From a bacterium (GTDB taxonomy: Bacteria; UBA8248): 64,000 bases of DNA. Every line of letters starts with the position of its first letter. Positions within the stretch are counted from its first letter, which is position 1. The stretch covers positions 2,528,001 through 2,592,000 of the forward strand of contig OZ253442.1 in the NCBI GenBank assembly GCA_965261085.1. The letters are read 5' to 3'. Below, piece after piece: positions 1 to 64,000 of the stretch. Both the position numbers and the translations under genes were made by a program. A model generated the notes under the pieces. The model did no database searches and was not told the origin of the DNA. It saw only the letters and a list, made by a program, of their open reading frames with translations.

Positions 1-14
1 TTGAAGAAATAAGT

Positions 15-959
15 TTGAGAAAGGATAGTAGGTTGGAACTCTCGGGTGTCTTGAATCTGAAGAAAAAACATGGCCCTACCTCGCACGATATGGTTGATGA
101 AGTAAGAAAACTGCTTCCCGCAAAAACAAAAGTGGGGCATGCAGGCACACTTGATCCTATGGCCGAAGGAGTATTGCCGATTTGTATTGGTAATTCGACG
201 AAATTGTTCTCATATTTTTTGGGGTGTAAGAAAACGTATCGTGCTGTCATGTTGTTTGGACGAGTGACAGATACCCAGGATATTACTGGAAAATTGTTGG
301 CCGAATCTGAGCCAGGAGATATTGCACTTCCTCGAGCCCAAGAACTTTTGAATGCTATGTTGGGCAAAACAATGCAGGTACCACCGATGTATTCCGCTTT
401 GAAGGCCAATGGAAAGCGCCTGCATGAATTAGCGCGTTCTGGCAAGGAAATTGAAAGAGAGAAGCGACCCATAGAGGTATTCAGGATCAAAGCAATTGGA
501 ATAGAAGGTCCCCAACTCACCTTTGATGTCACATGTTCTCGGGGAACATATATTCGATCTATTTGTCATGATGTTGGCGCCAATCAAAGAGCCGGCGGAT
601 GTTTACAAGCACTCACGCGAACTGCCTTGGGCCCGTTCGAACTCTTAGATTCCATTTTTCTCGAAGATGTTCAAAGTCATTTGAAAGAAAAACGTCTTAA
701 AGATATTCTAATGAGTCCGGCACAGGCTCTCGCACATTTGCCTGCCATCTATGTGCACCCGAGAGCGGAGGTGCGGGTGTTGAATGGCGCTATGATCAGG
801 ATCGAAGATGTTCGGGAAGTTGTTGATTATCCAGTAGATACCCTTGTCCGTATGCTGAATGAACCGGGAGAATTATTGGCGGTTGGAAAAATGGTCCATG
901 AAAATATACGAAAACGTAACCAAGGGTTTGTGGCGCCTGAAAAAGTGTTTGCCACCTAG
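15..959 (+). CDS. truB: tRNA pseudouridine(55) synthase TruB
   Basis: KVGHAGTLDPMAEGVL catalytic motif, QVPPMYSALK, CSRGTYIRS; upstream of rpsO-pnp. Start codon uncertain. Confidence 0.96.
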   Translation: MRKDSRLELSGVLNLKKKHGPTSHDMVDEVRKLLPAKTKVGHAGTLDPMAEGVLPICIGNSTKLFSYFLGCKKTYRAVMLFGRVTDTQDITGKLLAESEPGDIALPRAQELLNAMLGKTMQVPPMYSALKANGKRLHELARSGKEIEREKRPIEVFRIKAIGIEGPQLTFDVTCSRGTYIRSICHDVGANQRAGGCLQALTRTALGPFELLDSIFLEDVQSHLKEKRLKDILMSPAQALAHLPAIYVHPRAEVRVLNGAMIRIEDVREVVDYPVDTLVRMLNEPGELLAVGKMVHENIRKRNQGFVAPEKVFAT

Positions 960-983
960 ATTTAAGAGAAGATCTGTTCTGTA

Positions 984-1012
984 TTTACATTGATGGAAAA
1001 GTTGTATACAAT
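984..1012 (+). promoter_or_regulatory. Putative sigma70 promoter of rpsO
   Basis: TTTACA (984-989), 17-nt spacer, TACAAT (1007-1012). Confidence 0.6.
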
Positions 1013-1093
1013 CCGCCCGGTTTCACGAAGTTGCGCTAATGTGGCTCATCAGGGCCGAGAGAGACGATATAAGCAGTGGAGGAAGTGACAGAA

Positions 1094-1363
1094 ATGCCCC
1101 TAGCAAAGGAGCGAAAATCGGAAGTTATCGAAAAATTTCGCACACATGACACCGACACCGGTTCACCAGAAGTGCAGGTAGCTATCCTAACCGAGCGCAT
1201 TACCTACCTCACAGACCATTTCAAGACCCACAAGAAAGATCATCATTCCCGAAGAGGTCTACTCAAGCTCGTGGGTCAGCGGCGTCGCCTCCTTGATTAT
1301 TTGAAAGAGAAGGACATCAACCGCTACCGCACGATCATTCAGGATCTTGGCCTGCGTCGCTAG
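1094..1363 (+). CDS. rpsO: 30S ribosomal protein S15
   Basis: [13 protein letters not shown]...[22 protein letters not shown]; ATG 1094 downstream of GGAGG. Confidence 0.98.
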
Positions 1364-1395
1364 CCGTGGATCTTGCCTCAGAGGGAAGTAATATA

Positions 1396-3531
1396 ATGCC
1401 ACCGTATCGAAAAAACATATCTATTAATGGTTACACTCTTGCTTTTGAAACAGGTGAGATAGCCAAGCAAGCCGGTGGCGCCGTAATGATGCATTATGGT
1501 GAAACCAGTGTGCTGTGTACGGCTTGCGCCTCGCACTCGCCTCGTGAGGGAATAGACTTTTTCCCACTTACTGTCGATTATCGAGAATTTTTCTACGCAG
1601 CAGGAATTATTCCCGGCAATTTTTTCCGGCGCGAGGCAAGACCTGGCGAGAGAGAGACATTAACCTGTCGTTTAATCGATAGGCCAATTCGTCCTCTTTT
1701 CCCGAAGGAATTTCGTTGTGAGACGATGATTCAGGTCATGGTCATGTCTTACGATAAGTTGAATGATTCCGATATTTTGGCAATCAATGGAACCTCCGCC
1801 GCTCTCCATATTTCAGATATCCCTTTCGCAGGTCCTATCGGTGCTGTTCGTGTCGGGCGAATTGATGGCGAAATTATTGTTAATCCCACGATCGAACAGC
1901 AAATTGACAGCGATGTGAATTGTGTGATGGCAGGAACATCGGATGCGATAGTGATGGTGGAGGCAGGAAGTTTCGAAGTTTCTGAAGACGTATATATGGA
2001 AGCGTTTGAAAAAGGCCATGCGGTGATTAAAGAGTTGTGCGCTCTACAGAATGAACTGAGAGAGGAATGCGGAAAAACTAAACGCGTCATCGAGCCTGAA
2101 GAAGAAGATGCGGAACTTCTAGGGAAGGTTCGTGAAATTGTTCTTCCTAAATTAAAGGCGGCTGCGGAGATTCACGATAAGGCAGGACAATATGGCGCAA
2201 TTGATGAGGCGAAAGCTGCTGCCGTCGGTTCTCTTTGCTCAGATGAGGAAGGGTCTCCTGGAAGAGGAGTTGTCTCTGATTATTTTGGGAAAATCGAAAA
2301 AGAAGTTTTCCGTGGTTTGATTTTAGACGAGGGGAAACGTTCCGATGGTCGGGGGCTTCGTGATGTCAGGCCGATTACCATCAGAATGTCACCTCTTGCC
2401 AGGCCCCACGGCAGCTCATTATTCACACGTGGTGAAACCCAGGCGTTGGTGACTGTAACGTTAGGTACGGCCTCCCAAGCGCAATTAATAGACACTCTGG
2501 ATGGCAAAGCCGACAGGACTTTTCTTCTGCACTATAATTTTCCCGGATTTAGCGTCGGTGAAGCGAAACCAAACCGCGGCCCTGGCCGCCGCGAAATTGG
2601 CCACGGTGCGCTTGCTTCTCGCGCCGTGCAGGCGATATTGCCCGAGCAGGAAGATTTTCCCTATACAATCCGCGTGGTCTCAGATATCACGGAGAGCAAT
2701 GGTAGTTCATCCATGGCGAGCATCTGCGGCGCTAGCTTGGCCTTGATGAGTGCGGGTGTACCGATAACATCTCCAGTGGCCGGCATTGCCATGGGCTTAA
2801 TTAGTGAAGAATCCACAGGGAGAACGGCAATACTTACGGATATCCTTGGATTGGAAGATCATTTAGGAGATATGGACTTCAAGGTTGGTGGTACGCGTCA
2901 TGGCATTACTGCCCTTCAGATGGATATCAAGATCAAAGGGTTGCAATTGAGCCTCGTGGGAGATGCTTTGGCCCAGGCCAACGATGCGCGGATGCATGTA
3001 CTTGAGCAGATGGATAAAGTGATTTCCCAGCCAAGCGAAGAGATTTCCCCTTACGCGCCGAGGATTATGACGATTCAGGTTTCCAAAGATCGTGTGAGAG
3101 ATGTCATTGGACCGGGCGGGAAAGTGATTCGGGGAATTGTCGAGGAGACGGGGGCAGATGTAGATATCGAAGATGATGGAACAATCTTCATCTCCTCCAC
3201 CGATGAGGCGGCAGCTCTTAGGGCGATAGAGATCATTCGTGAGCTGACTCAGGAAGCCGAAAAGGGCACGATTTACTATGGTACAGTCAGAAAAATCATG
3301 GATTTTGGAGCATTCGTCGAAATATTCCCAGGAACGGATGGCCTTTGTCATATCAGCATGATTGCAAAGAAGAGAATTGGTTCTGTAAGTGATGTCTTAA
3401 AAGAAGGCCAGAAGGTTTTGGTGAAATGCATCGAAGTGGAAGGAAACGGGAGAATTCGCCTCTCGATGAAAGATGTCACAGAAGAAGAGTTGCCCGAAGA
3501 ATGGAAGCAATTCTATGCGCCCGTGACCTGA
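1396..3531 (+). CDS. pnp: Polyribonucleotide nucleotidyltransferase (PNPase)
   Basis: DFFPLTVDY, FTRGETQ, RREIGHG, SNGSSSMAS, GDMDFKVGG; C-terminal KH and S1 domains. Confidence 0.98.
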   Translation: MPPYRKNISINGYTLAFETGEIAKQAGGAVMMHYGETSVLCTACASHSPREGIDFFPLTVDYREFFYAAGIIPGNFFRREARPGERETLTCRLIDRPIRPLFPKEFRCETMIQVMVMSYDKLNDSDILAINGTSAALHISDIPFAGPIGAVRVGRIDGEIIVNPTIEQQIDSDVNCVMAGTSDAIVMVEAGSFEVSEDVYMEAFEKGHAVIKELCALQNELREECGKTKRVIEPEEEDAELLGKVREIVLPKLKAAAEIHDKAGQYGAIDEAKAAAVGSLCSDEEGSPGRGVVSDYFGKIEKEVFRGLILDEGKRSDGRGLRDVRPITIRMSPLARPHGSSLFTRGETQALVTVTLGTASQAQLIDTLDGKADRTFLLHYNFPGFSVGEAKPNRGPGRREIGHGALASRAVQAILPEQEDFPYTIRVVSDITESNGSSSMASICGASLALMSAGVPITSPVAGIAMGLISEESTGRTAILTDILGLEDHLGDMDFKVGGTRHGITALQMDIKIKGLQLSLVGDALAQANDARMHVLEQMDKVISQPSEEISPYAPRIMTIQVSKDRVRDVIGPGGKVIRGIVEETGADVDIEDDGTIFISSTDEAAALRAIEIIRELTQEAEKGTIYYGTVRKIMDFGAFVEIFPGTDGLCHISMIAKKRIGSVSDVLKEGQKVLVKCIEVEGNGRIRLSMKDVTEEELPEEWKQFYAPVT

Positions 3532-3554
3532 TGAAACTAAATTTTGATGTGTGC

Positions 3555-3582
3555 ACCGGTCTCCTCGGAGGCCGGTTTTTTT
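3555..3582 (+). terminator. Rho-independent terminator after pnp
   Basis: ACCGGTCTC-ctcg-GAGGCCGGT stem-loop followed by a T run. Confidence 0.85.
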
Positions 3583-3668
3583 GGTTTGCTCCCATGAAAA
3601 ATAGATGTAGCGCATTTATTGGTACGGCGTGTCACTGATAACTCTTCAAGAAAATCCAGAGGGTAAAA

Positions 3669-4757
3669 ATGAACAAAAAATCATTAGGTGTGGGTGTTGT
3701 AGGTTCTGGCAGAATAGGAACCCTGCGAGCTAATCTGGTCTCACATCACCCGTCTCTTGAATTTTTGGCGGTATCGGACATTGATCTAGACCGGGCGAAA
3801 GAATTAGGGGGGCAAGTAGGCGCCCAACTAGCTACAGGTCGAAATGAAGAAGTAATAGAACACCCGGATGTCACGACTGTCATCGTGTCCACACCCGAGC
3901 ACGATCACGCCGATTCCATTATCCATGCCTTGGAATTAGGCAAGCCTGTGCTGGTGGAAAAACCGATTTCCCTGACCTTGGAAGATGCCGACCGCATACT
4001 CTCAGTTGCCGAGAGGACGGGTACTGAACTCAGGGTAGGTTATGCCCAACGGTTCAAACGTCGCTACCAGATGGCGAAAGAACAAATTATTCAAGGAAGA
4101 CTAGGGGAAATTCTCGCAGGAACAGGCCGGACCTGTAACACTCGCGCCCAGGGACTACAGATACTGAAACGCTCTCCTCACGCAACGCCTGTGCTTGATG
4201 TGCTCACGTATTGGGTGGATATGACCTGTTGGTTCATGGAAGGTCATCGCCCAGTGGAGGTGGTCGCTCGTGGAAACGGGAAAATATACAAAGAACTCGG
4301 CTATTCAGTGAACGATGTCACTTGGTCGATCGTTACATTTGACAATGGAGCCGTAATGAATTTGGGTGTTTTTTACGCCCTGCCTGCGAAATACCCGGCA
4401 CTGGGCCAAAGTGTGAGGATGGAAATTTATGGTACGGATGGCGTTTTAATGCTTGATGAAGACCATAAGGATGAGATGCTATACACCGACAAGGGAATTC
4501 CACACACATATATACCGGATCATCACATCCACACTGCATTTTTGAGCAGTACGACTCCTGGTGACTGGGCGGCGGGTGATTATTGGGGTCCACTGGGTGA
4601 TGAAACAAGAAGCTGGCTGGATCATGTTATCAATGGGAGACCAACAACTCACGCCACGGCTGAGGATGCGCGTCAAACTTTGGAAGTGACGATAGCGATG
4701 GAGTTGTCTTCCAAAACGGGAGAGGCCGTAAATTTACCATTGGGTGAAGGGCATTAA
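3669..4757 (+). CDS. Gfo/Idh/MocA family NAD(P)-dependent oxidoreductase
   Basis: GVVGSGRIG Rossmann motif, VLVEKP motif. Confidence 0.9.
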   Translation: MNKKSLGVGVVGSGRIGTLRANLVSHHPSLEFLAVSDIDLDRAKELGGQVGAQLATGRNEEVIEHPDVTTVIVSTPEHDHADSIIHALELGKPVLVEKPISLTLEDADRILSVAERTGTELRVGYAQRFKRRYQMAKEQIIQGRLGEILAGTGRTCNTRAQGLQILKRSPHATPVLDVLTYWVDMTCWFMEGHRPVEVVARGNGKIYKELGYSVNDVTWSIVTFDNGAVMNLGVFYALPAKYPALGQSVRMEIYGTDGVLMLDEDHKDEMLYTDKGIPHTYIPDHHIHTAFLSSTTPGDWAAGDYWGPLGDETRSWLDHVINGRPTTHATAEDARQTLEVTIAMELSSKTGEAVNLPLGEGH

Positions 4758-5030
4758 GAGATTCGATCGAAAAGAGAAGTCCATGCAAAAGATTCGGCGA
4801 AAATTCAAAGGTCTTCGGTAGTCTTCAACTCTTCAGAATTGGTTGAGCATAATCATCTAACGATATCGATCAAGCGGCATTCGTACAGGGCAGTTTTGGC
4901 TCAGTTACTATAGGATGCAGAAAGCAATTTACGTCCCTTGCTCTCTAGTGTCGCCCCGTATGGTTCAATTCGCACGATTCGGATTTGGACTTGCTACCAC
5001 CAAATGGATAAACGACATCTGCTGTTTGGG

Positions 5031-6032
5031 CTAAGTATTTTCTTTTAAAGCAGAATAATCCTCCGTATAGTTGGGGGCTGGAGTTGCTCCTTGTCCTTGA
5101 ATTATGTGAATTTTGCCTTCGGTTCGGTCGGCATTTCGAAATCCGCGCTGCACACCGGTGGGCACCCAGCAAGCATCCCATGGTTCGAGAACGGCTTGCC
5201 CGATGTTTCCCCGCTCGTCAGCCCAGTAGACCACCCATCTGCCTTCTAGCGCGATAAAAAGTTCCTCACATGGATGGTCATGCAGCGGTGCGCCGCGGCC
5301 ATTGCCGCATTCCACCATTGCGTATCCTATCTCTCCCTCGGATAGGGAAGGTGGTGGGCCTTCATCCGTATCACCGGATACGCCCCCGATATAGCGCCTG
5401 AGAGAACGCACCCCTTCAGGGAGTTTCGCTTCGTGATAAACGCTCCAGTTGCGAGGACATTCTTCAAAACGGACCAGTTGGGTGGCCGGGTCATAGGCAG
5501 GTTTATTGACGTAAGATTCGGTTCGAACGCCATCGGGCAAACCTTCTTGCAGTGATTCAGGATAGACGGGGTATTGGTAGTCGCCTTGGCCGTGGATAAA
5601 ATGAATGAACCCATCATCTTTTCCGACATTTCTGAACCCGCGCATCACACCTGAGGGAACGCGGATAAGATCGTATTTACCCAAGATGATGTTTTGGGGG
5701 GCATTGGTTTCAAAATCTTCCCAAAATATATCGAATTCTCCTTCCCAGACCATGAAAATTTCTTCATCTGGATGATCGTGAAGCGGTGCGCCGTTGTTGG
5801 GAGGAGTCATGGCGATACCACAAGTGAATTCCCAGCCAGGAAGGGGGGAGCGTAGGTTTTGACCAGAAATACCACCAATGTATCGGTAAATCGCCCGGTG
5901 ATTACCCTCGATATGGGAATCGTGATATTCCCCCCAGTCAGGCGCTAATTCACCAAAGCGAATGACTGTAACCGGGGCTACCGTTGTTTTAGGTTTGAGA
6001 GTTTGTTGATTTGAATTTGTGGAAATATTCAC
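5031..6032 (-). CDS. Two-domain cupin (bicupin) protein
   Basis: Two repeats with GAPLHDHP(D/C)EE.F and VP.GV.RGFRN; probable GTG start at 6032 after GAGGAG. Confidence 0.85.
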   Translation of the reverse strand: MNISTNSNQQTLKPKTTVAPVTVIRFGELAPDWGEYHDSHIEGNHRAIYRYIGGISGQNLRSPLPGWEFTCGIAMTPPNNGAPLHDHPDEEIFMVWEGEFDIFWEDFETNAPQNIILGKYDLIRVPSGVMRGFRNVGKDDGFIHFIHGQGDYQYPVYPESLQEGLPDGVRTESYVNKPAYDPATQLVRFEECPRNWSVYHEAKLPEGVRSLRRYIGGVSGDTDEGPPPSLSEGEIGYAMVECGNGRGAPLHDHPCEELFIALEGRWVVYWADERGNIGQAVLEPWDACWVPTGVQRGFRNADRTEGKIHIIQGQGATPAPNYTEDYSALKENT

Positions 6033-6191
6033 TTCTGATTCTCCTCGATAGTGAAAATTACCATCTCTCCAACTACGCATTTGCTGTAAGTGGTGATTAA
6101 GGCGAATATGTTATCACCATCATAGATGTATTTCTATCCTTGAATTTAGGGTGAATTGTAATGAATGGTTTTTAGATTCCGAGGGTATCGT

Positions 6192-7868
6192 ATGATTCTA
6201 AAAAATAGAATATTCGCAATAATTTTCGTAGTTTTGGGGGTTCTCCCATCTTCTGGGTTTGCCCAATCAGCAGATATCGCCCTGGTGAACGGGAAAGTAT
6301 TAACAGTCGATGCGAATTTTTCCATTCAGCAGGCAGTGGCCATCCGGGGCGAACGCATTTTATCTGTGGGGGATAACTCCCAGATAACTAAACTGATAGG
6401 TTCAAATACGAAAGTGATTGATCTGCAAGGCAAAATGCTGATTCCGGGTCTGATAGATAATCATGTTCATTTTATCCGACATGCGTTGCGTTGGGAGCAT
6501 GAAGCAAGAATCGATGGGGTGATTTCACGTAAAAAAGCGCTTTCCATCATTTCCGCCAAGGCGAAATCATTGAAACGCGGGGAGTGGGTGCTCATCATTG
6601 GTGGATGGAGTCCCGACCAATTTCGCGATAAGCCGGGATTGTTTACGAAAGCGGAATTGGACGGGGCCGCCCCGAACAATCCGGTTTTTATTCAGCAATC
6701 ATATCGGCTTATGATCTTGAATAGCCAGGCTCTGAAGAAGGCGGGGATCAATGAGAACTCGCAAGAGCCGAGAGGCTGGCGGATAGTCAGAAGTGATTCT
6801 GGGGCTCCTACGGGCGTTATTTACGGTCGTCGGGCCATTTTCCGGTTCTGGCGACGTGAACTGCCGAAAGTTACGGAAAACAAAGTCATATCCGGCCTGA
6901 AGAAGCTGATGACGGACTTTAACCGTGCTGGTGTAACGGGTTTGCTCGAGTTAGGTGGTGGCGGGGTTAGGGACGAAACTTACAAGTTGATTCAGAGAAA
7001 ATTGTCCCCCAAAAATGGCCTTTCGGTGAGGATATTTTACACACCTCGCTTTCGGGTGCGTTCTCCGGAGCGAAATAAAAGAGTGATTGAGAGAATTCGA
7101 AAATCCCGCCCTGATAAATCCGCCAAGATGATGGGTGAAATCGCGCTTGGCGAGCATATGTATGCGCCTATCCACGATTCGCCGTTCAGGCCTGCACGGG
7201 CTTCGGATGAGGATTATCATGAATTTGCAAAAGTTTCCGAGGCGGCTGTAGATGGGGGATGGACGATTCACGAGCATGCTTTTCGCGATACTACGATTAC
7301 GCGGTATTTGGACATTTTCGAGAAAATAAATCAAAAAAAGAAAATAACGAATCTGCGCTGGTCGATTCATCACGCGGATTTCATCTCAATGAGAAACATC
7401 GAGCGCGTCAAAGCGCTCGGAATGACTTTGGCCCTGCACAGCAAAATGACGATTCTAGGTTCCGCGCTGAGGCGAAGATTGGGGAAACGCGCGCTCTCGC
7501 TGCCGCCGTTGCGGACGGTTCAGAATAGCGGGGTCATTTGGGGGCTTGGTACGGATGCCGGTGTCGTAGCTCCTTATCCGCCAATGCTTTCCCTGTGGTG
7601 GGCCGTTACTGGCAAGGATTTACGCGGGAAGAGGGCGCTTTCGGAGACCGAAACCGTTTCCAGAAAAAACGCGCTCATCGCCCATACGAGGTCGAACGCA
7701 TACCTGCTATTCAAGGAAAGTGAGCTGGGCTCTATCGAAAAGGGTAAATTGGCCGACCTCGTCGTGCTCGACCGCGATTACATGACGATCCCTGAAGATC
7801 ATATCAAGGACATCAAGCCTTTGCTCACGATGGTCGGGGGAAGGGTGGTGTTCCGCTCAAGAATATGA
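6192..7868 (+). CDS. Exported amidohydrolase 3 (YtcJ-like) family protein
   Basis: Signal peptide (…SSGFA|QS), PGLIDNHVH, GTD, GSIEKGKLADLVVLD. Confidence 0.88.
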   Translation: MILKNRIFAIIFVVLGVLPSSGFAQSADIALVNGKVLTVDANFSIQQAVAIRGERILSVGDNSQITKLIGSNTKVIDLQGKMLIPGLIDNHVHFIRHALRWEHEARIDGVISRKKALSIISAKAKSLKRGEWVLIIGGWSPDQFRDKPGLFTKAELDGAAPNNPVFIQQSYRLMILNSQALKKAGINENSQEPRGWRIVRSDSGAPTGVIYGRRAIFRFWRRELPKVTENKVISGLKKLMTDFNRAGVTGLLELGGGGVRDETYKLIQRKLSPKNGLSVRIFYTPRFRVRSPERNKRVIERIRKSRPDKSAKMMGEIALGEHMYAPIHDSPFRPARASDEDYHEFAKVSEAAVDGGWTIHEHAFRDTTITRYLDIFEKINQKKKITNLRWSIHHADFISMRNIERVKALGMTLALHSKMTILGSALRRRLGKRALSLPPLRTVQNSGVIWGLGTDAGVVAPYPPMLSLWWAVTGKDLRGKRALSETETVSRKNALIAHTRSNAYLLFKESELGSIEKGKLADLVVLDRDYMTIPEDHIKDIKPLLTMVGGRVVFRSRI

Positions 7869-8033
7869 AATCGAGGTCATCCCTATATCTGTTTGAATTT
7901 TCATCAACTAGGCGTTGGCGCCTGAAAAATGAGAAATCTGATTTGACAGCAAGAATCGGATAGAAGACTCCCGGCGTTGCGATTACATTATGGATGAATA
8001 TGTAATCGCTCATGTCTTTTGGGGAGGCTGAAA

Positions 8034-9077
8034 ATGGATATGAATGCTCAGTGGGAAGCGATTCTCAAGCGAGACACAAGGGCGGATGGCCGTTTCGTAT
8101 ACGCTGTTCGTTCCACCGGAATTTATTGCCGTCCTTCATGCGCGAGCCGGAAGCCAAATAAAAACAACGTGCTAATATTCGAATTCCCCGAAATGGCCGA
8201 AGGGCGCGGGTTCAGGCCCTGCCTGAGGTGCGCTCCCCGGGATACCGACTACGATCCCCGCCTCGAGAAGGTGAGAAAAACCGTTCGCTACATCGAAGAA
8301 CACGCGGATGAAAGCCCCACCCTTGCGGAGTTGGGGCGGGCTGTGGGTGCAAGTCCCCACCATTTGCAGCGCACCTTCAAAGGCGCCCTGGGCGTGAGTC
8401 CCCGCCAGTATCTCGAATCCCTCAAAGCGCAAAAATACAAGGATTTACTCAAAAACGGACGCGATCTGGCGGGCGCCGGCTATGAGGCCGGGTACGGCTC
8501 GAGCAGCCGGGTGTATGAGGGCGCATCGCGCTATCTGGGCATGACTCCTGCGACGTATAAGAAGGGTGGGGAAGGCGTTTCGATACGCTACGGAATCACC
8601 GAGTGCCGCTTGGGCCGATTGCTTGTCGCGGCTACCGATAAGGGAGTTTGCCGCGTGAGCATCGGGGAGAGAATCGGCGAACTCGTCCTCGATCTGAAAA
8701 ATGAATATCCCAATGCAATACTGCGTCGTAGCGATGATGAATTAAAGAAATACTTGAATATTGTCGCCCTTCTCGCCGAAGGAGAGACGCCCCCCGAATC
8801 CCTGCCCCTCGACGTGCGCGCCAGCGCTTTTCAGTGCCGCGTATGGGAGCGGCTTAAATCCATTCCTCCTGGAAATACAATGACTTACAAGGAGGTCGCC
8901 CAAGACCTGGGGCTTGAGAGGGGCGCGAGGGCGGTAGGGCGCGCATGCGCCGAGAACCCGGTGGCGCTGCTGGTTCCCTGCCATCGCGTGATCCGGGGAG
9001 ACGGGAGCCTCGCAGGCTATCGCTGGGGCGTGGAGCGCAAGAGGGAATTGCTGGAGATGGAGAAGAAACGAAAATAA
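8034..9077 (+). CDS. ada: Bifunctional transcriptional activator / O6-methylguanine-DNA methyltransferase Ada
   Basis: Zn site GIYCRPSC...FRPCLRC, AraC-type HTH, VPCHRV active site. Confidence 0.95.
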   Translation: MDMNAQWEAILKRDTRADGRFVYAVRSTGIYCRPSCASRKPNKNNVLIFEFPEMAEGRGFRPCLRCAPRDTDYDPRLEKVRKTVRYIEEHADESPTLAELGRAVGASPHHLQRTFKGALGVSPRQYLESLKAQKYKDLLKNGRDLAGAGYEAGYGSSSRVYEGASRYLGMTPATYKKGGEGVSIRYGITECRLGRLLVAATDKGVCRVSIGERIGELVLDLKNEYPNAILRRSDDELKKYLNIVALLAEGETPPESLPLDVRASAFQCRVWERLKSIPPGNTMTYKEVAQDLGLERGARAVGRACAENPVALLVPCHRVIRGDGSLAGYRWGVERKRELLEMEKKRK

Positions 9078-9533
9078 TTTCAACTGTTTACGGATAATAC
9101 CCCCAAAGCGGATGAACGGATTCCACAGCCTTCGACGGCGTCCCCTGCACTTTCAGAAACTTACCGAAACCAGACGAAAAAACATCGTTTTATTTCTCGA
9201 AAAACCCCGTGAATTTATCTAATTTTATCGATATTTTCATTAATTCCCTTGGCCCCGAGCGGGCCGATTCGCTTCGCCACCATACCCGGTCGCGCCCGGC
9301 ATCAACGCACCGCAAATGCGGGCAATTGCGCATTTCCTGCGGACGAGGTTCACTCAGGGAGCGTACCCAGCGGCGAGTCAATCCTGACCGGAAGAAATGG
9401 ACTGCCTGACGGGGGAGGGAGGTTTTTCGTAGTCGGGTGGCTCTCTGCGTTGTCCGACTCCCCCCGTGGTTCTCCTTTGCGGGACAGGGTCAGGACATGC
9501 GCAGGGGCCTGTCCTTCGAGCCCTTACACCGCC

Positions 9534-10886
9534 TCAACCACCCGGGCGCGTCACGGTGTTGCCGTACCCCGCTCGGCCTGTCACCTCGCCGTCTTCCATC
9601 ACGACTTCGCCGCGCACGAGCGTCATCACGGGCGCGCCCTTCACCCCCCAGCCGTCAAAGGGCGTCCACTTGCATTTGGAGACGATGTCCGCGTCGCGCA
9701 GCGTCTCTTCCTTGTCCATGTCCACGACGATGAAGTCCGCATCCGCGCCCACCTGGATGCACCCCTTGCGGGGATAGATGCGGAATACGCGCGCGGGCTG
9801 CTCGCAGCAGATGCGCACCATCTGGTTGAGGGTCAGGACGCCCTCGCTCACGGCGTTGAGCATGAGGCGCACCGTCGTCTCCACGCCCGGTATCCCGAAG
9901 GGGGCTTCATGGATGTTCTCGAGGCCGTCCACCTTCCGCTGGCGGGGGAAGGGGCAGTGGTCGGTGCCGATGGTGTCCACCATGCCGCGCCCCAGGGCTT
10001 GGCGCATTCCGTCCCGCGTCTCGGCCGAGCGAATCACAGGCGTGAACTTGACGAACGGCCCGAGTTTTTCCAAATGCGAATGATCGAGATAGAAATACTG
10101 GGGGCAGCTTTCGGCGAAAATCCTCGCGCCCCGCCCGCGCGCCGCCCGAATGGCTCTGAGCAGCACGGGCTGGCTCACGTGGGCCACCAGCACCGTGCAG
10201 CCCGTGAGTTCGGCCAGGGCCACGGCGTCCAGTGTCGCCACATATTCGCTCTCTGGGTTTCGCCAGTCGCTGATGCACATATAGTCCGTTCTGTTGTCGG
10301 CGTCGATTTTCTCTTTTGATTTCTTGAGTATGGAATCGCTCTCACAGTGCAACATCACCGTCGCGCCGAAGGATTTGGCCTCGCGCATGATGTTCAAGAG
10401 CGCGCCCTCGGACAAATCGGGCACGCCGTGCAACTCGCACATGAAGCCTTTGAAGCCGAGCGCGCCGCCCTCCCACATGGGGCGCAAGTGTTCCAGGTTG
10501 TCGACGTCGAGGCCGCCCAACTGCCCGAAATCCACCACCGCGCGCGAGTCGATGTAGGCCGTTTTCTCCTCTAATATCTCTCGCGTGTAGACGAGCGGCT
10601 CGCTCCGGTGATGGTCGATCACCGTGGTGATGCCGCCCCTGGCCGCCGCCTCGGTGCCCGTCGTCCAGTCTTCCCTGTCCGTGAAGCCGGGGTCCATCAT
10701 GTGCACGTGCTCATCCACCATGCCCGGCAGGAGAAAGCGGCCCCCTGCGTCGATTTCGCGCGCAGCACCCGTTTCGGCTTTTTGCGTGATGGCGGAAATC
10801 CGCCCCCCCTCCACGTAGACGCAGCCCTCATACGTGCCTGCGGGCGTCACGATTTTTGCGTTCTTGATCAAAAGGTCGGCGCTCAT
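9534..10886 (-). CDS. Cyclic amidohydrolase (allantoinase/dihydroorotase/hydantoinase family)
   Basis: PGMVDEHVH, AAARGGITTVID, GFKGFM (carbamylated Lys), HCE, HVS, GTDHCP. Confidence 0.88.
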   Translation of the reverse strand: MSADLLIKNAKIVTPAGTYEGCVYVEGGRISAITQKAETGAAREIDAGGRFLLPGMVDEHVHMMDPGFTDREDWTTGTEAAARGGITTVIDHHRSEPLVYTREILEEKTAYIDSRAVVDFGQLGGLDVDNLEHLRPMWEGGALGFKGFMCELHGVPDLSEGALLNIMREAKSFGATVMLHCESDSILKKSKEKIDADNRTDYMCISDWRNPESEYVATLDAVALAELTGCTVLVAHVSQPVLLRAIRAARGRGARIFAESCPQYFYLDHSHLEKLGPFVKFTPVIRSAETRDGMRQALGRGMVDTIGTDHCPFPRQRKVDGLENIHEAPFGIPGVETTVRLMLNAVSEGVLTLNQMVRICCEQPARVFRIYPRKGCIQVGADADFIVVDMDKEETLRDADIVSKCKWTPFDGWGVKGAPVMTLVRGEVVMEDGEVTGRAGYGNTVTRPGG

Positions 10887-11090
10887 CCGGATACCCTTTC
10901 ATGATTTTGGCGATTCGGCATCAAACTTCGCATGGTTCGAGAATGGAGGGCATTATGACGCATTAGAGCGCGGGGAGCCAAGAGGGGAGGGATGTTGAAG
11001 TGTGCAGTGAGGGAAGTGCGCAAGAATTATAAAAGGCGCTTTCTGCTTTTTAATGTAATGCTGAAAATCGCTCCTTATGCTCGGGTTTTA

Positions 11091-11286
11091 CACTCCCCCC
11101 TTGAGGGTCGGGCTTTCCGAGGGGAAAGTCCGTCGGCAAGACGAAGGCGTAAGCCTGAAGTCGTGCCGGTGGGGGGAGCATTAGCTTTAGAATCGTCCCC
11201 CCACCGCATCAGCCTTCGCCAAAGCCGCTCGGCTTCTGTGACATTCCCTCCCTCTTCGGTCGGAAATGACCCTCAAGGGGGGAGTG
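11091..11286. repeat. 196-bp palindromic element (MITE/REP-like) with perfect 19-bp terminal inverted repeats
   Basis: CACTCCCCCCTTGAGGGTC (11091-11109) / GACCCTCAAGGGGGGAGTG (11268-11286); nested internal inverted repeats. Confidence 0.8.
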
Positions 11287-11346
11287 ATTAGAATCCTTTG
11301 GGTAACGAAAAATATAGGGTTAATTACGACCTGTCCTTCCCGCCCC

Positions 11347-12243
11347 CTAATTCACCCCTTTCGCTTTCGGCGCCAGCCCCAGTTCCCGTCTTTTCTGGAT
11401 GACGCCCGAGAGGCGGTACCAGGCCTCGCGGCCGGGGTCGATCTGAGAGCCGCGTTCAATGAGGCGCGACGCCAAGTCCAGCTCCTTGTTCAGGTAGACG
11501 AGCAATGAGGAGAGGTTCACCAGGACGCCCGTGTCTTCGGGCGATAATTCCTCCGCCGCCTTGAGCACCTTTTCCGCCTCTTCGTAGAGGTATTGGGAGA
11601 CCAGGTATTTGGCGTACTTGTTGGAGACGATCGGGTTCTCGGGGTCGAGTTCACGGGCTTTTCGGTATGCGGCGAGCGTTTCCTCCAAATCACCCGCCTC
11701 GTCCATCATCTTCGCCAGGGCGAGCCAGGCGTCCACGTTTCCGGGGTTGATCTCGAGATCGCGGCGGATGAGCCTGAGAGCGGCCTCGTCGTTTTTTTTC
11801 TCCAAAAGCCTCAGCGCGCGTTCATAAAGCGCGCTCGTGGTTTTCTGGAGAATCGAAAAACCCTCGTCCGATTCGATGATTCTCGACGTCGCCCCGAGCT
11901 TCAAATCCTGCACCTCGGCCCGGGTGCCGACGCTCAGTTCAGGAGGCTGCGTCTTTTGGATGGAGCGCGCTTTTTCTCTGAACTCACGGGCCACCTTGCG
12001 GAAGGGAATCCCGAGAATGGCGGTCTTGTCATACGCCTCTTTCGCCATGTCGTAGGTGGGAAGCGTCAGGACGCGGAAAAAATGCGGCTCTTCCGGTTTT
12101 TTCTTAAGGGGCGGTTTTGATTCGAGCGCTGGTTCCTTCTTCTCCTGGGGAAGGAAGAGGGCGCGGATGTTCGCGCAACCTGTAAGCAACAGAAACGCCG
12201 CCGGCGCGGCGATAATTATTCCGAGCCGCCTGCCTCCTCGCAT
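11347..12243 (-). CDS. Lipoprotein with degenerate parvulin/rotamase-like domain and C-terminal TPRs
   Basis: Lipobox LLTGC; F..VAREF and LKLG..SRIIES..GFSIL parvulin-like segments; TPR signatures (AWLALA..AYRKARELDPEN). Confidence 0.75.
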   Translation of the reverse strand: MRGGRRLGIIIAAPAAFLLLTGCANIRALFLPQEKKEPALESKPPLKKKPEEPHFFRVLTLPTYDMAKEAYDKTAILGIPFRKVAREFREKARSIQKTQPPELSVGTRAEVQDLKLGATSRIIESDEGFSILQKTTSALYERALRLLEKKNDEAALRLIRRDLEINPGNVDAWLALAKMMDEAGDLEETLAAYRKARELDPENPIVSNKYAKYLVSQYLYEEAEKVLKAAEELSPEDTGVLVNLSSLLVYLNKELDLASRLIERGSQIDPGREAWYRLSGVIQKRRELGLAPKAKGVN

Positions 12244-12250
12244 GGTGGGG

Positions 12251-12883
12251 CTAGGCGTCCGCGGGCTCGGCCACGACACGCTCGAAGGTTTTCATGAAAA
12301 CCTCCATCGGCTGCGCGCCGGTGATTCTGTATTTGCCGGAAAAATCGACCGTGGGTGTGGATTGCACTCCTGCGTTCAGCGCCTCGATGTGATCCGCCCA
12401 GACGCGCTTTTCCATATCCTGATCGGCCATGACCTCGCGCATGATCGAAGGCTCCGCCCCCAGTCGCTCGGCGGCGGCCACGAGCACGCCCGTGTCGTCG
12501 ATGTTCAGGCACTCGACCAGATGCGTTCGCTCCACGGCTTCCAGAAAATCGCCCTCCCGCTCCGGGAGTAGAGCGGCGAAGGCCTTGATGGCGATTGCGC
12601 CGGGGGTGGAATGGGGGTAGGGGAAATCGCGGCGCGCCATGAGTTCGGGATTGATCGCCTCGCCCCCGGGGTGGCCTTTCGCCATTGCCCAATGACCCAT
12701 GATGGCCTCCTTGCGGGACGGACGATTGTCCGGCTCGGGCGAGAGCAGAAAGGCGCGATACCGGATGGCGAGGAGCCCGCCCGCCATCTCCGTCAGTTTT
12801 CGCAACCGCCCGGTTGCGATCAGGCACCAGGCTCAGTGGACGCAATAGGTATACGTGGCTTCTATGACTGGTTCGTTCGGCAA
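12251..12883 (-). CDS. DsbA/FrnE-family oxidoreductase, probable selenoprotein (in-frame UGA at 12835-12833 in a UxxC motif)
   Basis: Frame upstream of ORF 12251..12805 reads LPNEPVIEATYTYCVH-TGA-AWCLIATGRL; C-terminal GVQSTPT cis-Pro loop and ITGAQP typical of FrnE; hairpin 3' of the UGA. Confidence 0.85.
12800..12819 (-). promoter_or_regulatory. Candidate bacterial SECIS element
   Basis: On the mRNA: UCGCAACC-GGGC-GGUUGCGA, a perfect 8-bp stem with a G-starting tetraloop; the loop begins 21 nt after the UGA. Confidence 0.7.
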
Positions 12884-12962
12884 TACATGGCCCTCATCGT
12901 TCGGCGGATTTGATGGCCGATCCTTTCATCTCCGAGGATTCAGCGCAAATACAGAATGCAAA

Positions 12963-13649
12963 TCAGCGCAGATATTCCCGCGTATGCGGAGCGAGCGAGA
13001 CGTTTCGGGAGAGACGGCCCTTCAGGGCCTCCAAATCGTCCGCCTTGTCGACGTCGCGCCATTCCGGGAGGAGGGAAGTCCCGATGCCGAGCGCGCCCGC
13101 TCTCTCTATCGTGCGGGAGAGCACCTCGTTCGTGCTCCAGGGGATGTCAACAAAAATATCAGGGACGAACCGGTTCATCCCGATGAGGTAATAGCCCCCG
13201 TCCGCCGCAGGGCCGAGCGTGATCTTGGGGTCATCCCCGCTATCCAGATTCCGAAACGCTTCGAGCAGAACGTCGTCTGGAAGATCCGGAAAATCCGTGC
13301 CGATGAGCACTGCGCTCCTCCCGGCCGTCAGGCATCGGCCCAGAGCCGCCGCCATGCGCGCCCCCAGGTCCGCTCCCGTTTGCGCACGATGGAGAAATGC
13401 GCCGGGCAGCCAGTCGGCGAGCGGAAATTCATCGAGCGACTCCCCGCGCTCCAGGGCCCACTCGCAGACGAGGCTGACGCTTGGCCTCACGAGGCTGAGC
13501 GCGCGCGCCGTCTCGGCGGCGTCTTGCAGAAAACAATTATATAGACGCGCGGCGCCCTCGCGCCCGAGACTTATGCCGAGGCGCGTCTTCACCCGGCCGG
13601 CGAGGGGCGGTTTGGCGAACAGGATGAGAGATTCGGCCGCCATCGTCAT
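12963..13649 (-). CDS. TIGR04282/DUF2064 family glycosyltransferase-like (CofC-like) protein
   Basis: FAKPP..GRVKTRL, Q.GADLGARM, LIGTD.P, LGPAADGGYYLIG, IPWST, DVD..DDL. Confidence 0.92.
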   Translation of the reverse strand: MTMAAESLILFAKPPLAGRVKTRLGISLGREGAARLYNCFLQDAAETARALSLVRPSVSLVCEWALERGESLDEFPLADWLPGAFLHRAQTGADLGARMAAALGRCLTAGRSAVLIGTDFPDLPDDVLLEAFRNLDSGDDPKITLGPAADGGYYLIGMNRFVPDIFVDIPWSTNEVLSRTIERAGALGIGTSLLPEWRDVDKADDLEALKGRLSRNVSLAPHTREYLR

Positions 13650-13753
13650 TCCCGATGAGGAAGGGTCTGTGGAGTAAAACTCCTCGTCTTGGTAGAATCA
13701 TACCCTCGTTTGATTACCATTTCGCGTCACACCGAGCAAAAAGGACACACAAC

Positions 13754-14197
13754 ATGGAATTCAACCAGGAGATTACGGTCGCCGCCCCCCGGGATAAGGT
13801 GTGGGATTTCATCTGGCGCGTCGAGGAGTTCGCCGCCTGCGTGCCCGGCGTGAAGGATGTGGAGAAAATAGACGACATGACCTACGGCGTGAGGGTCGAG
13901 CAGAAGGTCAGTTTCCTGAAGGCGAGCTTTCAACTCCAGATCAAAATCGAAGAAGTCCGTGCGCCCGAGTACATCCGCACGGTGGGCGAGGGGAAGGATT
14001 CGAAAATCGCGGCGAGCCTCAGGCAGAAAAACGAGGTGACGCTCGAGGCCGTCTCCGAGAACGAAACCAAGGTGCGCATCGATTCCACCGTCGACGTTTT
14101 CGGGAAACTCGGCTCGCTGGGCTTCAGCGTCATCAAGAACCAGGCGAACAAGATTTTCGCCGAATTCGCAAAGAACGTGAAAGAAAAGGTGGAATAA
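13754..14197 (+). CDS. CoxG / SRPBCC family protein
   Basis: APRDKVWDF...ACVPG, V.V.GKLGSLG pattern; ATG at 13754. Confidence 0.88.
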   Translation: MEFNQEITVAAPRDKVWDFIWRVEEFAACVPGVKDVEKIDDMTYGVRVEQKVSFLKASFQLQIKIEEVRAPEYIRTVGEGKDSKIAASLRQKNEVTLEAVSENETKVRIDSTVDVFGKLGSLGFSVIKNQANKIFAEFAKNVKEKVE

Positions 14198-14282
14198 AGA
14201 AGAAAACCTCTCGCCGCGCGGCGTACCTCTCCGACTGAGGATCAGAGAATCTTAGGGCCGCGACGGCTTTCTTGGGCCTTCT

Positions 14283-14758
14283 TCAGGGCCGCTTGATTAT
14301 CCACTCCTCCACCAGTTCACAGCCGCTCTCGCGGTAGAGCGCGGAAATGGGGCAGCGCCCGTGATGCTGGCGCTTGAGTTCCTCGACCCGCTCGTCGGGC
14401 TCATCGGTGGTGAGGTGAATTTTGCCTCCACGTAATCGAAGTTGGGGCTGATGCCGTTGTCCGGGTCCTTTGCGCCCCTGGGGTCGGCCGTGCCGCGAAC
14501 CTCCACCTCCTGGGCGATGACGTTGAAGTCGAGTCCCTCGGCCACCTTGTTCGTGATGACCGTGATGCAGGCGGAAAGCGCGCCGAGCGCGAGTTCGCGC
14601 GGCGTGGGGCCGGTGTCGGTTCCGCCGCCCTGGGCGGGTTCATCGGCGATGAAGGCGTGCTTCCGCGCTTTTATCTCCACCCGGCAGCCTTCTGTGCGCC
14701 TGGCCCTCACCCGGCGTTCCTGCTTGGCTATCACTTCCTTGTCCACGGCTTCCACCAT
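14283..14758 (-). pseudogene. OsmC/Ohr family protein with a 1-nt frameshift near 14420-14423
   Basis: DEP..GGGTDTGPTP.EL.LGAL.AC in one frame; the second conserved Cys (RCPIS) and a natural C-terminus lie in another frame. Confidence 0.8.
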
Positions 14759-14808
14759 CTGTATTTCTCCTTAAAATCATAAAAGCGAATAGAACCTGCG
14801 AATGAAAC

Positions 14809-15870
14809 TTAATCAAACACCACCGCGGCTCTTCCGGTCACCCGGTTTTCGATGAGCGCCTGGAAGGCTTCTTCCGTCTCCTCGAGCGGGAAGGTCTCGG
14901 TGACGATGGGCTTGATTCTCCCCTGCTGAACCAGCGCGAGCGATTGGTTGAGTTCTTCCATCGAGCAGTAGCGCGAGCCGTGAATCTCCTGCGCATAGGT
15001 GAGCAGATGCAGCGGGTCGACCGTGAAGTTCGGTGAGACGTTGTTATACGCCGCCGCCGGGCGGTAGCCCACGATCACCAGCTTGCCCGCGCGCGCCAGG
15101 CTGGCGATGCCCGCCTCGAGCGTCTCGCGCGAGGCCACGTAGTCGATGTAGGCGTCCACCCCGCGCCCGTCGGTCAGGGAGAGGATTTCCTCCACGGTGT
15201 CGGTCTGCGCCGGGTTCAGGGTGGCGAAGGCCCCGAGTTCGGAGACGGTCTCGAGTTTTTTCTCCGACACGTCTATTCCGATGACGTGGCCGCCGCACAC
15301 CTGGGCCATCTGCACCGCGTGAATCGCCACGCCGCCGCCCGCGCCCACGATCGCCACCACGTCGCCGGGTTTGATCTGAGCCTCGGCCACGCAGTTGTGA
15401 TAGGGCGTGCAGATGGCGTCCGCCGCCACGCAGGCGTCGAGTGAGGTGACGCCGTCTGGGATCTTGCACAGGTTCACGGCGGGGACGGTCGTGTATTCGG
15501 CATAGCCCCCGTCCATGACGAGGCCGAAATATCCCCTGAAATTCTCGCAAAGCGTTTCGCGCCCGCTGCGGCAGAACCGGCAGTTGTGGCAGGTGAGGTA
15601 GAAATGGCACGTCACGTGAGCGCCCACGCCCACGTTCGTGACGTGGGAGCCCGTCTCGACGACCTCGCCCGCGATTTCGTGTCCCAGAATTCTCGGGTAT
15701 TCATCCACCAGACCCGGTGTGCTCCGCATGATGACCAGCGTGAGGCCCACGCCCGTGGCCTTGAGGCGTACGAGGGCGTCGTTCGGCCCGGGTTGAGGCA
15801 CCGGAACCTCCTCAAGCTGAAACGAGCCGCCCAACTCATGAAGCCGCATTGCTTTCATCGTGGATGCCAT
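14809..15870 (-). CDS. Zinc-binding (MDR) alcohol dehydrogenase family protein
   Basis: ILGHE.AG, structural Zn CxxCxxC...C, GAGGGV nucleotide-binding motif. Confidence 0.9.
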   Translation of the reverse strand: MASTMKAMRLHELGGSFQLEEVPVPQPGPNDALVRLKATGVGLTLVIMRSTPGLVDEYPRILGHEIAGEVVETGSHVTNVGVGAHVTCHFYLTCHNCRFCRSGRETLCENFRGYFGLVMDGGYAEYTTVPAVNLCKIPDGVTSLDACVAADAICTPYHNCVAEAQIKPGDVVAIVGAGGGVAIHAVQMAQVCGGHVIGIDVSEKKLETVSELGAFATLNPAQTDTVEEILSLTDGRGVDAYIDYVASRETLEAGIASLARAGKLVIVGYRPAAAYNNVSPNFTVDPLHLLTYAQEIHGSRYCSMEELNQSLALVQQGRIKPIVTETFPLEETEEAFQALIENRVTGRAAVVFD

Positions 15871-16109
15871 GTCTTCGCCTCCTTCGCTCTCATCGGGTGC
15901 GCCAGTCGCAACGAATGGATATGTCGAAATGTTGTTATACGACTTTAAGGCTTTTCACCCGGCCTGAAAAGTGGCGAGGCGCGTTTCGCACGCCTGAATT
16001 TTCCGCGCCGACCTCATCTATTCTATCCATATTGCAAGAGTCCTCCTTATATCCATTTCGCGTGGACTCGTGCTAAAATTCGCCGAACGCGCCGCGAAGG
16101 AGAGGTATT

Positions 16110-16502
16110 TTGGTCTTCAAACTATTTTTGCTCTTCACGCTCATCCCAATCATCGAATTGATGATTCTCATCGATCTGGGAAGTTCCATCGGCTTGGCCC
16201 CCACGCTGGGGGTCGTCATCCTCACCGGCGCGCTGGGCGCATGGGCGGCGAGAACCCAGGGATTTTACGTGGTTTCCCGCATACAGGCGGAAATGGCGGA
16301 GGGGAGGCTCCCCGGGGCCGAGATGGTCGAGGGCGCGATGGTGCTCGTGGGCGGCGTGTTGCTCTTGACACCCGGTCTTCTGACGGACGCCGCCGGTTTC
16401 GCCCTGATGGTCCCCGCCGTACGGGCCGTGATGCGGGGCTGGCTGATGAGAAAATTCGAAAAAATGATCGACGAGGGAAAGGTGCATGTCCACCGTGGCT
16501 AG
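16110..16502 (+). CDS. fxsA: FxsA family membrane protein
   Basis: P..EL..LI..G..IG..PTL, GGVLLLTPG..TD..G. Confidence 0.9.
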   Translation: MVFKLFLLFTLIPIIELMILIDLGSSIGLAPTLGVVILTGALGAWAARTQGFYVVSRIQAEMAEGRLPGAEMVEGAMVLVGGVLLLTPGLLTDAAGFALMVPAVRAVMRGWLMRKFEKMIDEGKVHVHRG

Positions 16503-17433
16503 AGTGGAGCGCTTAGAGCCCGGTCACCGCGATGCGCTGGCCGCATTGGCAGCGGATGCCTTCGGGCTTTCGCGCGAAGAGGTGGTCGGCGGTTTCGGCG
16601 CGCCGGGTACGAAGGTCTGGCTGGTTTGGCCGGGCGAGGGGGACGACGAGGTTCCGGCGGGCTATTGCCGCATGGTGGTGAACAGGGAGACGAGAGCGCG
16701 GGACAGAGCCTGTATCGACGCCCTTTTCGTTCGGCCCGATGGCAGAAAGGCGGGCTATGCGCGGCATCTCCTGGAGGCGGCCCTCGCCGAGGCGAAAGAA
16801 AACGGCCTGGGGGGTATATGGGCGTATCTGCCCGTCTCGCTTCCGGGGCGTTTCGTGTATCTGAGCGGTGGACGGAAGGTTCACGATCTTCGCTTCCTGA
16901 AGCATGACTCGCTCAAGGAACTGGGGGAGCCACGCCTGCCGGCGGGCTACGGCGTTCGCGCGGCGGCTCTGCCCGGCGATGCGGAATACCTCGCCGATCT
17001 GTTCAACGAAATTTTCGGAGACATGTGGAATTTCATGCGCCATACGCCCGAGACGATCAGCGCCTGGTACCATGCGCCGGATACGCGCCCGGAAAATTCA
17101 CTCATCCTGGAATTCTTGGATGGAGAATCGGGAGACCCCGAGGGAGCGGGGATGGCGATACTGGCCGTCGACCCGAGCCGATTGGCCTCGGGCGATAAAT
17201 CCGCCTATATTCCCGACCTAGGCGTCATGCGCGCCCACCGCAGAAGAGGGCTGGGCCGCTTGCTGATTCAGGCGTCCGCCCAAAGGGCGTTGACCTGCGG
17301 CGCGGAAGCGCTCGAACTCATCGTCTCGGCCGATGACGGGGATGTGCGCGCGTTTTATCAAGATCTGGGATTTGGCGAGGTGGGAGTCATCAGTGTGTAT
17401 GAATGGCTCTGCGATAACCTAGAATCAAATTGA
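16486..17433 (+). CDS. Tandem-domain GNAT N-acetyltransferase
   Basis: Two acetyl-CoA motifs: V.PDGRKAGYA and V.RAHRRRGLG; FYQDLGF. Confidence 0.85.
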   Translation: MSTVARVERLEPGHRDALAALAADAFGLSREEVVGGFGAPGTKVWLVWPGEGDDEVPAGYCRMVVNRETRARDRACIDALFVRPDGRKAGYARHLLEAALAEAKENGLGGIWAYLPVSLPGRFVYLSGGRKVHDLRFLKHDSLKELGEPRLPAGYGVRAAALPGDAEYLADLFNEIFGDMWNFMRHTPETISAWYHAPDTRPENSLILEFLDGESGDPEGAGMAILAVDPSRLASGDKSAYIPDLGVMRAHRRRGLGRLLIQASAQRALTCGAEALELIVSADDGDVRAFYQDLGFGEVGVISVYEWLCDNLESN

Positions 17434-17462
17434 ATAATATCTTGTAACTATCTGTTATTAGA

Positions 17463-18725
17463 TTATAAAATATCTTTTATGTAACTCGATATCTCATCTC
17501 GTTTCACTTCTGCCTGGCGGCTTTCAGCCATGTGGCGGACGCTCACCACCCCTTTGGCCGCCTCGTCATCGCCCAGTAGCAGCACGAACGCGGCGCCCGA
17601 GCGATCGGCTCGCTTCATCTGGCTTTTCATACTGCCCCCGCCGAAGGTGCGTTCCGTCCGAATGCCCTGGGCGCGCAATTCGGCGGCGAGATCGAAGACC
17701 TGGCGCTGCGCGGCGTCGCCGAGCGCAACGATATAGACTTGCGTTTCCTCATTCGGGGCCGGGGCCTTTTCGCCCGCCAGTTGCAAAAGACGCTCCACGC
17801 CGATGGCGAAACCAATCCCCGGTGTGGGAGGCCCGCCCAACTCCTCCACGAGGCCGTCGTAGCGTCCCCCGCCGCACACCGCGTTTTGCGCCCCAAGGCT
17901 CTCGCTCGTCACTTCGAACACGGTGAGGCAATAGTAATCGAGACCGCGAACGAGCCTCGGGTTGATCTCATAGGCGACACCCACACTCTCCAGAAATCGG
18001 CACACGCTCGCCAGGTGCTCCCGGCACGTCTCGTTCCAGAATTCATCTATCCTCGGCGCGCGCGCGATGATCTCCTGGTGAGCCGGGTCCTTGCTGTCCA
18101 GAAAGCGCAGCGGGTTGCGCTCGATGCGCTCGGCGATCTCAGGGCCAAGATGCTTCGTTTCTTTCCTGAGATAATCCTGGAGGGCGGCGGCGTAGGCCGG
18201 GCGGCATTCCTTGTCGCCCAGATTGTTGATTTGAAGCGCCAGGCCCTCGATCCCCATGGCGTCCAGAAATTCCATGAGCATCACGATGAGTTCGGCGTCG
18301 ATCGCCGGGTCCTCGGCGCCGAAGACTTCGGCGTCGATTTGGTGGAACTGCCTCAGGCGGCCCGCCTGGGGACGCTCGTAGCGGAACATGGGGCCGATGC
18401 AGAAGAGCTTCGAGACGCCGGGGCGGTTGTAGAGGCCGTTTTGGACGTAGGCGCGGCAAATGGAGGCCGTCGCTTCGGGGCGTAGAGTGATGGAGTCGCC
18501 CCCCTTGTCTTTGAAGGTATACATCTCCTTGGAGACGATGTCGGTTTCCTCGCCGATGCCGCGCGCGAAAAGTTCGGTGCGCTCGAACACGGGCACTCTT
18601 ATCTCTCCGTAGCCGTATCGCGCGAAAATCTCGCGCGCAAGACGCTCGGCTCCCTGCCAGTTCGGTGATTCTTCCGGCAGAATGTCTTTCACGCCGCGCA
18701 CCGCCGTGAACTTGGGCCGCGCCAT
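17463..18725 (-). CDS. hisS: Histidine--tRNA ligase
   Basis: RGVKD, KEMYTF.D, LRPEATA, FRYERPQAGR.RQFHQ, RGLDYY, GGGRYD; ATG at 18725. Confidence 0.98.
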   Translation of the reverse strand: MARPKFTAVRGVKDILPEESPNWQGAERLAREIFARYGYGEIRVPVFERTELFARGIGEETDIVSKEMYTFKDKGGDSITLRPEATASICRAYVQNGLYNRPGVSKLFCIGPMFRYERPQAGRLRQFHQIDAEVFGAEDPAIDAELIVMLMEFLDAMGIEGLALQINNLGDKECRPAYAAALQDYLRKETKHLGPEIAERIERNPLRFLDSKDPAHQEIIARAPRIDEFWNETCREHLASVCRFLESVGVAYEINPRLVRGLDYYCLTVFEVTSESLGAQNAVCGGGRYDGLVEELGGPPTPGIGFAIGVERLLQLAGEKAPAPNEETQVYIVALGDAAQRQVFDLAAELRAQGIRTERTFGGGSMKSQMKRADRSGAAFVLLLGDDEAAKGVVSVRHMAESRQAEVKRDEISSYIKDIL

Positions 18726-18727
18726 CG

Positions 18728-19489
18728 CTATCCTCCAAAAGTCGCTTCGAGCAGGCGGGGAAGGGCGACGCCCGAGGGCTCTTGAACCACCTCGCTCATG
18801 TATGGGCTGATTTCCGTCGGCTCGGGATTCACTTCGAGCACGAACGCGCCGCCTCTCGAGGCCGTCATGGGCATGGAGGCGGCCGGCTGCACCACGGCGG
18901 ACGTGCCCGCCACGATCAGGTAATCGCAATCATCCACCGCAACCAGCGCCCGGCGCAACTGCTCGGAGTCGAGCATCTCGCCGAACCACACCACGTGGGG
19001 ACGCAGGAGGTTCTCGCACGCCTCACACTTTGGGGGCAGGGGGTCGAGCGGCACCTCGCGGTTCTCCCACGCTAACGTAGCGCGCTCACAGCCGGGGTTC
19101 GTGCATCGAACGCGCCAGATGTTGCCGTGCAACTCCACGATTTCCCTCGTCCCGGCGACGCGGTGGAGGTTGTCGATATTTTGCGTGATGAGGGTGAAGC
19201 GCGCGAAACGCTCCTCCATCGAGGCGATGGCGTAGTGGCCCGGGTTGGGCGCCAGGGGCGTGAGCACCTCGCGGCGATAATTGTAAAACTCCCAGACGAG
19301 CCTGGGGTCGTCGCGAAAAGCCTCGGGCGTGGCGAGCGAGGTGGCGCTGTACTCGCGCCAGAGACCGCCTGCGCCTCGAAAGGTGGGCACGCCGCTCTCC
19401 GCGCTCACGCCCGCCCCGGTCAGGACGACCAGGGATTCCGCTTTTTTGAGAGCATCTATCGCCCGTTGGCTGAACATCGTTTTCCCCAT
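18728..19489 (-). CDS. cobB: NAD-dependent protein deacylase (class III sirtuin)
   Basis: TGAGVSAESGVPTFRG, TQNID.LH, ELHG, LRPHVVWFGE, GTS; YxxR motif (YNYR) typical of desuccinylases. Confidence 0.93.
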   Translation of the reverse strand: MGKTMFSQRAIDALKKAESLVVLTGAGVSAESGVPTFRGAGGLWREYSATSLATPEAFRDDPRLVWEFYNYRREVLTPLAPNPGHYAIASMEERFARFTLITQNIDNLHRVAGTREIVELHGNIWRVRCTNPGCERATLAWENREVPLDPLPPKCEACENLLRPHVVWFGEMLDSEQLRRALVAVDDCDYLIVAGTSAVVQPAASMPMTASRGGAFVLEVNPEPTEISPYMSEVVQEPSGVALPRLLEATFGG

Positions 19490-19657
19490 CGTGCGTTCGC
19501 GCCCCTCTCGCGGATAAGTATGCGATGCGCGAGAAAATGCAAGCGCAGCGTTTGGCGCCTGTTATGAACTCCCCGGCTGCTGATGTGTATAAACTCCCCG
19601 CAATGCGAGCGAGTATGCGTTTAGCGGCTACACATACTGTTGTGGCTCATGATGTTC

Positions 19658-19748
19658 GCCGGTATCAAACAGTCGAGTTTGCCTGCTATGAGTGCCGGCT
19701 ATCCGTACCGCCGTTGCCCACCATGTATGCCGGTATCAAACAGTCGAG
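19658..19748. repeat. Two exact 20-bp direct repeats, 71 bp apart
   Basis: GCCGGTATCAAACAGTCGAG at 19658-19677 and 19729-19748. Confidence 0.85.
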
Positions 19749-19791
19749 AAGGTAGTGCATACCCCCCTTCTGGCGCAAACGGGGATGGAAG

Positions 19792-19820
19792 TTGACACGC
19801 GCGCGGATGCCGCCTAGCTT
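19792..19820 (+). promoter_or_regulatory. Putative sigma70 promoter of the TPP-enzyme gene
   Basis: TTGACA, 17-nt spacer, TAGCTT. Confidence 0.6.
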
Positions 19821-19861
19821 TGGCGAGTTTTGTATTTTCGAGGGAACCGGAGGAGTTACAG

Positions 19862-21565
19862 GTGGCGCGAAACGGATCGCAGGTGCTGCTGGACGCGCTT
19901 CACTTAAACGGCGCGGAATATATTTTCGGCATTCCGGGCACGCTTACGCTGCCGGTCTACGACGCGATGATCGACGGAGCGGGCGCGACGCCCATCGTCA
20001 CGCGCCACGAGCAGGGGGCGGGCTTCGCCGCGGACGGCTACGCCAAGGTTTCCGGCAAGACGGGCGTAGTCTTCACCGTGCCGGGTCCCGGCGGCACGAA
20101 CGTCGCCACCGCGCTTCGCTCAGCTTTCGAGGATGCAGTGCCCATCGTCGCGGTGACGGCCACGCTCGCCGACAACATGCGGGGCAGAAGCGCCATCCAC
20201 GACGTGGACATGGAAAAAGCGCTCGCAGGCTGCGTCAAAAAGGCGTTCACGCCCGATTCGGTCGCGGGCGTTGCGCCCGCCGTGGAGGCCGCGTTTCACT
20301 GGGCGGCGGCGGGAAGGCCCGGTCCGACGCAAGTGGTGATGAAGGCGAACCTGTTTCAGGCCGAAGAGGAGCGGGTGATCATAAAACCAGAGTTCGAAGG
20401 ACCGCCGCTTGCGCCTCCCGTGGATGAGCGCGCGCTCGATGAAATCGCCGAGTCGCTCCTGGCCGCCAGGCGCCCGGTGATATATGCGGGCAACGGCGTG
20501 GTGAGCGCGCACTGTGAGAGAGAGGTGCAGCTTCTGGCGTCCAAGTTCGGCGCGCCCGTCGTCACCTCCGTGAAGGGACGGGGAATTTTATCGGAAGCCG
20601 ATCCGCTCTCCTTCGGCCTGGTGCATTTCCTGGGCTGTGAGGAGATGCTCGAAGAGGCGGATTTGTGTCTGGCTCTGGGTACGGGTTTCGGGCAGTTCGC
20701 CACTTTCTACTTCAAGGCGCCGATGCCGAAAAATCTCGTGCAGATAGACATCGACCCGGAGCGCATCGGGCGGAATTACCCCGCCGCCAGAGGCCTGGTG
20801 AGCGACTTGAAGCCCGCGCTCGATGGCCTGCTCAAGAGAATCGCAGACGCGGAGGACGTCGCTCTCTCCGAAGGCCACGTTCGCGTGCGCGAGGGAAAAA
20901 GGCGGTATGAGGAGAGGCTTCGCTCGTTTTCGACGCAACTGGCCGAGCCGCCCTTCCACGGTCTTTTCGTGATGAAGACGCTGCGCGAGAACACCTCGCC
21001 CGACACGATTTTCGTCTCCGATTCCTCCGCCACCCAGAGCTGGCTCATGGAGCAGGCGTTCGTGGTTCACCGTCCCCGGAGCATCCTGCTCTCGGAAGCC
21101 TACCAGTCGATGGGCTACGCCATAGGCGCCGCCATCGGGGCGAAACTCGGCGCGCCCGAAAGACCGGTGTGCGCGGTCGTGGGAGACGGCAGCTTCACCA
21201 TGGTCTGCGGCGAGCTGGCCACGGCGACGGCGCTCGATCTATCGGTCACCTACCTCATTTTCAACGATGGGGAATACAACGCGCTCAGGCACTCGCAAAA
21301 ACACGTGTTCGGCGAGCGCTACATCGCCACCTCGCTCAACAACCCCGATTTCCCGGCCCTGGCGCGCGCATTCGGCGCGCATGGCCACCGCGTGGAATCG
21401 GCGGAGGGATTGGGGAGTGTTATTCGTGATTCTCAGGCGCAAGGCGGTGTTCACGTCATCGACTGTCCGATCGACCGCGAGGTGCTCTCCTCCAGATGGA
21501 CGCGGACGGTGAAATCCTTCCGGGGAGGAGCCGCCACCGCGCCGCCGCCCGACGTGGGCGACTGA
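19862..21565 (+). CDS. Thiamine pyrophosphate-binding enzyme (acetolactate synthase-like superfamily)
   Basis: FGIPG, RHEQGA, GPGGTN, MGYAIGAAIGA, GDGSF...N TPP motif; GTG start after GGAGG. Confidence 0.92.
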   Translation: MARNGSQVLLDALHLNGAEYIFGIPGTLTLPVYDAMIDGAGATPIVTRHEQGAGFAADGYAKVSGKTGVVFTVPGPGGTNVATALRSAFEDAVPIVAVTATLADNMRGRSAIHDVDMEKALAGCVKKAFTPDSVAGVAPAVEAAFHWAAAGRPGPTQVVMKANLFQAEEERVIIKPEFEGPPLAPPVDERALDEIAESLLAARRPVIYAGNGVVSAHCEREVQLLASKFGAPVVTSVKGRGILSEADPLSFGLVHFLGCEEMLEEADLCLALGTGFGQFATFYFKAPMPKNLVQIDIDPERIGRNYPAARGLVSDLKPALDGLLKRIADAEDVALSEGHVRVREGKRRYEERLRSFSTQLAEPPFHGLFVMKTLRENTSPDTIFVSDSSATQSWLMEQAFVVHRPRSILLSEAYQSMGYAIGAAIGAKLGAPERPVCAVVGDGSFTMVCGELATATALDLSVTYLIFNDGEYNALRHSQKHVFGERYIATSLNNPDFPALARAFGAHGHRVESAEGLGSVIRDSQAQGGVHVIDCPIDREVLSSRWTRTVKSFRGGAATAPPPDVGD

Positions 21566-21592
21566 GCCTACGCCTTATCGCGCGTGAGCGGC

Positions 21593-24118
21593 TCATTGAT
21601 CGCGGGACGCCCGTCGTTTCCTCTCTTCATGGGTTGAAAACTCAGGCGCGAGGCTCCTGCGAAACGCTCTCCATTGCGCAGCGCCGGTGCCGGGCCAGGC
21701 TTCGGCTGCGCGGAACCGCTCGGCCGAAAGATGCGCCGCATCCGCCTCGCCGCCCGCTTGAACGCGCAGCATCCCGCCGCGCCAGGGGCGATAGACCCCC
21801 AGTCTTCTCTGCCGTCTTCTCGTTTCCCGCCAAAGGTCGGTCTGCATCCATTTCACCCTTTGGGGAGTAGTCACGACGACCCGGGGCGGACGCGCTTCGA
21901 GCCAGTCGAGCACTTCTCGTTTTCTGAGCAGGCTCTCGGGCAGGCGCACGAGGTCGTATCTTTTCCCCCGAAACCATCTGGCGTCGAACGCCGGGTATTT
22001 CGAGGGCAGAATGAGCAGCCAGCGGGAGCGAGGGTTTTGAACCTCAAAGCCCATCGCGCCTTTTCTCCACGAAAGAAGCGAAACCCTCGCTCCGCCTCCG
22101 GCCATCCGCCAGATGGTGCGGGGAGAATTCAAGCGCTCCCCGAAACGGGAGCGATATGGCGCGGAAGCGCGAAGGTCTCTAATGCGGTGCACGTTTTCGA
22201 TGCGTATGCCGGTGGCGAACGCCTGCGCGGCGAGTCGCTCTTTCGGGTATCGGGAGAGGGTGAGCATCGTTTGCCAGGTCAACTCATTCTCCCGGCGCAT
22301 CAGAGGGGCGAGCACGTTTCCCCATGCGTTGAAGCCGCCCGCTCGGCCGCCTGAGGCGTCGACCACCAGGCCTTTTCCATCGGGGAGGCGCAAGAAAAAG
22401 GCGTCCACGCCCCCGGCGTCGGGCAGGAGAAGCGTTGTGCGCTTAGGCCCTGAGGCCTGTGTAGTAGCACTGGGGAGCAGGAGGAAAAAAGTCAGGCAGC
22501 ACACGCCCGCCCAGGCGATTCGCCGCCGCCGTGCGCGCCTCGCCTGCAGGGCCAGAGCCATGAGTGCGTAGACCGAGGCGATGAGCCAGACCTGGGGACT
22601 CGGCGCGACGATGCTGGCCCAGGGAATTTCGGAACTATACGTCGACACGAAAATCATGAATTGCGCGAGAGCGCCGGTGAGCCATGTTGCGGGGAGCAGG
22701 AGTCCGGCCCCGCCCGCCGGGATGACGGCGGCGAGGGCGCTCGCTACGAAGGATAGGGGCACGAGCAGCGAGGTGATCGGAATGAGCAGAAAATTCACGA
22801 TCAGGCCGATGGGATGCGCCTCGTGAAAATGCAGCGCGGTGAGCGGCGTGATCGCCGCGGTGACGACCAATTGGATGATGGCGAGTTGATGCGCCCGCGC
22901 GAGCCACCACTCCTTCTCCCAGATTCTCAGGCGCGCTTCTGGCCTCGGGAGCCTGTCCGCCGCTAGGATGATGGCGCTCACCGCCACGAAGGAGAGTTGA
23001 AACCCCACGTCCCAGATGAAGCCGGGTTCGACCACCAGGATGAGCAGGGCGGCGAGCAAGACGGAGTGAATCGCCGTTCCCGGCCGCTCGAGGAGCCGGG
23101 TGAGGAGATAGGTGACGATCATGATCGTGGCGCGCACCGTGGATATTCGAGCGCCGCTCAGCAGCGCGAAGAGAATCACGAGGGGGATGACGCCGAGTGC
23201 TGCCAGTTTCGACGGCGTGAGCACGAACGGGTGCAGGGGAAAGAATTTGGGCGGAAGCCTGCGCAGGATACCTTGTAAGGCGAAGAAGAAAAAAGCGGCG
23301 ATGAAGCCCACGTGCAGGCCGCTGATGGCGAGCAGATGCGCCGCCCCCGATCTCCTGAAAGCGTCTTTGAGTTCGAGGTCGATCCCCTCGCGCAGGCCGA
23401 TTGTCATCGCCTCTATGAGGCCTGCGGCGCGCTCGGGGTAGACGGCGTGCATGTGGGCGCTCATGCGCTCGCGGAAGCGGAACAAAAGCCGCCACCCGCC
23501 CCATTTTTCCTTTGCTTCCAGGAGGTGAACATTGTTCACCCCGCTGTAGCCGACGGCGTGGACGCCCCTCAGTCGCAGGAATTCCCGATAGTCGAACGCG
23601 CCGGGGTTCTTGAAGCGCTCTGGAGGCCTTAAGCGCACGCGCTGGATGAGCAGCTTATCGCCCACTTCTGGAATTTTCTTGAGCCGCGAGGCCAGCGTGA
23701 TGCGCACGACGCCGGTCATGGGAACCTCGACGCCGCGTATGAGGGCGCGCTCAACGTCCAGGTATATGCGCGGTCTGGGCGACGCGCCGCCGTTTCGCTC
23801 AACGGGCCGTGAGAGATGGCCCGTAACGTTCATGCGCTCATAGGGAATGTGGCGCAGCAGGTGGTGCGCAGGCGTCGTATGGCGATGGAACGCGGGCACG
23901 GCGAAGGAGACGATGAGTCCCACGAAGACGAGGAGTCCCGCGAGGAGGCCTTCCGTTTTTCCCCGAATGCGGCGGCTCATGGCGAGCAGGACCGAAAATG
24001 CCAGCACGAGCGCGGCGGTGAGGGTGGAGACCGCGTCTCCTCGCTCGAAGTCGAGGGAAACACCGACCGCCAACAAACCCGCTATGTAGCCAACCGCCAG
24101 TAAATGCAGGGGGTGCAC
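21593..24118 (-). CDS. comEC: ComEC/Rec2 DNA uptake channel protein
   Basis: NPGAFDY (DUF4131/OB region), HLLAISGLH, GFQLSF; degenerate C-terminal beta-lactamase-like domain. Confidence 0.92.
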   Translation of the reverse strand: MHPLHLLAVGYIAGLLAVGVSLDFERGDAVSTLTAALVLAFSVLLAMSRRIRGKTEGLLAGLLVFVGLIVSFAVPAFHRHTTPAHHLLRHIPYERMNVTGHLSRPVERNGGASPRPRIYLDVERALIRGVEVPMTGVVRITLASRLKKIPEVGDKLLIQRVRLRPPERFKNPGAFDYREFLRLRGVHAVGYSGVNNVHLLEAKEKWGGWRLLFRFRERMSAHMHAVYPERAAGLIEAMTIGLREGIDLELKDAFRRSGAAHLLAISGLHVGFIAAFFFFALQGILRRLPPKFFPLHPFVLTPSKLAALGVIPLVILFALLSGARISTVRATIMIVTYLLTRLLERPGTAIHSVLLAALLILVVEPGFIWDVGFQLSFVAVSAIILAADRLPRPEARLRIWEKEWWLARAHQLAIIQLVVTAAITPLTALHFHEAHPIGLIVNFLLIPITSLLVPLSFVASALAAVIPAGGAGLLLPATWLTGALAQFMIFVSTYSSEIPWASIVAPSPQVWLIASVYALMALALQARRARRRRIAWAGVCCLTFFLLLPSATTQASGPKRTTLLLPDAGGVDAFFLRLPDGKGLVVDASGGRAGGFNAWGNVLAPLMRRENELTWQTMLTLSRYPKERLAAQAFATGIRIENVHRIRDLRASAPYRSRFGERLNSPRTIWRMAGGGARVSLLSWRKGAMGFEVQNPRSRWLLILPSKYPAFDARWFRGKRYDLVRLPESLLRKREVLDWLEARPPRVVVTTPQRVKWMQTDLWRETRRRQRRLGVYRPWRGGMLRVQAGGEADAAHLSAERFRAAEAWPGTGAAQWRAFRRSLAPEFSTHEERKRRASRDQ

Positions 24119-24250
24119 GTTCTCTCCATGTAAGGAATGCGCCTATCGTACATCAAAATGCGCCGGATGCGCATTCTCCTTCGCCTACTCGCCCGGTCGT
24201 GGTAGGCTTCGCGCGGACGTGTGGGTGAATTCTTTTTGGAGAGGATGACG

Positions 24251-25249
24251 ATGCGCGCGCGCACCCTCGGGGATACGGGTATTTCGGTGTCCGAGATAGG
24301 TTTCGGCACGGGCGGCATCAGCCGCCTGATGGTGGGTGATGACCACGAGGCGCAGCTTCGCGCGGTTCGCGGCGCTTTGGACGGGGGCGTGAATTTTTTC
24401 GATACGGCAATGGGCTACGGAAGCGGCAAGTCCGAGGCCAACCTGGGCGCTGCGCTCAACCGATTGGGGGCGAAGGTCACCCTCACGACGAAGATCCGCC
24501 TCACCGCCGAGGAGCGATACGCGCCCAAGGAAGCGGTGGTCGCCTCGGTGGAGAAGAGTCTGGAGCGATTGGGCCGACCCCAAGTCGATCTGATTCAGAT
24601 CCACAACTACGTGGCCCCCGATAGGGATTGGCCGGTGGGGGAGGTGGTGTTTCAGCCTTCTGATATTTTCCGCGCAGGCGGCGTGCTCGATGGTTTCGGG
24701 GAATTGCGCGAGCGCGGGCTCGTGCGCTTTTTCGGGTTCACCGGTATCGGGCATCCCGCCTCGCTGGCCGAGCTCATCGACAGTGGCGAGTTCCACGCGG
24801 TGCAGGCGTATTTCAATTTGCTCAACCCGAGCGCGGCGTATGCGGCGCCGGAGGGTTTCGGCGCAATCGATTACGGGCTGCTCATGGAGCGCGCCGCGAA
24901 AAAGGGCATGGGAGTGCTGGCGATTCGCGCCCTCGCGCTGGGCGCGCTCAGCGCCGATCCGAATCTGCTGGGTTTTCTGGATGAAATTCCGCCGGTTCTC
25001 TCGCTGGGTTCCGAATACGACAAGGACTCGGCGCGCGCCGGGAAACTCGCGTTCCTCGTTCGCGAGGGATGCACCCTGGCGCAGGCTGCGCTTCGTTTCG
25101 TCTTGATGCACGAAGAGGTCTCTTGCGCTCTGGTGGGTTTCTCGGGTGAGGAGCAACTCTCAGAGGCGCTCTCCTGCGCGGGCGCCGGGCCTTTGGCGGG
25201 AGATGACATGCAAAGGCTCAAGAGCATATGGAAAAACGATTTCGCCTAG
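24251..25249 (+). CDS. Aldo/keto reductase
   Basis: LG.TG..VSEIGFG, GVNFFDTA.GYG.G.SE, SLERL...VDL.QIH. Confidence 0.93.
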   Translation: MRARTLGDTGISVSEIGFGTGGISRLMVGDDHEAQLRAVRGALDGGVNFFDTAMGYGSGKSEANLGAALNRLGAKVTLTTKIRLTAEERYAPKEAVVASVEKSLERLGRPQVDLIQIHNYVAPDRDWPVGEVVFQPSDIFRAGGVLDGFGELRERGLVRFFGFTGIGHPASLAELIDSGEFHAVQAYFNLLNPSAAYAAPEGFGAIDYGLLMERAAKKGMGVLAIRALALGALSADPNLLGFLDEIPPVLSLGSEYDKDSARAGKLAFLVREGCTLAQAALRFVLMHEEVSCALVGFSGEEQLSEALSCAGAGPLAGDDMQRLKSIWKNDFA

Positions 25250-25276
25250 GCAGAGAGCAAACCGATCGCTGAATCC

Positions 25277-26524
25277 ATGAACACTCCCCGAAAAGCGCGT
25301 ATCAGCCAGGCCGCCCTGTCGGTGCTGGGCTTCTCTCAGCTTCCCATCATGCTCGTCTACGCCAACTACCCGACCGCCATCCCGATACTGAAAGCGGAAT
25401 GGTCGCTCACCAATACGGATGCTGGTTTTATCTATTTTGCGTTTTACGTGGGCTACGTCGTCGCCTCCGCCGTGCTCACCGGGGCGACGGATTATTTCAG
25501 CGCGAGAACCATCTATCTCTTCTCGGCCGCCTGGCTCGGCCTCACGAACCTGATGTTCCCCTTCTTCGCCGAGGGGTTGTGGACGGCTGCTCTTCTCCGG
25601 TGCGCATGTGGGGTGGGGCTTGCGGGCGTTTTCGGGCCGGGCCTGCGCATCGTGGCCGAACACTCCTCGCCGACGATGCGGGCGAAGATGGTGTCGGGCT
25701 ACGCCTTTTTCTTCACCTTCAGCGTATCGGTCTCGATGTTTCTGACGGGCTACCTGCTCCCCGATTTCGGCTGGCGCTTCACCTTCGCCACAGGTTCGCT
25801 CGGCCCCGTCATCGGCATTTTTATGGTTCTGCTCTGGGTGCCCGATCCCGGAAGGGAGGAATCGGGAGGCGGGGAGAAATTCGCCTTCCCGCGCCTGCCG
25901 CTCAGGTGCTGGGTGCTCATCGGCTCCTACGTGATGCACCGCTGGGAGATGTTCGCCTTCAGGGGCTGGGGCGTCACCTTCCTGGCCTCGGCGTTCTTGG
26001 CGCACGGCCTGCCGAGGGGGAGCGCGGTGGATAACGCCGCGACGGCCCTGGCGTTCATGATCGCGATATCCGCTTTTTCGAATTTCATCGGCGCATGGTC
26101 GGCCGACAGGTTCGGACGGTTCCCGAGCATCGGGGGCAGTTTGTTCCTGAGCGGCGCGATGACGTACGGCATCGGCTTTTTGTTTCACGCGCCGATTCCG
26201 GTTCTGCTGATCGTGTTGTTGGTCTGGGCGGTGACGATGGCCGTCGATGCGTCCGTTTTCCTGGTCGTAATGAGCGAAATCGCGCCCAAGCGCCATTTGG
26301 GTACGGCGCTGGGCGGCCTCGCCGGGTTCGGCTTCCTGTTCGGCGCGCTCTCCTCCATCGAGGTGGGCTACATTCTGGACGTTACGAACCCCGGTTCCCG
26401 GGGAGAGGTTCTGCCCACGGAGTGGACGGCGGCCTGGGCTTCGGTGGGCGTGGCCGTCTGGATCGGTCTGGGCGGAATCCTCTGGCTTTCCCGTATAATG
26501 AAGAGGCGGACGCAGGATGCTTGA
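25277..26524 (+). CDS. MFS transporter
   Basis: About 12 hydrophobic segments; G..ADRFGR motif A. Confidence 0.9.
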   Translation: MNTPRKARISQAALSVLGFSQLPIMLVYANYPTAIPILKAEWSLTNTDAGFIYFAFYVGYVVASAVLTGATDYFSARTIYLFSAAWLGLTNLMFPFFAEGLWTAALLRCACGVGLAGVFGPGLRIVAEHSSPTMRAKMVSGYAFFFTFSVSVSMFLTGYLLPDFGWRFTFATGSLGPVIGIFMVLLWVPDPGREESGGGEKFAFPRLPLRCWVLIGSYVMHRWEMFAFRGWGVTFLASAFLAHGLPRGSAVDNAATALAFMIAISAFSNFIGAWSADRFGRFPSIGGSLFLSGAMTYGIGFLFHAPIPVLLIVLLVWAVTMAVDASVFLVVMSEIAPKRHLGTALGGLAGFGFLFGALSSIEVGYILDVTNPGSRGEVLPTEWTAAWASVGVAVWIGLGGILWLSRIMKRRTQDA

Positions 26525-26604
26525 ATTCCCGGTGCGAAGCCGATACGCTCCCGCGCCAGTGACATGGATTTGAAGATTCGAGCGCAGATGAAGGAAAAAA
26601 GATA

Positions 26605-28389
26605 TTGAGCGAGCTTTTGGAACGAGGAAGAACCCACCATTGCGGAGCGCTTACCGCCTCGGATGTCGGCAGCGAAGTCGTCCTCATGGGCTGGGCGGGG
26701 TCGAACCGCGACCACGGCGGGCTGATTTTCATCGACTTGCGCGATCGCTACGGCGTCACCCAGGTGGTGGCCGACCCCTCGTATGACGAGGCCTCCCATG
26801 CCCTCGCCGAACGGGTGCGCGGCGAATGGGTTCTCGCCGTTCAGGGGGTGGTCATCGAACGCCCCGAGGGGATGGCGAACCCGAATCTCGCCACCGGCGA
26901 AATCGAAGTGCGGGTGACGAGGCTCGAAGTTCTGAGCGAGGCGAAGACGCCCCCCTTTGAAATAGATGATGAATCAGACGTCGGCGAAGCGCTGCGCCTT
27001 CAGTACCGCTACCTCGACTTGAGGCGGCCCGCCCTGCGGGAGAATTTCATCCGGCGTCACCAGGCGACCCAGGTGATTCGCAATTTCCTGACGGAAAACC
27101 AGTTCGTCGACGTCGAAACCCCGGTCCTCACGAGGAGCACCCCCGAGGGGGCGAGGGATTATCTGGTGCCGAGCCGGCTCGCGCGCGGGAATTTCTTTGC
27201 GCTTCCCCAGAGTCCCCAGATGTTCAAACAGATTCTCATGGTCGCTGGCTTCGATCGCTACTACCAGATCGTCAAGTGCTTTCGGGACGAGGACTTGCGC
27301 GCCGACAGACAGCCGGAGTTCACGCAAATTGACATCGAATGCTCCTTCCTGAACCGCGAAACCTTTTTCGGCCTCATGGAGGGTCTGGTGGCGAGGATAT
27401 GGAAAGAGGTGGGCGGGGTGGAAGTCGAGACGCCCTTTGAGCGGGTTCCCTACGCGGAGGCGATCGCGCAATACGGAACCGATAGGCCGGACAGGCGCTT
27501 CGGCATGAAGCTGGCCACCTTCACCGACGTGGCGCGGGCGAGCGAGTTCAAGGTGTTCAAGGGTGCGGTGGAAAAAGGAGGCGTGGCGCGGGCCATGGCG
27601 GGGCCGGGTATGGCGTCGGCCTCGAGAAAAGAGATAGACGAAATCATCGCGCGCGCGCAGGAGTTGGGCGCGGGTGGTCTCGCCTGGGCGAAGCGGACGG
27701 AAAAGGGATACGAGTCGAACATCACCAAGTTTTTTCCGGAAGGCCAGTTGGAGGAGATCGGCGCGAGAGCGGGCGTGGAGGTCGGTGATTTGTTGATGAT
27801 GGTGGCTGACGCACCTGCTGTAAGCGCGTCGGTTCTGGGACACTTGCGCGATGAACTCGGGGCGCGTCTGGGCCTGGTTTCCCGTAATGATGAGAAATTC
27901 GATTTTTGCTGGGTCGTGGATTTCCCGCTCCTGGAATATGACGAGGCGGAGAAGAGATTTTATGCGCTTCACCATCCCTTCACGGCGCCCGTGCCCGAGG
28001 ACGTAGCGCTGTTTGATTCCGACCCCGGCGCCATTCGCGCCCAGGCCTACGACATGGTGGTGAACGGGAGCGAAATCGGAGGCGGCAGCCAGAGAATCCA
28101 CCAGCGCGAGGTGCAGCAGAAAATGTTCGCCGCCCTGGACATGGAAGAAGAAGAGGCGCAGCGGCGCTTCGGCTTCTTCATGGAGGCGCTCGAGTTCGGC
28201 ACGCCGCCCCACGGGGGAATCGCGTTCGGCCTGGACCGGATTATGATGCTCCTGACGGGGGCTCCCTCCATCCGCGACGTCATTGCTTTTCCCAAGACCC
28301 AGAAAGCCACCTGCCTGATGACCGGCGCGCCGGCTTCGGTCGAGCGTCTTCAGCTCCGGGAATTGGGCATCGACGGGTCGGTCGGGTAG
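26605..28389 (+). CDS. aspS: Aspartate--tRNA ligase, probably non-discriminating (Asp/Asn)
   Basis: [50 protein letters not shown]; His in RDHGG and Gly in RPEG suggest the non-discriminating type. Confidence 0.98.
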
Positions 28390-28397
28390 GGCGTCCG

Positions 28398-29387
28398 GTG
28401 TCGCGGAAGAAAAAAGAGCCTCGAACCCGGGGCGATGGACGCACGCTTGACCTCGATAAAATCTTGAGAAGCGGCGACGTTCGCCTTGAGACGCCCGAAG
28501 GGTTTCGCTCGGGCTTCATCGCCATCATTGGACGCCCGAACGTGGGTAAATCCACTCTTCTCAACCGCATCCTCGGAGAAAAACTCGCCATCGTCACCCG
28601 AAAGCCCGGAACCACGAGGCGCAGGCTTCTCGGCGTGTTGAACACAGAGGACGCGCAGGCGGCTTTTTTCGATACGCCGGGCATCGAGCGCCCCGCCTCG
28701 AAACTCGGGCGTTTTCTGCTCGAAGAGGTGAAGGCCGCCTGCTCGGGGGCGGACCTCGCCCTGTTCATGACGGACAACGCCAAGGGGGAGGTGGACGAAA
28801 ATGCGCTCGCCTTGATTGAGGATGCGGGCGTGCCCGCGTTTCTCGTCATCAACAAGGTGGATCTGATGAAGGACAAGACGAAACTCCTGCCCGTTCTGGC
28901 GAAACACGCCGGAGACGACGGATTCAAGAAAGTCTACCCGGTCTCGGCGCTCAAAGGGGATAACGTGGAGCCGCTGGTGGGAGATATCATCGAGGCTCTC
29001 CCTGAAGGCCCGAGATACTTTTCTCCCGATATGACGACCGACATCAGCGAAGCCCTCCTGATAGAAGAGTTCGTTCGCGAGCAGGTGTATCGTCTGCTAC
29101 ACAAGGAAGTCCCCTACGCCGTGGCGGTGAAGGTGCAGGAGATGGAGCGCGCCGAGGGTTCCGGTCTTTTGCACGTCGAGGCGGAAATCTATGTGGAGCG
29201 AAAGAGCCAGCGGGGTATTCTGGTGGGGAAGGGAGGCTCTCAGATCAAGAAAATCGGAGAATTTTCAAGAAAGGAGATCGAACGGCGACTTGGCGAGCAG
29301 ATATATCTCGGCCTCAAAGTGCGCATCAAACCCAACTGGCGGCAAAGGGACGCCGCGCTTCAGGAACTAGGGTATGAGAATGTCTAG
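28398..29387 (+). CDS. era: GTPase Era
   Basis: GRPNVGKST, DTPG, NKVD, C-terminal KH domain (GKGG..IK.IG). Confidence 0.97.
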   Translation: MSRKKKEPRTRGDGRTLDLDKILRSGDVRLETPEGFRSGFIAIIGRPNVGKSTLLNRILGEKLAIVTRKPGTTRRRLLGVLNTEDAQAAFFDTPGIERPASKLGRFLLEEVKAACSGADLALFMTDNAKGEVDENALALIEDAGVPAFLVINKVDLMKDKTKLLPVLAKHAGDDGFKKVYPVSALKGDNVEPLVGDIIEALPEGPRYFSPDMTTDISEALLIEEFVREQVYRLLHKEVPYAVAVKVQEMERAEGSGLLHVEAEIYVERKSQRGILVGKGGSQIKKIGEFSRKEIERRLGEQIYLGLKVRIKPNWRQRDAALQELGYENV

Positions 29388-29389
29388 GT

Positions 29390-29578
29390 TTAGCGATTCT
29401 GGGCGCGCATGCGCTTTTTGTGCGCGGCGAGTATCTTTCTTTTGCGCTTTACGCTGGGTTTCTCGTAATACTCTCGCTTTTTGATTTCCGTGAGAATGCC
29501 TGATTTTTCGCATTGTTTCTTGAACTGTTTCAAAGCCTTGTCGATGGATTCACCCTCGTGTACTTTCACGCCTGGCAT
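29390..29578 (-). CDS. rpsU: 30S ribosomal protein S21
   Basis: ALK.FKK.CEKSG...KREYYEKPS. Confidence 0.96.
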
Positions 29579-29706
29579 ATTGGTTATGATTCCTCCCGTT
29601 TGCGGTATGAGACGACAGAAAATAGAATCTTTCAGGCCGCAAACTATCTCTCATCCACGGGATTTCGTCAAGACCTAAAGATCAAGACCTGTTGGGAGGC
29701 GTTTTC

Positions 29707-30459
29707 TTGGCGGTTCTCACCGATGAAGCCATCGTCCTGGGCGCGCGCCCATACTCGAATACGAGCCTGATAGTCACGTTTCTGACCAAAGAACAGGGAA
29801 AGGTGCGCCTGGTGGCCAGAGGCGTGCGATCGGCGAAGTCGAGGTTGGGCGTCGCACTAGAACCCGCGAGCGAGAGTCATCTCGAATGGAGCCGGCGCGG
29901 CGGCTCGGATTTGGGCACGATGCGAAAATGCGAGACGACCCGGGTCTACCAAAGGCTCTGGAAGGACTATGAGGCCATGCGGGTGGCGTCGCGCCTTTTG
30001 AAGATACTCGATGTGGTGCTGGGCGTGGGCGAGGGCGAGGGCGCGCACTTTCGGTTGCTCAAATCCTCGCTCGAAACCCTGGAGACGGGCGCGAGCACAG
30101 CGGGCATGGAGGGAATCTTCCTCCTGATGTTGCTCAAGACGATGGGTCTCGGCCCGGGCCTCGACTATTGCGCGGCGTGTGAGAAAAAACCGGGGAGCGA
30201 GACGGCGCGTTTCGACCTACCGACGGGCGAGATTCGCTGCGCGAGATGCCCGGAGCCGCCTGCGCGTGAAATGCGCCTGCGCGCCGGCGCTGTCGCCGCG
30301 ATGAGAGAGATTCTTCGCCTGACGCCCGATAAGTGTTTTTCTATCCAATTCGCCGCATCCCTGGGGTCAGAGATCATCGGGTGCGCAGAGGCATTTTTGC
30401 AATTTCATGGCGGAAAGAACCTGCCCGGGCGATCGGGCCGCACCCGCGTTTCGCGTTGA
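29707..30459 (+). CDS. recO: DNA repair protein RecO
   Basis: AIVL....Y.....IVTFLT...GKV...ARG; CxxC...CxxC Zn finger. Confidence 0.92.
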   Translation: MAVLTDEAIVLGARPYSNTSLIVTFLTKEQGKVRLVARGVRSAKSRLGVALEPASESHLEWSRRGGSDLGTMRKCETTRVYQRLWKDYEAMRVASRLLKILDVVLGVGEGEGAHFRLLKSSLETLETGASTAGMEGIFLLMLLKTMGLGPGLDYCAACEKKPGSETARFDLPTGEIRCARCPEPPAREMRLRAGAVAAMREILRLTPDKCFSIQFAASLGSEIIGCAEAFLQFHGGKNLPGRSGRTRVSR

Positions 30460-30525
30460 CGGAATCCAGCGGGAGCGGTATTTGTTCCTCTCTTTGCGCC
30501 GGTTGTTTTTTTTCATGAGGCTTTT

Positions 30526-32205
30526 GTGCTGAAAAAACTGATGGTCCCCATATTCGAGAACGCATTTGAAAGCGCGCGCGCGGCGGGTGATTTGACTTCC
30601 GAGGAGAGACCGGCGGTCGTCATCGAGACGCCGCAGAACGAGGCTTTCGGCGATTTTTCCTGCAACATCGCGATGACGCTGGCCAGAGCCGAGCGCAAGG
30701 CTCCCCTGGTGATTGCGGAGCAAATTGTAAAACACTTCGAGGCGCCGGAAGGATTTTTGAAAGACGTTCGAATCGAAAAGCCGGGCTTCATCAACCTCTA
30801 TCTCGATGGAGATTACCTGTGCGCGAAGCTCAAGGAGATATTGTCCTCGCCGGATGATTTTGGAAAAAACGAATTGGGGGCGGGCAAATCCGTTTATCTC
30901 GAGTTCGTGAGCGCAAACCCCACGGGTCCGCTTCACGTCGGTCATGGCCGGGGCGCGGCGCTGGGCGACGTTCTGGGGCGCGTGCTGGAGGCATCGGGCT
31001 TTCGCGTGCACCGGGAATATTACATCAACGATGCGGGCAATCAGATCGAGACGCTGGCGAAATCGGCCTACGCGCGCTACTTGCAAGACGTGAGGGGCGA
31101 GGCGGTGGACTTTCCGGAGGATGCCTACCAGGGCGAATACATTCGCGAGATCGTCAAGTCGCCCAGGTTCCTGGAGGGCGTCGAGCCGTTCGTCGGGAAG
31201 GGAGAAAAAGCCCTTCTCTCGCAGGCGGGCGTGATAGCCAAGGATTTGATACTGGAGGACATCAAAAAATCCCTCGCCGAATTCCGGGTTCATTTCGATG
31301 AATGGTTCAGCGAGGCTTCCTTGTTCTCGGAAAACGGGAACAGGGTCGAGAAAGCGATCGCCGCGCTCGAGGCGAACAAAAAACTCTATGAGAAAGACGG
31401 AGCCAGGTGGCTTGCTTCGAGCGCGCACGGAGACGAGAAGGACCGCGTTGTGGTTCGGGACGATGGCCGCCCGACCTATCTGGCTTCGGACATCGCCTAT
31501 CATCACCTCAAGTACGAGCGCGGCTTCGACCGCTACATCAACGTGTGGGGGGCGGATCATCACGGGTATCTGCCTCGGGTGCGCGCGGCGGTGGAGATGC
31601 TCGGCCATGAACCCGAAAAGCTCGACGTTCTCTTCGTTCAGTTCGTGAGCTTGCGCCGTGGCGGCGAGGCGGTGCAGATGAGCACGCGCTCGGGCGAGTT
31701 CGAGGAATTATCCTCCGTGGTGAATGAAGTGGGCGTGGACGCGGCCCGTTTTTTCTTCCTGATGAGGAGCGCGGACACGGCGCTGGAGTTCGACCTGGAT
31801 TTGGCGAAAGAACAAAGCAGCGAGAATCCGGTCTACTATGTTCAATACGCCCATGCGCGCGCGTGCAGTCTTTTCAGGCAGGCGGCGGAAGAAGGCGAAT
31901 CGCCCGGTGACCTCGATGAGGCGCCTCCCCGAGTGCTCGTGCTGGACGAGGAGCACGGGCTTATGAAGAGCCTCCTCGAATGGCCCGACGTGGTGCGAAC
32001 CGCGGCCGAGAGGCTGGAGCCCCACCACGTCACATTCGGCCTCATGGCTCTCGCCAAACAGTTTCATGCCTATTATAATCGCAACCGCATACTGGGACAG
32101 CGCGAGGAGATCACACACGCCCGCCTGTGTCTCACGAAGTGCGTGCAAGTCGTCTTGAAAAGCGGCTTGAATTTGATGGGAGTCTCCGCTCCCGAGAAGA
32201 TGTAG
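30526..32205 (+). CDS. argS: Arginine--tRNA ligase
   Basis: EFVSANPTGPLHVGHGR, WGADHHGY, MSTRSG, YVQYAHAR. Confidence 0.98.
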   Translation: MLKKLMVPIFENAFESARAAGDLTSEERPAVVIETPQNEAFGDFSCNIAMTLARAERKAPLVIAEQIVKHFEAPEGFLKDVRIEKPGFINLYLDGDYLCAKLKEILSSPDDFGKNELGAGKSVYLEFVSANPTGPLHVGHGRGAALGDVLGRVLEASGFRVHREYYINDAGNQIETLAKSAYARYLQDVRGEAVDFPEDAYQGEYIREIVKSPRFLEGVEPFVGKGEKALLSQAGVIAKDLILEDIKKSLAEFRVHFDEWFSEASLFSENGNRVEKAIAALEANKKLYEKDGARWLASSAHGDEKDRVVVRDDGRPTYLASDIAYHHLKYERGFDRYINVWGADHHGYLPRVRAAVEMLGHEPEKLDVLFVQFVSLRRGGEAVQMSTRSGEFEELSSVVNEVGVDAARFFFLMRSADTALEFDLDLAKEQSSENPVYYVQYAHARACSLFRQAAEEGESPGDLDEAPPRVLVLDEEHGLMKSLLEWPDVVRTAAERLEPHHVTFGLMALAKQFHAYYNRNRILGQREEITHARLCLTKCVQVVLKSGLNLMGVSAPEKM

Positions 32206-32237
32206 TCAGCATCCGCCCACGGAAAACGAGAAGGCCC

Positions 32238-33038
32238 ATGAAGTCCCGGCGCCGCGCACCCGTAAAGCGCTACCGGATTACTTACGACAAACTCGAAGCC
32301 GGCGTTTTCGTGCTCTTCCTCCTCGTGGTGACGGGCGCGTCCTTCGGCTTCGGCTACTTCTGGGGTGCGCGCGGCGCATCGAGTGAGGTGGCCGGGGTTG
32401 CGGCCGAACCCGCAGGCCTCGAAAGGGGCAAGGGTGAAAATGCCGCGCCCAAGGCGGTCGTCGCCTTGAAAAAGACGCCCGAACGAAAAAAACCGCCCGA
32501 ACGTGAGGTGGCGGACAAACCGGCGGCTCCTATCCAACCGAAATTTTATCAGGACCTGCTCAAGGAAGGACAGGAAAACGAGCAGCCCATCGAACCCATC
32601 AAGCTGCCGGTGATGAGAAAGAAAAGAGCGCCTGAAACGACGCCTACGCCCCCGCCTGTGGCGGCGGTGGAGAAGCCTCCCGAGGAGAAGGTTGCCGAGC
32701 CGAAGGTTGTCGAGAAGCAAGACGATATGGATGCGCTCGATGAGGAACTCAAAAAGCAGGCGGCGGCGAGTCTGCGCGCCTCCAAACCCTGGACGAAAGC
32801 AAGCGGATATACCATTCAGGTTATTTCGGTCAAGACATTCGATGAGGCGCTTCGAACCGTCCGGAGGCTGAGGAACACGGGCTTTCAACCCTACATCAGG
32901 AATGCGGATCTCGGCGCCAGGGGAACGTGGTACCGCGTCCGGGTGGGCCACTACCGGGACAAGGAGGAGGCCCGAAAAGCGCTCTCCGAGATCAGGGCGA
33001 AAATGAACCTCGTGGGGGCCAAAATCGCTCCTATGTAA
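32238..33038 (+). CDS. SPOR domain membrane protein (FtsN-like)
   Basis: N-terminal TM helix, Pro/Lys-rich linker, YTIQV.S...WYRVRVG SPOR domain; follows argS. Confidence 0.85.
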   Translation: MKSRRRAPVKRYRITYDKLEAGVFVLFLLVVTGASFGFGYFWGARGASSEVAGVAAEPAGLERGKGENAAPKAVVALKKTPERKKPPEREVADKPAAPIQPKFYQDLLKEGQENEQPIEPIKLPVMRKKRAPETTPTPPPVAAVEKPPEEKVAEPKVVEKQDDMDALDEELKKQAAASLRASKPWTKASGYTIQVISVKTFDEALRTVRRLRNTGFQPYIRNADLGARGTWYRVRVGHYRDKEEARKALSEIRAKMNLVGAKIAPM

Positions 33039-33091
33039 AGTAATTTTGAATACAATGATTTGCAGTTTATTTGCTATAAATAGCTTTAATC

Positions 33092-33120
33092 TTGACACCT
33101 GCGGTTTCCGTTCCTAAGAT
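33092..33120 (+). promoter_or_regulatory. Putative sigma70 promoter of the lipA operon
   Basis: TTGACA, 17-nt spacer, TAAGAT; AT-rich upstream tract. Confidence 0.75.
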
Positions 33121-33155
33121 GCAGCCTCCCGATTCCCGGGAGCGGAGGCAATTCG

Positions 33156-34139
33156 ATGGCTTCTCGACGCTTTCCCCCCTGGCTCGTAAAGCGGCTGCCG
33201 AGTCCGAGCCGTTCTCACGAAGTCAAGGCGCTGATGCGCAACAAGCATCTGCACACCGTGTGCGAGGAAGCCCGATGCCCGAACCTGTTCGAGTGTTTTT
33301 CCCGCAATACGGCCACCTTCATGATTGGCGGGGATGTATGCACCAGAACTTGCGGCTATTGCGCTGTCACGAAGGGCGCGCCGGAGCCTCTGGACGTAAG
33401 GGAGCCGCTGCATGTGGCCGAAGCCGCGAAATTACTGGGTCTGAAGCATGTGGTCGTCACGATGGTGAATCGCGATGATTTGCCCGATGGCGCGGCCGGC
33501 CACGTGGTGGCGACCATCGAAGCGATTCGCGAATTGCTGCCGCAGACCACGGTGGAGGTTCTGGTGAGTGATTTCATGGGCGATTTCGATGCGGTCGAGC
33601 GGGTGGTTCGCGCCGGACCGGATGTTTTTAACCATAACATCGAGACGGTGCGGCGCCTGTTCAAGAGTACACGGCCCAACGGCGATTATGAGCGCTCGCT
33701 GCGCGTCATCGGCATGGCGAGGGATATCGAGCCGGAGATGGTGACGAAAAGCGGCGTCATGGTCGGCATGGGCGAAACGGAAGAGGACGTCCTCTCCTTG
33801 ATGGATGATTTAAGAGACGAGAGGGTCGATTGCCGGGTCATGACGATCGGCCAGTATCTTTCGCCCCAAAAAAAGGCGATTCCCGTTCGCGAATACATTC
33901 ACCCGGACGTATATGCGCGCTACCGGCGCGCGGGCGAGGCGAGGGGTTTCGGGCACGTGTTCGCGGGTCCTTTCGTGAGAAGCTCCTACAATGCGGAGGA
34001 GGCCCTGCACGCCTCCCAAGGGTTGGGGGAGGGGAAATTGCAAGGAGACCCCGAGGGCCGCGCCTTTATGACGACGGATGGCTCGGGCCGTAATGTACCG
34101 GCTCCCTCCCATCGCCTGATATCCTTACCGGTTAGTTGA
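33156..34139 (+). CDS. lipA: Lipoyl synthase
   Basis: CEEARCPNLFEC, CTRTCGYC, NHNIETV, GQYL.P, VRSSY. Confidence 0.97.
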   Translation: MASRRFPPWLVKRLPSPSRSHEVKALMRNKHLHTVCEEARCPNLFECFSRNTATFMIGGDVCTRTCGYCAVTKGAPEPLDVREPLHVAEAAKLLGLKHVVVTMVNRDDLPDGAAGHVVATIEAIRELLPQTTVEVLVSDFMGDFDAVERVVRAGPDVFNHNIETVRRLFKSTRPNGDYERSLRVIGMARDIEPEMVTKSGVMVGMGETEEDVLSLMDDLRDERVDCRVMTIGQYLSPQKKAIPVREYIHPDVYARYRRAGEARGFGHVFAGPFVRSSYNAEEALHASQGLGEGKLQGDPEGRAFMTTDGSGRNVPAPSHRLISLPVS

Positions 34140-34151
34140 GGATTCTTGATC

Positions 34152-35348
34152 ATGCATGAGTTCCAGCGCATTACGCGCCTGCCGCCTTATGTCTTCGCGG
34201 GCGTCGATGAACTGAAAATCGAGGCCCGCCGCCGAGGCGTCGACATCATCGATTTCGGTATGGGGAATCCCGACCTCGCCACCCCGCCGCACATCGTGGA
34301 AAAGCTCGTGGAGGCGGCGACGAACCCCAGAAATCACCGCTACAGCGCTTCGCGCGGCATCACCCGGCTGCGGATGGCCATCGCAGATTGGTACGGCCGC
34401 CGCTATGACGTGAATATCGACCCCGAAGAGGAGGCCATCGTCACCATCGGCGTGAAGGAGGGCATCTCCCATCTGGCGTTGGCCATCACGAACCCGGGCG
34501 ATTTGGTCATGGTGCCGAGTCCCACATACCCCATCCATACCTACGCCATGGTGCTGGCGAACGGCAATGTGATTCACGTGCCGCTCTCGCAGGGGGATGA
34601 TTTTTTCGAGAGCATGACCGACATCATCCGTCCGATATGGCCGCGGCCGAAAATTCTCGTCTTGAGTTTTCCGCACAACCCCACCACGGTTTGCGTGGAT
34701 CTTGATTTTTTTGAAAAAGTCGTCGCCTTCGCGAAAGAGTACAACCTCATCATCGTGCATGATTTCGCCTATGCCGACTTAGGCTTCGATGGCTACGAGC
34801 CGCCCAGCATATTGCAGGTGAAGGGCGCCAAGGATGTGAGCGTGGAGTTTTTCTCGCTCTCCAAGAGCTACTCGATGCCCGGCTGGCGGATGGGCTTCGC
34901 CGTGGGGAACCGCGAGATTATCAGCGCGCTCAGGCGCATCAAGAGCTACCTGGACTACGGCGCGTTCCAACCCATCCAGATTGCGTCGATCATCGCGCTG
35001 AACGGCCCTCAGGAATGTGTCGAGGAAATCCGGCAGATCTACCAGAGTCGTCGCGACGCGCTGTGCAACGGGTTGGATAGAATCGGCTGGCACGTTCCAA
35101 AACCCAAAGGCACGATGTTCGTCTGGGCGGAGATTCCCGAACCCTATAAAGAAATGGGTTCTCTGGAGTTCTCCAAGTTCTTGTTGAAGGAAACGGAAGT
35201 GGCCGTATCGCCGGGGGTCGGCTTCGGCGAGTTGGGGGATGGGCACGTACGCTTCGCGCTCGTGGAGAATGAGCACCGCACACGGCAGGCGCTCAAAAAC
35301 CTCCGCTCCATATTTCAGGAAAAGGCGTCCAGGCGAGCGGCGAGCTAG
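34152..35348 (+). CDS. alaC: Class I/II PLP-dependent aminotransferase (AlaC-like)
   Basis: [29 protein letters not shown]; precedes hom. Confidence 0.85.
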
Positions 35349-35374
35349 TCCGCCGCTTGATCGAGACGAGGGAC

Positions 35375-36703
35375 ATGAAGAAAATTTGCGTCGGCATATT
35401 GGGCTTGGGTACGGTCGGAAGCGGTGTGGTGAATCTGCTCGACGAGCAGCGTGAGTTGATCAAAAGGCGTCTTGGCGTGGAGGTATGCGTCTCGAGAATC
35501 GCGGACCGCAGCATCTTCACCAAGAACAAGACGGCGCGCGGAGTGGCTGCCGAGAATCTGGGTACGGATTTCGAGGCGGTAATCGATGCGCCCGACGTGC
35601 ACGTGGTCGCGGAACTCATCGGTGGAACGGATGACGCCAGGCGTCACATCCTGCGGGCGATCGGAAAGAAAAAGCCGGTCGTGACCGCGAACAAGGCGGT
35701 GCTCGCCGTCCACGGGGAGGAGATATTCGCCGCGGCGGAGAAGGCGGGCTGTCCGCTGGGTTTCGAGGCGTCCGTCGCGGGCGGCATTCCGATAATCAGA
35801 AACTTACGCGAGGCTTTCGCGGCGGATAAAATCGAGAGTCTCGCCGGCATCCTGAACGGCACGTGCAACTATATTTTGAGCTGTATGACGGAGATGGGCG
35901 CGGATTTCGGTGAAACGCTAAAGCGTGCGCAGGAACTCGGCTATGCGGAAGCCGATCCGGCTTTTGACATCGACGGTGTCGATGCGTCGCACAAGATAGC
36001 GATTCTGGCGAATCTGGCCTATGGAACACCTGTGGACGTCGAGGCGTACCACACCGAGGGGATTCGCTACATCACGTCCGTTGACATCGACATCGCCAAA
36101 GAACTCGGTTACCGAATCAAGCTCATTGCCATGGCGCAAGAGCAGGACGGGAAACTCGACATCCGCGTTCACCCGACGATGCTTCCCGAGAGCCACCCTC
36201 TCTCGCAGGTGGGAGGGGTCTATAATGCGGTGGCCGTCTCGGGGGCGAATGCAGGGCCCCAGGTTTTCATCGGCAAAGGCGCGGGCTCGGAGGCCACGGC
36301 TTCCGCCGTGGTGGGCGACATCATCGAAGTGGCGAGGTGGCTCAAGAATGGCGGTGACTCGCGTATTCCCGCCGCCGCTTTTTTACCTGACCAGCGCGAG
36401 CGCCTCGACATCCTGGCGCCTCGGGAAATTTCGACGCGCTTCTACGTTCGCTTCGCGGCTGTGGATAAGCCGGGGGTGTTGAGCCGGATCTCCGGCGTTT
36501 TCGGCGAACACGACATCAGCCTCGAAACCGTCGTCCAGAAGGGCCGCGCCGACGAGGACGGTTATGCCCGTCTGGTGCTGCTCACCCACAAGGCGACGGA
36601 GGAGAACATGCAAAACGCGCTCGAGGAGATTTCCCGCCTCGACGTGGTGCAATCTGCTTACGCGCTTATTCGTGTGGAATCGGACGGCATGGCTTTCATG
36701 TGA
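35375..36703 (+). CDS. hom: Homoserine dehydrogenase with C-terminal ACT domain
   Basis: GLGTVGSG, VVTANK, FEASVAGGIP, GILNGTCN, GYAEADP..D. Confidence 0.97.
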   Translation: MKKICVGILGLGTVGSGVVNLLDEQRELIKRRLGVEVCVSRIADRSIFTKNKTARGVAAENLGTDFEAVIDAPDVHVVAELIGGTDDARRHILRAIGKKKPVVTANKAVLAVHGEEIFAAAEKAGCPLGFEASVAGGIPIIRNLREAFAADKIESLAGILNGTCNYILSCMTEMGADFGETLKRAQELGYAEADPAFDIDGVDASHKIAILANLAYGTPVDVEAYHTEGIRYITSVDIDIAKELGYRIKLIAMAQEQDGKLDIRVHPTMLPESHPLSQVGGVYNAVAVSGANAGPQVFIGKGAGSEATASAVVGDIIEVARWLKNGGDSRIPAAAFLPDQRERLDILAPREISTRFYVRFAAVDKPGVLSRISGVFGEHDISLETVVQKGRADEDGYARLVLLTHKATEENMQNALEEISRLDVVQSAYALIRVESDGMAFM

Positions 36704-36728
36704 CCAAGCAGACAAGAGTTCATCCCTG

Positions 36729-37979
36729 ATGCGAAAAATCCTGGTGGTTCTTGCGCGTGGCCTCGCCGACAGGCCGGTGGCGGACTTTGATGGTGAAACT
36801 CCCTTGCAGAGGGCGCGTACACCCGCGCTGGATCGCCTGGCGGATTCGGGGTTTTCCGGGGTTTGGTCTCCAGATTCCGGTGATGCTTATCCATCCCTGG
36901 ATGGGTTTCTCCGAAATTTTTTCGCCTACCCCGGTTCTTTTTCTTCTGGCCTGATGCTCGCCGCCGCCGCCAATGTTCTCCCCAATGTGGGGGAAGCGGT
37001 CTTGCGGCTCAACTTCGTGTGCTTGAAGCCCGGCGCCACGAGCGTCGTTATGCTCGACCCGACGGGCTTCGGCGTCACGGACGAGGAGAACCGCGAACTC
37101 ATCGCTTATCTGGAGCGGCACATGCCGCCCGATGAGGGCGAATCGTTTCGTTTCGAATCTCTGGGTGGCTGCGAGGCGCTTCTTTTTTATCAGCGTGCGG
37201 ATGCGGGGCTCTCACCGGAATCTTTTCGTGGCTTCTCGTCCCCACATGCGATTACCGGAAGACCCATCGGGGATCATCTGCCGGGATCGGAAGCGGCGCG
37301 GCGTTTCGTTCATTTCGTGAACGATTCCCAGATGGTGCTCTCCACCCATGCAGGGTTGAGGGAAAAGGCGGAAACCCGGATGTTCGCGGCGAACTCCGTA
37401 TGGCTTTGGGGTGGCGGCCTCGCTGAAGAGGTGGAGCGAATCTCGGAAAAAACGGGAGGCAGGGATTCTGCGCTGATTACCGACTCACAACTCGCGAAGG
37501 GCTTTGCCAAACTGGGGGGCGCGGATGTATATGAGCCGGGGGAGAAGGCGTCCGCCACCGTGTGCGAGGCGCTCTCGGGTCATGATTTCGTGTTCTCGCT
37601 CCAGGATGTGGACGATATATCCCCCTGGCGCGAGTTGGAGGAGAAAATCGAGGCCATCAAGAGGTTCGACGCCGGGTTCATGTCGCCCTTGTTGGAAGAG
37701 TTGAGCGAGCCGTGCCGCATCCTCGTGGCGGTGGATCATGGATTCAGCGTGGAGTCCCAGGAATGGACCACCGCCGCCGTCCCGTTCGCGATTGCGGATT
37801 TCGATGGAGAGAATCTCACGCCGCCGAAGCGTCCGGGTGGCTTGGCGGGTCTCTGGCGGATGATTCGCGGCGGCGATGGGGAGCAGAAAAATTTGTCCGC
37901 CGGTTTTTCCGAAGAACTGGAGCGGGCGGAGCGTGTCTATTCGCTCGATGCGGTGAAAAAACGATTGTTCAGTGGATGA
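36729..37979 (+). CDS. ApgM / cofactor-independent phosphoglycerate mutase-like protein with a degenerate active site
   Basis: TPL..A.TP.LD.LA..G..G, ANSVWLWGGG, DH motif; several metal ligands substituted. Confidence 0.8.
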   Translation: MRKILVVLARGLADRPVADFDGETPLQRARTPALDRLADSGFSGVWSPDSGDAYPSLDGFLRNFFAYPGSFSSGLMLAAAANVLPNVGEAVLRLNFVCLKPGATSVVMLDPTGFGVTDEENRELIAYLERHMPPDEGESFRFESLGGCEALLFYQRADAGLSPESFRGFSSPHAITGRPIGDHLPGSEAARRFVHFVNDSQMVLSTHAGLREKAETRMFAANSVWLWGGGLAEEVERISEKTGGRDSALITDSQLAKGFAKLGGADVYEPGEKASATVCEALSGHDFVFSLQDVDDISPWRELEEKIEAIKRFDAGFMSPLLEELSEPCRILVAVDHGFSVESQEWTTAAVPFAIADFDGENLTPPKRPGGLAGLWRMIRGGDGEQKNLSAGFSEELERAERVYSLDAVKKRLFSG

Positions 37980-37989
37980 TGGGGACAAA

Positions 37990-39198
37990 ATGAGCCTGGT
38001 CGTGAAAAAATTCGGCGGCACCTCGGTCGCGGATCTGGATAAGATTCGCGGCGTGGTGAAGCGGGTGTCAGTGGCGAAAAAATCCTGGGATCGCATCATC
38101 GTCGTGGTGAGCGCGATGGCGGGAGAAACCGATAAGCTGATTCGGCTCGCGCACGAGCTTTCGCCTCAGCCGGTGGGACGGGAGATGGATTTGCTGCTCA
38201 CCTCCGGGGAGCGTATTGCGAGTTCGCTTTTGGCCATCGCTCTCGAAGCCGCCGGGACACCCGCCATATCCCTCACGGGCGGGCAGGCGGGCATTTTGAC
38301 GGAGGGTGCCCATACCCGGGCCCGCGTGCGCTCCATCCGTCCGGCGAGGATTCTCAAGGAACTCAATGAGGGAAAGGTGGTCGTCGCCGCAGGTTTTCAG
38401 GGAGTCGATGAGTTCGATGAGGAGACGACGCTGGGGCGCGGAGGTTCCGACCTTACCGCCGTGGCGTTGGCTGCGGCGCTTGAAGCGGATCGCTGTGAGA
38501 TTTATACCGATGTGGACGGGGTGTACACGGCCGACCCGCGCCTTGTCCCCGACGCGAAGCGCATGGAGCAGATATCGTTCGAGGAGATGATGGAACTCGC
38601 GTCCCTGGGCGTGAAAGTGCTGCAGGCGCGCTCTGTGGATCTGGCGGCGAAGTATGACCTTCCACTCGTTGTCCGCTCTGCGTTTGATGAAGGAGAGGGA
38701 ACATTGATCATTCCAGAGTCGACGGGAATCGAGTCCCCCGCCGTTCGCGGCGTGAGCTGCGATTCGAAGCAATCGAAACTCACGATTAGCGGCGTGCCCG
38801 ACAGGCCCGGCATTGCTGCTGCCTTGTTTGGCCAGTTGGCCGAGAAATCCATCATGGTGGACATGATCGTCCAGAACGTGAGCGAAAACGGTTTGACCGA
38901 CATCTCCATCACGGTGAATAGCGATATGGCGGGGGAGGTGGAGCGCATCATGCATCAATCGCATGAATCCCTGGGCGACGCCGCTATCTCGCGCGACGAT
39001 GAAATAGCAAAGGTCTCCGTCGTGGGCGTGGGCATGAAGAGCCAGGCCGGCGTGGCGGCGCGCGTTTTCTCCGCTTTGGCGAGAAGCCGCATTAACATCA
39101 TGATGATCTCGACTTCCGAGATTTCCATATCCGTGGTGGTGCGTCAGGCGGACTCCGAGAATTCGGTGCGCGTGCTGCATAAGGAGTTTATTGGTTGA
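37990..39198 (+). CDS. lysC: Aspartate kinase
   Basis: [32 protein letters not shown]; two ACT domains. Confidence 0.97.
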
Positions 39199-40172
39199 GC
39201 GATGTGTTGACGTTTCAGGAAGTAATTATGGGGCTGGAGAAGTACTGGTCTCAAAAAGGGTGCGTCATCCAGCAGCCATACGACATCGAGGTCGGCGCGG
39301 GCACGATGAACCCGGCCACTTTTTTGCGCTCTCTCGGCCCCGAACCCTGGAAGGTGGCCTACGTCGAGCCCAGCAGGAGGCCCACGGACGGCCGCTACGG
39401 GGAGAACCCGAACAGGCTCCAGCACTATTATCAGTACCAGGTGATTCTGAAGCCCTCGCCCATCGACGTGCAGGAGCAGTATCTGGAAAGCCTCAAGAGT
39501 TTGGGGGTCGACCCGCTCGAGCACGATATTCGTTTTGTCGAGGATGACTGGGAATCGCCGAACCTCGGCGCGTGGGGCCTGGGCTGGGAGGTGTGGCTCG
39601 ACGGCATGGAAGTCACGCAGTTCACCTATTTTCAGCAGGCAGGCGGGCTGGATTTGGATCTGGTGTCCGCGGAGTTGACTTACGGGCTCGAACGCATCGC
39701 CATGTACCTACAAGGGGTGGAGAGCGTGTACGACCTCGTCTGGGCGCGAGAGGCGGATGGCGGGGTGATCAGATACGCCGACGTGCATTACCAGACGGAA
39801 GTGGAGTTCAGCCACTACAATTTCGAAGAGGCGGACGTAACCATTCATTTTGACATTTTTGATAAATACGAGGCCGAAGGTTTGCGCCTCGTGGAGAAGG
39901 GCCTCACGTTTCCCGCCTATGATCACGCACTCAAGTGTTCGCACACCTTTAATCTTCTGGATGCGCGAGGCGCCATCAGCGTGAGCGAGCGGGCGCGCTA
40001 TATCGGCAGAATCAGAAAAATGGCGCGCGCATGCGCCGAAAGCTATCTGAAATCCCGCTACGCGGCCGGTTTCTCTCTCATCAAGGACGAAGCGCAGCGA
40101 AGGGAGCATATCGCCCTCTACGCCGCGCAATACGACGCGATAGAGGCGAAGCCAAGCGCGGGCAAGGGGTAG
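39195..40172 (+). CDS. glyQ: Glycine--tRNA ligase alpha subunit
   Basis: [37 protein letters not shown]. Confidence 0.98.
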
Positions 40173-40183
40173 GGGGTTTCGAT

Positions 40184-42388
40184 TTGAGTAAAGAACTGGT
40201 TTTTGAAATCGGGACCGAGGAGATCCCCTCCACCTACATGCCGGGGATGATAGCCGCTCTAAAGGAGCGGGCCGAGGCGGCGTTTGATAACGCGCGCCTG
40301 GATTATGCGGGTTTGGAGACGTTCGGAACGCCCAGGCGACTCGTCTTGCACGTGGCGGAGTTGGCTGAGCGCCAGAAACCGCTTCAAGAGGAAGTGCTGG
40401 GCCCCCCCGTGAAAAACGCATTCGATGAGGACGGGAATCCGACCAAAGCGGCTCTCGGCTTCGCCAGGACGAATGGGGCGGATGTTTCCGAACTGAAGAA
40501 GGTGGATACGCCCAAGGGCGCGCGCCTGATGTATTTCAGACAAGATTTAGGGGATGAGGCCAAAACCGTTTTGGGGCCTTTGCTGACGAAGCTCATCCGG
40601 GAGTTGCCGTCTCCGAAATCCATGCGCTGGGGAGCCGGTAAGTTCTCCTTCGTCCGGCCCGTGCAATGGATTTTGGCCCTTTATGGTCAGGAGTGTGTCG
40701 ACGGTCCCGCATCGAGTGAAGAGGCATCGCTTCCGCCCTTTGGGTCGATCACGTACGGCCATAGATTTCATGCAAATAAAAAATTGCATATCAGTAAGTT
40801 CCAGGATTATATTGATGTATTACGTGAAAATAATGTAGAGCCTTTTGTCGATGACGGAAGCGGTGGCGGGCGCATCCCCATGGTGCGCGCAGGCGTTCTG
40901 GAGGCCACCGAATCCAAGGGCGGTGAACCCGCGGCGGATGCGGAGGCTGTGGAGCGTCTGGTCGAGAAGGTGGCGCATCTGGTGGAGTGGCCGTTTCCGG
41001 TGTCGTGCGGGTTCGATGAAAAATTTTTGGATTTGCCGAGAGAGGTTATCATCTCCACCCTGGAGGTGCACCAAAGATGTTTTGCGCTCAAGGAAAAGGG
41101 TGGTGAACGGCTCATTCCTGCCTTCATCGGCGTGAGCAACACGCAGGCGAAGGATATGGGCGTGGTGCGCAAAGGTTATGAGCGCGTCGTGCGCGCCAGA
41201 TTGGAGGACGCGGATTTTTATTGGCGACAGGACCTCGAAACGCCCCTCGTCGACATGGCGGAGGAATTGAAGGGTGTGGTCTATCATCCGAGGCTGGGCA
41301 CGAGTTGGGACAAGGTCGAACGCTTCAGGCGCCTGAGCGCATGGCTGTGCGAAAAGCTCGCGCCGGGCGACGGAGCTTTGGCGAAAACCGTGGACGAGGC
41401 GGCATCACTGTGTAAGGCGGATTTAACCAGCGGTATGGTCTATGAATTCCCCGAGCTTCAGGGCGTCATGGGCCGGCGCTATGCCGAGCGTGAGGGCAGG
41501 GACGAGGCGGTATCCCGCGCCATATATGAACACTATCTCCCCAGGGGAGAGGGAGACGATTTTCCGGAAGGCCATGCGGGGGCCATCGTGGGGCTTGCCG
41601 ACCGCATGGACACCATCGTCGGTATGGTGGGGCTCGGCTACCTGCCCAGCGGTTCGGAGGATCCTTATGCGCTCAGACGCGCGGCCAACGCGATTCTGCT
41701 CATTCTGGAGGATAAGGGTTTCAGGATATCCTTGCCCGAATGGGTGACAGTAGCGAGCGAACTTCTCGAGGATAAGTTCAAAGACGGCGTCGAGGCGTCA
41801 AAAAGAATTTTGGGCTTTCTGCGCAACCGGTTGTCCGCCTATCTGTCGCGCGGCGGCGCGCGCGGCGACCTGGTGGAGGCGGTGCTCGCGGCGGGAGGCG
41901 ATTCAGGCTGGCGCGACGTGATAGATGCACGGGCGCGTCTCCGCGCCCTGGAGCGGTTGGCGTCGAGCGAAGAGACCTTCGAGCCGCTCACGACGACCTT
42001 CAAGCGGGTGAGCAACATCATCCGCAAGGCCAATGAGGGTGGTGAACATGATGCGGCGGACAATCTGGATGCGCGGCTTCTCGTGGATGACGCCGAGAAG
42101 AAGCTGAACGCATCCTTGGGCGCGGTTTCAGAAGCGGTGAGAGAAGCGCTGGCGAGCGTCCGGCCGGGAGACGCCGCCTCCCTGGAGGAAGCCTACGTTT
42201 CGGCGAATACCTCCATCGAGGAAATCCGGCCCGTGGTGGATGATTTTTTCGAAGAGGTGATGGTGATGGACGAGGATGCCGCCTTGCGAAAAAACCGCCT
42301 TGCGCTGATGGCCGGTGTGGGCGCACTGTTTTCGGCGAACGCGGATTTTACGAAAATTCAATTGAGGGCAACGAAAAAATCGGAGTAG
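40184..42388 (+). CDS. glyS: Glycine--tRNA ligase beta subunit
   Basis: EIGTEEIP, TPRRL, K.MRWG, EFPELQGVMG, DPYALRR, NRLAL; TTG start at 40184. Confidence 0.97.
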   Translation: MSKELVFEIGTEEIPSTYMPGMIAALKERAEAAFDNARLDYAGLETFGTPRRLVLHVAELAERQKPLQEEVLGPPVKNAFDEDGNPTKAALGFARTNGADVSELKKVDTPKGARLMYFRQDLGDEAKTVLGPLLTKLIRELPSPKSMRWGAGKFSFVRPVQWILALYGQECVDGPASSEEASLPPFGSITYGHRFHANKKLHISKFQDYIDVLRENNVEPFVDDGSGGGRIPMVRAGVLEATESKGGEPAADAEAVERLVEKVAHLVEWPFPVSCGFDEKFLDLPREVIISTLEVHQRCFALKEKGGERLIPAFIGVSNTQAKDMGVVRKGYERVVRARLEDADFYWRQDLETPLVDMAEELKGVVYHPRLGTSWDKVERFRRLSAWLCEKLAPGDGALAKTVDEAASLCKADLTSGMVYEFPELQGVMGRRYAEREGRDEAVSRAIYEHYLPRGEGDDFPEGHAGAIVGLADRMDTIVGMVGLGYLPSGSEDPYALRRAANAILLILEDKGFRISLPEWVTVASELLEDKFKDGVEASKRILGFLRNRLSAYLSRGGARGDLVEAVLAAGGDSGWRDVIDARARLRALERLASSEETFEPLTTTFKRVSNIIRKANEGGEHDAADNLDARLLVDDAEKKLNASLGAVSEAVREALASVRPGDAASLEEAYVSANTSIEEIRPVVDDFFEEVMVMDEDAALRKNRLALMAGVGALFSANADFTKIQLRATKKSE

Positions 42389-42445
42389 TTTTTAGCCACC
42401 CAAACTATTGTTCAGACGCGCGAGAGGCGCGGGAGGATGTAGGTG

Positions 42446-45094
42446 ATGACGGAGAAGATGATTTATTCCTTTGGCGCCGGGCGAACCGATGGCAGCGCCG
42501 ATATGCGCGAACTGCTGGGTGGTAAGGGCGCGAATCTGGCGGAGATGGCGAGCCTGGATATCCCCGTGCCGCCGGGCTTTACCATCACCACGCAGGTTTG
42601 CGTCGATTATCTGAAACAAAACGCGTTTCCCGAGGGCCTCTGGGAAGACGTGAAAGAGCAGATGGCGCACTTGGAAGATGCAATGGGAGCGCAATTCGGT
42701 GGCGATGAAAATCCGCTTTTGGTGAGCGTGCGCTCAGGCGCACGCGATTCGATGCCGGGCATGATGGATACCGTCCTCAATTTGGGGATGAACGACAAGA
42801 CGGTCGCCGCTCTCGAAAAAAAATCGGGCAGCCGCCGTTTCGCATACGACAGCTATCGCAGGTTCATCAACATGTTCGGCAACGTGGTTCTCGAAATGGA
42901 GCACCACGATTTCGAATCGAAGATCGAGGCGATGAAGCAGCGCAAGGGGGCCGCGTCCGATTTGGACCTGACGGCGGACGACCTAGCCGAGCTGGTGGAT
43001 GAATACGCCGCTCTCGTGCAAGAGAAAACGGGTTCGAGTTTCCCCCAGGACCCTTACGAACAATTGCGGTTATCTATTGAGTCAGTGTTCAAGTCCTGGA
43101 ACAACGATCGCGCCTTCACCTACCGTCGGCTGTATCACATTCCCCACGACTGGGGCACCGCCGTCAACGTGCAGTGCATGGTTTATGGCAACATGGGCGA
43201 GGATTGCTGCACCGGGGTCGCTTTCTCGCGCAATCCCGCGACCGGCGAGCACGCGCTATATGGCGAGATTCTCTTCAACGCCCAGGGCGAAGACGTGGTG
43301 GCGGGCATCAGGACGCCTGAACCCATCGAAAACCTCAGGGGAAAAATGCCCGAGTGTTATGCAGAGTTTGAAAGCATTACCGAAAAGCTCGAAGCCCATT
43401 ACAAAGATATGCAGGACATGGAGTTTACGATTCAGAACGGGCGTCTGTTCATGCTCCAGACGAGAAACGGTAAGCGCACGGCGGCGGCGGCCGTGCGGAT
43501 CGCCATCCAGTTGGTGAGGGAAGGCGTGATAGACAGGCGAGTTGCTTTGCAGATGGTGGACCCCGATAGCCTGGACCAACTGCTGCATCCGATGATCGAT
43601 GTGGAAGGGGAGTTGAAAGTGGTGGCCAAGGGCCTGGCCGCATCGCCGGGCGCCGCCGTGGGCCGGGTTGTGTTCACCGCCACGGATGCGGTGGAGCGGG
43701 CGGAGGCGGGAGATCCCGTCATCCTGGTGCGTCAGGAGACGAGCCCCGAAGACATTAACGGGATGAACGTTTCCCAGGGCATCCTCACGGCGCGGGGCGG
43801 GCTCACCTCGCATGCGGCCGTCGTCGCGAGGCAGATGGGCAAATGCTGCGTCACCGGCTGCAGCGCCCTGAACGTAAGGGGAGATGAGAAGGTGATTCGC
43901 GTGAACGGCGAAACGATATTGGAGGGAGATTTTATTTCCTTGAACGGAAATACCGGCGAGGTGATTCTGGGTGAGGCGAAACTCAAACAACCCGAGCTTT
44001 CGGGGGATTTCGCCACCCTGATGGAATGGGCGGATGAGATCAGGACTTTGGGGGTTCGCGCGAACGCCGACACGGTGACGGATAGCAAGGCGGCTCTCAA
44101 ATTCGGCTGCGAGGGAATCGGCCTGTGCCGCACGGAGCACATGTTCTTCGAGGGGGAGCGCATCGACTATGTGCGCGCGATGATTCTGGCGGCTACGGAG
44201 GAAGAAAGGCGAGATGCGCTCGATCATCTCCTGCCCATGCAGCGCGAGGATTTCATCGGCATCTTCGAAGTGATGAAGGAAAGGCCAGTGACGATCAGGC
44301 TCCTGGATCCGCCGCTTCACGAGTTTTTGCCCAAAACGGAAGAAGACATGGAGCAGGTGGCCAGGTTATTGGGGGTAGGGCTGGATACCGTGCGACACGC
44401 CACGGAAGCGACCGAAGAGCAGAACCCGATGTTGGGCCACCGCGGCTGTCGTCTGGTGGTCACGTATCCCGAAATCGCCGAAATGCAGGTGCGAGCCATC
44501 ATCGAGGCGGCCTGTGAGATGAAATCTCGGGGCATGGACGTGTTGCCTGAAATCATGATTCCCCTCACCTCCGGCATAGGGGAATGGGAGTTCAATCGCG
44601 ACATCGTGCACGATACCGCCGGGAAGGTGATCGAAGAAAAAGGCGTCACGCCCCGCTACCTCACGGGCACGATGATCGAAATTCCCAGGGCCTGCCTCCT
44701 GGCGGGAGAGATTGCCGAGAGTGCGGAATTCTTCAGTTTCGGCACGAACGATCTGACCCAGTTGACCTATGGTTTGAGCCGCGATGACGCGGGCTGGTTT
44801 CTGCCCACGTACATCGAAAAGGATTTGATTTCCAGAGATCCTTTCGTGGCCGTTGATCGTGAGGGAGTGGGCGAGATGGTGCAAATCGGCATGGAGCGCG
44901 GCCGTGCGAGACGGGCGGATCTCGAGGTGGGCATTTGCGGGGAACATGGCGGTGAACCCACGTCGGTTGAATTTTGCCATATGATGAAAATGGATTACGT
45001 CTCCTGCGCTCCGTACCGGGCCCCGATTGCGAGGCTCGCCGCCGCTCAGGCGGCCATAACGCACGGTTCATACCAAACGGTCGAAATCCATTGA
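42446..45094 (+). CDS. ppdK: Pyruvate, phosphate dikinase
   Basis: LGGKGANLAEM, SMPGMMDT, GGLTSHAAVVAR (phospho-His), FSFGTNDLTQ, GICGEHGG. Confidence 0.98.
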   Translation: MTEKMIYSFGAGRTDGSADMRELLGGKGANLAEMASLDIPVPPGFTITTQVCVDYLKQNAFPEGLWEDVKEQMAHLEDAMGAQFGGDENPLLVSVRSGARDSMPGMMDTVLNLGMNDKTVAALEKKSGSRRFAYDSYRRFINMFGNVVLEMEHHDFESKIEAMKQRKGAASDLDLTADDLAELVDEYAALVQEKTGSSFPQDPYEQLRLSIESVFKSWNNDRAFTYRRLYHIPHDWGTAVNVQCMVYGNMGEDCCTGVAFSRNPATGEHALYGEILFNAQGEDVVAGIRTPEPIENLRGKMPECYAEFESITEKLEAHYKDMQDMEFTIQNGRLFMLQTRNGKRTAAAAVRIAIQLVREGVIDRRVALQMVDPDSLDQLLHPMIDVEGELKVVAKGLAASPGAAVGRVVFTATDAVERAEAGDPVILVRQETSPEDINGMNVSQGILTARGGLTSHAAVVARQMGKCCVTGCSALNVRGDEKVIRVNGETILEGDFISLNGNTGEVILGEAKLKQPELSGDFATLMEWADEIRTLGVRANADTVTDSKAALKFGCEGIGLCRTEHMFFEGERIDYVRAMILAATEEERRDALDHLLPMQREDFIGIFEVMKERPVTIRLLDPPLHEFLPKTEEDMEQVARLLGVGLDTVRHATEATEEQNPMLGHRGCRLVVTYPEIAEMQVRAIIEAACEMKSRGMDVLPEIMIPLTSGIGEWEFNRDIVHDTAGKVIEEKGVTPRYLTGTMIEIPRACLLAGEIAESAEFFSFGTNDLTQLTYGLSRDDAGWFLPTYIEKDLISRDPFVAVDREGVGEMVQIGMERGRARRADLEVGICGEHGGEPTSVEFCHMMKMDYVSCAPYRAPIARLAAAQAAITHGSYQTVEIH

Positions 45095-45110
45095 GCGGGA
45101 TTCCCCTTTG

Positions 45111-46268
45111 ATGGTTCACCTCTCCGCCGAGCGGAAAAATGAGTTGATGGCAGAAGCCCTGTCCCTCGCGGCGCGCGCGGAGGGAATGACGAGCCCCAAT
45201 CCACTAGTCGGGGCTGTTGTTCTTGACGCCGCCGGAGAGACAGCGGGCCGGGGCTGGCACCGAAAGGCGGGGGAGCCGCACGCGGAAGTCCTGGCTTTGC
45301 AAGACGCGGGTGATCGTGCGCGAGGCGGCGTTTTAATCCTCACTCTGGAGCCATGTTCTCACCAGGGCAGAACTCCCCCTTGCGCGCCTTTCGTGGTGGA
45401 GGCGGGCGTTTCTCACGTCATCGTCGCCGTCTCGGACCCGAACCCACAAGTGTCCGGCAAAGGATTTGCGCACCTGCGCGCGCATGGCGTCGGGGTGGAA
45501 ATTGGCATAATGGCCGAGGAGGCGGTGCGCCAGAATGAAGTCTATTTTCACTGGTGGCAGCGTGGTCGCCCCTTTCTTACCCTGAAGGCCGCTGCGAGTC
45601 TGGACGGGAAAATCGCCACCCGAAGCGGGCAGAGCAGGTGGATAACGGGCGAGGCGGCGAGAAACGCAGGCCATCATTTCAGAAACAAAGTGGACGCCAT
45701 TTTAGTGGGAGTGGAGACGGTCCTGGAGGACGACCCGTTGCTTACGGCGCGGCCCGATGGCGTTCCGGGCAAGCCATTGACGAGAGTTGTCTTGGATTCC
45801 AGGCTCAGGACGCCCTCTCACGCCCGGATTCTGGCCTCTCGGGAGGGGAGTTCCACCATCGTCGCGACTACGGACGCGGCCCCCACGGCCAAAGAAGAGG
45901 CGTTGCGCGAAACGGGTGCGGAAATCATCCGCATAGGAGCGGACCCGCAGGGCCGGGTGTCGCTCGCTCTGCTGTTAGGGGTGTTGGGAAGCCGCGGCGT
46001 TCGTCATATTCTCGTGGAAGGCGGCGGACGGGTGCACGGTTCATTTATTCGGGAGGGTTTGGCGGATCGTCTCCTTTATTTTTTGGCGCCCCTGGTGGTT
46101 GGGGATGCGCAGGCTCCGGGCGCGATTTCCGGACTTGATGAATCGGAATTGCAATCTCTCCCCGGATTATTTAATGTAATACATGAAGTTATTGGGGATG
46201 ATTTGTTGATTCAAGGATATTTCAAAAAACCGATCTGGAAAGACATAGGGGACGGGGCGAGTGTTTAG
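45111..46268 (+). CDS. ribD: Riboflavin biosynthesis deaminase/reductase RibD
   Basis: PNPLVG, HAE, LEPCSH.GRTPPC, SLDGKIA, VEGG. Confidence 0.96.
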   Translation: MVHLSAERKNELMAEALSLAARAEGMTSPNPLVGAVVLDAAGETAGRGWHRKAGEPHAEVLALQDAGDRARGGVLILTLEPCSHQGRTPPCAPFVVEAGVSHVIVAVSDPNPQVSGKGFAHLRAHGVGVEIGIMAEEAVRQNEVYFHWWQRGRPFLTLKAAASLDGKIATRSGQSRWITGEAARNAGHHFRNKVDAILVGVETVLEDDPLLTARPDGVPGKPLTRVVLDSRLRTPSHARILASREGSSTIVATTDAAPTAKEEALRETGAEIIRIGADPQGRVSLALLLGVLGSRGVRHILVEGGGRVHGSFIREGLADRLLYFLAPLVVGDAQAPGAISGLDESELQSLPGLFNVIHEVIGDDLLIQGYFKKPIWKDIGDGASV

Positions 46269-46911
46269 CGGGATCATCGAGACCATCGGCGCGATTCGCT
46301 CATTGAGAAAAGACGCCAAAGGTGCGCGAATCGCCATCGAGGCGCCGGGTCTTTTGAACGGGGTGCGGTTGGGGGATTCCATTGCGCTTAATGGCGTTTG
46401 CGTCACGGTGGTCGATTTTGATGAAAGAAAGTTCGAGGCCGATTTGTCCATCGAGACGCTGAGGCGTACGAATTTAGGGGAACTGGCTGTTGGCGACGGA
46501 TGCAACCTGGAGCGCGCCATGGCGCTGGGAGAACGCTTGGGCGGGCATCTCGTGAGTGGCCACGCGGACGGCGTGGGCAGGATCAAGAATAGAAAAAACG
46601 AGGGCGACTCCATTTGGCTCACATTCGAGGCCCCGGTGGAGGTGATGCGCTATGTCGTCTATAAAGGTTCTATCGCGGTCGATGGAATCAGCCTGACGGT
46701 AGCGGCATGTGACGGTGAGACTTTTTCGGTTTCCATCATCCCGCATACGGGTGAGCAAACGACGCTCACGGATAAGAAAGACGGCGCCGCCGTGAACCTG
46801 GAGGCGGATTTGATTGGAAAATACGTGGAAAAGCTGCTCGTTCCCCACATAGAATCGAGGTCTCCAAGCGGCGTCACGATGGAAAAACTAAAGGAGCAAG
46901 GCTATGCCTGA
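46261..46911 (+). CDS. ribE: Riboflavin synthase
   Basis: MFSGII, GDSIALNGVC, LGGH.VSGH.DG, KGSIAVDGISLTV. Confidence 0.96.
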   Translation: MFSGIIETIGAIRSLRKDAKGARIAIEAPGLLNGVRLGDSIALNGVCVTVVDFDERKFEADLSIETLRRTNLGELAVGDGCNLERAMALGERLGGHLVSGHADGVGRIKNRKNEGDSIWLTFEAPVEVMRYVVYKGSIAVDGISLTVAACDGETFSVSIIPHTGEQTTLTDKKDGAAVNLEADLIGKYVEKLLVPHIESRSPSGVTMEKLKEQGYA

Positions 46912-48136
46912 GCCGATGGAGGAAAAGGATTTCGACGAAAGTCCTTTCTCCACGATTGAAGAGGCGATGGGCGATATTCGCGAGGGACGCATCGTCGTCC
47001 TCGTGGATGATGAGGATCGCGAGAACGAGGGCGATTTCATCTTGGCGGCCGAGAGGGCTACGCCCGAGGCGATTAACTTCATGACCAAGCACGCGCGCGG
47101 TCTGGTTTGTCTCGCGCTCACGCCGGAGAAGGTCGAATCTCTGGGTCTCCCCATGATGGTGCCCAGCGGCCAGAACGGGTCGGCTTTCGGCACGGCTTTT
47201 ACGGTTTCCATCGAAGCGTGTGAAGGCGTCACGACGGGCATCAGCGCCTTCGACAGGGCACACACCATACAAACCGCGATACAAGAAGACGCCAGGCCGT
47301 CGGACCTGGTGACGCCCGGCCACATTTTCCCGCTGCGAGCGCAGCCGGGCGGCGTGCTCAGGCGAGCGGGCCACACGGAGGGCACGGTGGATTTGGCCCG
47401 CTTGGCTGGCCTTCAGCCCGCGGGTGTTCTTTGTGAGGTTTTGAATGAAGACGGCTCGATGGCGCGCCTCCCCAACCTGCGGAAAATAGCGAAGAAAAAC
47501 AATCTCTCCCTCGTGACCATTAAAGATCTCATCGCTTATCGCATGCGTCACGATCGCCTTGTGGAGCGTGTGGAGGAGGCTGTGGTGCCGACGGCGTTCG
47601 GCACTTTCAAGGTGTATGCGTACCACAATCAAAGCAGCGGAAGGATTCACGCCGCTTTGGTGATGGGGGAATTGAACCCGGATGAACCCACCCACATTCG
47701 AGTGCAGCCTGTGAATGCCATCTGGGATTTGTTGGCGCTCTTACGCTCTGATTGTCCGGATAGAACCAGAAATGCGCTGGCCAAAATTCAGGAAGCGGGC
47801 AAGGGGGTATTGGTTTTTTTGCAGCCCGATTCGATGGGAGAGGAATTTCCCCGAAAAGAGAAGATGTCCCCCAACCCGCGTGATGTGGATGAGAAAATCG
47901 GAATCAAGAGCGCGCCACTCGAAGGGTTGCGCGATTACGGCATTGGCGCCCAGATACTCGTGGACCTGGGCTTGCGGCGGATTCGGATCATGACGAATGA
48001 TGAGCGCAGAATCGTGGCGCTCGAAGGCTATGGCCTGGAACTCGAGGACAGGGTGACGGTGGGTATGGAGCCACCTTTGCCGGCTTTGCAAAAAAAGAGG
48101 AAGGATGGCAAGGAATCCTACTTGCAGCGTCCATAA
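46904..48136 (+). CDS. ribB: DHBP synthase fused to a degenerate GTP cyclohydrolase II domain (RibBA/RibBX type)
   Basis: DDEDRENEGD, FTVSI, TGISAFDR, PGHIFPL, GHTE; C-terminal domain lacks the canonical Zn cysteines. Confidence 0.9.
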   Translation: MPEPMEEKDFDESPFSTIEEAMGDIREGRIVVLVDDEDRENEGDFILAAERATPEAINFMTKHARGLVCLALTPEKVESLGLPMMVPSGQNGSAFGTAFTVSIEACEGVTTGISAFDRAHTIQTAIQEDARPSDLVTPGHIFPLRAQPGGVLRRAGHTEGTVDLARLAGLQPAGVLCEVLNEDGSMARLPNLRKIAKKNNLSLVTIKDLIAYRMRHDRLVERVEEAVVPTAFGTFKVYAYHNQSSGRIHAALVMGELNPDEPTHIRVQPVNAIWDLLALLRSDCPDRTRNALAKIQEAGKGVLVFLQPDSMGEEFPRKEKMSPNPRDVDEKIGIKSAPLEGLRDYGIGAQILVDLGLRRIRIMTNDERRIVALEGYGLELEDRVTVGMEPPLPALQKKRKDGKESYLQRP

Positions 48137-48154
48137 AACGCATGTGGAGAGGGA

Positions 48155-48655
48155 ATGGATAATCCGGTGGAAGGCAACCTGAACGGACAGGGTTTGCGGG
48201 TCGGCCTCGTGTCGTCGCGCTTTAACGATTTTATCGTCACGCACCTCGTGGGAGGGGCCGAGACGGCCTTGCGGCAATGCGGCGTGTCCGCAGCCGATGT
48301 GGCGCACGTGCAGGTGCCGGGGTCGTTCGAGCTTCCGGCGGCTGCAATGAAGATGGCGAAATCACAAAAATACGACGCCATCGTATGTTTAGGTTGCGTG
48401 ATACGGGGCGCTACCTCTCACTATGATTTGGTGTGCGCCGAAGCGACGAAGGGCATCGCCCAAGTGGGCGCTCAGACGGGGGTGCCGACCATTTTCGCCG
48501 TCGTCACGACGGATACGATTGAGCAGGCCATAGAGCGTGCGGGAACGAAAATGGGAAACAAGGGATACGATGGTGCCTTGGCGGCCGTGGAGATGGCGAA
48601 TTTGTTTTCGAAAATGGATGAGGATGGGAACGACGCTCTCGAAGAGGGAAAGTAA
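48155..48655 (+). CDS. ribH: 6,7-dimethyl-8-ribityllumazine synthase
   Basis: [36 protein letters not shown]. Confidence 0.97.
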
Positions 48656-49068
48656 TGGCCGAGAACAGAAAGGCGGGACGAGAGCTTGCGTTTCAAATCC
48701 TTTATCACACCGATCGCATCGGAAGTCTTACGCCGGAGGAGGTCGAGCGCTATTGGCGGTTGCATCCCGCGGATGAGAGTTCAAGAATATTCGCCGATAG
48801 GTTGATATCGATTCTCCTGGATAAGGACCGGCAGATTAACGATTTGCTCACTGGAGCAAGCGCGAGTTGGTCGCTCGAACGCATGGACGCCGTATCGAGA
48901 AGCATATTGCGTCTGGGCGTTTGCGAAATGTATTTCGTTCCGGATATCCCGCCCGCAGTTACGATGGATGAAGCGATTCGTCTGGCCAAGCGATATGGAC
49001 CGGAGAATGCTCCTGGTTTCGTGAACGGCATCCTGGATCGTCTCCACCAAGAGAAAATGGTGGTCTAG
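48655..49068 (+). CDS. nusB: Transcription antitermination factor NusB
   Basis: R..RELAFQILY, W..ERM, EAI.LAK.YG, FVNGILD. Confidence 0.95.
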   Translation: MAENRKAGRELAFQILYHTDRIGSLTPEEVERYWRLHPADESSRIFADRLISILLDKDRQINDLLTGASASWSLERMDAVSRSILRLGVCEMYFVPDIPPAVTMDEAIRLAKRYGPENAPGFVNGILDRLHQEKMVV

Positions 49069-49069
49069 T

Positions 49070-49624
49070 GTGATACGCCTTCGCCTGTTTCCCCAGGGAC
49101 TCGATGAAGTAAAGAGTTTCGCCGCTGTTTCCATGTTCGCGGTGGAGGATTTTCCGTTTCAAGGGAGATTGGGTGAAATCGATCGCTTGCTGGAGAGCGA
49201 GGCGAGCCGCCTGGTGCAGCAGGGCAAATTGAGCGGCGCATGGGAGTCGCAAGCTTTGCTGGCCTCAAAGGGACGACTCGCGCCAGAATACGTATTGTTC
49301 GCAGGACTCGGTTCTTTGGAGGACTTGACCCTGACGAAGCTCTATCGGCGCGCAAAGGAGATTTTTAGAAGAATGATGAAGGCGTCGGCGAAGAATTTGT
49401 CGATGCAGGTTTCCGGTTTCGCGCAGCTTCCCGATGATTTCGCTCCTGTGGCCACGGAGATCATGAACGGTGCGATACGGGGCGTTATCGGAAACCCTTG
49501 GGATGTCGATATTCTTGTTTGCGAACCAAATGACGAGAAATATGACGAGTTGATTGCGCTGAGCGAGCAAATTGCTTTCAGCAGCGTGAAGAACCGCGAG
49601 CTCTCCCTGGAGGTTTTGATTTGA
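49070..49624 (+). CDS. Protein resembling the N-terminal (non-catalytic) domain of M17 leucyl aminopeptidase
   Basis: ED..P..G..G.ID.......SRL...G..SG...LL.......VLF.GLG pattern; no M17 catalytic domain. Confidence 0.6.
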   Translation: MIRLRLFPQGLDEVKSFAAVSMFAVEDFPFQGRLGEIDRLLESEASRLVQQGKLSGAWESQALLASKGRLAPEYVLFAGLGSLEDLTLTKLYRRAKEIFRRMMKASAKNLSMQVSGFAQLPDDFAPVATEIMNGAIRGVIGNPWDVDILVCEPNDEKYDELIALSEQIAFSSVKNRELSLEVLI

Positions 49625-50157
49625 GCGAGGCGCTTTTGAGGACGATTTACAAGTTTCATTTCGCTCTCCTGTTGAGCGTTTTCCTGGCGGCGGGCTGCGG
49701 CTACGAGCTCGAGGGAACCCGCCGCCCCGAGAACCTAAAAGGCGTGCGCACGATTTCGATACCTCCATTCCTGAACCAGACGAGCGAGCCGGGCCTCGGG
49801 CGCGCAGTTACGAAAACGGTGCGAGGAAGATTCTTGCGGGACGGCCGCCTCCGGGTTTCTGACTCCCCAGATGCGGATATCACTCTCGAAGGTGTTTTGC
49901 GGGAGTATCGTCTCTCTCCGATTGGCTTCACTCACGCCGACAGGGTTCAGCAATACCGCGTCGTCGTGCGCACCCGGATACGGCTGCGCGACAAGGGGCG
50001 GAGGAAATTGCTCATCAATCAGGATGTGGAGTCCTATGCCGAGTTCGAGGTTTCCTCATCCATCGCGCAAAGCGACGCGAACCGCTCGAGTGCGAATCAG
50101 CGAGTGGCCGATACTCTATCGGAAGACGTCGTCAGCCTCGTGCTAGAGGGCTTTTAG
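49621..50157 (+). CDS. lptE: LPS assembly lipoprotein LptE
   Basis: Lipobox LAAGCGY, I.I..F.NQT.EPGL; immediately upstream of holA. Confidence 0.85.
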   Translation: MSEALLRTIYKFHFALLLSVFLAAGCGYELEGTRRPENLKGVRTISIPPFLNQTSEPGLGRAVTKTVRGRFLRDGRLRVSDSPDADITLEGVLREYRLSPIGFTHADRVQQYRVVVRTRIRLRDKGRRKLLINQDVESYAEFEVSSSIAQSDANRSSANQRVADTLSEDVVSLVLEGF

Positions 50158-50158
50158 A

Positions 50159-51202
50159 TTGGCTCCGAGTCGCAAGAAGCCAAAGAGTTCCTTGGCGGCG
50201 ATCTCCGATGTGCAAAGCGCGCCGATTCGGCCCATATACCTTTTGGAAGGCAAGGACTCTTTTTTGCGGGATGAATACTTGCGCGTCATTCGCCGCAAGG
50301 TTTTTGGCGATGGACCGGATGACTTCAACCATGATCGCTTCGACTGGACCGAGGCCGATATTTCCGAAATCATTACCATTGCCCAGACGCTGCCGTTCAT
50401 GGCGGAAAAGCGCCTCATCGAAATCTTCAATTTCATCAGACCCGGCGAGAAGGATGAAGCCATCTTTCTCTCTTATCTCGACCACCCGTCTGTGTCCACG
50501 GTTCTGGTATTTTGCGTGGAGAACCCCGATATGCGGACGACTTTCTTCCAACGCCTGGTGAAGGCGAGCGTGGTTTGTCGGGTGGATATCCTGGAGGGGG
50601 AAGAATTAAAGAAATGGCTTCATGGGCGTTCCGTAGAGGTGGGGTTCGAACTGCGGCCAGAGGCCGCCGATATGCTGGTCGAAATGGTCAAGCCCTCGAT
50701 GATGAGACTCAGCACGGAACTCGAGAAGATTGCCTCCTACCTGATGCCGGGAACACTCGCCGGCGTGGATGAGATTCGTGAAATAGTCGGACACTCCAAA
50801 GAGGAGTTGCTCTATAAGTTGGGTGATTCGCTTAGCCAGGGGAGCCTGGGTGGAACCCTCGTTCTCTTGCGCCGGATGATGGAAACCGAACACCCCGTCG
50901 TGTTCGTTGGATTGTTGCGCAATTTGATTCGGCGTTGGACGATTACAAAAGCCTTGATTAGAAGTGGCCGGGGCGCCCAGGGGATTTCTCAGGTACTGGG
51001 TCTACCGCCCTTTGTGGCGAAAAGGCTCGAGAGTCAGGTAAGGGGATTACGTTCCGCCTATTTGCGCGAGTTGTACGGGAAACTGCTTCAGGTGGATCGC
51101 AAGCTAAAACGGACGAGCGACATGAAGGTCGCTCGTCAGGCGCTCGAGTTGTTTTTAGTGGATGTGCGTTTCTCCAGAAGCGGGACGCACAAGGTTGCTT
51201 AG
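50159..51202 (+). CDS. holA: DNA polymerase III subunit delta
   Basis: IYLL.G...FL, T.PF.A.KRL, ELEKI..Y, D..LK; lptE-holA-rpsT synteny. Confidence 0.92.
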   Translation: MAPSRKKPKSSLAAISDVQSAPIRPIYLLEGKDSFLRDEYLRVIRRKVFGDGPDDFNHDRFDWTEADISEIITIAQTLPFMAEKRLIEIFNFIRPGEKDEAIFLSYLDHPSVSTVLVFCVENPDMRTTFFQRLVKASVVCRVDILEGEELKKWLHGRSVEVGFELRPEAADMLVEMVKPSMMRLSTELEKIASYLMPGTLAGVDEIREIVGHSKEELLYKLGDSLSQGSLGGTLVLLRRMMETEHPVVFVGLLRNLIRRWTITKALIRSGRGAQGISQVLGLPPFVAKRLESQVRGLRSAYLRELYGKLLQVDRKLKRTSDMKVARQALELFLVDVRFSRSGTHKVA

Positions 51203-51457
51203 CTATTTGGAAGATGCCGCGTGAACTCTCTTGGCCAATCTTCCCGCGCGTCTCGACGCTGTTTTTTTGTGGATAATTCCTTTGGTGGCTGCGCGGTCCA
51301 GTTGCGACTGGGCTTTTTTCAGCAGTTCTTCGGGATTTTCTTCGCTATTCAAAACCTCTTTGATGGTGTTGCGAAACTGGGTTCGAATAGCGCGGTTTTT
51401 GGCGCGGAGAACGATATTCTGGCGATTGCGCTTTTTAGCCGAACGAATATGTGGCAA
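51203..51457 (-). CDS. rpsT: 30S ribosomal protein S20
   Basis: MPHIRSAKKR.RQ...LDRAA.KG.IHK..ASR. Confidence 0.97.
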   Translation of the reverse strand: MPHIRSAKKRNRQNIVLRAKNRAIRTQFRNTIKEVLNSEENPEELLKKAQSQLDRAATKGIIHKKTASRRAGRLAKRVHAASSK

Positions 51458-51575
51458 TTTGTTTGATTCTCCGTGAATATGGTTTAAATGTTCCTCTTGA
51501 GGCCGCTTCGCAGCACGGGTAAAATACCACGGAACAAAGGGTTGTCAAGCTCACCGCCCCGGTGTCAGGAATTTT

Positions 51576-53255
51576 GTGACCACGCCACCTGAATCCTCGA
51601 ATCCAGGACAAGAAGAAAGTGCATCTGGTGCTGCGCCGGTAGAAAATGGTGATTCCCCGGCGGAGGAGAGCATCTCCAGATTTGCGGGTCCCGTCAGTCT
51701 GGCGACTCTCATCAGCCGGGTGGCGGGTTTTTTCCGAGATATGCTGATCGCCAAATTCTTTGGCGCCGCGATGATGGCCGATGCCTTTTTCGTTGCCTTC
51801 GCGATTCCCAATCTTTTCAGGCGCATGTTTATGGAAGGGGCGCTGAGTTCCTCGTTTCTTCCTGTTTACTCCGATGTGCGTGAGCAATCCGGAGCCAGGC
51901 AGGCCCGAAAATTCGCCGGTGGCATGTTGGTGTTTCTAGTCTTCGCGGGAAGCGCGGGCTGTGCGATTGGGATTTGGTTCGCAGATCCTTTAATGAGAGC
52001 GCTGGCGCCTGGTTTTTCGAGCAACCCGGAAAAGCTGGATCTCGCGGCGCAACTCACCAGAATTATGTTCCCGTTCATCATTTTTATCGGCCTGTGGGCG
52101 GTTGCGGCCGGTATGTTGAATGCGGCGCGCCGCTTTTTCGTGCCCGCTTTCGCGCCCGCGCTCCAGAACGTGGTCATCATATTTGCTCTTTTGCTCGCAG
52201 GTTTTTTAGTGAGTAGGGCGGAAGCCATCCGTTGGCTCGCCTGGGCCGTCGTAATCGGCGGGGCAGCGCAGTTTTTCTTCCAGCTTCCTTTCATGGGGAA
52301 ACTACGAATTTTGCCGCTTCCCTCCATTCCCTGGAGGGTGGAGGGCGTCGGCAGATGCTTGGCGCTGATGGGACCGGCGGCTCTTGGAGGCGCTATTTTT
52401 CAGGTCAATGTTCTCATTGACCGGTGGCTGGCTTCGTTCCTGGCCGAAGGCTCCATTTCTTATCTCTACTATGCGAATCGATTGGTTCAACTTCCTCACG
52501 GCATATTGAGTCTCGCTGTGGTGTCCGCAGTTTTGCCGGTTTTGTCTGATTATGCGGCGAAAAACAGGGAAAATTCCGTATCCGGAGATGCCGAGCGCAA
52601 CACCATGCTCGAAGCGGGGCGTCTGACGCTGTTCATTACTATTCCCTCTACATTCGGTCTCATGGCTTTAGCCCATCCGATCATGGAGGTTATTTTCGAG
52701 CGGGGCGCGTTTACGGAAAACCATACTCTTGCGAGCGCAGCCGCACTGCGGGCGTATGCGGCGGGGCTGATGTTTTTCGGAATCACGAGACTGTTGGCCG
52801 GGGTATTTCATGCTCGGTTGAACACGAGTTTCCCGCTAAGGTGCGCCAATATTTCTGTCCTCGCGAACGTAGCGCTCAGCGTCGGTTTGATGTTTCCTCT
52901 CGGATTTGTCGGGCTCGCACTAGCCACATCGTGCTCAAGCGCTTTGAACGCGGTGTTGTTGCTGAGGGGCGTCATGCGGGAGTGGAGCGATTTTCCGAAA
53001 AAAGAGTTGTTCCGTTCCCTGAGCAGGCTTCTGGCGCTTGGAATCTTGACGGGGGTGTTCGCGTATTTCGCTCATCTTCAACTCGTTTATCTGCAACTAT
53101 GGGATGCCCAGGGTTCGTCGGTGCTAAAATTGCTGCTGATGCTGCTTGAGGTGTCCTTGGCTGCTTGCTTCTACATTTTCATAGCGAAGAAATTCGATGC
53201 TTCCTCGTATGAAACCTGGTGTCGTTTCACTCGCCTCACACGGAGGAAATCCTGA
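51576..53255 (+). CDS. murJ: Lipid II flippase MurJ
   Basis: SR..GF.RD, ADAF..AF.IPN.FRR.F.EGAL, LYYANRL.QLP. Confidence 0.96.
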   Translation: MTTPPESSNPGQEESASGAAPVENGDSPAEESISRFAGPVSLATLISRVAGFFRDMLIAKFFGAAMMADAFFVAFAIPNLFRRMFMEGALSSSFLPVYSDVREQSGARQARKFAGGMLVFLVFAGSAGCAIGIWFADPLMRALAPGFSSNPEKLDLAAQLTRIMFPFIIFIGLWAVAAGMLNAARRFFVPAFAPALQNVVIIFALLLAGFLVSRAEAIRWLAWAVVIGGAAQFFFQLPFMGKLRILPLPSIPWRVEGVGRCLALMGPAALGGAIFQVNVLIDRWLASFLAEGSISYLYYANRLVQLPHGILSLAVVSAVLPVLSDYAAKNRENSVSGDAERNTMLEAGRLTLFITIPSTFGLMALAHPIMEVIFERGAFTENHTLASAAALRAYAAGLMFFGITRLLAGVFHARLNTSFPLRCANISVLANVALSVGLMFPLGFVGLALATSCSSALNAVLLLRGVMREWSDFPKKELFRSLSRLLALGILTGVFAYFAHLQLVYLQLWDAQGSSVLKLLLMLLEVSLAACFYIFIAKKFDASSYETWCRFTRLTRRKS

Positions 53256-53272
53256 GCAATGAGGTTCGGACG

Positions 53273-54226
53273 ATGACGAAGGGAAAATTTTCGACTGGAG
53301 GTCATGAAAAAAATAATGGAGCTTCGCTGGATGCGCGCTTGATTGATATTTTAAGGACTTTCAGGGATTTTCTCCTGATCGAGCGCCGCCGTGCGGTGAA
53401 TACCGTGGAGAGTTATGGGCGCGACATCGAATCGTTTTTCTTCTGGCTGCAGGAAAACGAGGACGCTTCACCGGAGAATTGGTCGAAAAGCACAGTGATC
53501 GATTACCTCAAGGATAAGCGGGAGAAGGGAAAATCAGACACAACGCTGCGTCGTCACCTGGCGTCCATCCGTGCGCTAGCCAGGCTGTTGGTTCGCGATG
53601 GGTACATACGTGAAGATTTTACTGCGGACATCGTGCAACCTTCGAAATGGAAGCGTTTGCCCAAGACTCTTTCGCAAGAAGATATGTCCAAGATTTTACA
53701 GGCACCCGATGACAAAACGCCGCAGGCAGTTCGAGACAGGGCCATGTTCGAGCTTTTGTACGCCACCGGCATGCGCGTCAGCGAGATCATTCGACTCAAG
53801 CTTAATCAAATTGAACTTGAATCGGGATTTTGCATCGTCCATGGAAAGGGAGACAAATCCCGGCTTGTTCCCATAGGAGATGCAGCGAAAGATATGCTTG
53901 CGTATTATCTTGATACCGCCCGGCTTAGTCTTCTGCGCGCCCGGAAGTCGGATTATGTATTTCTCACGGGCCGGGGAGGGCCCATGACCCGTCAAGCTTT
54001 TTGGGCGAGGGTCAAAAGATGGGCAAAAGAAGCGGGTGTGGGAAAAAGTGTGAGCCCACATATGTTTCGTCACAGCTTCGCGACGCATTTGCTCAATCAT
54101 GGGGCTGATTTGCGGGCTGTCCAGGCGATGCTCGGACATTCCGATATTTCCACCACCGAGGTTTACACGCATGTGGATCGGGAGAATCTTCGGCGGCTTT
54201 TGGACAAGAGCCACCCGAGGGGGTAG
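53273..54226 (+). CDS. xerD: Site-specific tyrosine recombinase XerD
   Basis: NT..SY.RD, RLPK.LS, RDRAM.ELLYATGMRVSE, GKG.K.R.VP, H.FRHSFATHLL..GADLR.VQ.MLGH, TT..YTH, HPRG. Confidence 0.93.
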   Translation: MTKGKFSTGGHEKNNGASLDARLIDILRTFRDFLLIERRRAVNTVESYGRDIESFFFWLQENEDASPENWSKSTVIDYLKDKREKGKSDTTLRRHLASIRALARLLVRDGYIREDFTADIVQPSKWKRLPKTLSQEDMSKILQAPDDKTPQAVRDRAMFELLYATGMRVSEIIRLKLNQIELESGFCIVHGKGDKSRLVPIGDAAKDMLAYYLDTARLSLLRARKSDYVFLTGRGGPMTRQAFWARVKRWAKEAGVGKSVSPHMFRHSFATHLLNHGADLRAVQAMLGHSDISTTEVYTHVDRENLRRLLDKSHPRG

Positions 54227-54261
54227 GGAATGAAAAGCGAAATAAAAATAAAGTTCTTTTG

Positions 54262-54290
54262 TTGACGCCTAAAATTATAGAGCATACGAT
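54262..54290 (+). promoter_or_regulatory. Putative sigma70 promoter of the phoH operon
   Basis: TTGACG, 17-nt spacer, TACGAT; AT-rich upstream tract. Confidence 0.65.
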
Positions 54291-54300
54291 CTGATCGCGC

Positions 54301-55311
54301 ATGGGACTTCGATTTCGAAAAGCCGATCATGTAGATACGGGGAGCCTGAATCTTTTGGCGACAAGGATGTCTGCAATCCCGTTGGCCGGGCCGGACAGGT
54401 TGGTTCATATTATTGGAAACCAGGATGAATCCCTCAAGGCCGTGGAGAGGGCGTTTGAGGTAAAAATCAGAATCGCATCAGAGGGGTTCGTGGTGGAAGG
54501 CGCACCGGATGCCGCCGAGAAAGCCCGACTTTTCCTTGATGAGTTGACCGAATGCGTGGACGAGGGGTTTCGGTTCGATCCGTTGAACGTCAAGACACTG
54601 GCTCAGACCGTTGCTGTGGAACAAGACGTTACGCTTCGTTCCTTGGTGATGAATCGGATCTCGGTTTCATCGAAGAAGCGATACATCGTTCCCAAAGGCC
54701 CGGTTCAGAGTGAATACATCAGGGCGATTCGTGAAAAGGGGGTAACATTCGGAATCGGACCGGCCGGTACGGGGAAAACCTACCTGGCTATGGCCATGGC
54801 GGTTTCCGGATTGTTGGAGAAGGCATACGCCAGCATCGTGTTGACGAGGCCGGTGGTAGAGGCAGGCGAGAAGCTCGGATTTTTGCCTGGTGATTTGCAG
54901 GAAAAGGTGAATCCATATCTCAGGCCGTTGTTTGACGCTCTGAACGATATGGTGGAATTCGAGCGGGTGGAGCGTTTCATTGAAAGGGGCGAGATAGAGA
55001 TAGCGCCGCTCGCATTTATGAGGGGTCGTTCGCTGAAAGATTCTTTCATCATTCTGGATGAGGCGCAGAACACGACGCCCGAGCAGATGAAAATGTTCCT
55101 CACCCGCCTCGGCGCCCGGAGCAAGGCGGTTGTAACGGGAGATATTACGCAAATCGATTTGCCCGAAACTTCGGGGTGCGGGCTGATTCATGCCCAAGAC
55201 GTCTTGGGAGATTTAGAAGACGTTCGTTTCGTCTATTTTAGTGAACGAGATGTGGTTCGCACGCAATTGGTGAGAAAAATTGTTGCTGCATACGAGGCCC
55301 ACAGTTTATAA
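54301..55311 (+). CDS. phoH: PhoH family ATPase (YbeZ)
   Basis: GPAGTGKT, RP.VEAGEKLGFLPGD, LAFMRGR, DEAQN, GD.TQ.DL; true start may be ATG 54367. Confidence 0.95.
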   Translation: MGLRFRKADHVDTGSLNLLATRMSAIPLAGPDRLVHIIGNQDESLKAVERAFEVKIRIASEGFVVEGAPDAAEKARLFLDELTECVDEGFRFDPLNVKTLAQTVAVEQDVTLRSLVMNRISVSSKKRYIVPKGPVQSEYIRAIREKGVTFGIGPAGTGKTYLAMAMAVSGLLEKAYASIVLTRPVVEAGEKLGFLPGDLQEKVNPYLRPLFDALNDMVEFERVERFIERGEIEIAPLAFMRGRSLKDSFIILDEAQNTTPEQMKMFLTRLGARSKAVVTGDITQIDLPETSGCGLIHAQDVLGDLEDVRFVYFSERDVVRTQLVRKIVAAYEAHSL

Positions 55312-55410
55312 GCGAGTTTTCCAAAGAGTGCTTGCATAGCCGGGGGCGTTCACATATAGCCGATACGTCCACGATCCCTTCGATGCTGAAGGATTCTGGA
55401 GGTTGATCGC

Positions 55411-57897
55411 GTGATCCATCGATCCGGCGTCGGAAAAACTGCCGGGAAACCCAAAAACATCTTTTTGCGACTAACTGCGTCGGCGGGGCGCTTGCTCGCG
55501 GATTGCGCCTTGTCGTTTGCCGGCATGAGGGCTTATCCGTGGATTCTGGGCGGAACGCTAGCTGTTGTGCTCTCGTTTTTGCTCACCACCGATCTTTCGG
55601 CGCCTCGCGTGTCTTTTGAGGTGGGTGATGTCGTCCCCAGGGACATTAAGGCCCCTCAAGATATGCGCGTGGTCGCTCCCATCGCCACGAATGCGAAGCG
55701 CCAGGCGGCCAGAGAAAAAGTCTTGCCACGTTACGATATCGATACCCAGCTTTCGCGAGTTGTCCTCGCTAAATTGAATGGCGCTTTTGAATCCATTCAG
55801 CGAACGATAGACAAAGAGCTCGAAAAAGTGAAAGCCGAGCAGTTGAGCCTACGTGCCAAGCAGAAGAGCCGGACGCTTTTATCCGAGTCGGAAGCCTATC
55901 GGGAAATGTACGCCAGTCCCGCCTTCATCAAGGCGGAGAGCGCGTTTCATGAGCTGGTGGGTGGCGCCGTTCCAAAGAAATTGTCGAATTGGTTGAGAAA
56001 TGAGAGATTCTCGAGCTGGATACGGGAAGATATCGCCAAGTTGTTGAAGGCGGCGTTCTCACGCCAAATCGTCAGTGATAAGCGGCTATACGCCACCCAT
56101 GCGGCGAAGGGAATTACGGCGCGCGACATCAGAACGGGGAATCGCGTCTCCCTCAGTCCATCCATGAATCCCCTGGAACTCAGACAGGTCGATAAATTAC
56201 TCAAGCAAGCAACCCGGAAGATGTCCCTCGGAATTCCTCGGCGTATGCGCGACTTGTTGGTCTCCCAAGTTTTGAAGATGGTTCAACCGACGTTGACGTT
56301 CAACAACAGAGCAACCCTTGAGAGCAGAGAAAAGGCTGCGGCCTCTGTTCCGCCTGTTTCAGAGATTCTCAAACAAGGGGAGATGATTGTTCGCGAAGGA
56401 GAACGAGTAAGCGAAGGACAAATCATAGAACTCAAAAGCCTGGAAAAAATCTACCGACAAAGCCATGTGCTAGGCAACTTTACCGGAACGGCTTTGGTGA
56501 TTTTCATCTTGCTACTTCTGGCATGGATTTGTGTGCAGAAGTATGACGTGAGTTTTTTGGCATCTCAAAAAAACGTAACACTTTTTGTGATCCTGCTTTT
56601 GACCCAAGTTGTTTTGCTGAAAATGGGAATTCTCTTCTCCGAGGTGTTGCATGAAACTTTTCGGGGTATTCCCCTACACTCGTTTTACTACGTCATTCCA
56701 TTTTGCTCTGCCTCTCTTCTCGCTGCAATCTTGCTGGGACGCTCATCCGCAGTGTTGATGGCGGTTTTCTCCGCCGTTCTGACCGGGCTGATCTTGCCGA
56801 ATTACATCAACTTCAGTCTCATCGCCTTGTCCGGCGGCGTGCTGGCAGCCATTCGCTGGAAGGAATATCGGCGCAGAACTTCTGTACTCATCGTGGCGTT
56901 CATCCTGGGTTTGTTAGGTGCCGCGCTCGCTCTGGGCTTCAACATGCAGGAGGGTTTCGGCGCCGTAATTGCGCAGTGGACGGATGTTCCCATCGCTTTG
57001 CTCGGCGGCCTTTCTAACGTCATTATCGTGGCGGGGGCCATGCCCTTGCTTGAGTCGATTTTCAAGCTCACGACGGATATGCGTCTTCTGGAGTTGGCCG
57101 ACCAGAATCACCCGCTGCTGAGAAAGATGGTCGTCAGTGCGCCGGGTACCTATCACCACAGCCTTCTCGTGGGCAATTTGGCCGAAGAGGCCTCCGAGGC
57201 GATCGGTGCGAATCCGCTTCTAACCCGTGTGGGTGCGTATTTCCACGATATCGGCAAGATGATGAAGCCGGAGTATTTCATCGAAAACCAGGGGCGCGAA
57301 AACCGTCACGATAGACTCAAGCCCAACATGAGCGCGCTTATCCTGATCAGCCATGTCAAAGAGGGCGTCGAACTCGCCAGAAGCCATCAACTGCCCAGAG
57401 AAATTATCGATTTAATTCGACAACATCATGGCACATCCTTGATTCAGTTTTTCTACGAGAAAGCGAAGAAGCAAAATGGGGATGACGTGACAGAAGAATT
57501 TTTTCGCTATCCGGGGCCGAGACCTCAGACGAGAGAGGCAGGCATCCTGATGCTGGCCGACATGGTGGAGGCATCGTCACACTCGCTTTCGGACCATTCT
57601 CTCGGGCGTCTGAGCGCTTTGGTGGATAGAACCGTCCAGAGTGCTTTTGTGGAGGGTCAATTGGATAATTGCAGTCTCACGCTCAGGGATTTGAGCAACA
57701 TTCAGGAAGCTTTCATGCGCGTTCTGGTTGGCATTCATCACCACCGGATTCATTATCCAGGACAAGAAGACGCTCCCAAGAAAGGCGCTGCGAATGGAAG
57801 TTCTCATCAAAAACGAGCAAGAGCTGTTCGATCTGGATCACAAGGCGCTGAGGCGGCGCTTGGAGGTCATACGGAGAGCACTCCGGTTCGAAGATGA
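55411..57897 (+). CDS. 7TM-HD (HDIG) membrane phosphohydrolase, PgpH-like
   Basis: Extracytoplasmic 7TMR-HDED region, 7 TM helices, APGTYHHS, HDIGK, IISHV, QHHGT, MLAD. Confidence 0.92.
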   Translation: MIHRSGVGKTAGKPKNIFLRLTASAGRLLADCALSFAGMRAYPWILGGTLAVVLSFLLTTDLSAPRVSFEVGDVVPRDIKAPQDMRVVAPIATNAKRQAAREKVLPRYDIDTQLSRVVLAKLNGAFESIQRTIDKELEKVKAEQLSLRAKQKSRTLLSESEAYREMYASPAFIKAESAFHELVGGAVPKKLSNWLRNERFSSWIREDIAKLLKAAFSRQIVSDKRLYATHAAKGITARDIRTGNRVSLSPSMNPLELRQVDKLLKQATRKMSLGIPRRMRDLLVSQVLKMVQPTLTFNNRATLESREKAAASVPPVSEILKQGEMIVREGERVSEGQIIELKSLEKIYRQSHVLGNFTGTALVIFILLLLAWICVQKYDVSFLASQKNVTLFVILLLTQVVLLKMGILFSEVLHETFRGIPLHSFYYVIPFCSASLLAAILLGRSSAVLMAVFSAVLTGLILPNYINFSLIALSGGVLAAIRWKEYRRRTSVLIVAFILGLLGAALALGFNMQEGFGAVIAQWTDVPIALLGGLSNVIIVAGAMPLLESIFKLTTDMRLLELADQNHPLLRKMVVSAPGTYHHSLLVGNLAEEASEAIGANPLLTRVGAYFHDIGKMMKPEYFIENQGRENRHDRLKPNMSALILISHVKEGVELARSHQLPREIIDLIRQHHGTSLIQFFYEKAKKQNGDDVTEEFFRYPGPRPQTREAGILMLADMVEASSHSLSDHSLGRLSALVDRTVQSAFVEGQLDNCSLTLRDLSNIQEAFMRVLVGIHHHRIHYPGQEDAPKKGAANGSSHQKRARAVRSGSQGAEAALGGHTESTPVRR

Positions 57898-58273
57898 CTG
57901 GTTCAGCATCGCATTCATTCGAGACGAAGAGATGCGAGTGTTGAATTCTCGATATAGGAGGGAAGACGAAACAACGGATGTGTTGGCTTTTCCGCCAGCA
58001 GATTTCTTCCCGTCCGTGGGTGAGCAAGAAGAGAGAAAGACATTTTTAGGAGAAGTGGTCATTTGCGTGGATGAGGTGCGTCGCCAGGCGGAGGCCGAGG
58101 CGGTTGATTATGGAGTCCTGGCGGATCGTCTGCTCGTGCATGGTCTTTTACATCTCAAGGGATATGATCATTACACTAAGTCGGAATCTGCGCGTATGAT
58201 TGAGGAAGAAAAAAGGATAACCTGTCTGCTTGACGGTGGATGGCTTTCTCGACCAGAGCCGGGGCATCGTTGA
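57794..58273 (+). CDS. ybeY: rRNA maturation endoribonuclease YbeY
   Basis: LN..YR..D..TDVL.F, LGE..I, HGLLHL.GYDH; ATG at 57794. Confidence 0.95.
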   Translation: MEVLIKNEQELFDLDHKALRRRLEVIRRALRFEDDWFSIAFIRDEEMRVLNSRYRREDETTDVLAFPPADFFPSVGEQEERKTFLGEVVICVDEVRRQAEAEAVDYGVLADRLLVHGLLHLKGYDHYTKSESARMIEEEKRITCLLDGGWLSRPEPGHR

Positions 58274-58275
58274 GT

Positions 58276-58446
58276 GGAAAAATTGCAGGTGCCATGGCGC
58301 ATGAATTACCGACCGTTTGCATATGCTCATCGTTCCTCGCTGGGAGGAGGATCATAATCTTATGCCCGACCTCAGTGGCGTGCGGGTGCCCCCCCGAGAG
58401 TATAGAGACGACCTACAATCAATTCCGCCCAGATTTTGAAATTTAA
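58276..58446 (+). pseudogene. Decayed C-terminal remnant of a HIT-family hydrolase gene
   Basis: Joined frames read GKIAGA / ITDRLHMLIVPRWEEDHNLMPDLSGVRV / PESIETTY, matching the HIT C-terminal consensus; contains frameshifts and a stop. Confidence 0.75.
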
Positions 58447-58469
58447 AACCCGTTGGACTTGGTGGTGAT

Positions 58470-58868
58470 ATGGGTAGTCTTCGACTCATCATCGGCTTGA
58501 TTCTGGCATTAGCAATTTCGAGCTTCGGTGTCATCAACATGAAGCCGGTGACTGTTTCCTATTATCAGGGCAGCATCAACTTGTCTCTTTTTTATGTCCT
58601 GTTGGTTGTGTTTGCATGCGGGTTCATGGTGGCATGGTTTGGCGGGGCATTGGACAGATTGAAGTTCAGGACTCAAATTGGAAAATTGAAACGCGAAGTA
58701 AAGACGTTGGAGAATAATCTGGATGAGGTGCGGGAGAATAGCGGTAAGCTCCTCACGATGGGAAATCCAGAAACCGATAAATCCGTGCCTGCACGTGATG
58801 AACGTGCATCGCAAACTGGTTCCAAACCTCAGATGAGCCTATCCCCCCGTGAATCAAAGGCGGAGTAG
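58470..58868 (+). CDS. LapA (DUF1049) family membrane protein
   Basis: Two TM segments around N..PV.V.Y, followed by a coiled-coil. Confidence 0.8.
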   Translation: MGSLRLIIGLILALAISSFGVINMKPVTVSYYQGSINLSLFYVLLVVFACGFMVAWFGGALDRLKFRTQIGKLKREVKTLENNLDEVRENSGKLLTMGNPETDKSVPARDERASQTGSKPQMSLSPRESKAE

Positions 58869-58870
58869 GT

Positions 58871-61561
58871 ATGTCTCCCCCCAAAGGTATTCTGCAAGCT
58901 AAGAAAGAAACAAATGCATCAGGTAATAAGAGCCGGGCTCCATCTCCTGCGATGCGCCAATACTTGGAAATAAAAAGGCGCTACCCGGACGCGATGCTGT
59001 TTTTTCAGTTGGGTGATTTTTTCGAGATGTTTTATGAAGACGCGAAGCTCGGGGCGAAAGTACTGGAACTCACGCTGACGTCGCGACAGAGTGATGACAA
59101 GGGGCCCATTCCAATGTGTGGCGTGCCGTGTCATTCGGCATCCTCTTATTGTGGGCGATTACTGGAAGCAGGTTTTAAAGTCGCCATATGCGAACAGGTG
59201 GAAGATGCGGGAGAAAGTAGGGGAGTTGTGAAGCGCGAGGTGACTCGCGTCCTCACTCCGGGTACCTCGATTGCCGACCTTGAGTTACTGGATGGCAAGG
59301 AATCTCAATACTTGGCGGGGATTACGGTATCGGCAAAAGAAGGAGAGGCGCTTTGGGGAATAGCATGGCTCGATAGTTCGACTGGTGAGTTTTGTGCGAC
59401 CCAGGCGGAAGGCGATGGTGCCGAGACGCTCATTTGCAATCAATTGGAGAGGCTTTCTCCTCGCGAACTCATCTTGCCGGATGTATTTTCTCCGCCCGAT
59501 GAGTTGAAAAGAAAAATTGATGAACTAGGCATTTATATTGAAAAAAGGCCAGCCGCCACTTTTTATGAGCCGCTTGATTTCAAAAGCTTGGACGCCATAT
59601 TTCCGGATGAAGCGAATGTTCTGGCGAATCCGGCGGCGGTGGATTCCGCCGTCGGCGTTTTGACGTATCTCAAAGAAAACCAGCCTGGTGATTTTCCCCA
59701 TCTCAAACCTGTTTTTTTCTCCCGACTTTCGGACACAATGATTCTCGATGCAGCCACGTTGCGAAATTTAGAACTCACACGTTCATCCGTGGATCGTGGG
59801 AAAAAGGGCACTTTATTTGGTTTGTTGGATGAGACGCTGACTGGGATGGGAGGACGTCTGCTGAATAAATGGGTCCTTTCCCCTTTGATTCAAAAAAAGG
59901 CCATCGATTATCGCTCCGAATCCGTACAGGAACTCGTTGATAACCTCGAAATCCTGAATATGCTCAAAAATGCCCTTGAACCCGTTCAAGATATCGAGCG
60001 GCTCCTGGGGCGTGTGGGTTCTCAAACTGCAAACGCTCGAGACTTGGCGGGGCTCGGCGCATCTTTGGCCATGTTGCCAGAGGTTTGTGAGGCGATAACG
60101 GGGATGGAATCAGAGTTGTTTCGCTCCGTCTTGTCGGGGTGGGATTTTATCGAGGACGTAACGTTGGAACTGGAGAGCGCGATTGTGGATGACCCGCCCG
60201 TTTCGATTCGAGAGGGTGGAATGTTTCGCGCAGATTATGACCAAGAACTCTCTCAATTGAGAAGGGCGCAGCAGGAGGGCGATAAGTGGCTGAAAAATTA
60301 TGAAAGCAAGGAAAAAGAACGAACGGGACTGCCTCTAAAAATCGGGTTTAATCGTGTTTTTGGGTATTATCTCGAAATAACCAAACGCTTCAGTGAACAG
60401 GCGCCGACGGAATATACGCGCAAGCAAACCCTCGTTTCTGCAGAGCGGTACATCACATCCGAGTTAAAGAAGATGGAAGAGGACATTCTTGGCGCGGAGG
60501 AGAAAGACCATCATCTCGAGTTCATGCTTTTTGGACGCTTAAGAGCGCAAATATCAAAACAGGCCAAGCGCATACTCGCTGCCGCGGAGAGGATAGCGAT
60601 TCTTGATGCCGTTCTATCCTTGGCGCTAGTTGCGCGCAAATATGGATACGTCAGGCCCCAAATTATGGATTCCAGGGATCTTGAAATTATCGAGGGCAGG
60701 CATCCTGTCATGGAGGCGGAAAATCCTGGTCTCTCTTTCGTGCCGAACGATTTGTCGATTCGCGATGATCGTCGAATACTCATTATTACAGGGCCGAATA
60801 TGGCCGGAAAATCCACTTACCTGCGTCAATCGGCGCTCATCATTCTGATGGCGCAAATTGGCAGCTTCGTACCCGCCAAGAGCGCGAAAATCGGTTTGGT
60901 CGATAGGGTGTTCACTCGCGTTGGCGCGCATGACCGACTTTTGGAGGGGCAGAGCACCTTCATGGTCGAGATGGTGGAGACGGCCACTATACTAAGAGAG
61001 TCGACGCAAAAAAGTTTCATCGTTCTGGACGAAGTCGGGCGAGGCACGAGTACTTTTGATGGAGTGAGCATCGCCTGGTCGATTGTAGAGTATCTTCATA
61101 ATGAAGTTCGCCACAGTGCGAGGACTTTGTTCGCGACCCATTATCATGAATTGGCTGAACTCTCTCAAGAACTCACTTGTGTGAAAAATTTGACGGTAGA
61201 TGTTCGAGAATGGGGCGATGAAATCGTTTTTTTACGAAAAGTAGTCGATGGCAGTTGCGATAGAAGCTACGGAATTCAAGTAGGCAGGTTGGCGGGACTT
61301 CCAGAAGAGGTCATTGATCGGGCGAAAACTTTGCTCTCCAAGTTTGAGAGTGCAGAGGCCATGTCCCGTTATGGCGGGGAAAAATCTTTTTTGGAAAATC
61401 GCCGGGAAAAAGGGCAATTGCCTTTGTTTTTACGCGCGGAATCACAAGTCGAGGAGGTGTTGAAAGACCTTGACCCGGATTCCATGACACCTCGCCAAGC
61501 TCTAGAAGCCCTATATGAACTCCGAAAAACCATGGAGAGCGGTGGGCAATCGCAAAAATGA
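58871..61561 (+). CDS. mutS: DNA mismatch repair protein MutS
   Basis: P.M.QY..IK, GDFFEMFYEDA, TGPNMAGKST, STFMVEM, DEVGRGTST, FATHYHEL, SYGIQV. Confidence 0.98.
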   Translation: MSPPKGILQAKKETNASGNKSRAPSPAMRQYLEIKRRYPDAMLFFQLGDFFEMFYEDAKLGAKVLELTLTSRQSDDKGPIPMCGVPCHSASSYCGRLLEAGFKVAICEQVEDAGESRGVVKREVTRVLTPGTSIADLELLDGKESQYLAGITVSAKEGEALWGIAWLDSSTGEFCATQAEGDGAETLICNQLERLSPRELILPDVFSPPDELKRKIDELGIYIEKRPAATFYEPLDFKSLDAIFPDEANVLANPAAVDSAVGVLTYLKENQPGDFPHLKPVFFSRLSDTMILDAATLRNLELTRSSVDRGKKGTLFGLLDETLTGMGGRLLNKWVLSPLIQKKAIDYRSESVQELVDNLEILNMLKNALEPVQDIERLLGRVGSQTANARDLAGLGASLAMLPEVCEAITGMESELFRSVLSGWDFIEDVTLELESAIVDDPPVSIREGGMFRADYDQELSQLRRAQQEGDKWLKNYESKEKERTGLPLKIGFNRVFGYYLEITKRFSEQAPTEYTRKQTLVSAERYITSELKKMEEDILGAEEKDHHLEFMLFGRLRAQISKQAKRILAAAERIAILDAVLSLALVARKYGYVRPQIMDSRDLEIIEGRHPVMEAENPGLSFVPNDLSIRDDRRILIITGPNMAGKSTYLRQSALIILMAQIGSFVPAKSAKIGLVDRVFTRVGAHDRLLEGQSTFMVEMVETATILRESTQKSFIVLDEVGRGTSTFDGVSIAWSIVEYLHNEVRHSARTLFATHYHELAELSQELTCVKNLTVDVREWGDEIVFLRKVVDGSCDRSYGIQVGRLAGLPEEVIDRAKTLLSKFESAEAMSRYGGEKSFLENRREKGQLPLFLRAESQVEEVLKDLDPDSMTPRQALEALYELRKTMESGGQSQK

Positions 61562-61688
61562 AGATAGGGTCCGCGACACACCACCCAGTTCGGTTTGCTG
61601 AAGCCTTGAAGGCAGAGAAGCCAAACAAGGGATTGAGAGCTTTTTTCTTATGCGATAGCATTGTGAACTTAGAGCCCAAGGGGAACAT

Positions 61689-62294
61689 ATGTTGTCTAAC
61701 ACCCAGAAAACATTTGTTCTGAGAAAATTTGCGATAGTCATCTGTTTGCACTTCGTTCTAGTGGGGCCGGCACTTTCCGCAACGGACAACCAGGGTGGAA
61801 TCCGAATAGAAGATATTATCGTCATTGAGAAGAATGGGCAGTTGCTCGTTTTTGGTTCTCTCTTGAGTGCATTTTCACCAAAACTGTTGGAAGCCATTCA
61901 CAGCGGTGTGACCACGAAGTTTATCTTTGATGTAAGTCTCCTCCGCTCTCGCAAGCTGATTTATGATTTGGAAGTCACCTCGCGGCAATTACATCATCAA
62001 GTGAAATATAGCGCTTTGAAAAAAACATACACTTTTCATCTTAAAGAAGGTGCGAAAGACATCGAGAGAAAAGTGACAAGAAGCCAAGGTGAAATGACGG
62101 ACTGGATGCGAGAGTTGAATGGTGTGCCCATCGTCTCTGGCGAGGCACTGTCTCCAAATAGTCAATTTTATGTCAAAATCAGTGCGCGGTTGAGTCATGT
62201 GGATTTTGTTTTTCCCTTTAACTATTTACTCGCTTTTTGGGGGAAGAAGTCTGATTGGAGCTATTCCCCAAAATTTAGTTCTAAAGGAATGTGA
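61689..62294 (+). CDS. DUF4390 domain exported protein
   Basis: Signal peptide, EAI.SGV...F pattern; directly upstream of an NtrY-like kinase. Confidence 0.8.
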   Translation: MLSNTQKTFVLRKFAIVICLHFVLVGPALSATDNQGGIRIEDIIVIEKNGQLLVFGSLLSAFSPKLLEAIHSGVTTKFIFDVSLLRSRKLIYDLEVTSRQLHHQVKYSALKKTYTFHLKEGAKDIERKVTRSQGEMTDWMRELNGVPIVSGEALSPNSQFYVKISARLSHVDFVFPFNYLLAFWGKKSDWSYSPKFSSKGM

Positions 62295-62297
62295 GTT

Positions 62298-64000
62298 GTG
62301 CACTCAAAGCGACTGAAAAATCAAGAAACTTCTTCACGCCGGCGAAGGACACTTCTGCGGTCCTTCATCGCTTTGATCATTATTGCGACTCTTTCGTTCA
62401 CGGCTTGGATTTATTTCAAAGAGCTCGAGCCAGGAGTCCCTCTACTGAACAACGTCGTCGTATTTGCGCTCGTGAACCTGAGTATCATTCTGCTCATGGT
62501 GGTGATTCTCTTGGTGGCGAAGAACTTGGTGCGTCTTTACTACGAGGGGAGAACGGGTGCCGGTCGCTCACGTTTGCAATTAAAGCTTGTATTGGCTTTT
62601 GTCGGATTTACGCTCATACCTGTAGTGGCTCTTTTTGTGGTGGCCAGCGGCTTGATAAACCAAAGTTTTAACGCCTTGTTCAACATGAATGTGGAGAGAG
62701 CGCTTAAAGGATCGTTCGAGGTAGCTCAAACCTATTATCGCGAGGTGGAGCGAAACGCACTGGTCAGCGCGAGTCGACTTGCGCTTATATTGGAGAAGAC
62801 ATCCCCCGACATAGTGGAAAACCCCAAGGCGGTTGAAAACATATTGGAGTCCGAGAGGAAGAGCTTGGGGGTGGATTTCATCCAGCTCTACGATAGAGAA
62901 CGAAAGGAGATCGTATCGGTCAAGCGCCCGGGGTTGGAACGAGCCATTATGTTCTCGCCACTGGTGGGATACGTGGATCAGGTGATTGATGGGGAGTCGC
63001 GCTCAAGTGTAGAGAATTGGGAAAAAGGAGATGTCATCTATGGCGTGGCTCCTTTGAAGATTCAAAAAAAAGTGGTGGGGTTTGTCGTTGTATCCAAATA
63101 TGTCTCTGATAGGCTCGTTGAGAAGATAAGAGGCATATCGGATTCTTTTGTGAATTATAAAGAGTTGGAATTGTCCAAGAATCCAATTAAAGCTAACTAC
63201 ATCGTCACTTTTTTGGTGGTCACTCTGCTCATTCTGTTCGCTGCCATATGGTTTGGTTTCTACCTCGCTCGCGGTATCACGGTTCCCATCGAAAAATTAG
63301 CGGAAGCCACAAGGGCGGTGTCGGATGGCGATCTCGAACATCGCGTAGATGCGCAAGCGGATGGCGAGGTGGGGATTTTGGTCAGCGCATTCAACAGCAT
63401 GACGGAAGAATTGTCGGCTAACAAGGAGAAAATCGAAGAGTCCTCTGAAATTCTGCGCCGCTCCAACATGGAAATCGACAGAAGGCGCAGATATATGGAA
63501 GCGATGCTCGAAAATATCGGAGCTGGTGTGATATCAATCAATCGCCGAGGGCGCGTTACTATTCTCAACACAGCGGCTGGAGAGTTGCTGAGTATTGAGC
63601 CTCAGAATGCCGTGGGACGAATGTTCAGCGAGGTTTTTGAAAGCGCGCATCTCGAACCCGTTCGTCAGTTGATGCGCTCAATGAGGGATCGAAAACACCA
63701 AAGCGCTTCGGAGCAAGTGGAGCTCATGATTGATGGCCGCGTACTGACGCTACGCGCGAGCTTGACCCTGCTCAAAAGCGCGGATGGTGGTAGGCTCGGT
63801 GCAGTCATTGTGTTTGATGATATGACGGCTTTGATACGGGCTCAAAAAGTGGCTGCATGGCAAGAAGTGGCTCGCGGCATCGCGCATGAGATCAAAAATC
63901 CGCTGACGCCGATTCAACTCTCTGCTCAAAGAATGAGAAGAAAATTTGAAAGCGGAGCCTATGATTTTGCGGAAGTATTTGAATCTTGTACGGATACCAT
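62298..64000 (+). CDS. ntrY: NtrY-like sensor histidine kinase (HAMP, PAS, HisKA), truncated by the window end
   Basis: Open frame from GTG 62298, absent from the ORF track because it has no stop; N-terminal TMs, HAMP (PIEKL.EAT..V..GDL), AAWQEVARGIAHEIKNPLTPIQLSA. Confidence 0.88.
   Translation, partial: MHSKRLKNQETSSRRRRTLLRSFIALIIIATLSFTAWIYFKELEPGVPLLNNVVVFALVNLSIILLMVVILLVAKNLVRLYYEGRTGAGRSRLQLKLVLAFVGFTLIPVVALFVVASGLINQSFNALFNMNVERALKGSFEVAQTYYREVERNALVSASRLALILEKTSPDIVENPKAVENILESERKSLGVDFIQLYDRERKEIVSVKRPGLERAIMFSPLVGYVDQVIDGESRSSVENWEKGDVIYGVAPLKIQKKVVGFVVVSKYVSDRLVEKIRGISDSFVNYKELELSKNPIKANYIVTFLVVTLLILFAAIWFGFYLARGITVPIEKLAEATRAVSDGDLEHRVDAQADGEVGILVSAFNSMTEELSANKEKIEESSEILRRSNMEIDRRRRYMEAMLENIGAGVISINRRGRVTILNTAAGELLSIEPQNAVGRMFSEVFESAHLEPVRQLMRSMRDRKHQSASEQVELMIDGRVLTLRASLTLLKSADGGRLGAVIVFDDMTALIRAQKVAAWQEVARGIAHEIKNPLTPIQLSAQRMRRKFESGAYDFAEVFESCTDT

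Follow-up and report, generated by a model that had tools for sequence, protein, structure and literature searches.

A 64-kb stretch of DNA, hereafter the window, was analysed, and its minus-strand region 12251..12883 very probably encodes a FrnE/DsbM-type thiol-disulfide oxidoreductase of the cytoplasm, 210 residues long, in which the nucleophile of the CxxC motif is selenocysteine (Sec; U17-A-W-C20). The coding sequence of this DsbA/FrnE-like protein with a thioredoxin fold comprises 210 codons and a terminal TAG, with one TGA read as U. An earlier note on the same DNA had described an open reading frame, 12251..12805, without any CxxC, had extended it upstream and had suggested a selenoprotein of about 210 amino acids. 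Both the frame and its continuation were confirmed: the minus-strand ORF 12251..12805 extends in frame upstream through TGA (12833-12835) to TTG 12883, giving TTG(12883)-PNEPVIEATYTYCVH-TGA(12835-12833)-AWCLIATGRL, and translation with TGA as U yields 210 amino acids, a reading supported by the evidence considered below. The motif encoded on the minus strand is C14-V-H-U17-A-W-C20.

Conservation was studied in a set of 19 sequences, consisting of the window and 18 related Nitrospinota-labelled genomes with protein identity of 75-95%. The TTG start codon (12881..12883, minus strand) is the first start past the in-frame stop, is TTG in 19/19 sequences and represents the sole start that is in frame across all of them; an upstream ATG was rejected as the true start, being in frame in just two of the 19. 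The tetranucleotide GAGG (12892..12895, minus strand), read from the sequence at 9-12 nt before the TTG, is a likely ribosome-binding site, and a GA(T/C)GAGG block is kept upstream of the TTG in most of the 19 sequences.

Codon 17, the TGA at 12833..12835 on the minus strand, falls on the first Cys of CxxC and is TGA in 19/19 sequences; together with the upstream segment and a SECIS-like hairpin it is kept in all 18 related genomes. The earlier note had named, among the findings that would speak against the selenoprotein, sequencing reads with TGC or TGT and close homologs devoid of the upstream segment. The segment is present in 18/18 relatives, and the same TGA was found in 18/18 of these independently assembled genomes, which effectively refutes a sequencing or assembly error for TGC or TGT and makes such an explanation extremely unlikely. 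In favour of an error, it may be mentioned that a 1-nt deletion in an A-run frameshifts a nearby OsmC-like gene relative to 6/6 orthologs examined, so that the window sequence is either not error-free or carries real lesions.

Based on the comparison of the 19 sequences, both flanks of the TGA were shown to evolve in a coding manner, most of the changes falling on third codon positions. The summed minor-allele counts at the first, second and third positions are 21/11/51 for codons 2-26 and 192/132/567 for codons 27-200, and upstream of the UGA the residues Y11, Y13 and H16 are each encoded by two synonymous codons, the residue itself being invariant. These data bear on the reading of TGA as a genuine stop, according to which a 16-codon upstream peptide would be followed by a truncated DsbA-like protein starting from TTG 12805 and devoid of an active site, the locus being a decaying pseudogene or a regulatory leader with the hairpin as an attenuator or a translational regulator. 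TGA does act as a stop in the window genes otherwise, ending 17 of the 38 family-matched genes and being the commonest stop codon there, the Sec machinery was not seen in the window, and the codon-27 TTG is invariant in 19/19 sequences; the latter invariance is explained by the location of this codon within the 3' arm of the hairpin stem. Gene callers also annotate the homologs in accordance with a genuine stop: 21/21 database homologs are short (118-199 aa) and lack the active site, with the best query coverage of 88%, just as the earlier note had anticipated in stating that gene callers would truncate the protein. However, the called start is placed at several positions across orthologs, codons 2-16 and 18-26 change mostly at third positions, like the rest of the gene, and the stretch that separates the TGA from the supposed start, residues 18-26 (AWCLIATGR), shows conservation at the protein level and is aligned with the CxxC helix in 42 homologs. 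Moreover, were the TGA a nonsense mutation, it would not have survived unchanged across 19 genomes sharing 75-95% identity, amid invariant active-site residues. With these arguments weighed, a genuine stop appears highly improbable.

The 42 homologs just mentioned are Cys forms, picked from 148 listed matches as full-length proteins with an N-terminal CxxC. In 42/42 of them the CxxC nucleophile is the residue aligned with U17, and a distant Bacillota locus (L019) is likewise a Cys form at the U17 position (DVLCAWCY), so that the alignment anticipated beforehand, with U on the nucleophilic Cys, was indeed obtained. In the 49-sequence alignment A2, U17 and C20 alone constitute the invariant columns, and P177 falls on the cis-Pro position, which is nearly invariant. 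Codon 20 (12824..12826, minus strand, TGC), for the resolving Cys of the UxxC motif, encodes Cys in 18/19 sequences of the present clade (TGC in 15, TGT in 3), and the closest relative, L001, has CGC, Arg in place of Cys20. At codon 14 (12842..12844, minus strand), which encodes the additional Cys at -3 relative to Sec, TGC is present in 19/19. The occurrence of this Cys at the position of the FrnE Asp had already been noticed and was borne out by the larger set, since the residue at -3 is Asp in 42/42 Cys forms vs Cys in 19/19 sequences of the present clade. By this alignment the Asp-to-Cys substitution is clade-specific; the conserved Asp at -3 (DxxCxxC), a feature of the FrnE-like subgroup, is therefore absent from the present protein. 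The His at -1, directly before Sec, is invariant in the clade. A single full-text search, for the one spelling 'CxxUxxC', gave 0 papers.

The SECIS-like hairpin (12800..12819, minus strand) has an 8-bp stem, which starts 13 nt past the UGA, and a GGGC loop. It is composed of UCGCAACC (12819-12812), GGGC (12811-12808) and GGUUGCGA (12807-12800), and its loop begins 21 nt after the UGA, which agrees with the perfect hairpin seen earlier, with its loop 21 nt downstream. The 3' arm holds the TTG (12803-12805) taken as a start by gene callers. The bacterial SECIS elements have a spacing range of 16-37 nt after the UGA, and this range was used for scanning both strands of the window, at every TGA triplet, for a hairpin loop located 16-37 nt after the TGA. 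A perfect stem of at least 8 bp with G among the first two loop bases was found for one of 2066 TGA triplets, namely 12835(-). A looser scan, with a stem of at least 7 bp, gave 73 TGA triplets, 41 of them with open frames on both sides, and, in our judgement, coding-like flanks exist at 12835(-) only.

The hairpin belongs to the minimum free energy (MFE) fold and has an energy of -12.9 kcal/mol taken alone. Its sequence is kept in 19/19 sequences and it is present within the 60-nt MFE structure in 17 of them, the sole stem change being A to G, with the pair kept as A-U or G-U; no compensatory double substitution was found in the stem among the 19 sequences, and the support for the stem is that of conservation only. 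The synonymous minor-codon fraction is 0.053 in the hairpin vs 0.170 in codons 29-200, five of the seven hairpin codons are invariant vs 22 of 124 elsewhere, and the hairpin ranks as the 4th most synonymously conserved among 138 seven-codon windows. Folding z-scores (-1.25 over 71 nt, -1.63 over 43 nt) are weak and were not used as evidence because they are not significant. In isolated RNA, a rival hairpin starting 1 nt past the UGA is more stable (-14.5 vs -12.9 kcal/mol) and excludes the SECIS-like one; it represents the MFE structure in 2/19 sequences. The search of the whole window against Rfam at gathering thresholds gave 0 matches, a permissive Rfam scan at the site gave only three miRNA/snoRNA matches, far below gathering scores and with E of at least 1.3, and the hairpin matched no curated SECIS family in Rfam.

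As for the selenocysteine machinery, no NCBIfam match to selA, selB or selD was found among 53 ORFs of the window, which contains 0 tRNAs and thus no tRNA-Sec, and selA, selB, selC and selD were not found in the 19 loci. The 93-nt 'tRNA-Ala(cgc)' call in one of these loci (L018) was treated as a false positive, because no Rfam tRNA model supports it. At the same time, 48-54 selenoprotein genes are reported in PMC13326102 for Nitrospinota-labelled metagenome-assembled genomes (MAGs) placed in UBA8248 by GTDB, and such similarly labelled MAGs are ranked there among the most selenoprotein-rich bacteria known. SelA and SelB are described as co-occurring in most sponge-symbiont bins (PMC5649159). 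By analogy with this literature on similarly labelled MAGs, we infer that the present organism probably decodes Sec.

No second selenoprotein gene was found in the window. When 54 ORFs were extended through TGA at the N- and C-terminal ends, no convincing candidate emerged; the long extensions entered the next gene. The nearby OsmC-like gene was also considered and rejected as a selenoprotein gene: it matches a '(seleno)protein' model, yet it is a Cys form with a frameshift.

Another interpretation is a readthrough of the UGA with a residue other than Sec: Cys or Trp would be inserted by a near-cognate tRNA, or a SelB-independent recoding would occur, the hairpin only slowing the ribosome. The Sec reading is derived from sequence, the machinery was not found in the window and no curated SECIS family was matched, all of which leave some room for this interpretation. 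Nevertheless, the position in question is that of the redox-active Cys in a family with known Sec forms (PMC1088965), and the spacing of the hairpin and its small G-containing loop are as described for bacterial SECIS elements, which the same paper characterizes by a stem-loop immediately 3' of the UGA that has a small, G-containing apical loop. Cys could be encoded at no cost by TGC or TGT, and these codons are used in 0/19 sequences, and similarly labelled MAGs are very rich in selenoproteins according to PMC13326102. Thus, readthrough with an amino acid other than Sec seems very unlikely.

Under the preferred Sec reading, the ribosome would pause at the UGA, and SelB with Sec-tRNA(Sec) would bind the hairpin, leading to the insertion of Sec; since the hairpin begins 13 nt downstream of the UGA, it would lie just outside the mRNA channel of the ribosome. 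The enzyme formed would cycle between the selenol/thiol state and the U17-C20 selenylsulfide and would reduce or isomerise disulfides of cytoplasmic substrates. By analogy, Cys14 may most likely be a third redox partner, which resolves or regenerates the selenylsulfide; this proposed role parallels that of the extra C-terminal CxxxxC pair regenerating the active site in Deinococcus FrnE.

The gene upstream, 79 nt away (12963..13649, minus strand), belongs to the TIGR04282 family of arsenosugar biosynthesis glycosyltransferases, with an NCBIfam match of 174.5 bits vs a cut-off of 134. It has been considered whether Cys14-x-x-Sec17-x-x-Cys20 could be an S-Se-S site binding or reducing As(III) or another soft metalloid, or handling an As/Se intermediate, together with this glycosyltransferase; such a function is unlikely. 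The gene order with the TIGR04282 gene is kept in 18/18 related loci, and it says little about function, because these close relatives share synteny over the entire 20 kb. The downstream gene (11347..12243, minus strand), beginning a few bases past the selenoprotein stop, codes for a TPR-repeat protein with a lipoprotein-type N-terminus (LLTGC); its TPR-type NCBIfam matches are below cut-off, its synteny is kept in 18/18 loci and its start was assigned, by inference, to ATG 12243.

The same truncation may concern a wider circle of proteins. No NCBIfam model was matched at cut-off by the present protein or by 9 homologs scanned, which fits the truncated gene calls, and in the 50%-identity library many other matches (~170-200 aa; P0024, P0027 and P0029, among others) begin just past the active-site position. 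Such starts suggest that Sec forms of the subfamily may be distributed far more widely than their annotation indicates. With a dedicated model, this gene would be corrected across a lineage of mostly uncultured, Nitrospinota-labelled bacteria. In our opinion, C-x-x-U-x-x-C is of interest as a simple natural system for the effect of a second resolving thiol on selenylsulfide chemistry; neither the recoding mechanism nor the family is new, and no new kind of biology is opened here.

The placement of the protein follows from its domain and predicted fold. The Pfam domain DSBA (PF01323) is matched with 42.8 bits vs a gathering score of 25.6 over profile positions 8-188 of 191, and without the upstream segment the score falls to 28.9 bits and the match to positions 104-188, so that coverage of the N-terminus by the profile depends on reading through the UGA. 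An AlphaFold2 model (mean pLDDT 96.2, pTM 0.92) contains beta-1 at 7-13, alpha-1 at 18-34 and helices at 55-170. The fold is that of thioredoxin, a helical domain being inserted into it, and the redox motif with U17 lies at the N-terminal end of alpha-1. A signal peptide is lacking, because beta-1 starts at residue 7. Foldseek gave 2in3 as the best match (TM 0.83), followed by FrnE 5cnw (TM 0.74), and YjbH and DsbM were also matched.

These structures, FrnE of Deinococcus radiodurans (5cnw), DsbM of Pseudomonas aeruginosa (5hfg), YjbH (6ghb) and 2in3 of Nitrosomonas europaea, have the same fold as the present protein (TM 0.74-0.83, Foldseek probability 1.00) at 19-20% identity, and they resemble it in having no signal peptide and in a CxxC-type motif that opens alpha-1. 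At the sequence level, FrnE is matched weakly yet significantly (E 1.3e-4). The difference from FrnE-type reductases consists in Sec in place of Cys and Cys in place of the conserved Asp at -3. The C-terminal CxxxxC tail of D. radiodurans FrnE, which regenerates the active site and, according to PMC8945050, is present in many FrnE homologs, although not in all, is also absent here, the protein ending in ...ERVVAEPADA. The only NCBIfam model matched was that of the Rcas_1661 family thioredoxin-like (seleno)lipoprotein (NF041057), a family that includes Sec forms; membership was rejected, as the match of 25.3 bits vs a cut-off of 190 covers the C-terminal 74 residues only and the lipoprotein signal is lacking.

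The closest known system is the DsbA-like selenoprotein family (COG2761, PF01323), which Zhang, Fomenko and Gladyshev described first, in 2005, from Sargasso Sea metagenome data as DsbA-like UxxC selenoproteins (PMC1088965); it is likewise reported in PMC1794560 and appears under the name 'DsbA-like protein form 1' in a 2026 review (PMC13188914). By its published description, this family is similar to the present protein in the Pfam domain, in Sec replacing the first Cys of UxxC and in a SECIS-like stem-loop directly after the UGA. Cys at -3 and His at -1 characterize the present clade, the published DsbA-like selenoproteins being known here by description rather than by sequence. Since DsbA-like UxxC selenoproteins have been in print since 2005, the protein considered may be regarded as a further member of this known family.

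The gene at 12251..12883 on the reverse strand very probably encodes a genuine selenoprotein. Its selenoprotein reading, proposed in the earlier note from the sequence alone, is supported by a UGA kept in all 19 sequences, coding-type evolution on both flanks, the position of selenocysteine (U17) on the nucleophilic Cys and a conserved hairpin. A mechanical ORF finder gives an ORF of 184 aa at 12251..12805 (-), and translation with TGA as selenocysteine extends it upstream in frame through TGA 12835-12833 to TTG 12883-12881 (-). The N-terminus of this 210-aa reading is M/L-PNEPVIEATYTY-C-V-H-U-A-W-C-LIATGRLRKL. Upstream of the TTG, the frame runs into a stop before any other start codon, and GAGG is located 9-12 nt 5' of the TTG. 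The coordinates and letters reported previously for the ORF, TGA, TTG and hairpin were all correct on re-reading.

A genome-contig search provided 19 loci, 18 of which belong to MAGs labelled Nitrospinota, Nitrospinaceae or 'bacterium' (75-95% identity). The remaining locus, L019 from a Bacillota MAG (33% identity), has DVLCAWCY at the UGA site and represents a Cys form. In the window gene and the 18 close loci, the TTG start is invariant and codon 17 is TGA (19/19 each). The residues flanking UGA are conserved in this clade as YTYC[V/I]H-U-AWCLIAT, except for Arg instead of Cys20 in L001 and Val instead of Gly25 in L003. The 60 nt upstream of the start contain indels and show no protein-level conservation in these sequences; an upstream ATG was rejected as the start, being in frame in 2/19 only. 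L001, the closest relative (95% identity; selenoprotein at 10001-10630), has Arg for the resolving Cys20 together with Pro for Leu30, and its OsmC-like gene (about 7116-7600) contains an in-frame stop at codon 28; these oddities are either assembly sequence errors or signs of relaxed selection.

Codons 2-26 span the TGA and precede the start used by gene callers. Their minor-allele sums by codon position are 21/11/51, and those of codons 27-200 are 192/132/567 (19 sequences); Tyr11, Tyr13 and His16 are invariant as residues and use two synonymous codons each. Judging by these substitutions, the codon-position bias and synonymous variation indicate that the segment is translated in the same frame and that translation crosses the TGA. 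Such evolution on both sides, together with conservation in 19 genomes, contradicts the idea that the TGA is a real stop or the gene a pseudogene. A sequencing error could be suspected in a window that does carry a frameshift elsewhere, in its OsmC-like gene, but 18 independent assemblies with the same TGA contradict this. General reassignment of TGA was excluded, since it otherwise serves as an ordinary stop, ending 17 of the 38 window genes that match an NCBIfam family.

When 5.8 billion proteins were searched by a word-based method, 21 homologs emerged, 118-199 aa long and 66-95% identical, with a best query coverage of 88%. Among the 12 listed, the starts lie at or after residue 25 at several different positions, a pattern expected if gene callers, faced with a stop codon, made varying choices downstream of it. 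Since none of the NCBIfam models attains its cut-off, the gene is probably unannotated.

The 210-aa reading matches Pfam DSBA with 42.8 bits over profile positions 8-188 (gathering score 25.6), versus 28.9 bits over positions 104-188 for the 184-aa ORF alone. HMMER, run exhaustively against 1.84 billion cluster representatives, gave 581 matches with E <= 1e-3, 35 with E <= 1e-10 and 6 with E <= 1e-30, the full-length ones having an N-terminal h-h-h-[H/S]-D-x-x-C-[P/A]-W-C. Seven Sec forms were aligned with 42 Cys forms, the latter being those of full length with an N-terminal CxxC among the 148 matches listed. U17 and C20 are the only invariant columns, and P177 aligns with the cis-Pro loop proline, which is nearly invariant. 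Position 14 is Asp in 42/42 Cys forms versus Cys in 7/7 Sec forms, and Cys in 19/19 members of the clade; this change at -3, which yields C-x-x-U-x-x-C, is clade-specific among the sequences compared. Position 16 is His in the clade, whereas most Cys forms have an aliphatic residue there.

In an AlphaFold2 model built from the alignment (mean pLDDT 96.2, pTM 0.92), beta-1 spans residues 7-13 and alpha-1 residues 18-34, with the C14-U17 loop between them. Foldseek against PDB returned 2in3 (TM 0.83), FrnE of Deinococcus radiodurans (5cnw), YjbH (6ghb), SCO1869 (3gl5) and DsbM (5hfg), a cytosolic reductase, followed by kappa-class GSTs and HCCA isomerases; a PDB sequence search gave FrnE (E = 1.3e-4). 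Because beta-1 begins at residue 7, there is no signal peptide, and according to the model the protein is cytoplasmic.

The SECIS-like hairpin consists of UCGCAACC (12819-12812), the loop GGGC (12811-12808) and GGUUGCGA (12807-12800) on the reverse strand, and is present in the MFE fold of its 71-nt context. All TGA triplets on both window strands were scanned for a perfectly paired stem of at least 8 bp with a loop of 3-14 nt, a G in the first two loop bases and a loop start 16-37 nt after the TGA, the usual UGA-to-loop spacing. Only one of 2066 triplets passed, that at 12835 (-), while 20 qualify with 7-bp stems and 83 with 6-bp stems. Folding energy of the UGA context does not differ significantly from that of shuffled sequence (z = -1.25 over 71 nt and -1.63 over 43 nt), and an Rfam search gave no match to the hairpin.

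The hairpin sequence is kept in 19/19 sequences. The sole polymorphism within the stem is Ala23 GCA/GCG (6 vs 13), turning an A-U pair into a G-U pair; in addition, the terminal pair is lost in L018 (CGA to CGC) and the loop is GUGC instead of GGGC in L003. Five of 7 hairpin codons are invariant at the nucleotide level, versus 22/124 other degenerate, conserved codons, and the mean minor-codon fraction is 0.053 versus 0.170 elsewhere. In synonymous conservation the hairpin ranks 4 of 138 seven-codon windows, after three that span the translation start. Because synonymous sites are so unusually conserved, the comparison suggests that the RNA as such is under selection; compensatory double changes in the stem are absent from the 19 sequences, and the support is conservation rather than covariation. 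Since the hairpin is conserved and a Cys codon occurs at the UGA site in 0/19 sequences, reading of the UGA as Cys or Trp without SelB is unlikely.

A rival hairpin exists within 12793-12835 (-), where GCCUGGUGC pairs with GC-ACCGGGC, starting 1 nt after the UGA. It uses the same bases, is mutually exclusive with the SECIS-like one and is more stable in isolated RNA (-14.5 vs -12.9 kcal/mol); the 60-nt MFE favours it in 2/19 sequences. Locus variants mostly preserve it too, via U-G wobbles. With UGA in its A site, a ribosome shields roughly a dozen bases beyond the codon, so in this state only the distal SECIS-like hairpin would be able to form. The rival hairpin could modulate access to it.

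Sec decoding in this organism finds indirect support, by analogy, in literature on similarly labelled MAGs. According to the BSepDB paper, 48-54 selenoprotein genes are present in three MAGs with Nitrospinota, Nitrospinaceae or Nitrospinae labels (GTDB UBA8248), which rank in the ten selenoprotein-richest bacteria (PMC13326102). Most sponge-symbiont bins of a set including a Nitrospinae bin contain SelA together with SelB (PMC5649159). In the 64-kb window no tRNA genes and no second selenoprotein gene were found, selA, selB and selD models matched none of the 53 ORFs scanned, and the 19 loci added no Sec machinery. A 93-nt 'tRNA-Ala (cgc)' called by ARAGORN in L018 (1468-1560, +) matches no Rfam tRNA model and is probably a false positive.

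Directly upstream lies a TIGR04282-family 'arsenosugar biosynthesis glycosyltransferase' gene (12963-13649, -; 174.5 bits vs a cut-off of 134), of a family formerly named for association with a radical-SAM/selenodomain protein. This gene order is kept in 18/18 loci and carries little weight, because the entire 20 kb is syntenic among them. Arsenosugar systems include radical-SAM (ArsS-type) and second transferase genes as partners; no NCBIfam match to either was found among the 53 window ORFs scanned. The intergenic region 12884-12943 (-) contains a conserved ATGAAAGGAT motif at about 12920-12930. In 10/19 sequences an upstream ORF of 11 codons (MKG..ER) starts at this motif, its TGA stop overlapping the GAGG 5' of the selenoprotein TTG start; in 2/19 the ATG is in the main-gene frame, and in the rest frame or length differs. 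This ORF may represent a leader peptide or translational coupling. The OsmC-like gene (14297-14758, -) matches NF041052 'OsmC-related (seleno)protein' over residues 16-96 only and is frameshifted near 14417-14425 (-), one base being missing in an A-run relative to 6/6 orthologous loci examined. The C-terminus in these loci (...VEAKIHLTTDE...GRCPIS...) is a Cys form, not Sec, and the lesion either stems from an assembly error or marks a real pseudogene.

The selenoprotein family is already known, and the gene here adds a member. In 2005, DsbA-like (COG2761) UxxC proteins were introduced as a new selenoprotein family, comprising nine sequences for which SECIS elements were predicted (PMC1088965). 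A 2006 paper recovered them from Anaeromyxobacter, Desulfovibrio and Desulfotomaculum genomes (PMC1794560), and a 2026 review has an entry for them as 'DsbA-like protein form 1, PF01323, UxxC' (PMC13188914). A search of full-text articles, apart from supplements and BSepDB entries, with the one spelling 'CxxUxxC' found no paper. The selenoprotein reading is useful for annotation and ordinary in kind. Distant homologs among the cluster representatives (P0024, P0027, P0029, P0031, P0036, P0041, P0043, P0053 and others; 25-46% identity) are annotated with 145-210 aa. Many homologs of 170-200 aa have no motif and begin just past the active-site position, P0029 starting with 'VWC'. Going by their sequences, these short proteins are probably truncated Sec forms, which suggests that other lineages contain many more unannotated Sec forms.

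A UGA conserved at the nucleophilic CxxC position of a cytoplasmic DsbA-like fold is followed by a conserved SECIS-like hairpin. By the established SelB mechanism, SelB with Sec-tRNA(Sec) would bind this hairpin and Sec would be inserted at the UGA; the enzyme would then cycle via a U17-C20 selenylsulfide, reducing or isomerising disulfides. In our opinion, Cys14 may best be regarded as a built-in third redox partner; alternatively, it could form a soft-metal or metalloid site, the one hint being the neighbouring TIGR04282-family gene. As a putative redox partner, Cys14 invites comparison with FrnE, described as a cytoplasmic disulfide reductase/isomerase induced by cadmium and stress, whose active site is regenerated by a C-terminal CxxxxC pair (PMC8945050). 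In contrast to FrnE as described there, the protein considered here has no C-terminal CxxxxC tail, but has gained Cys14 beside its active site.
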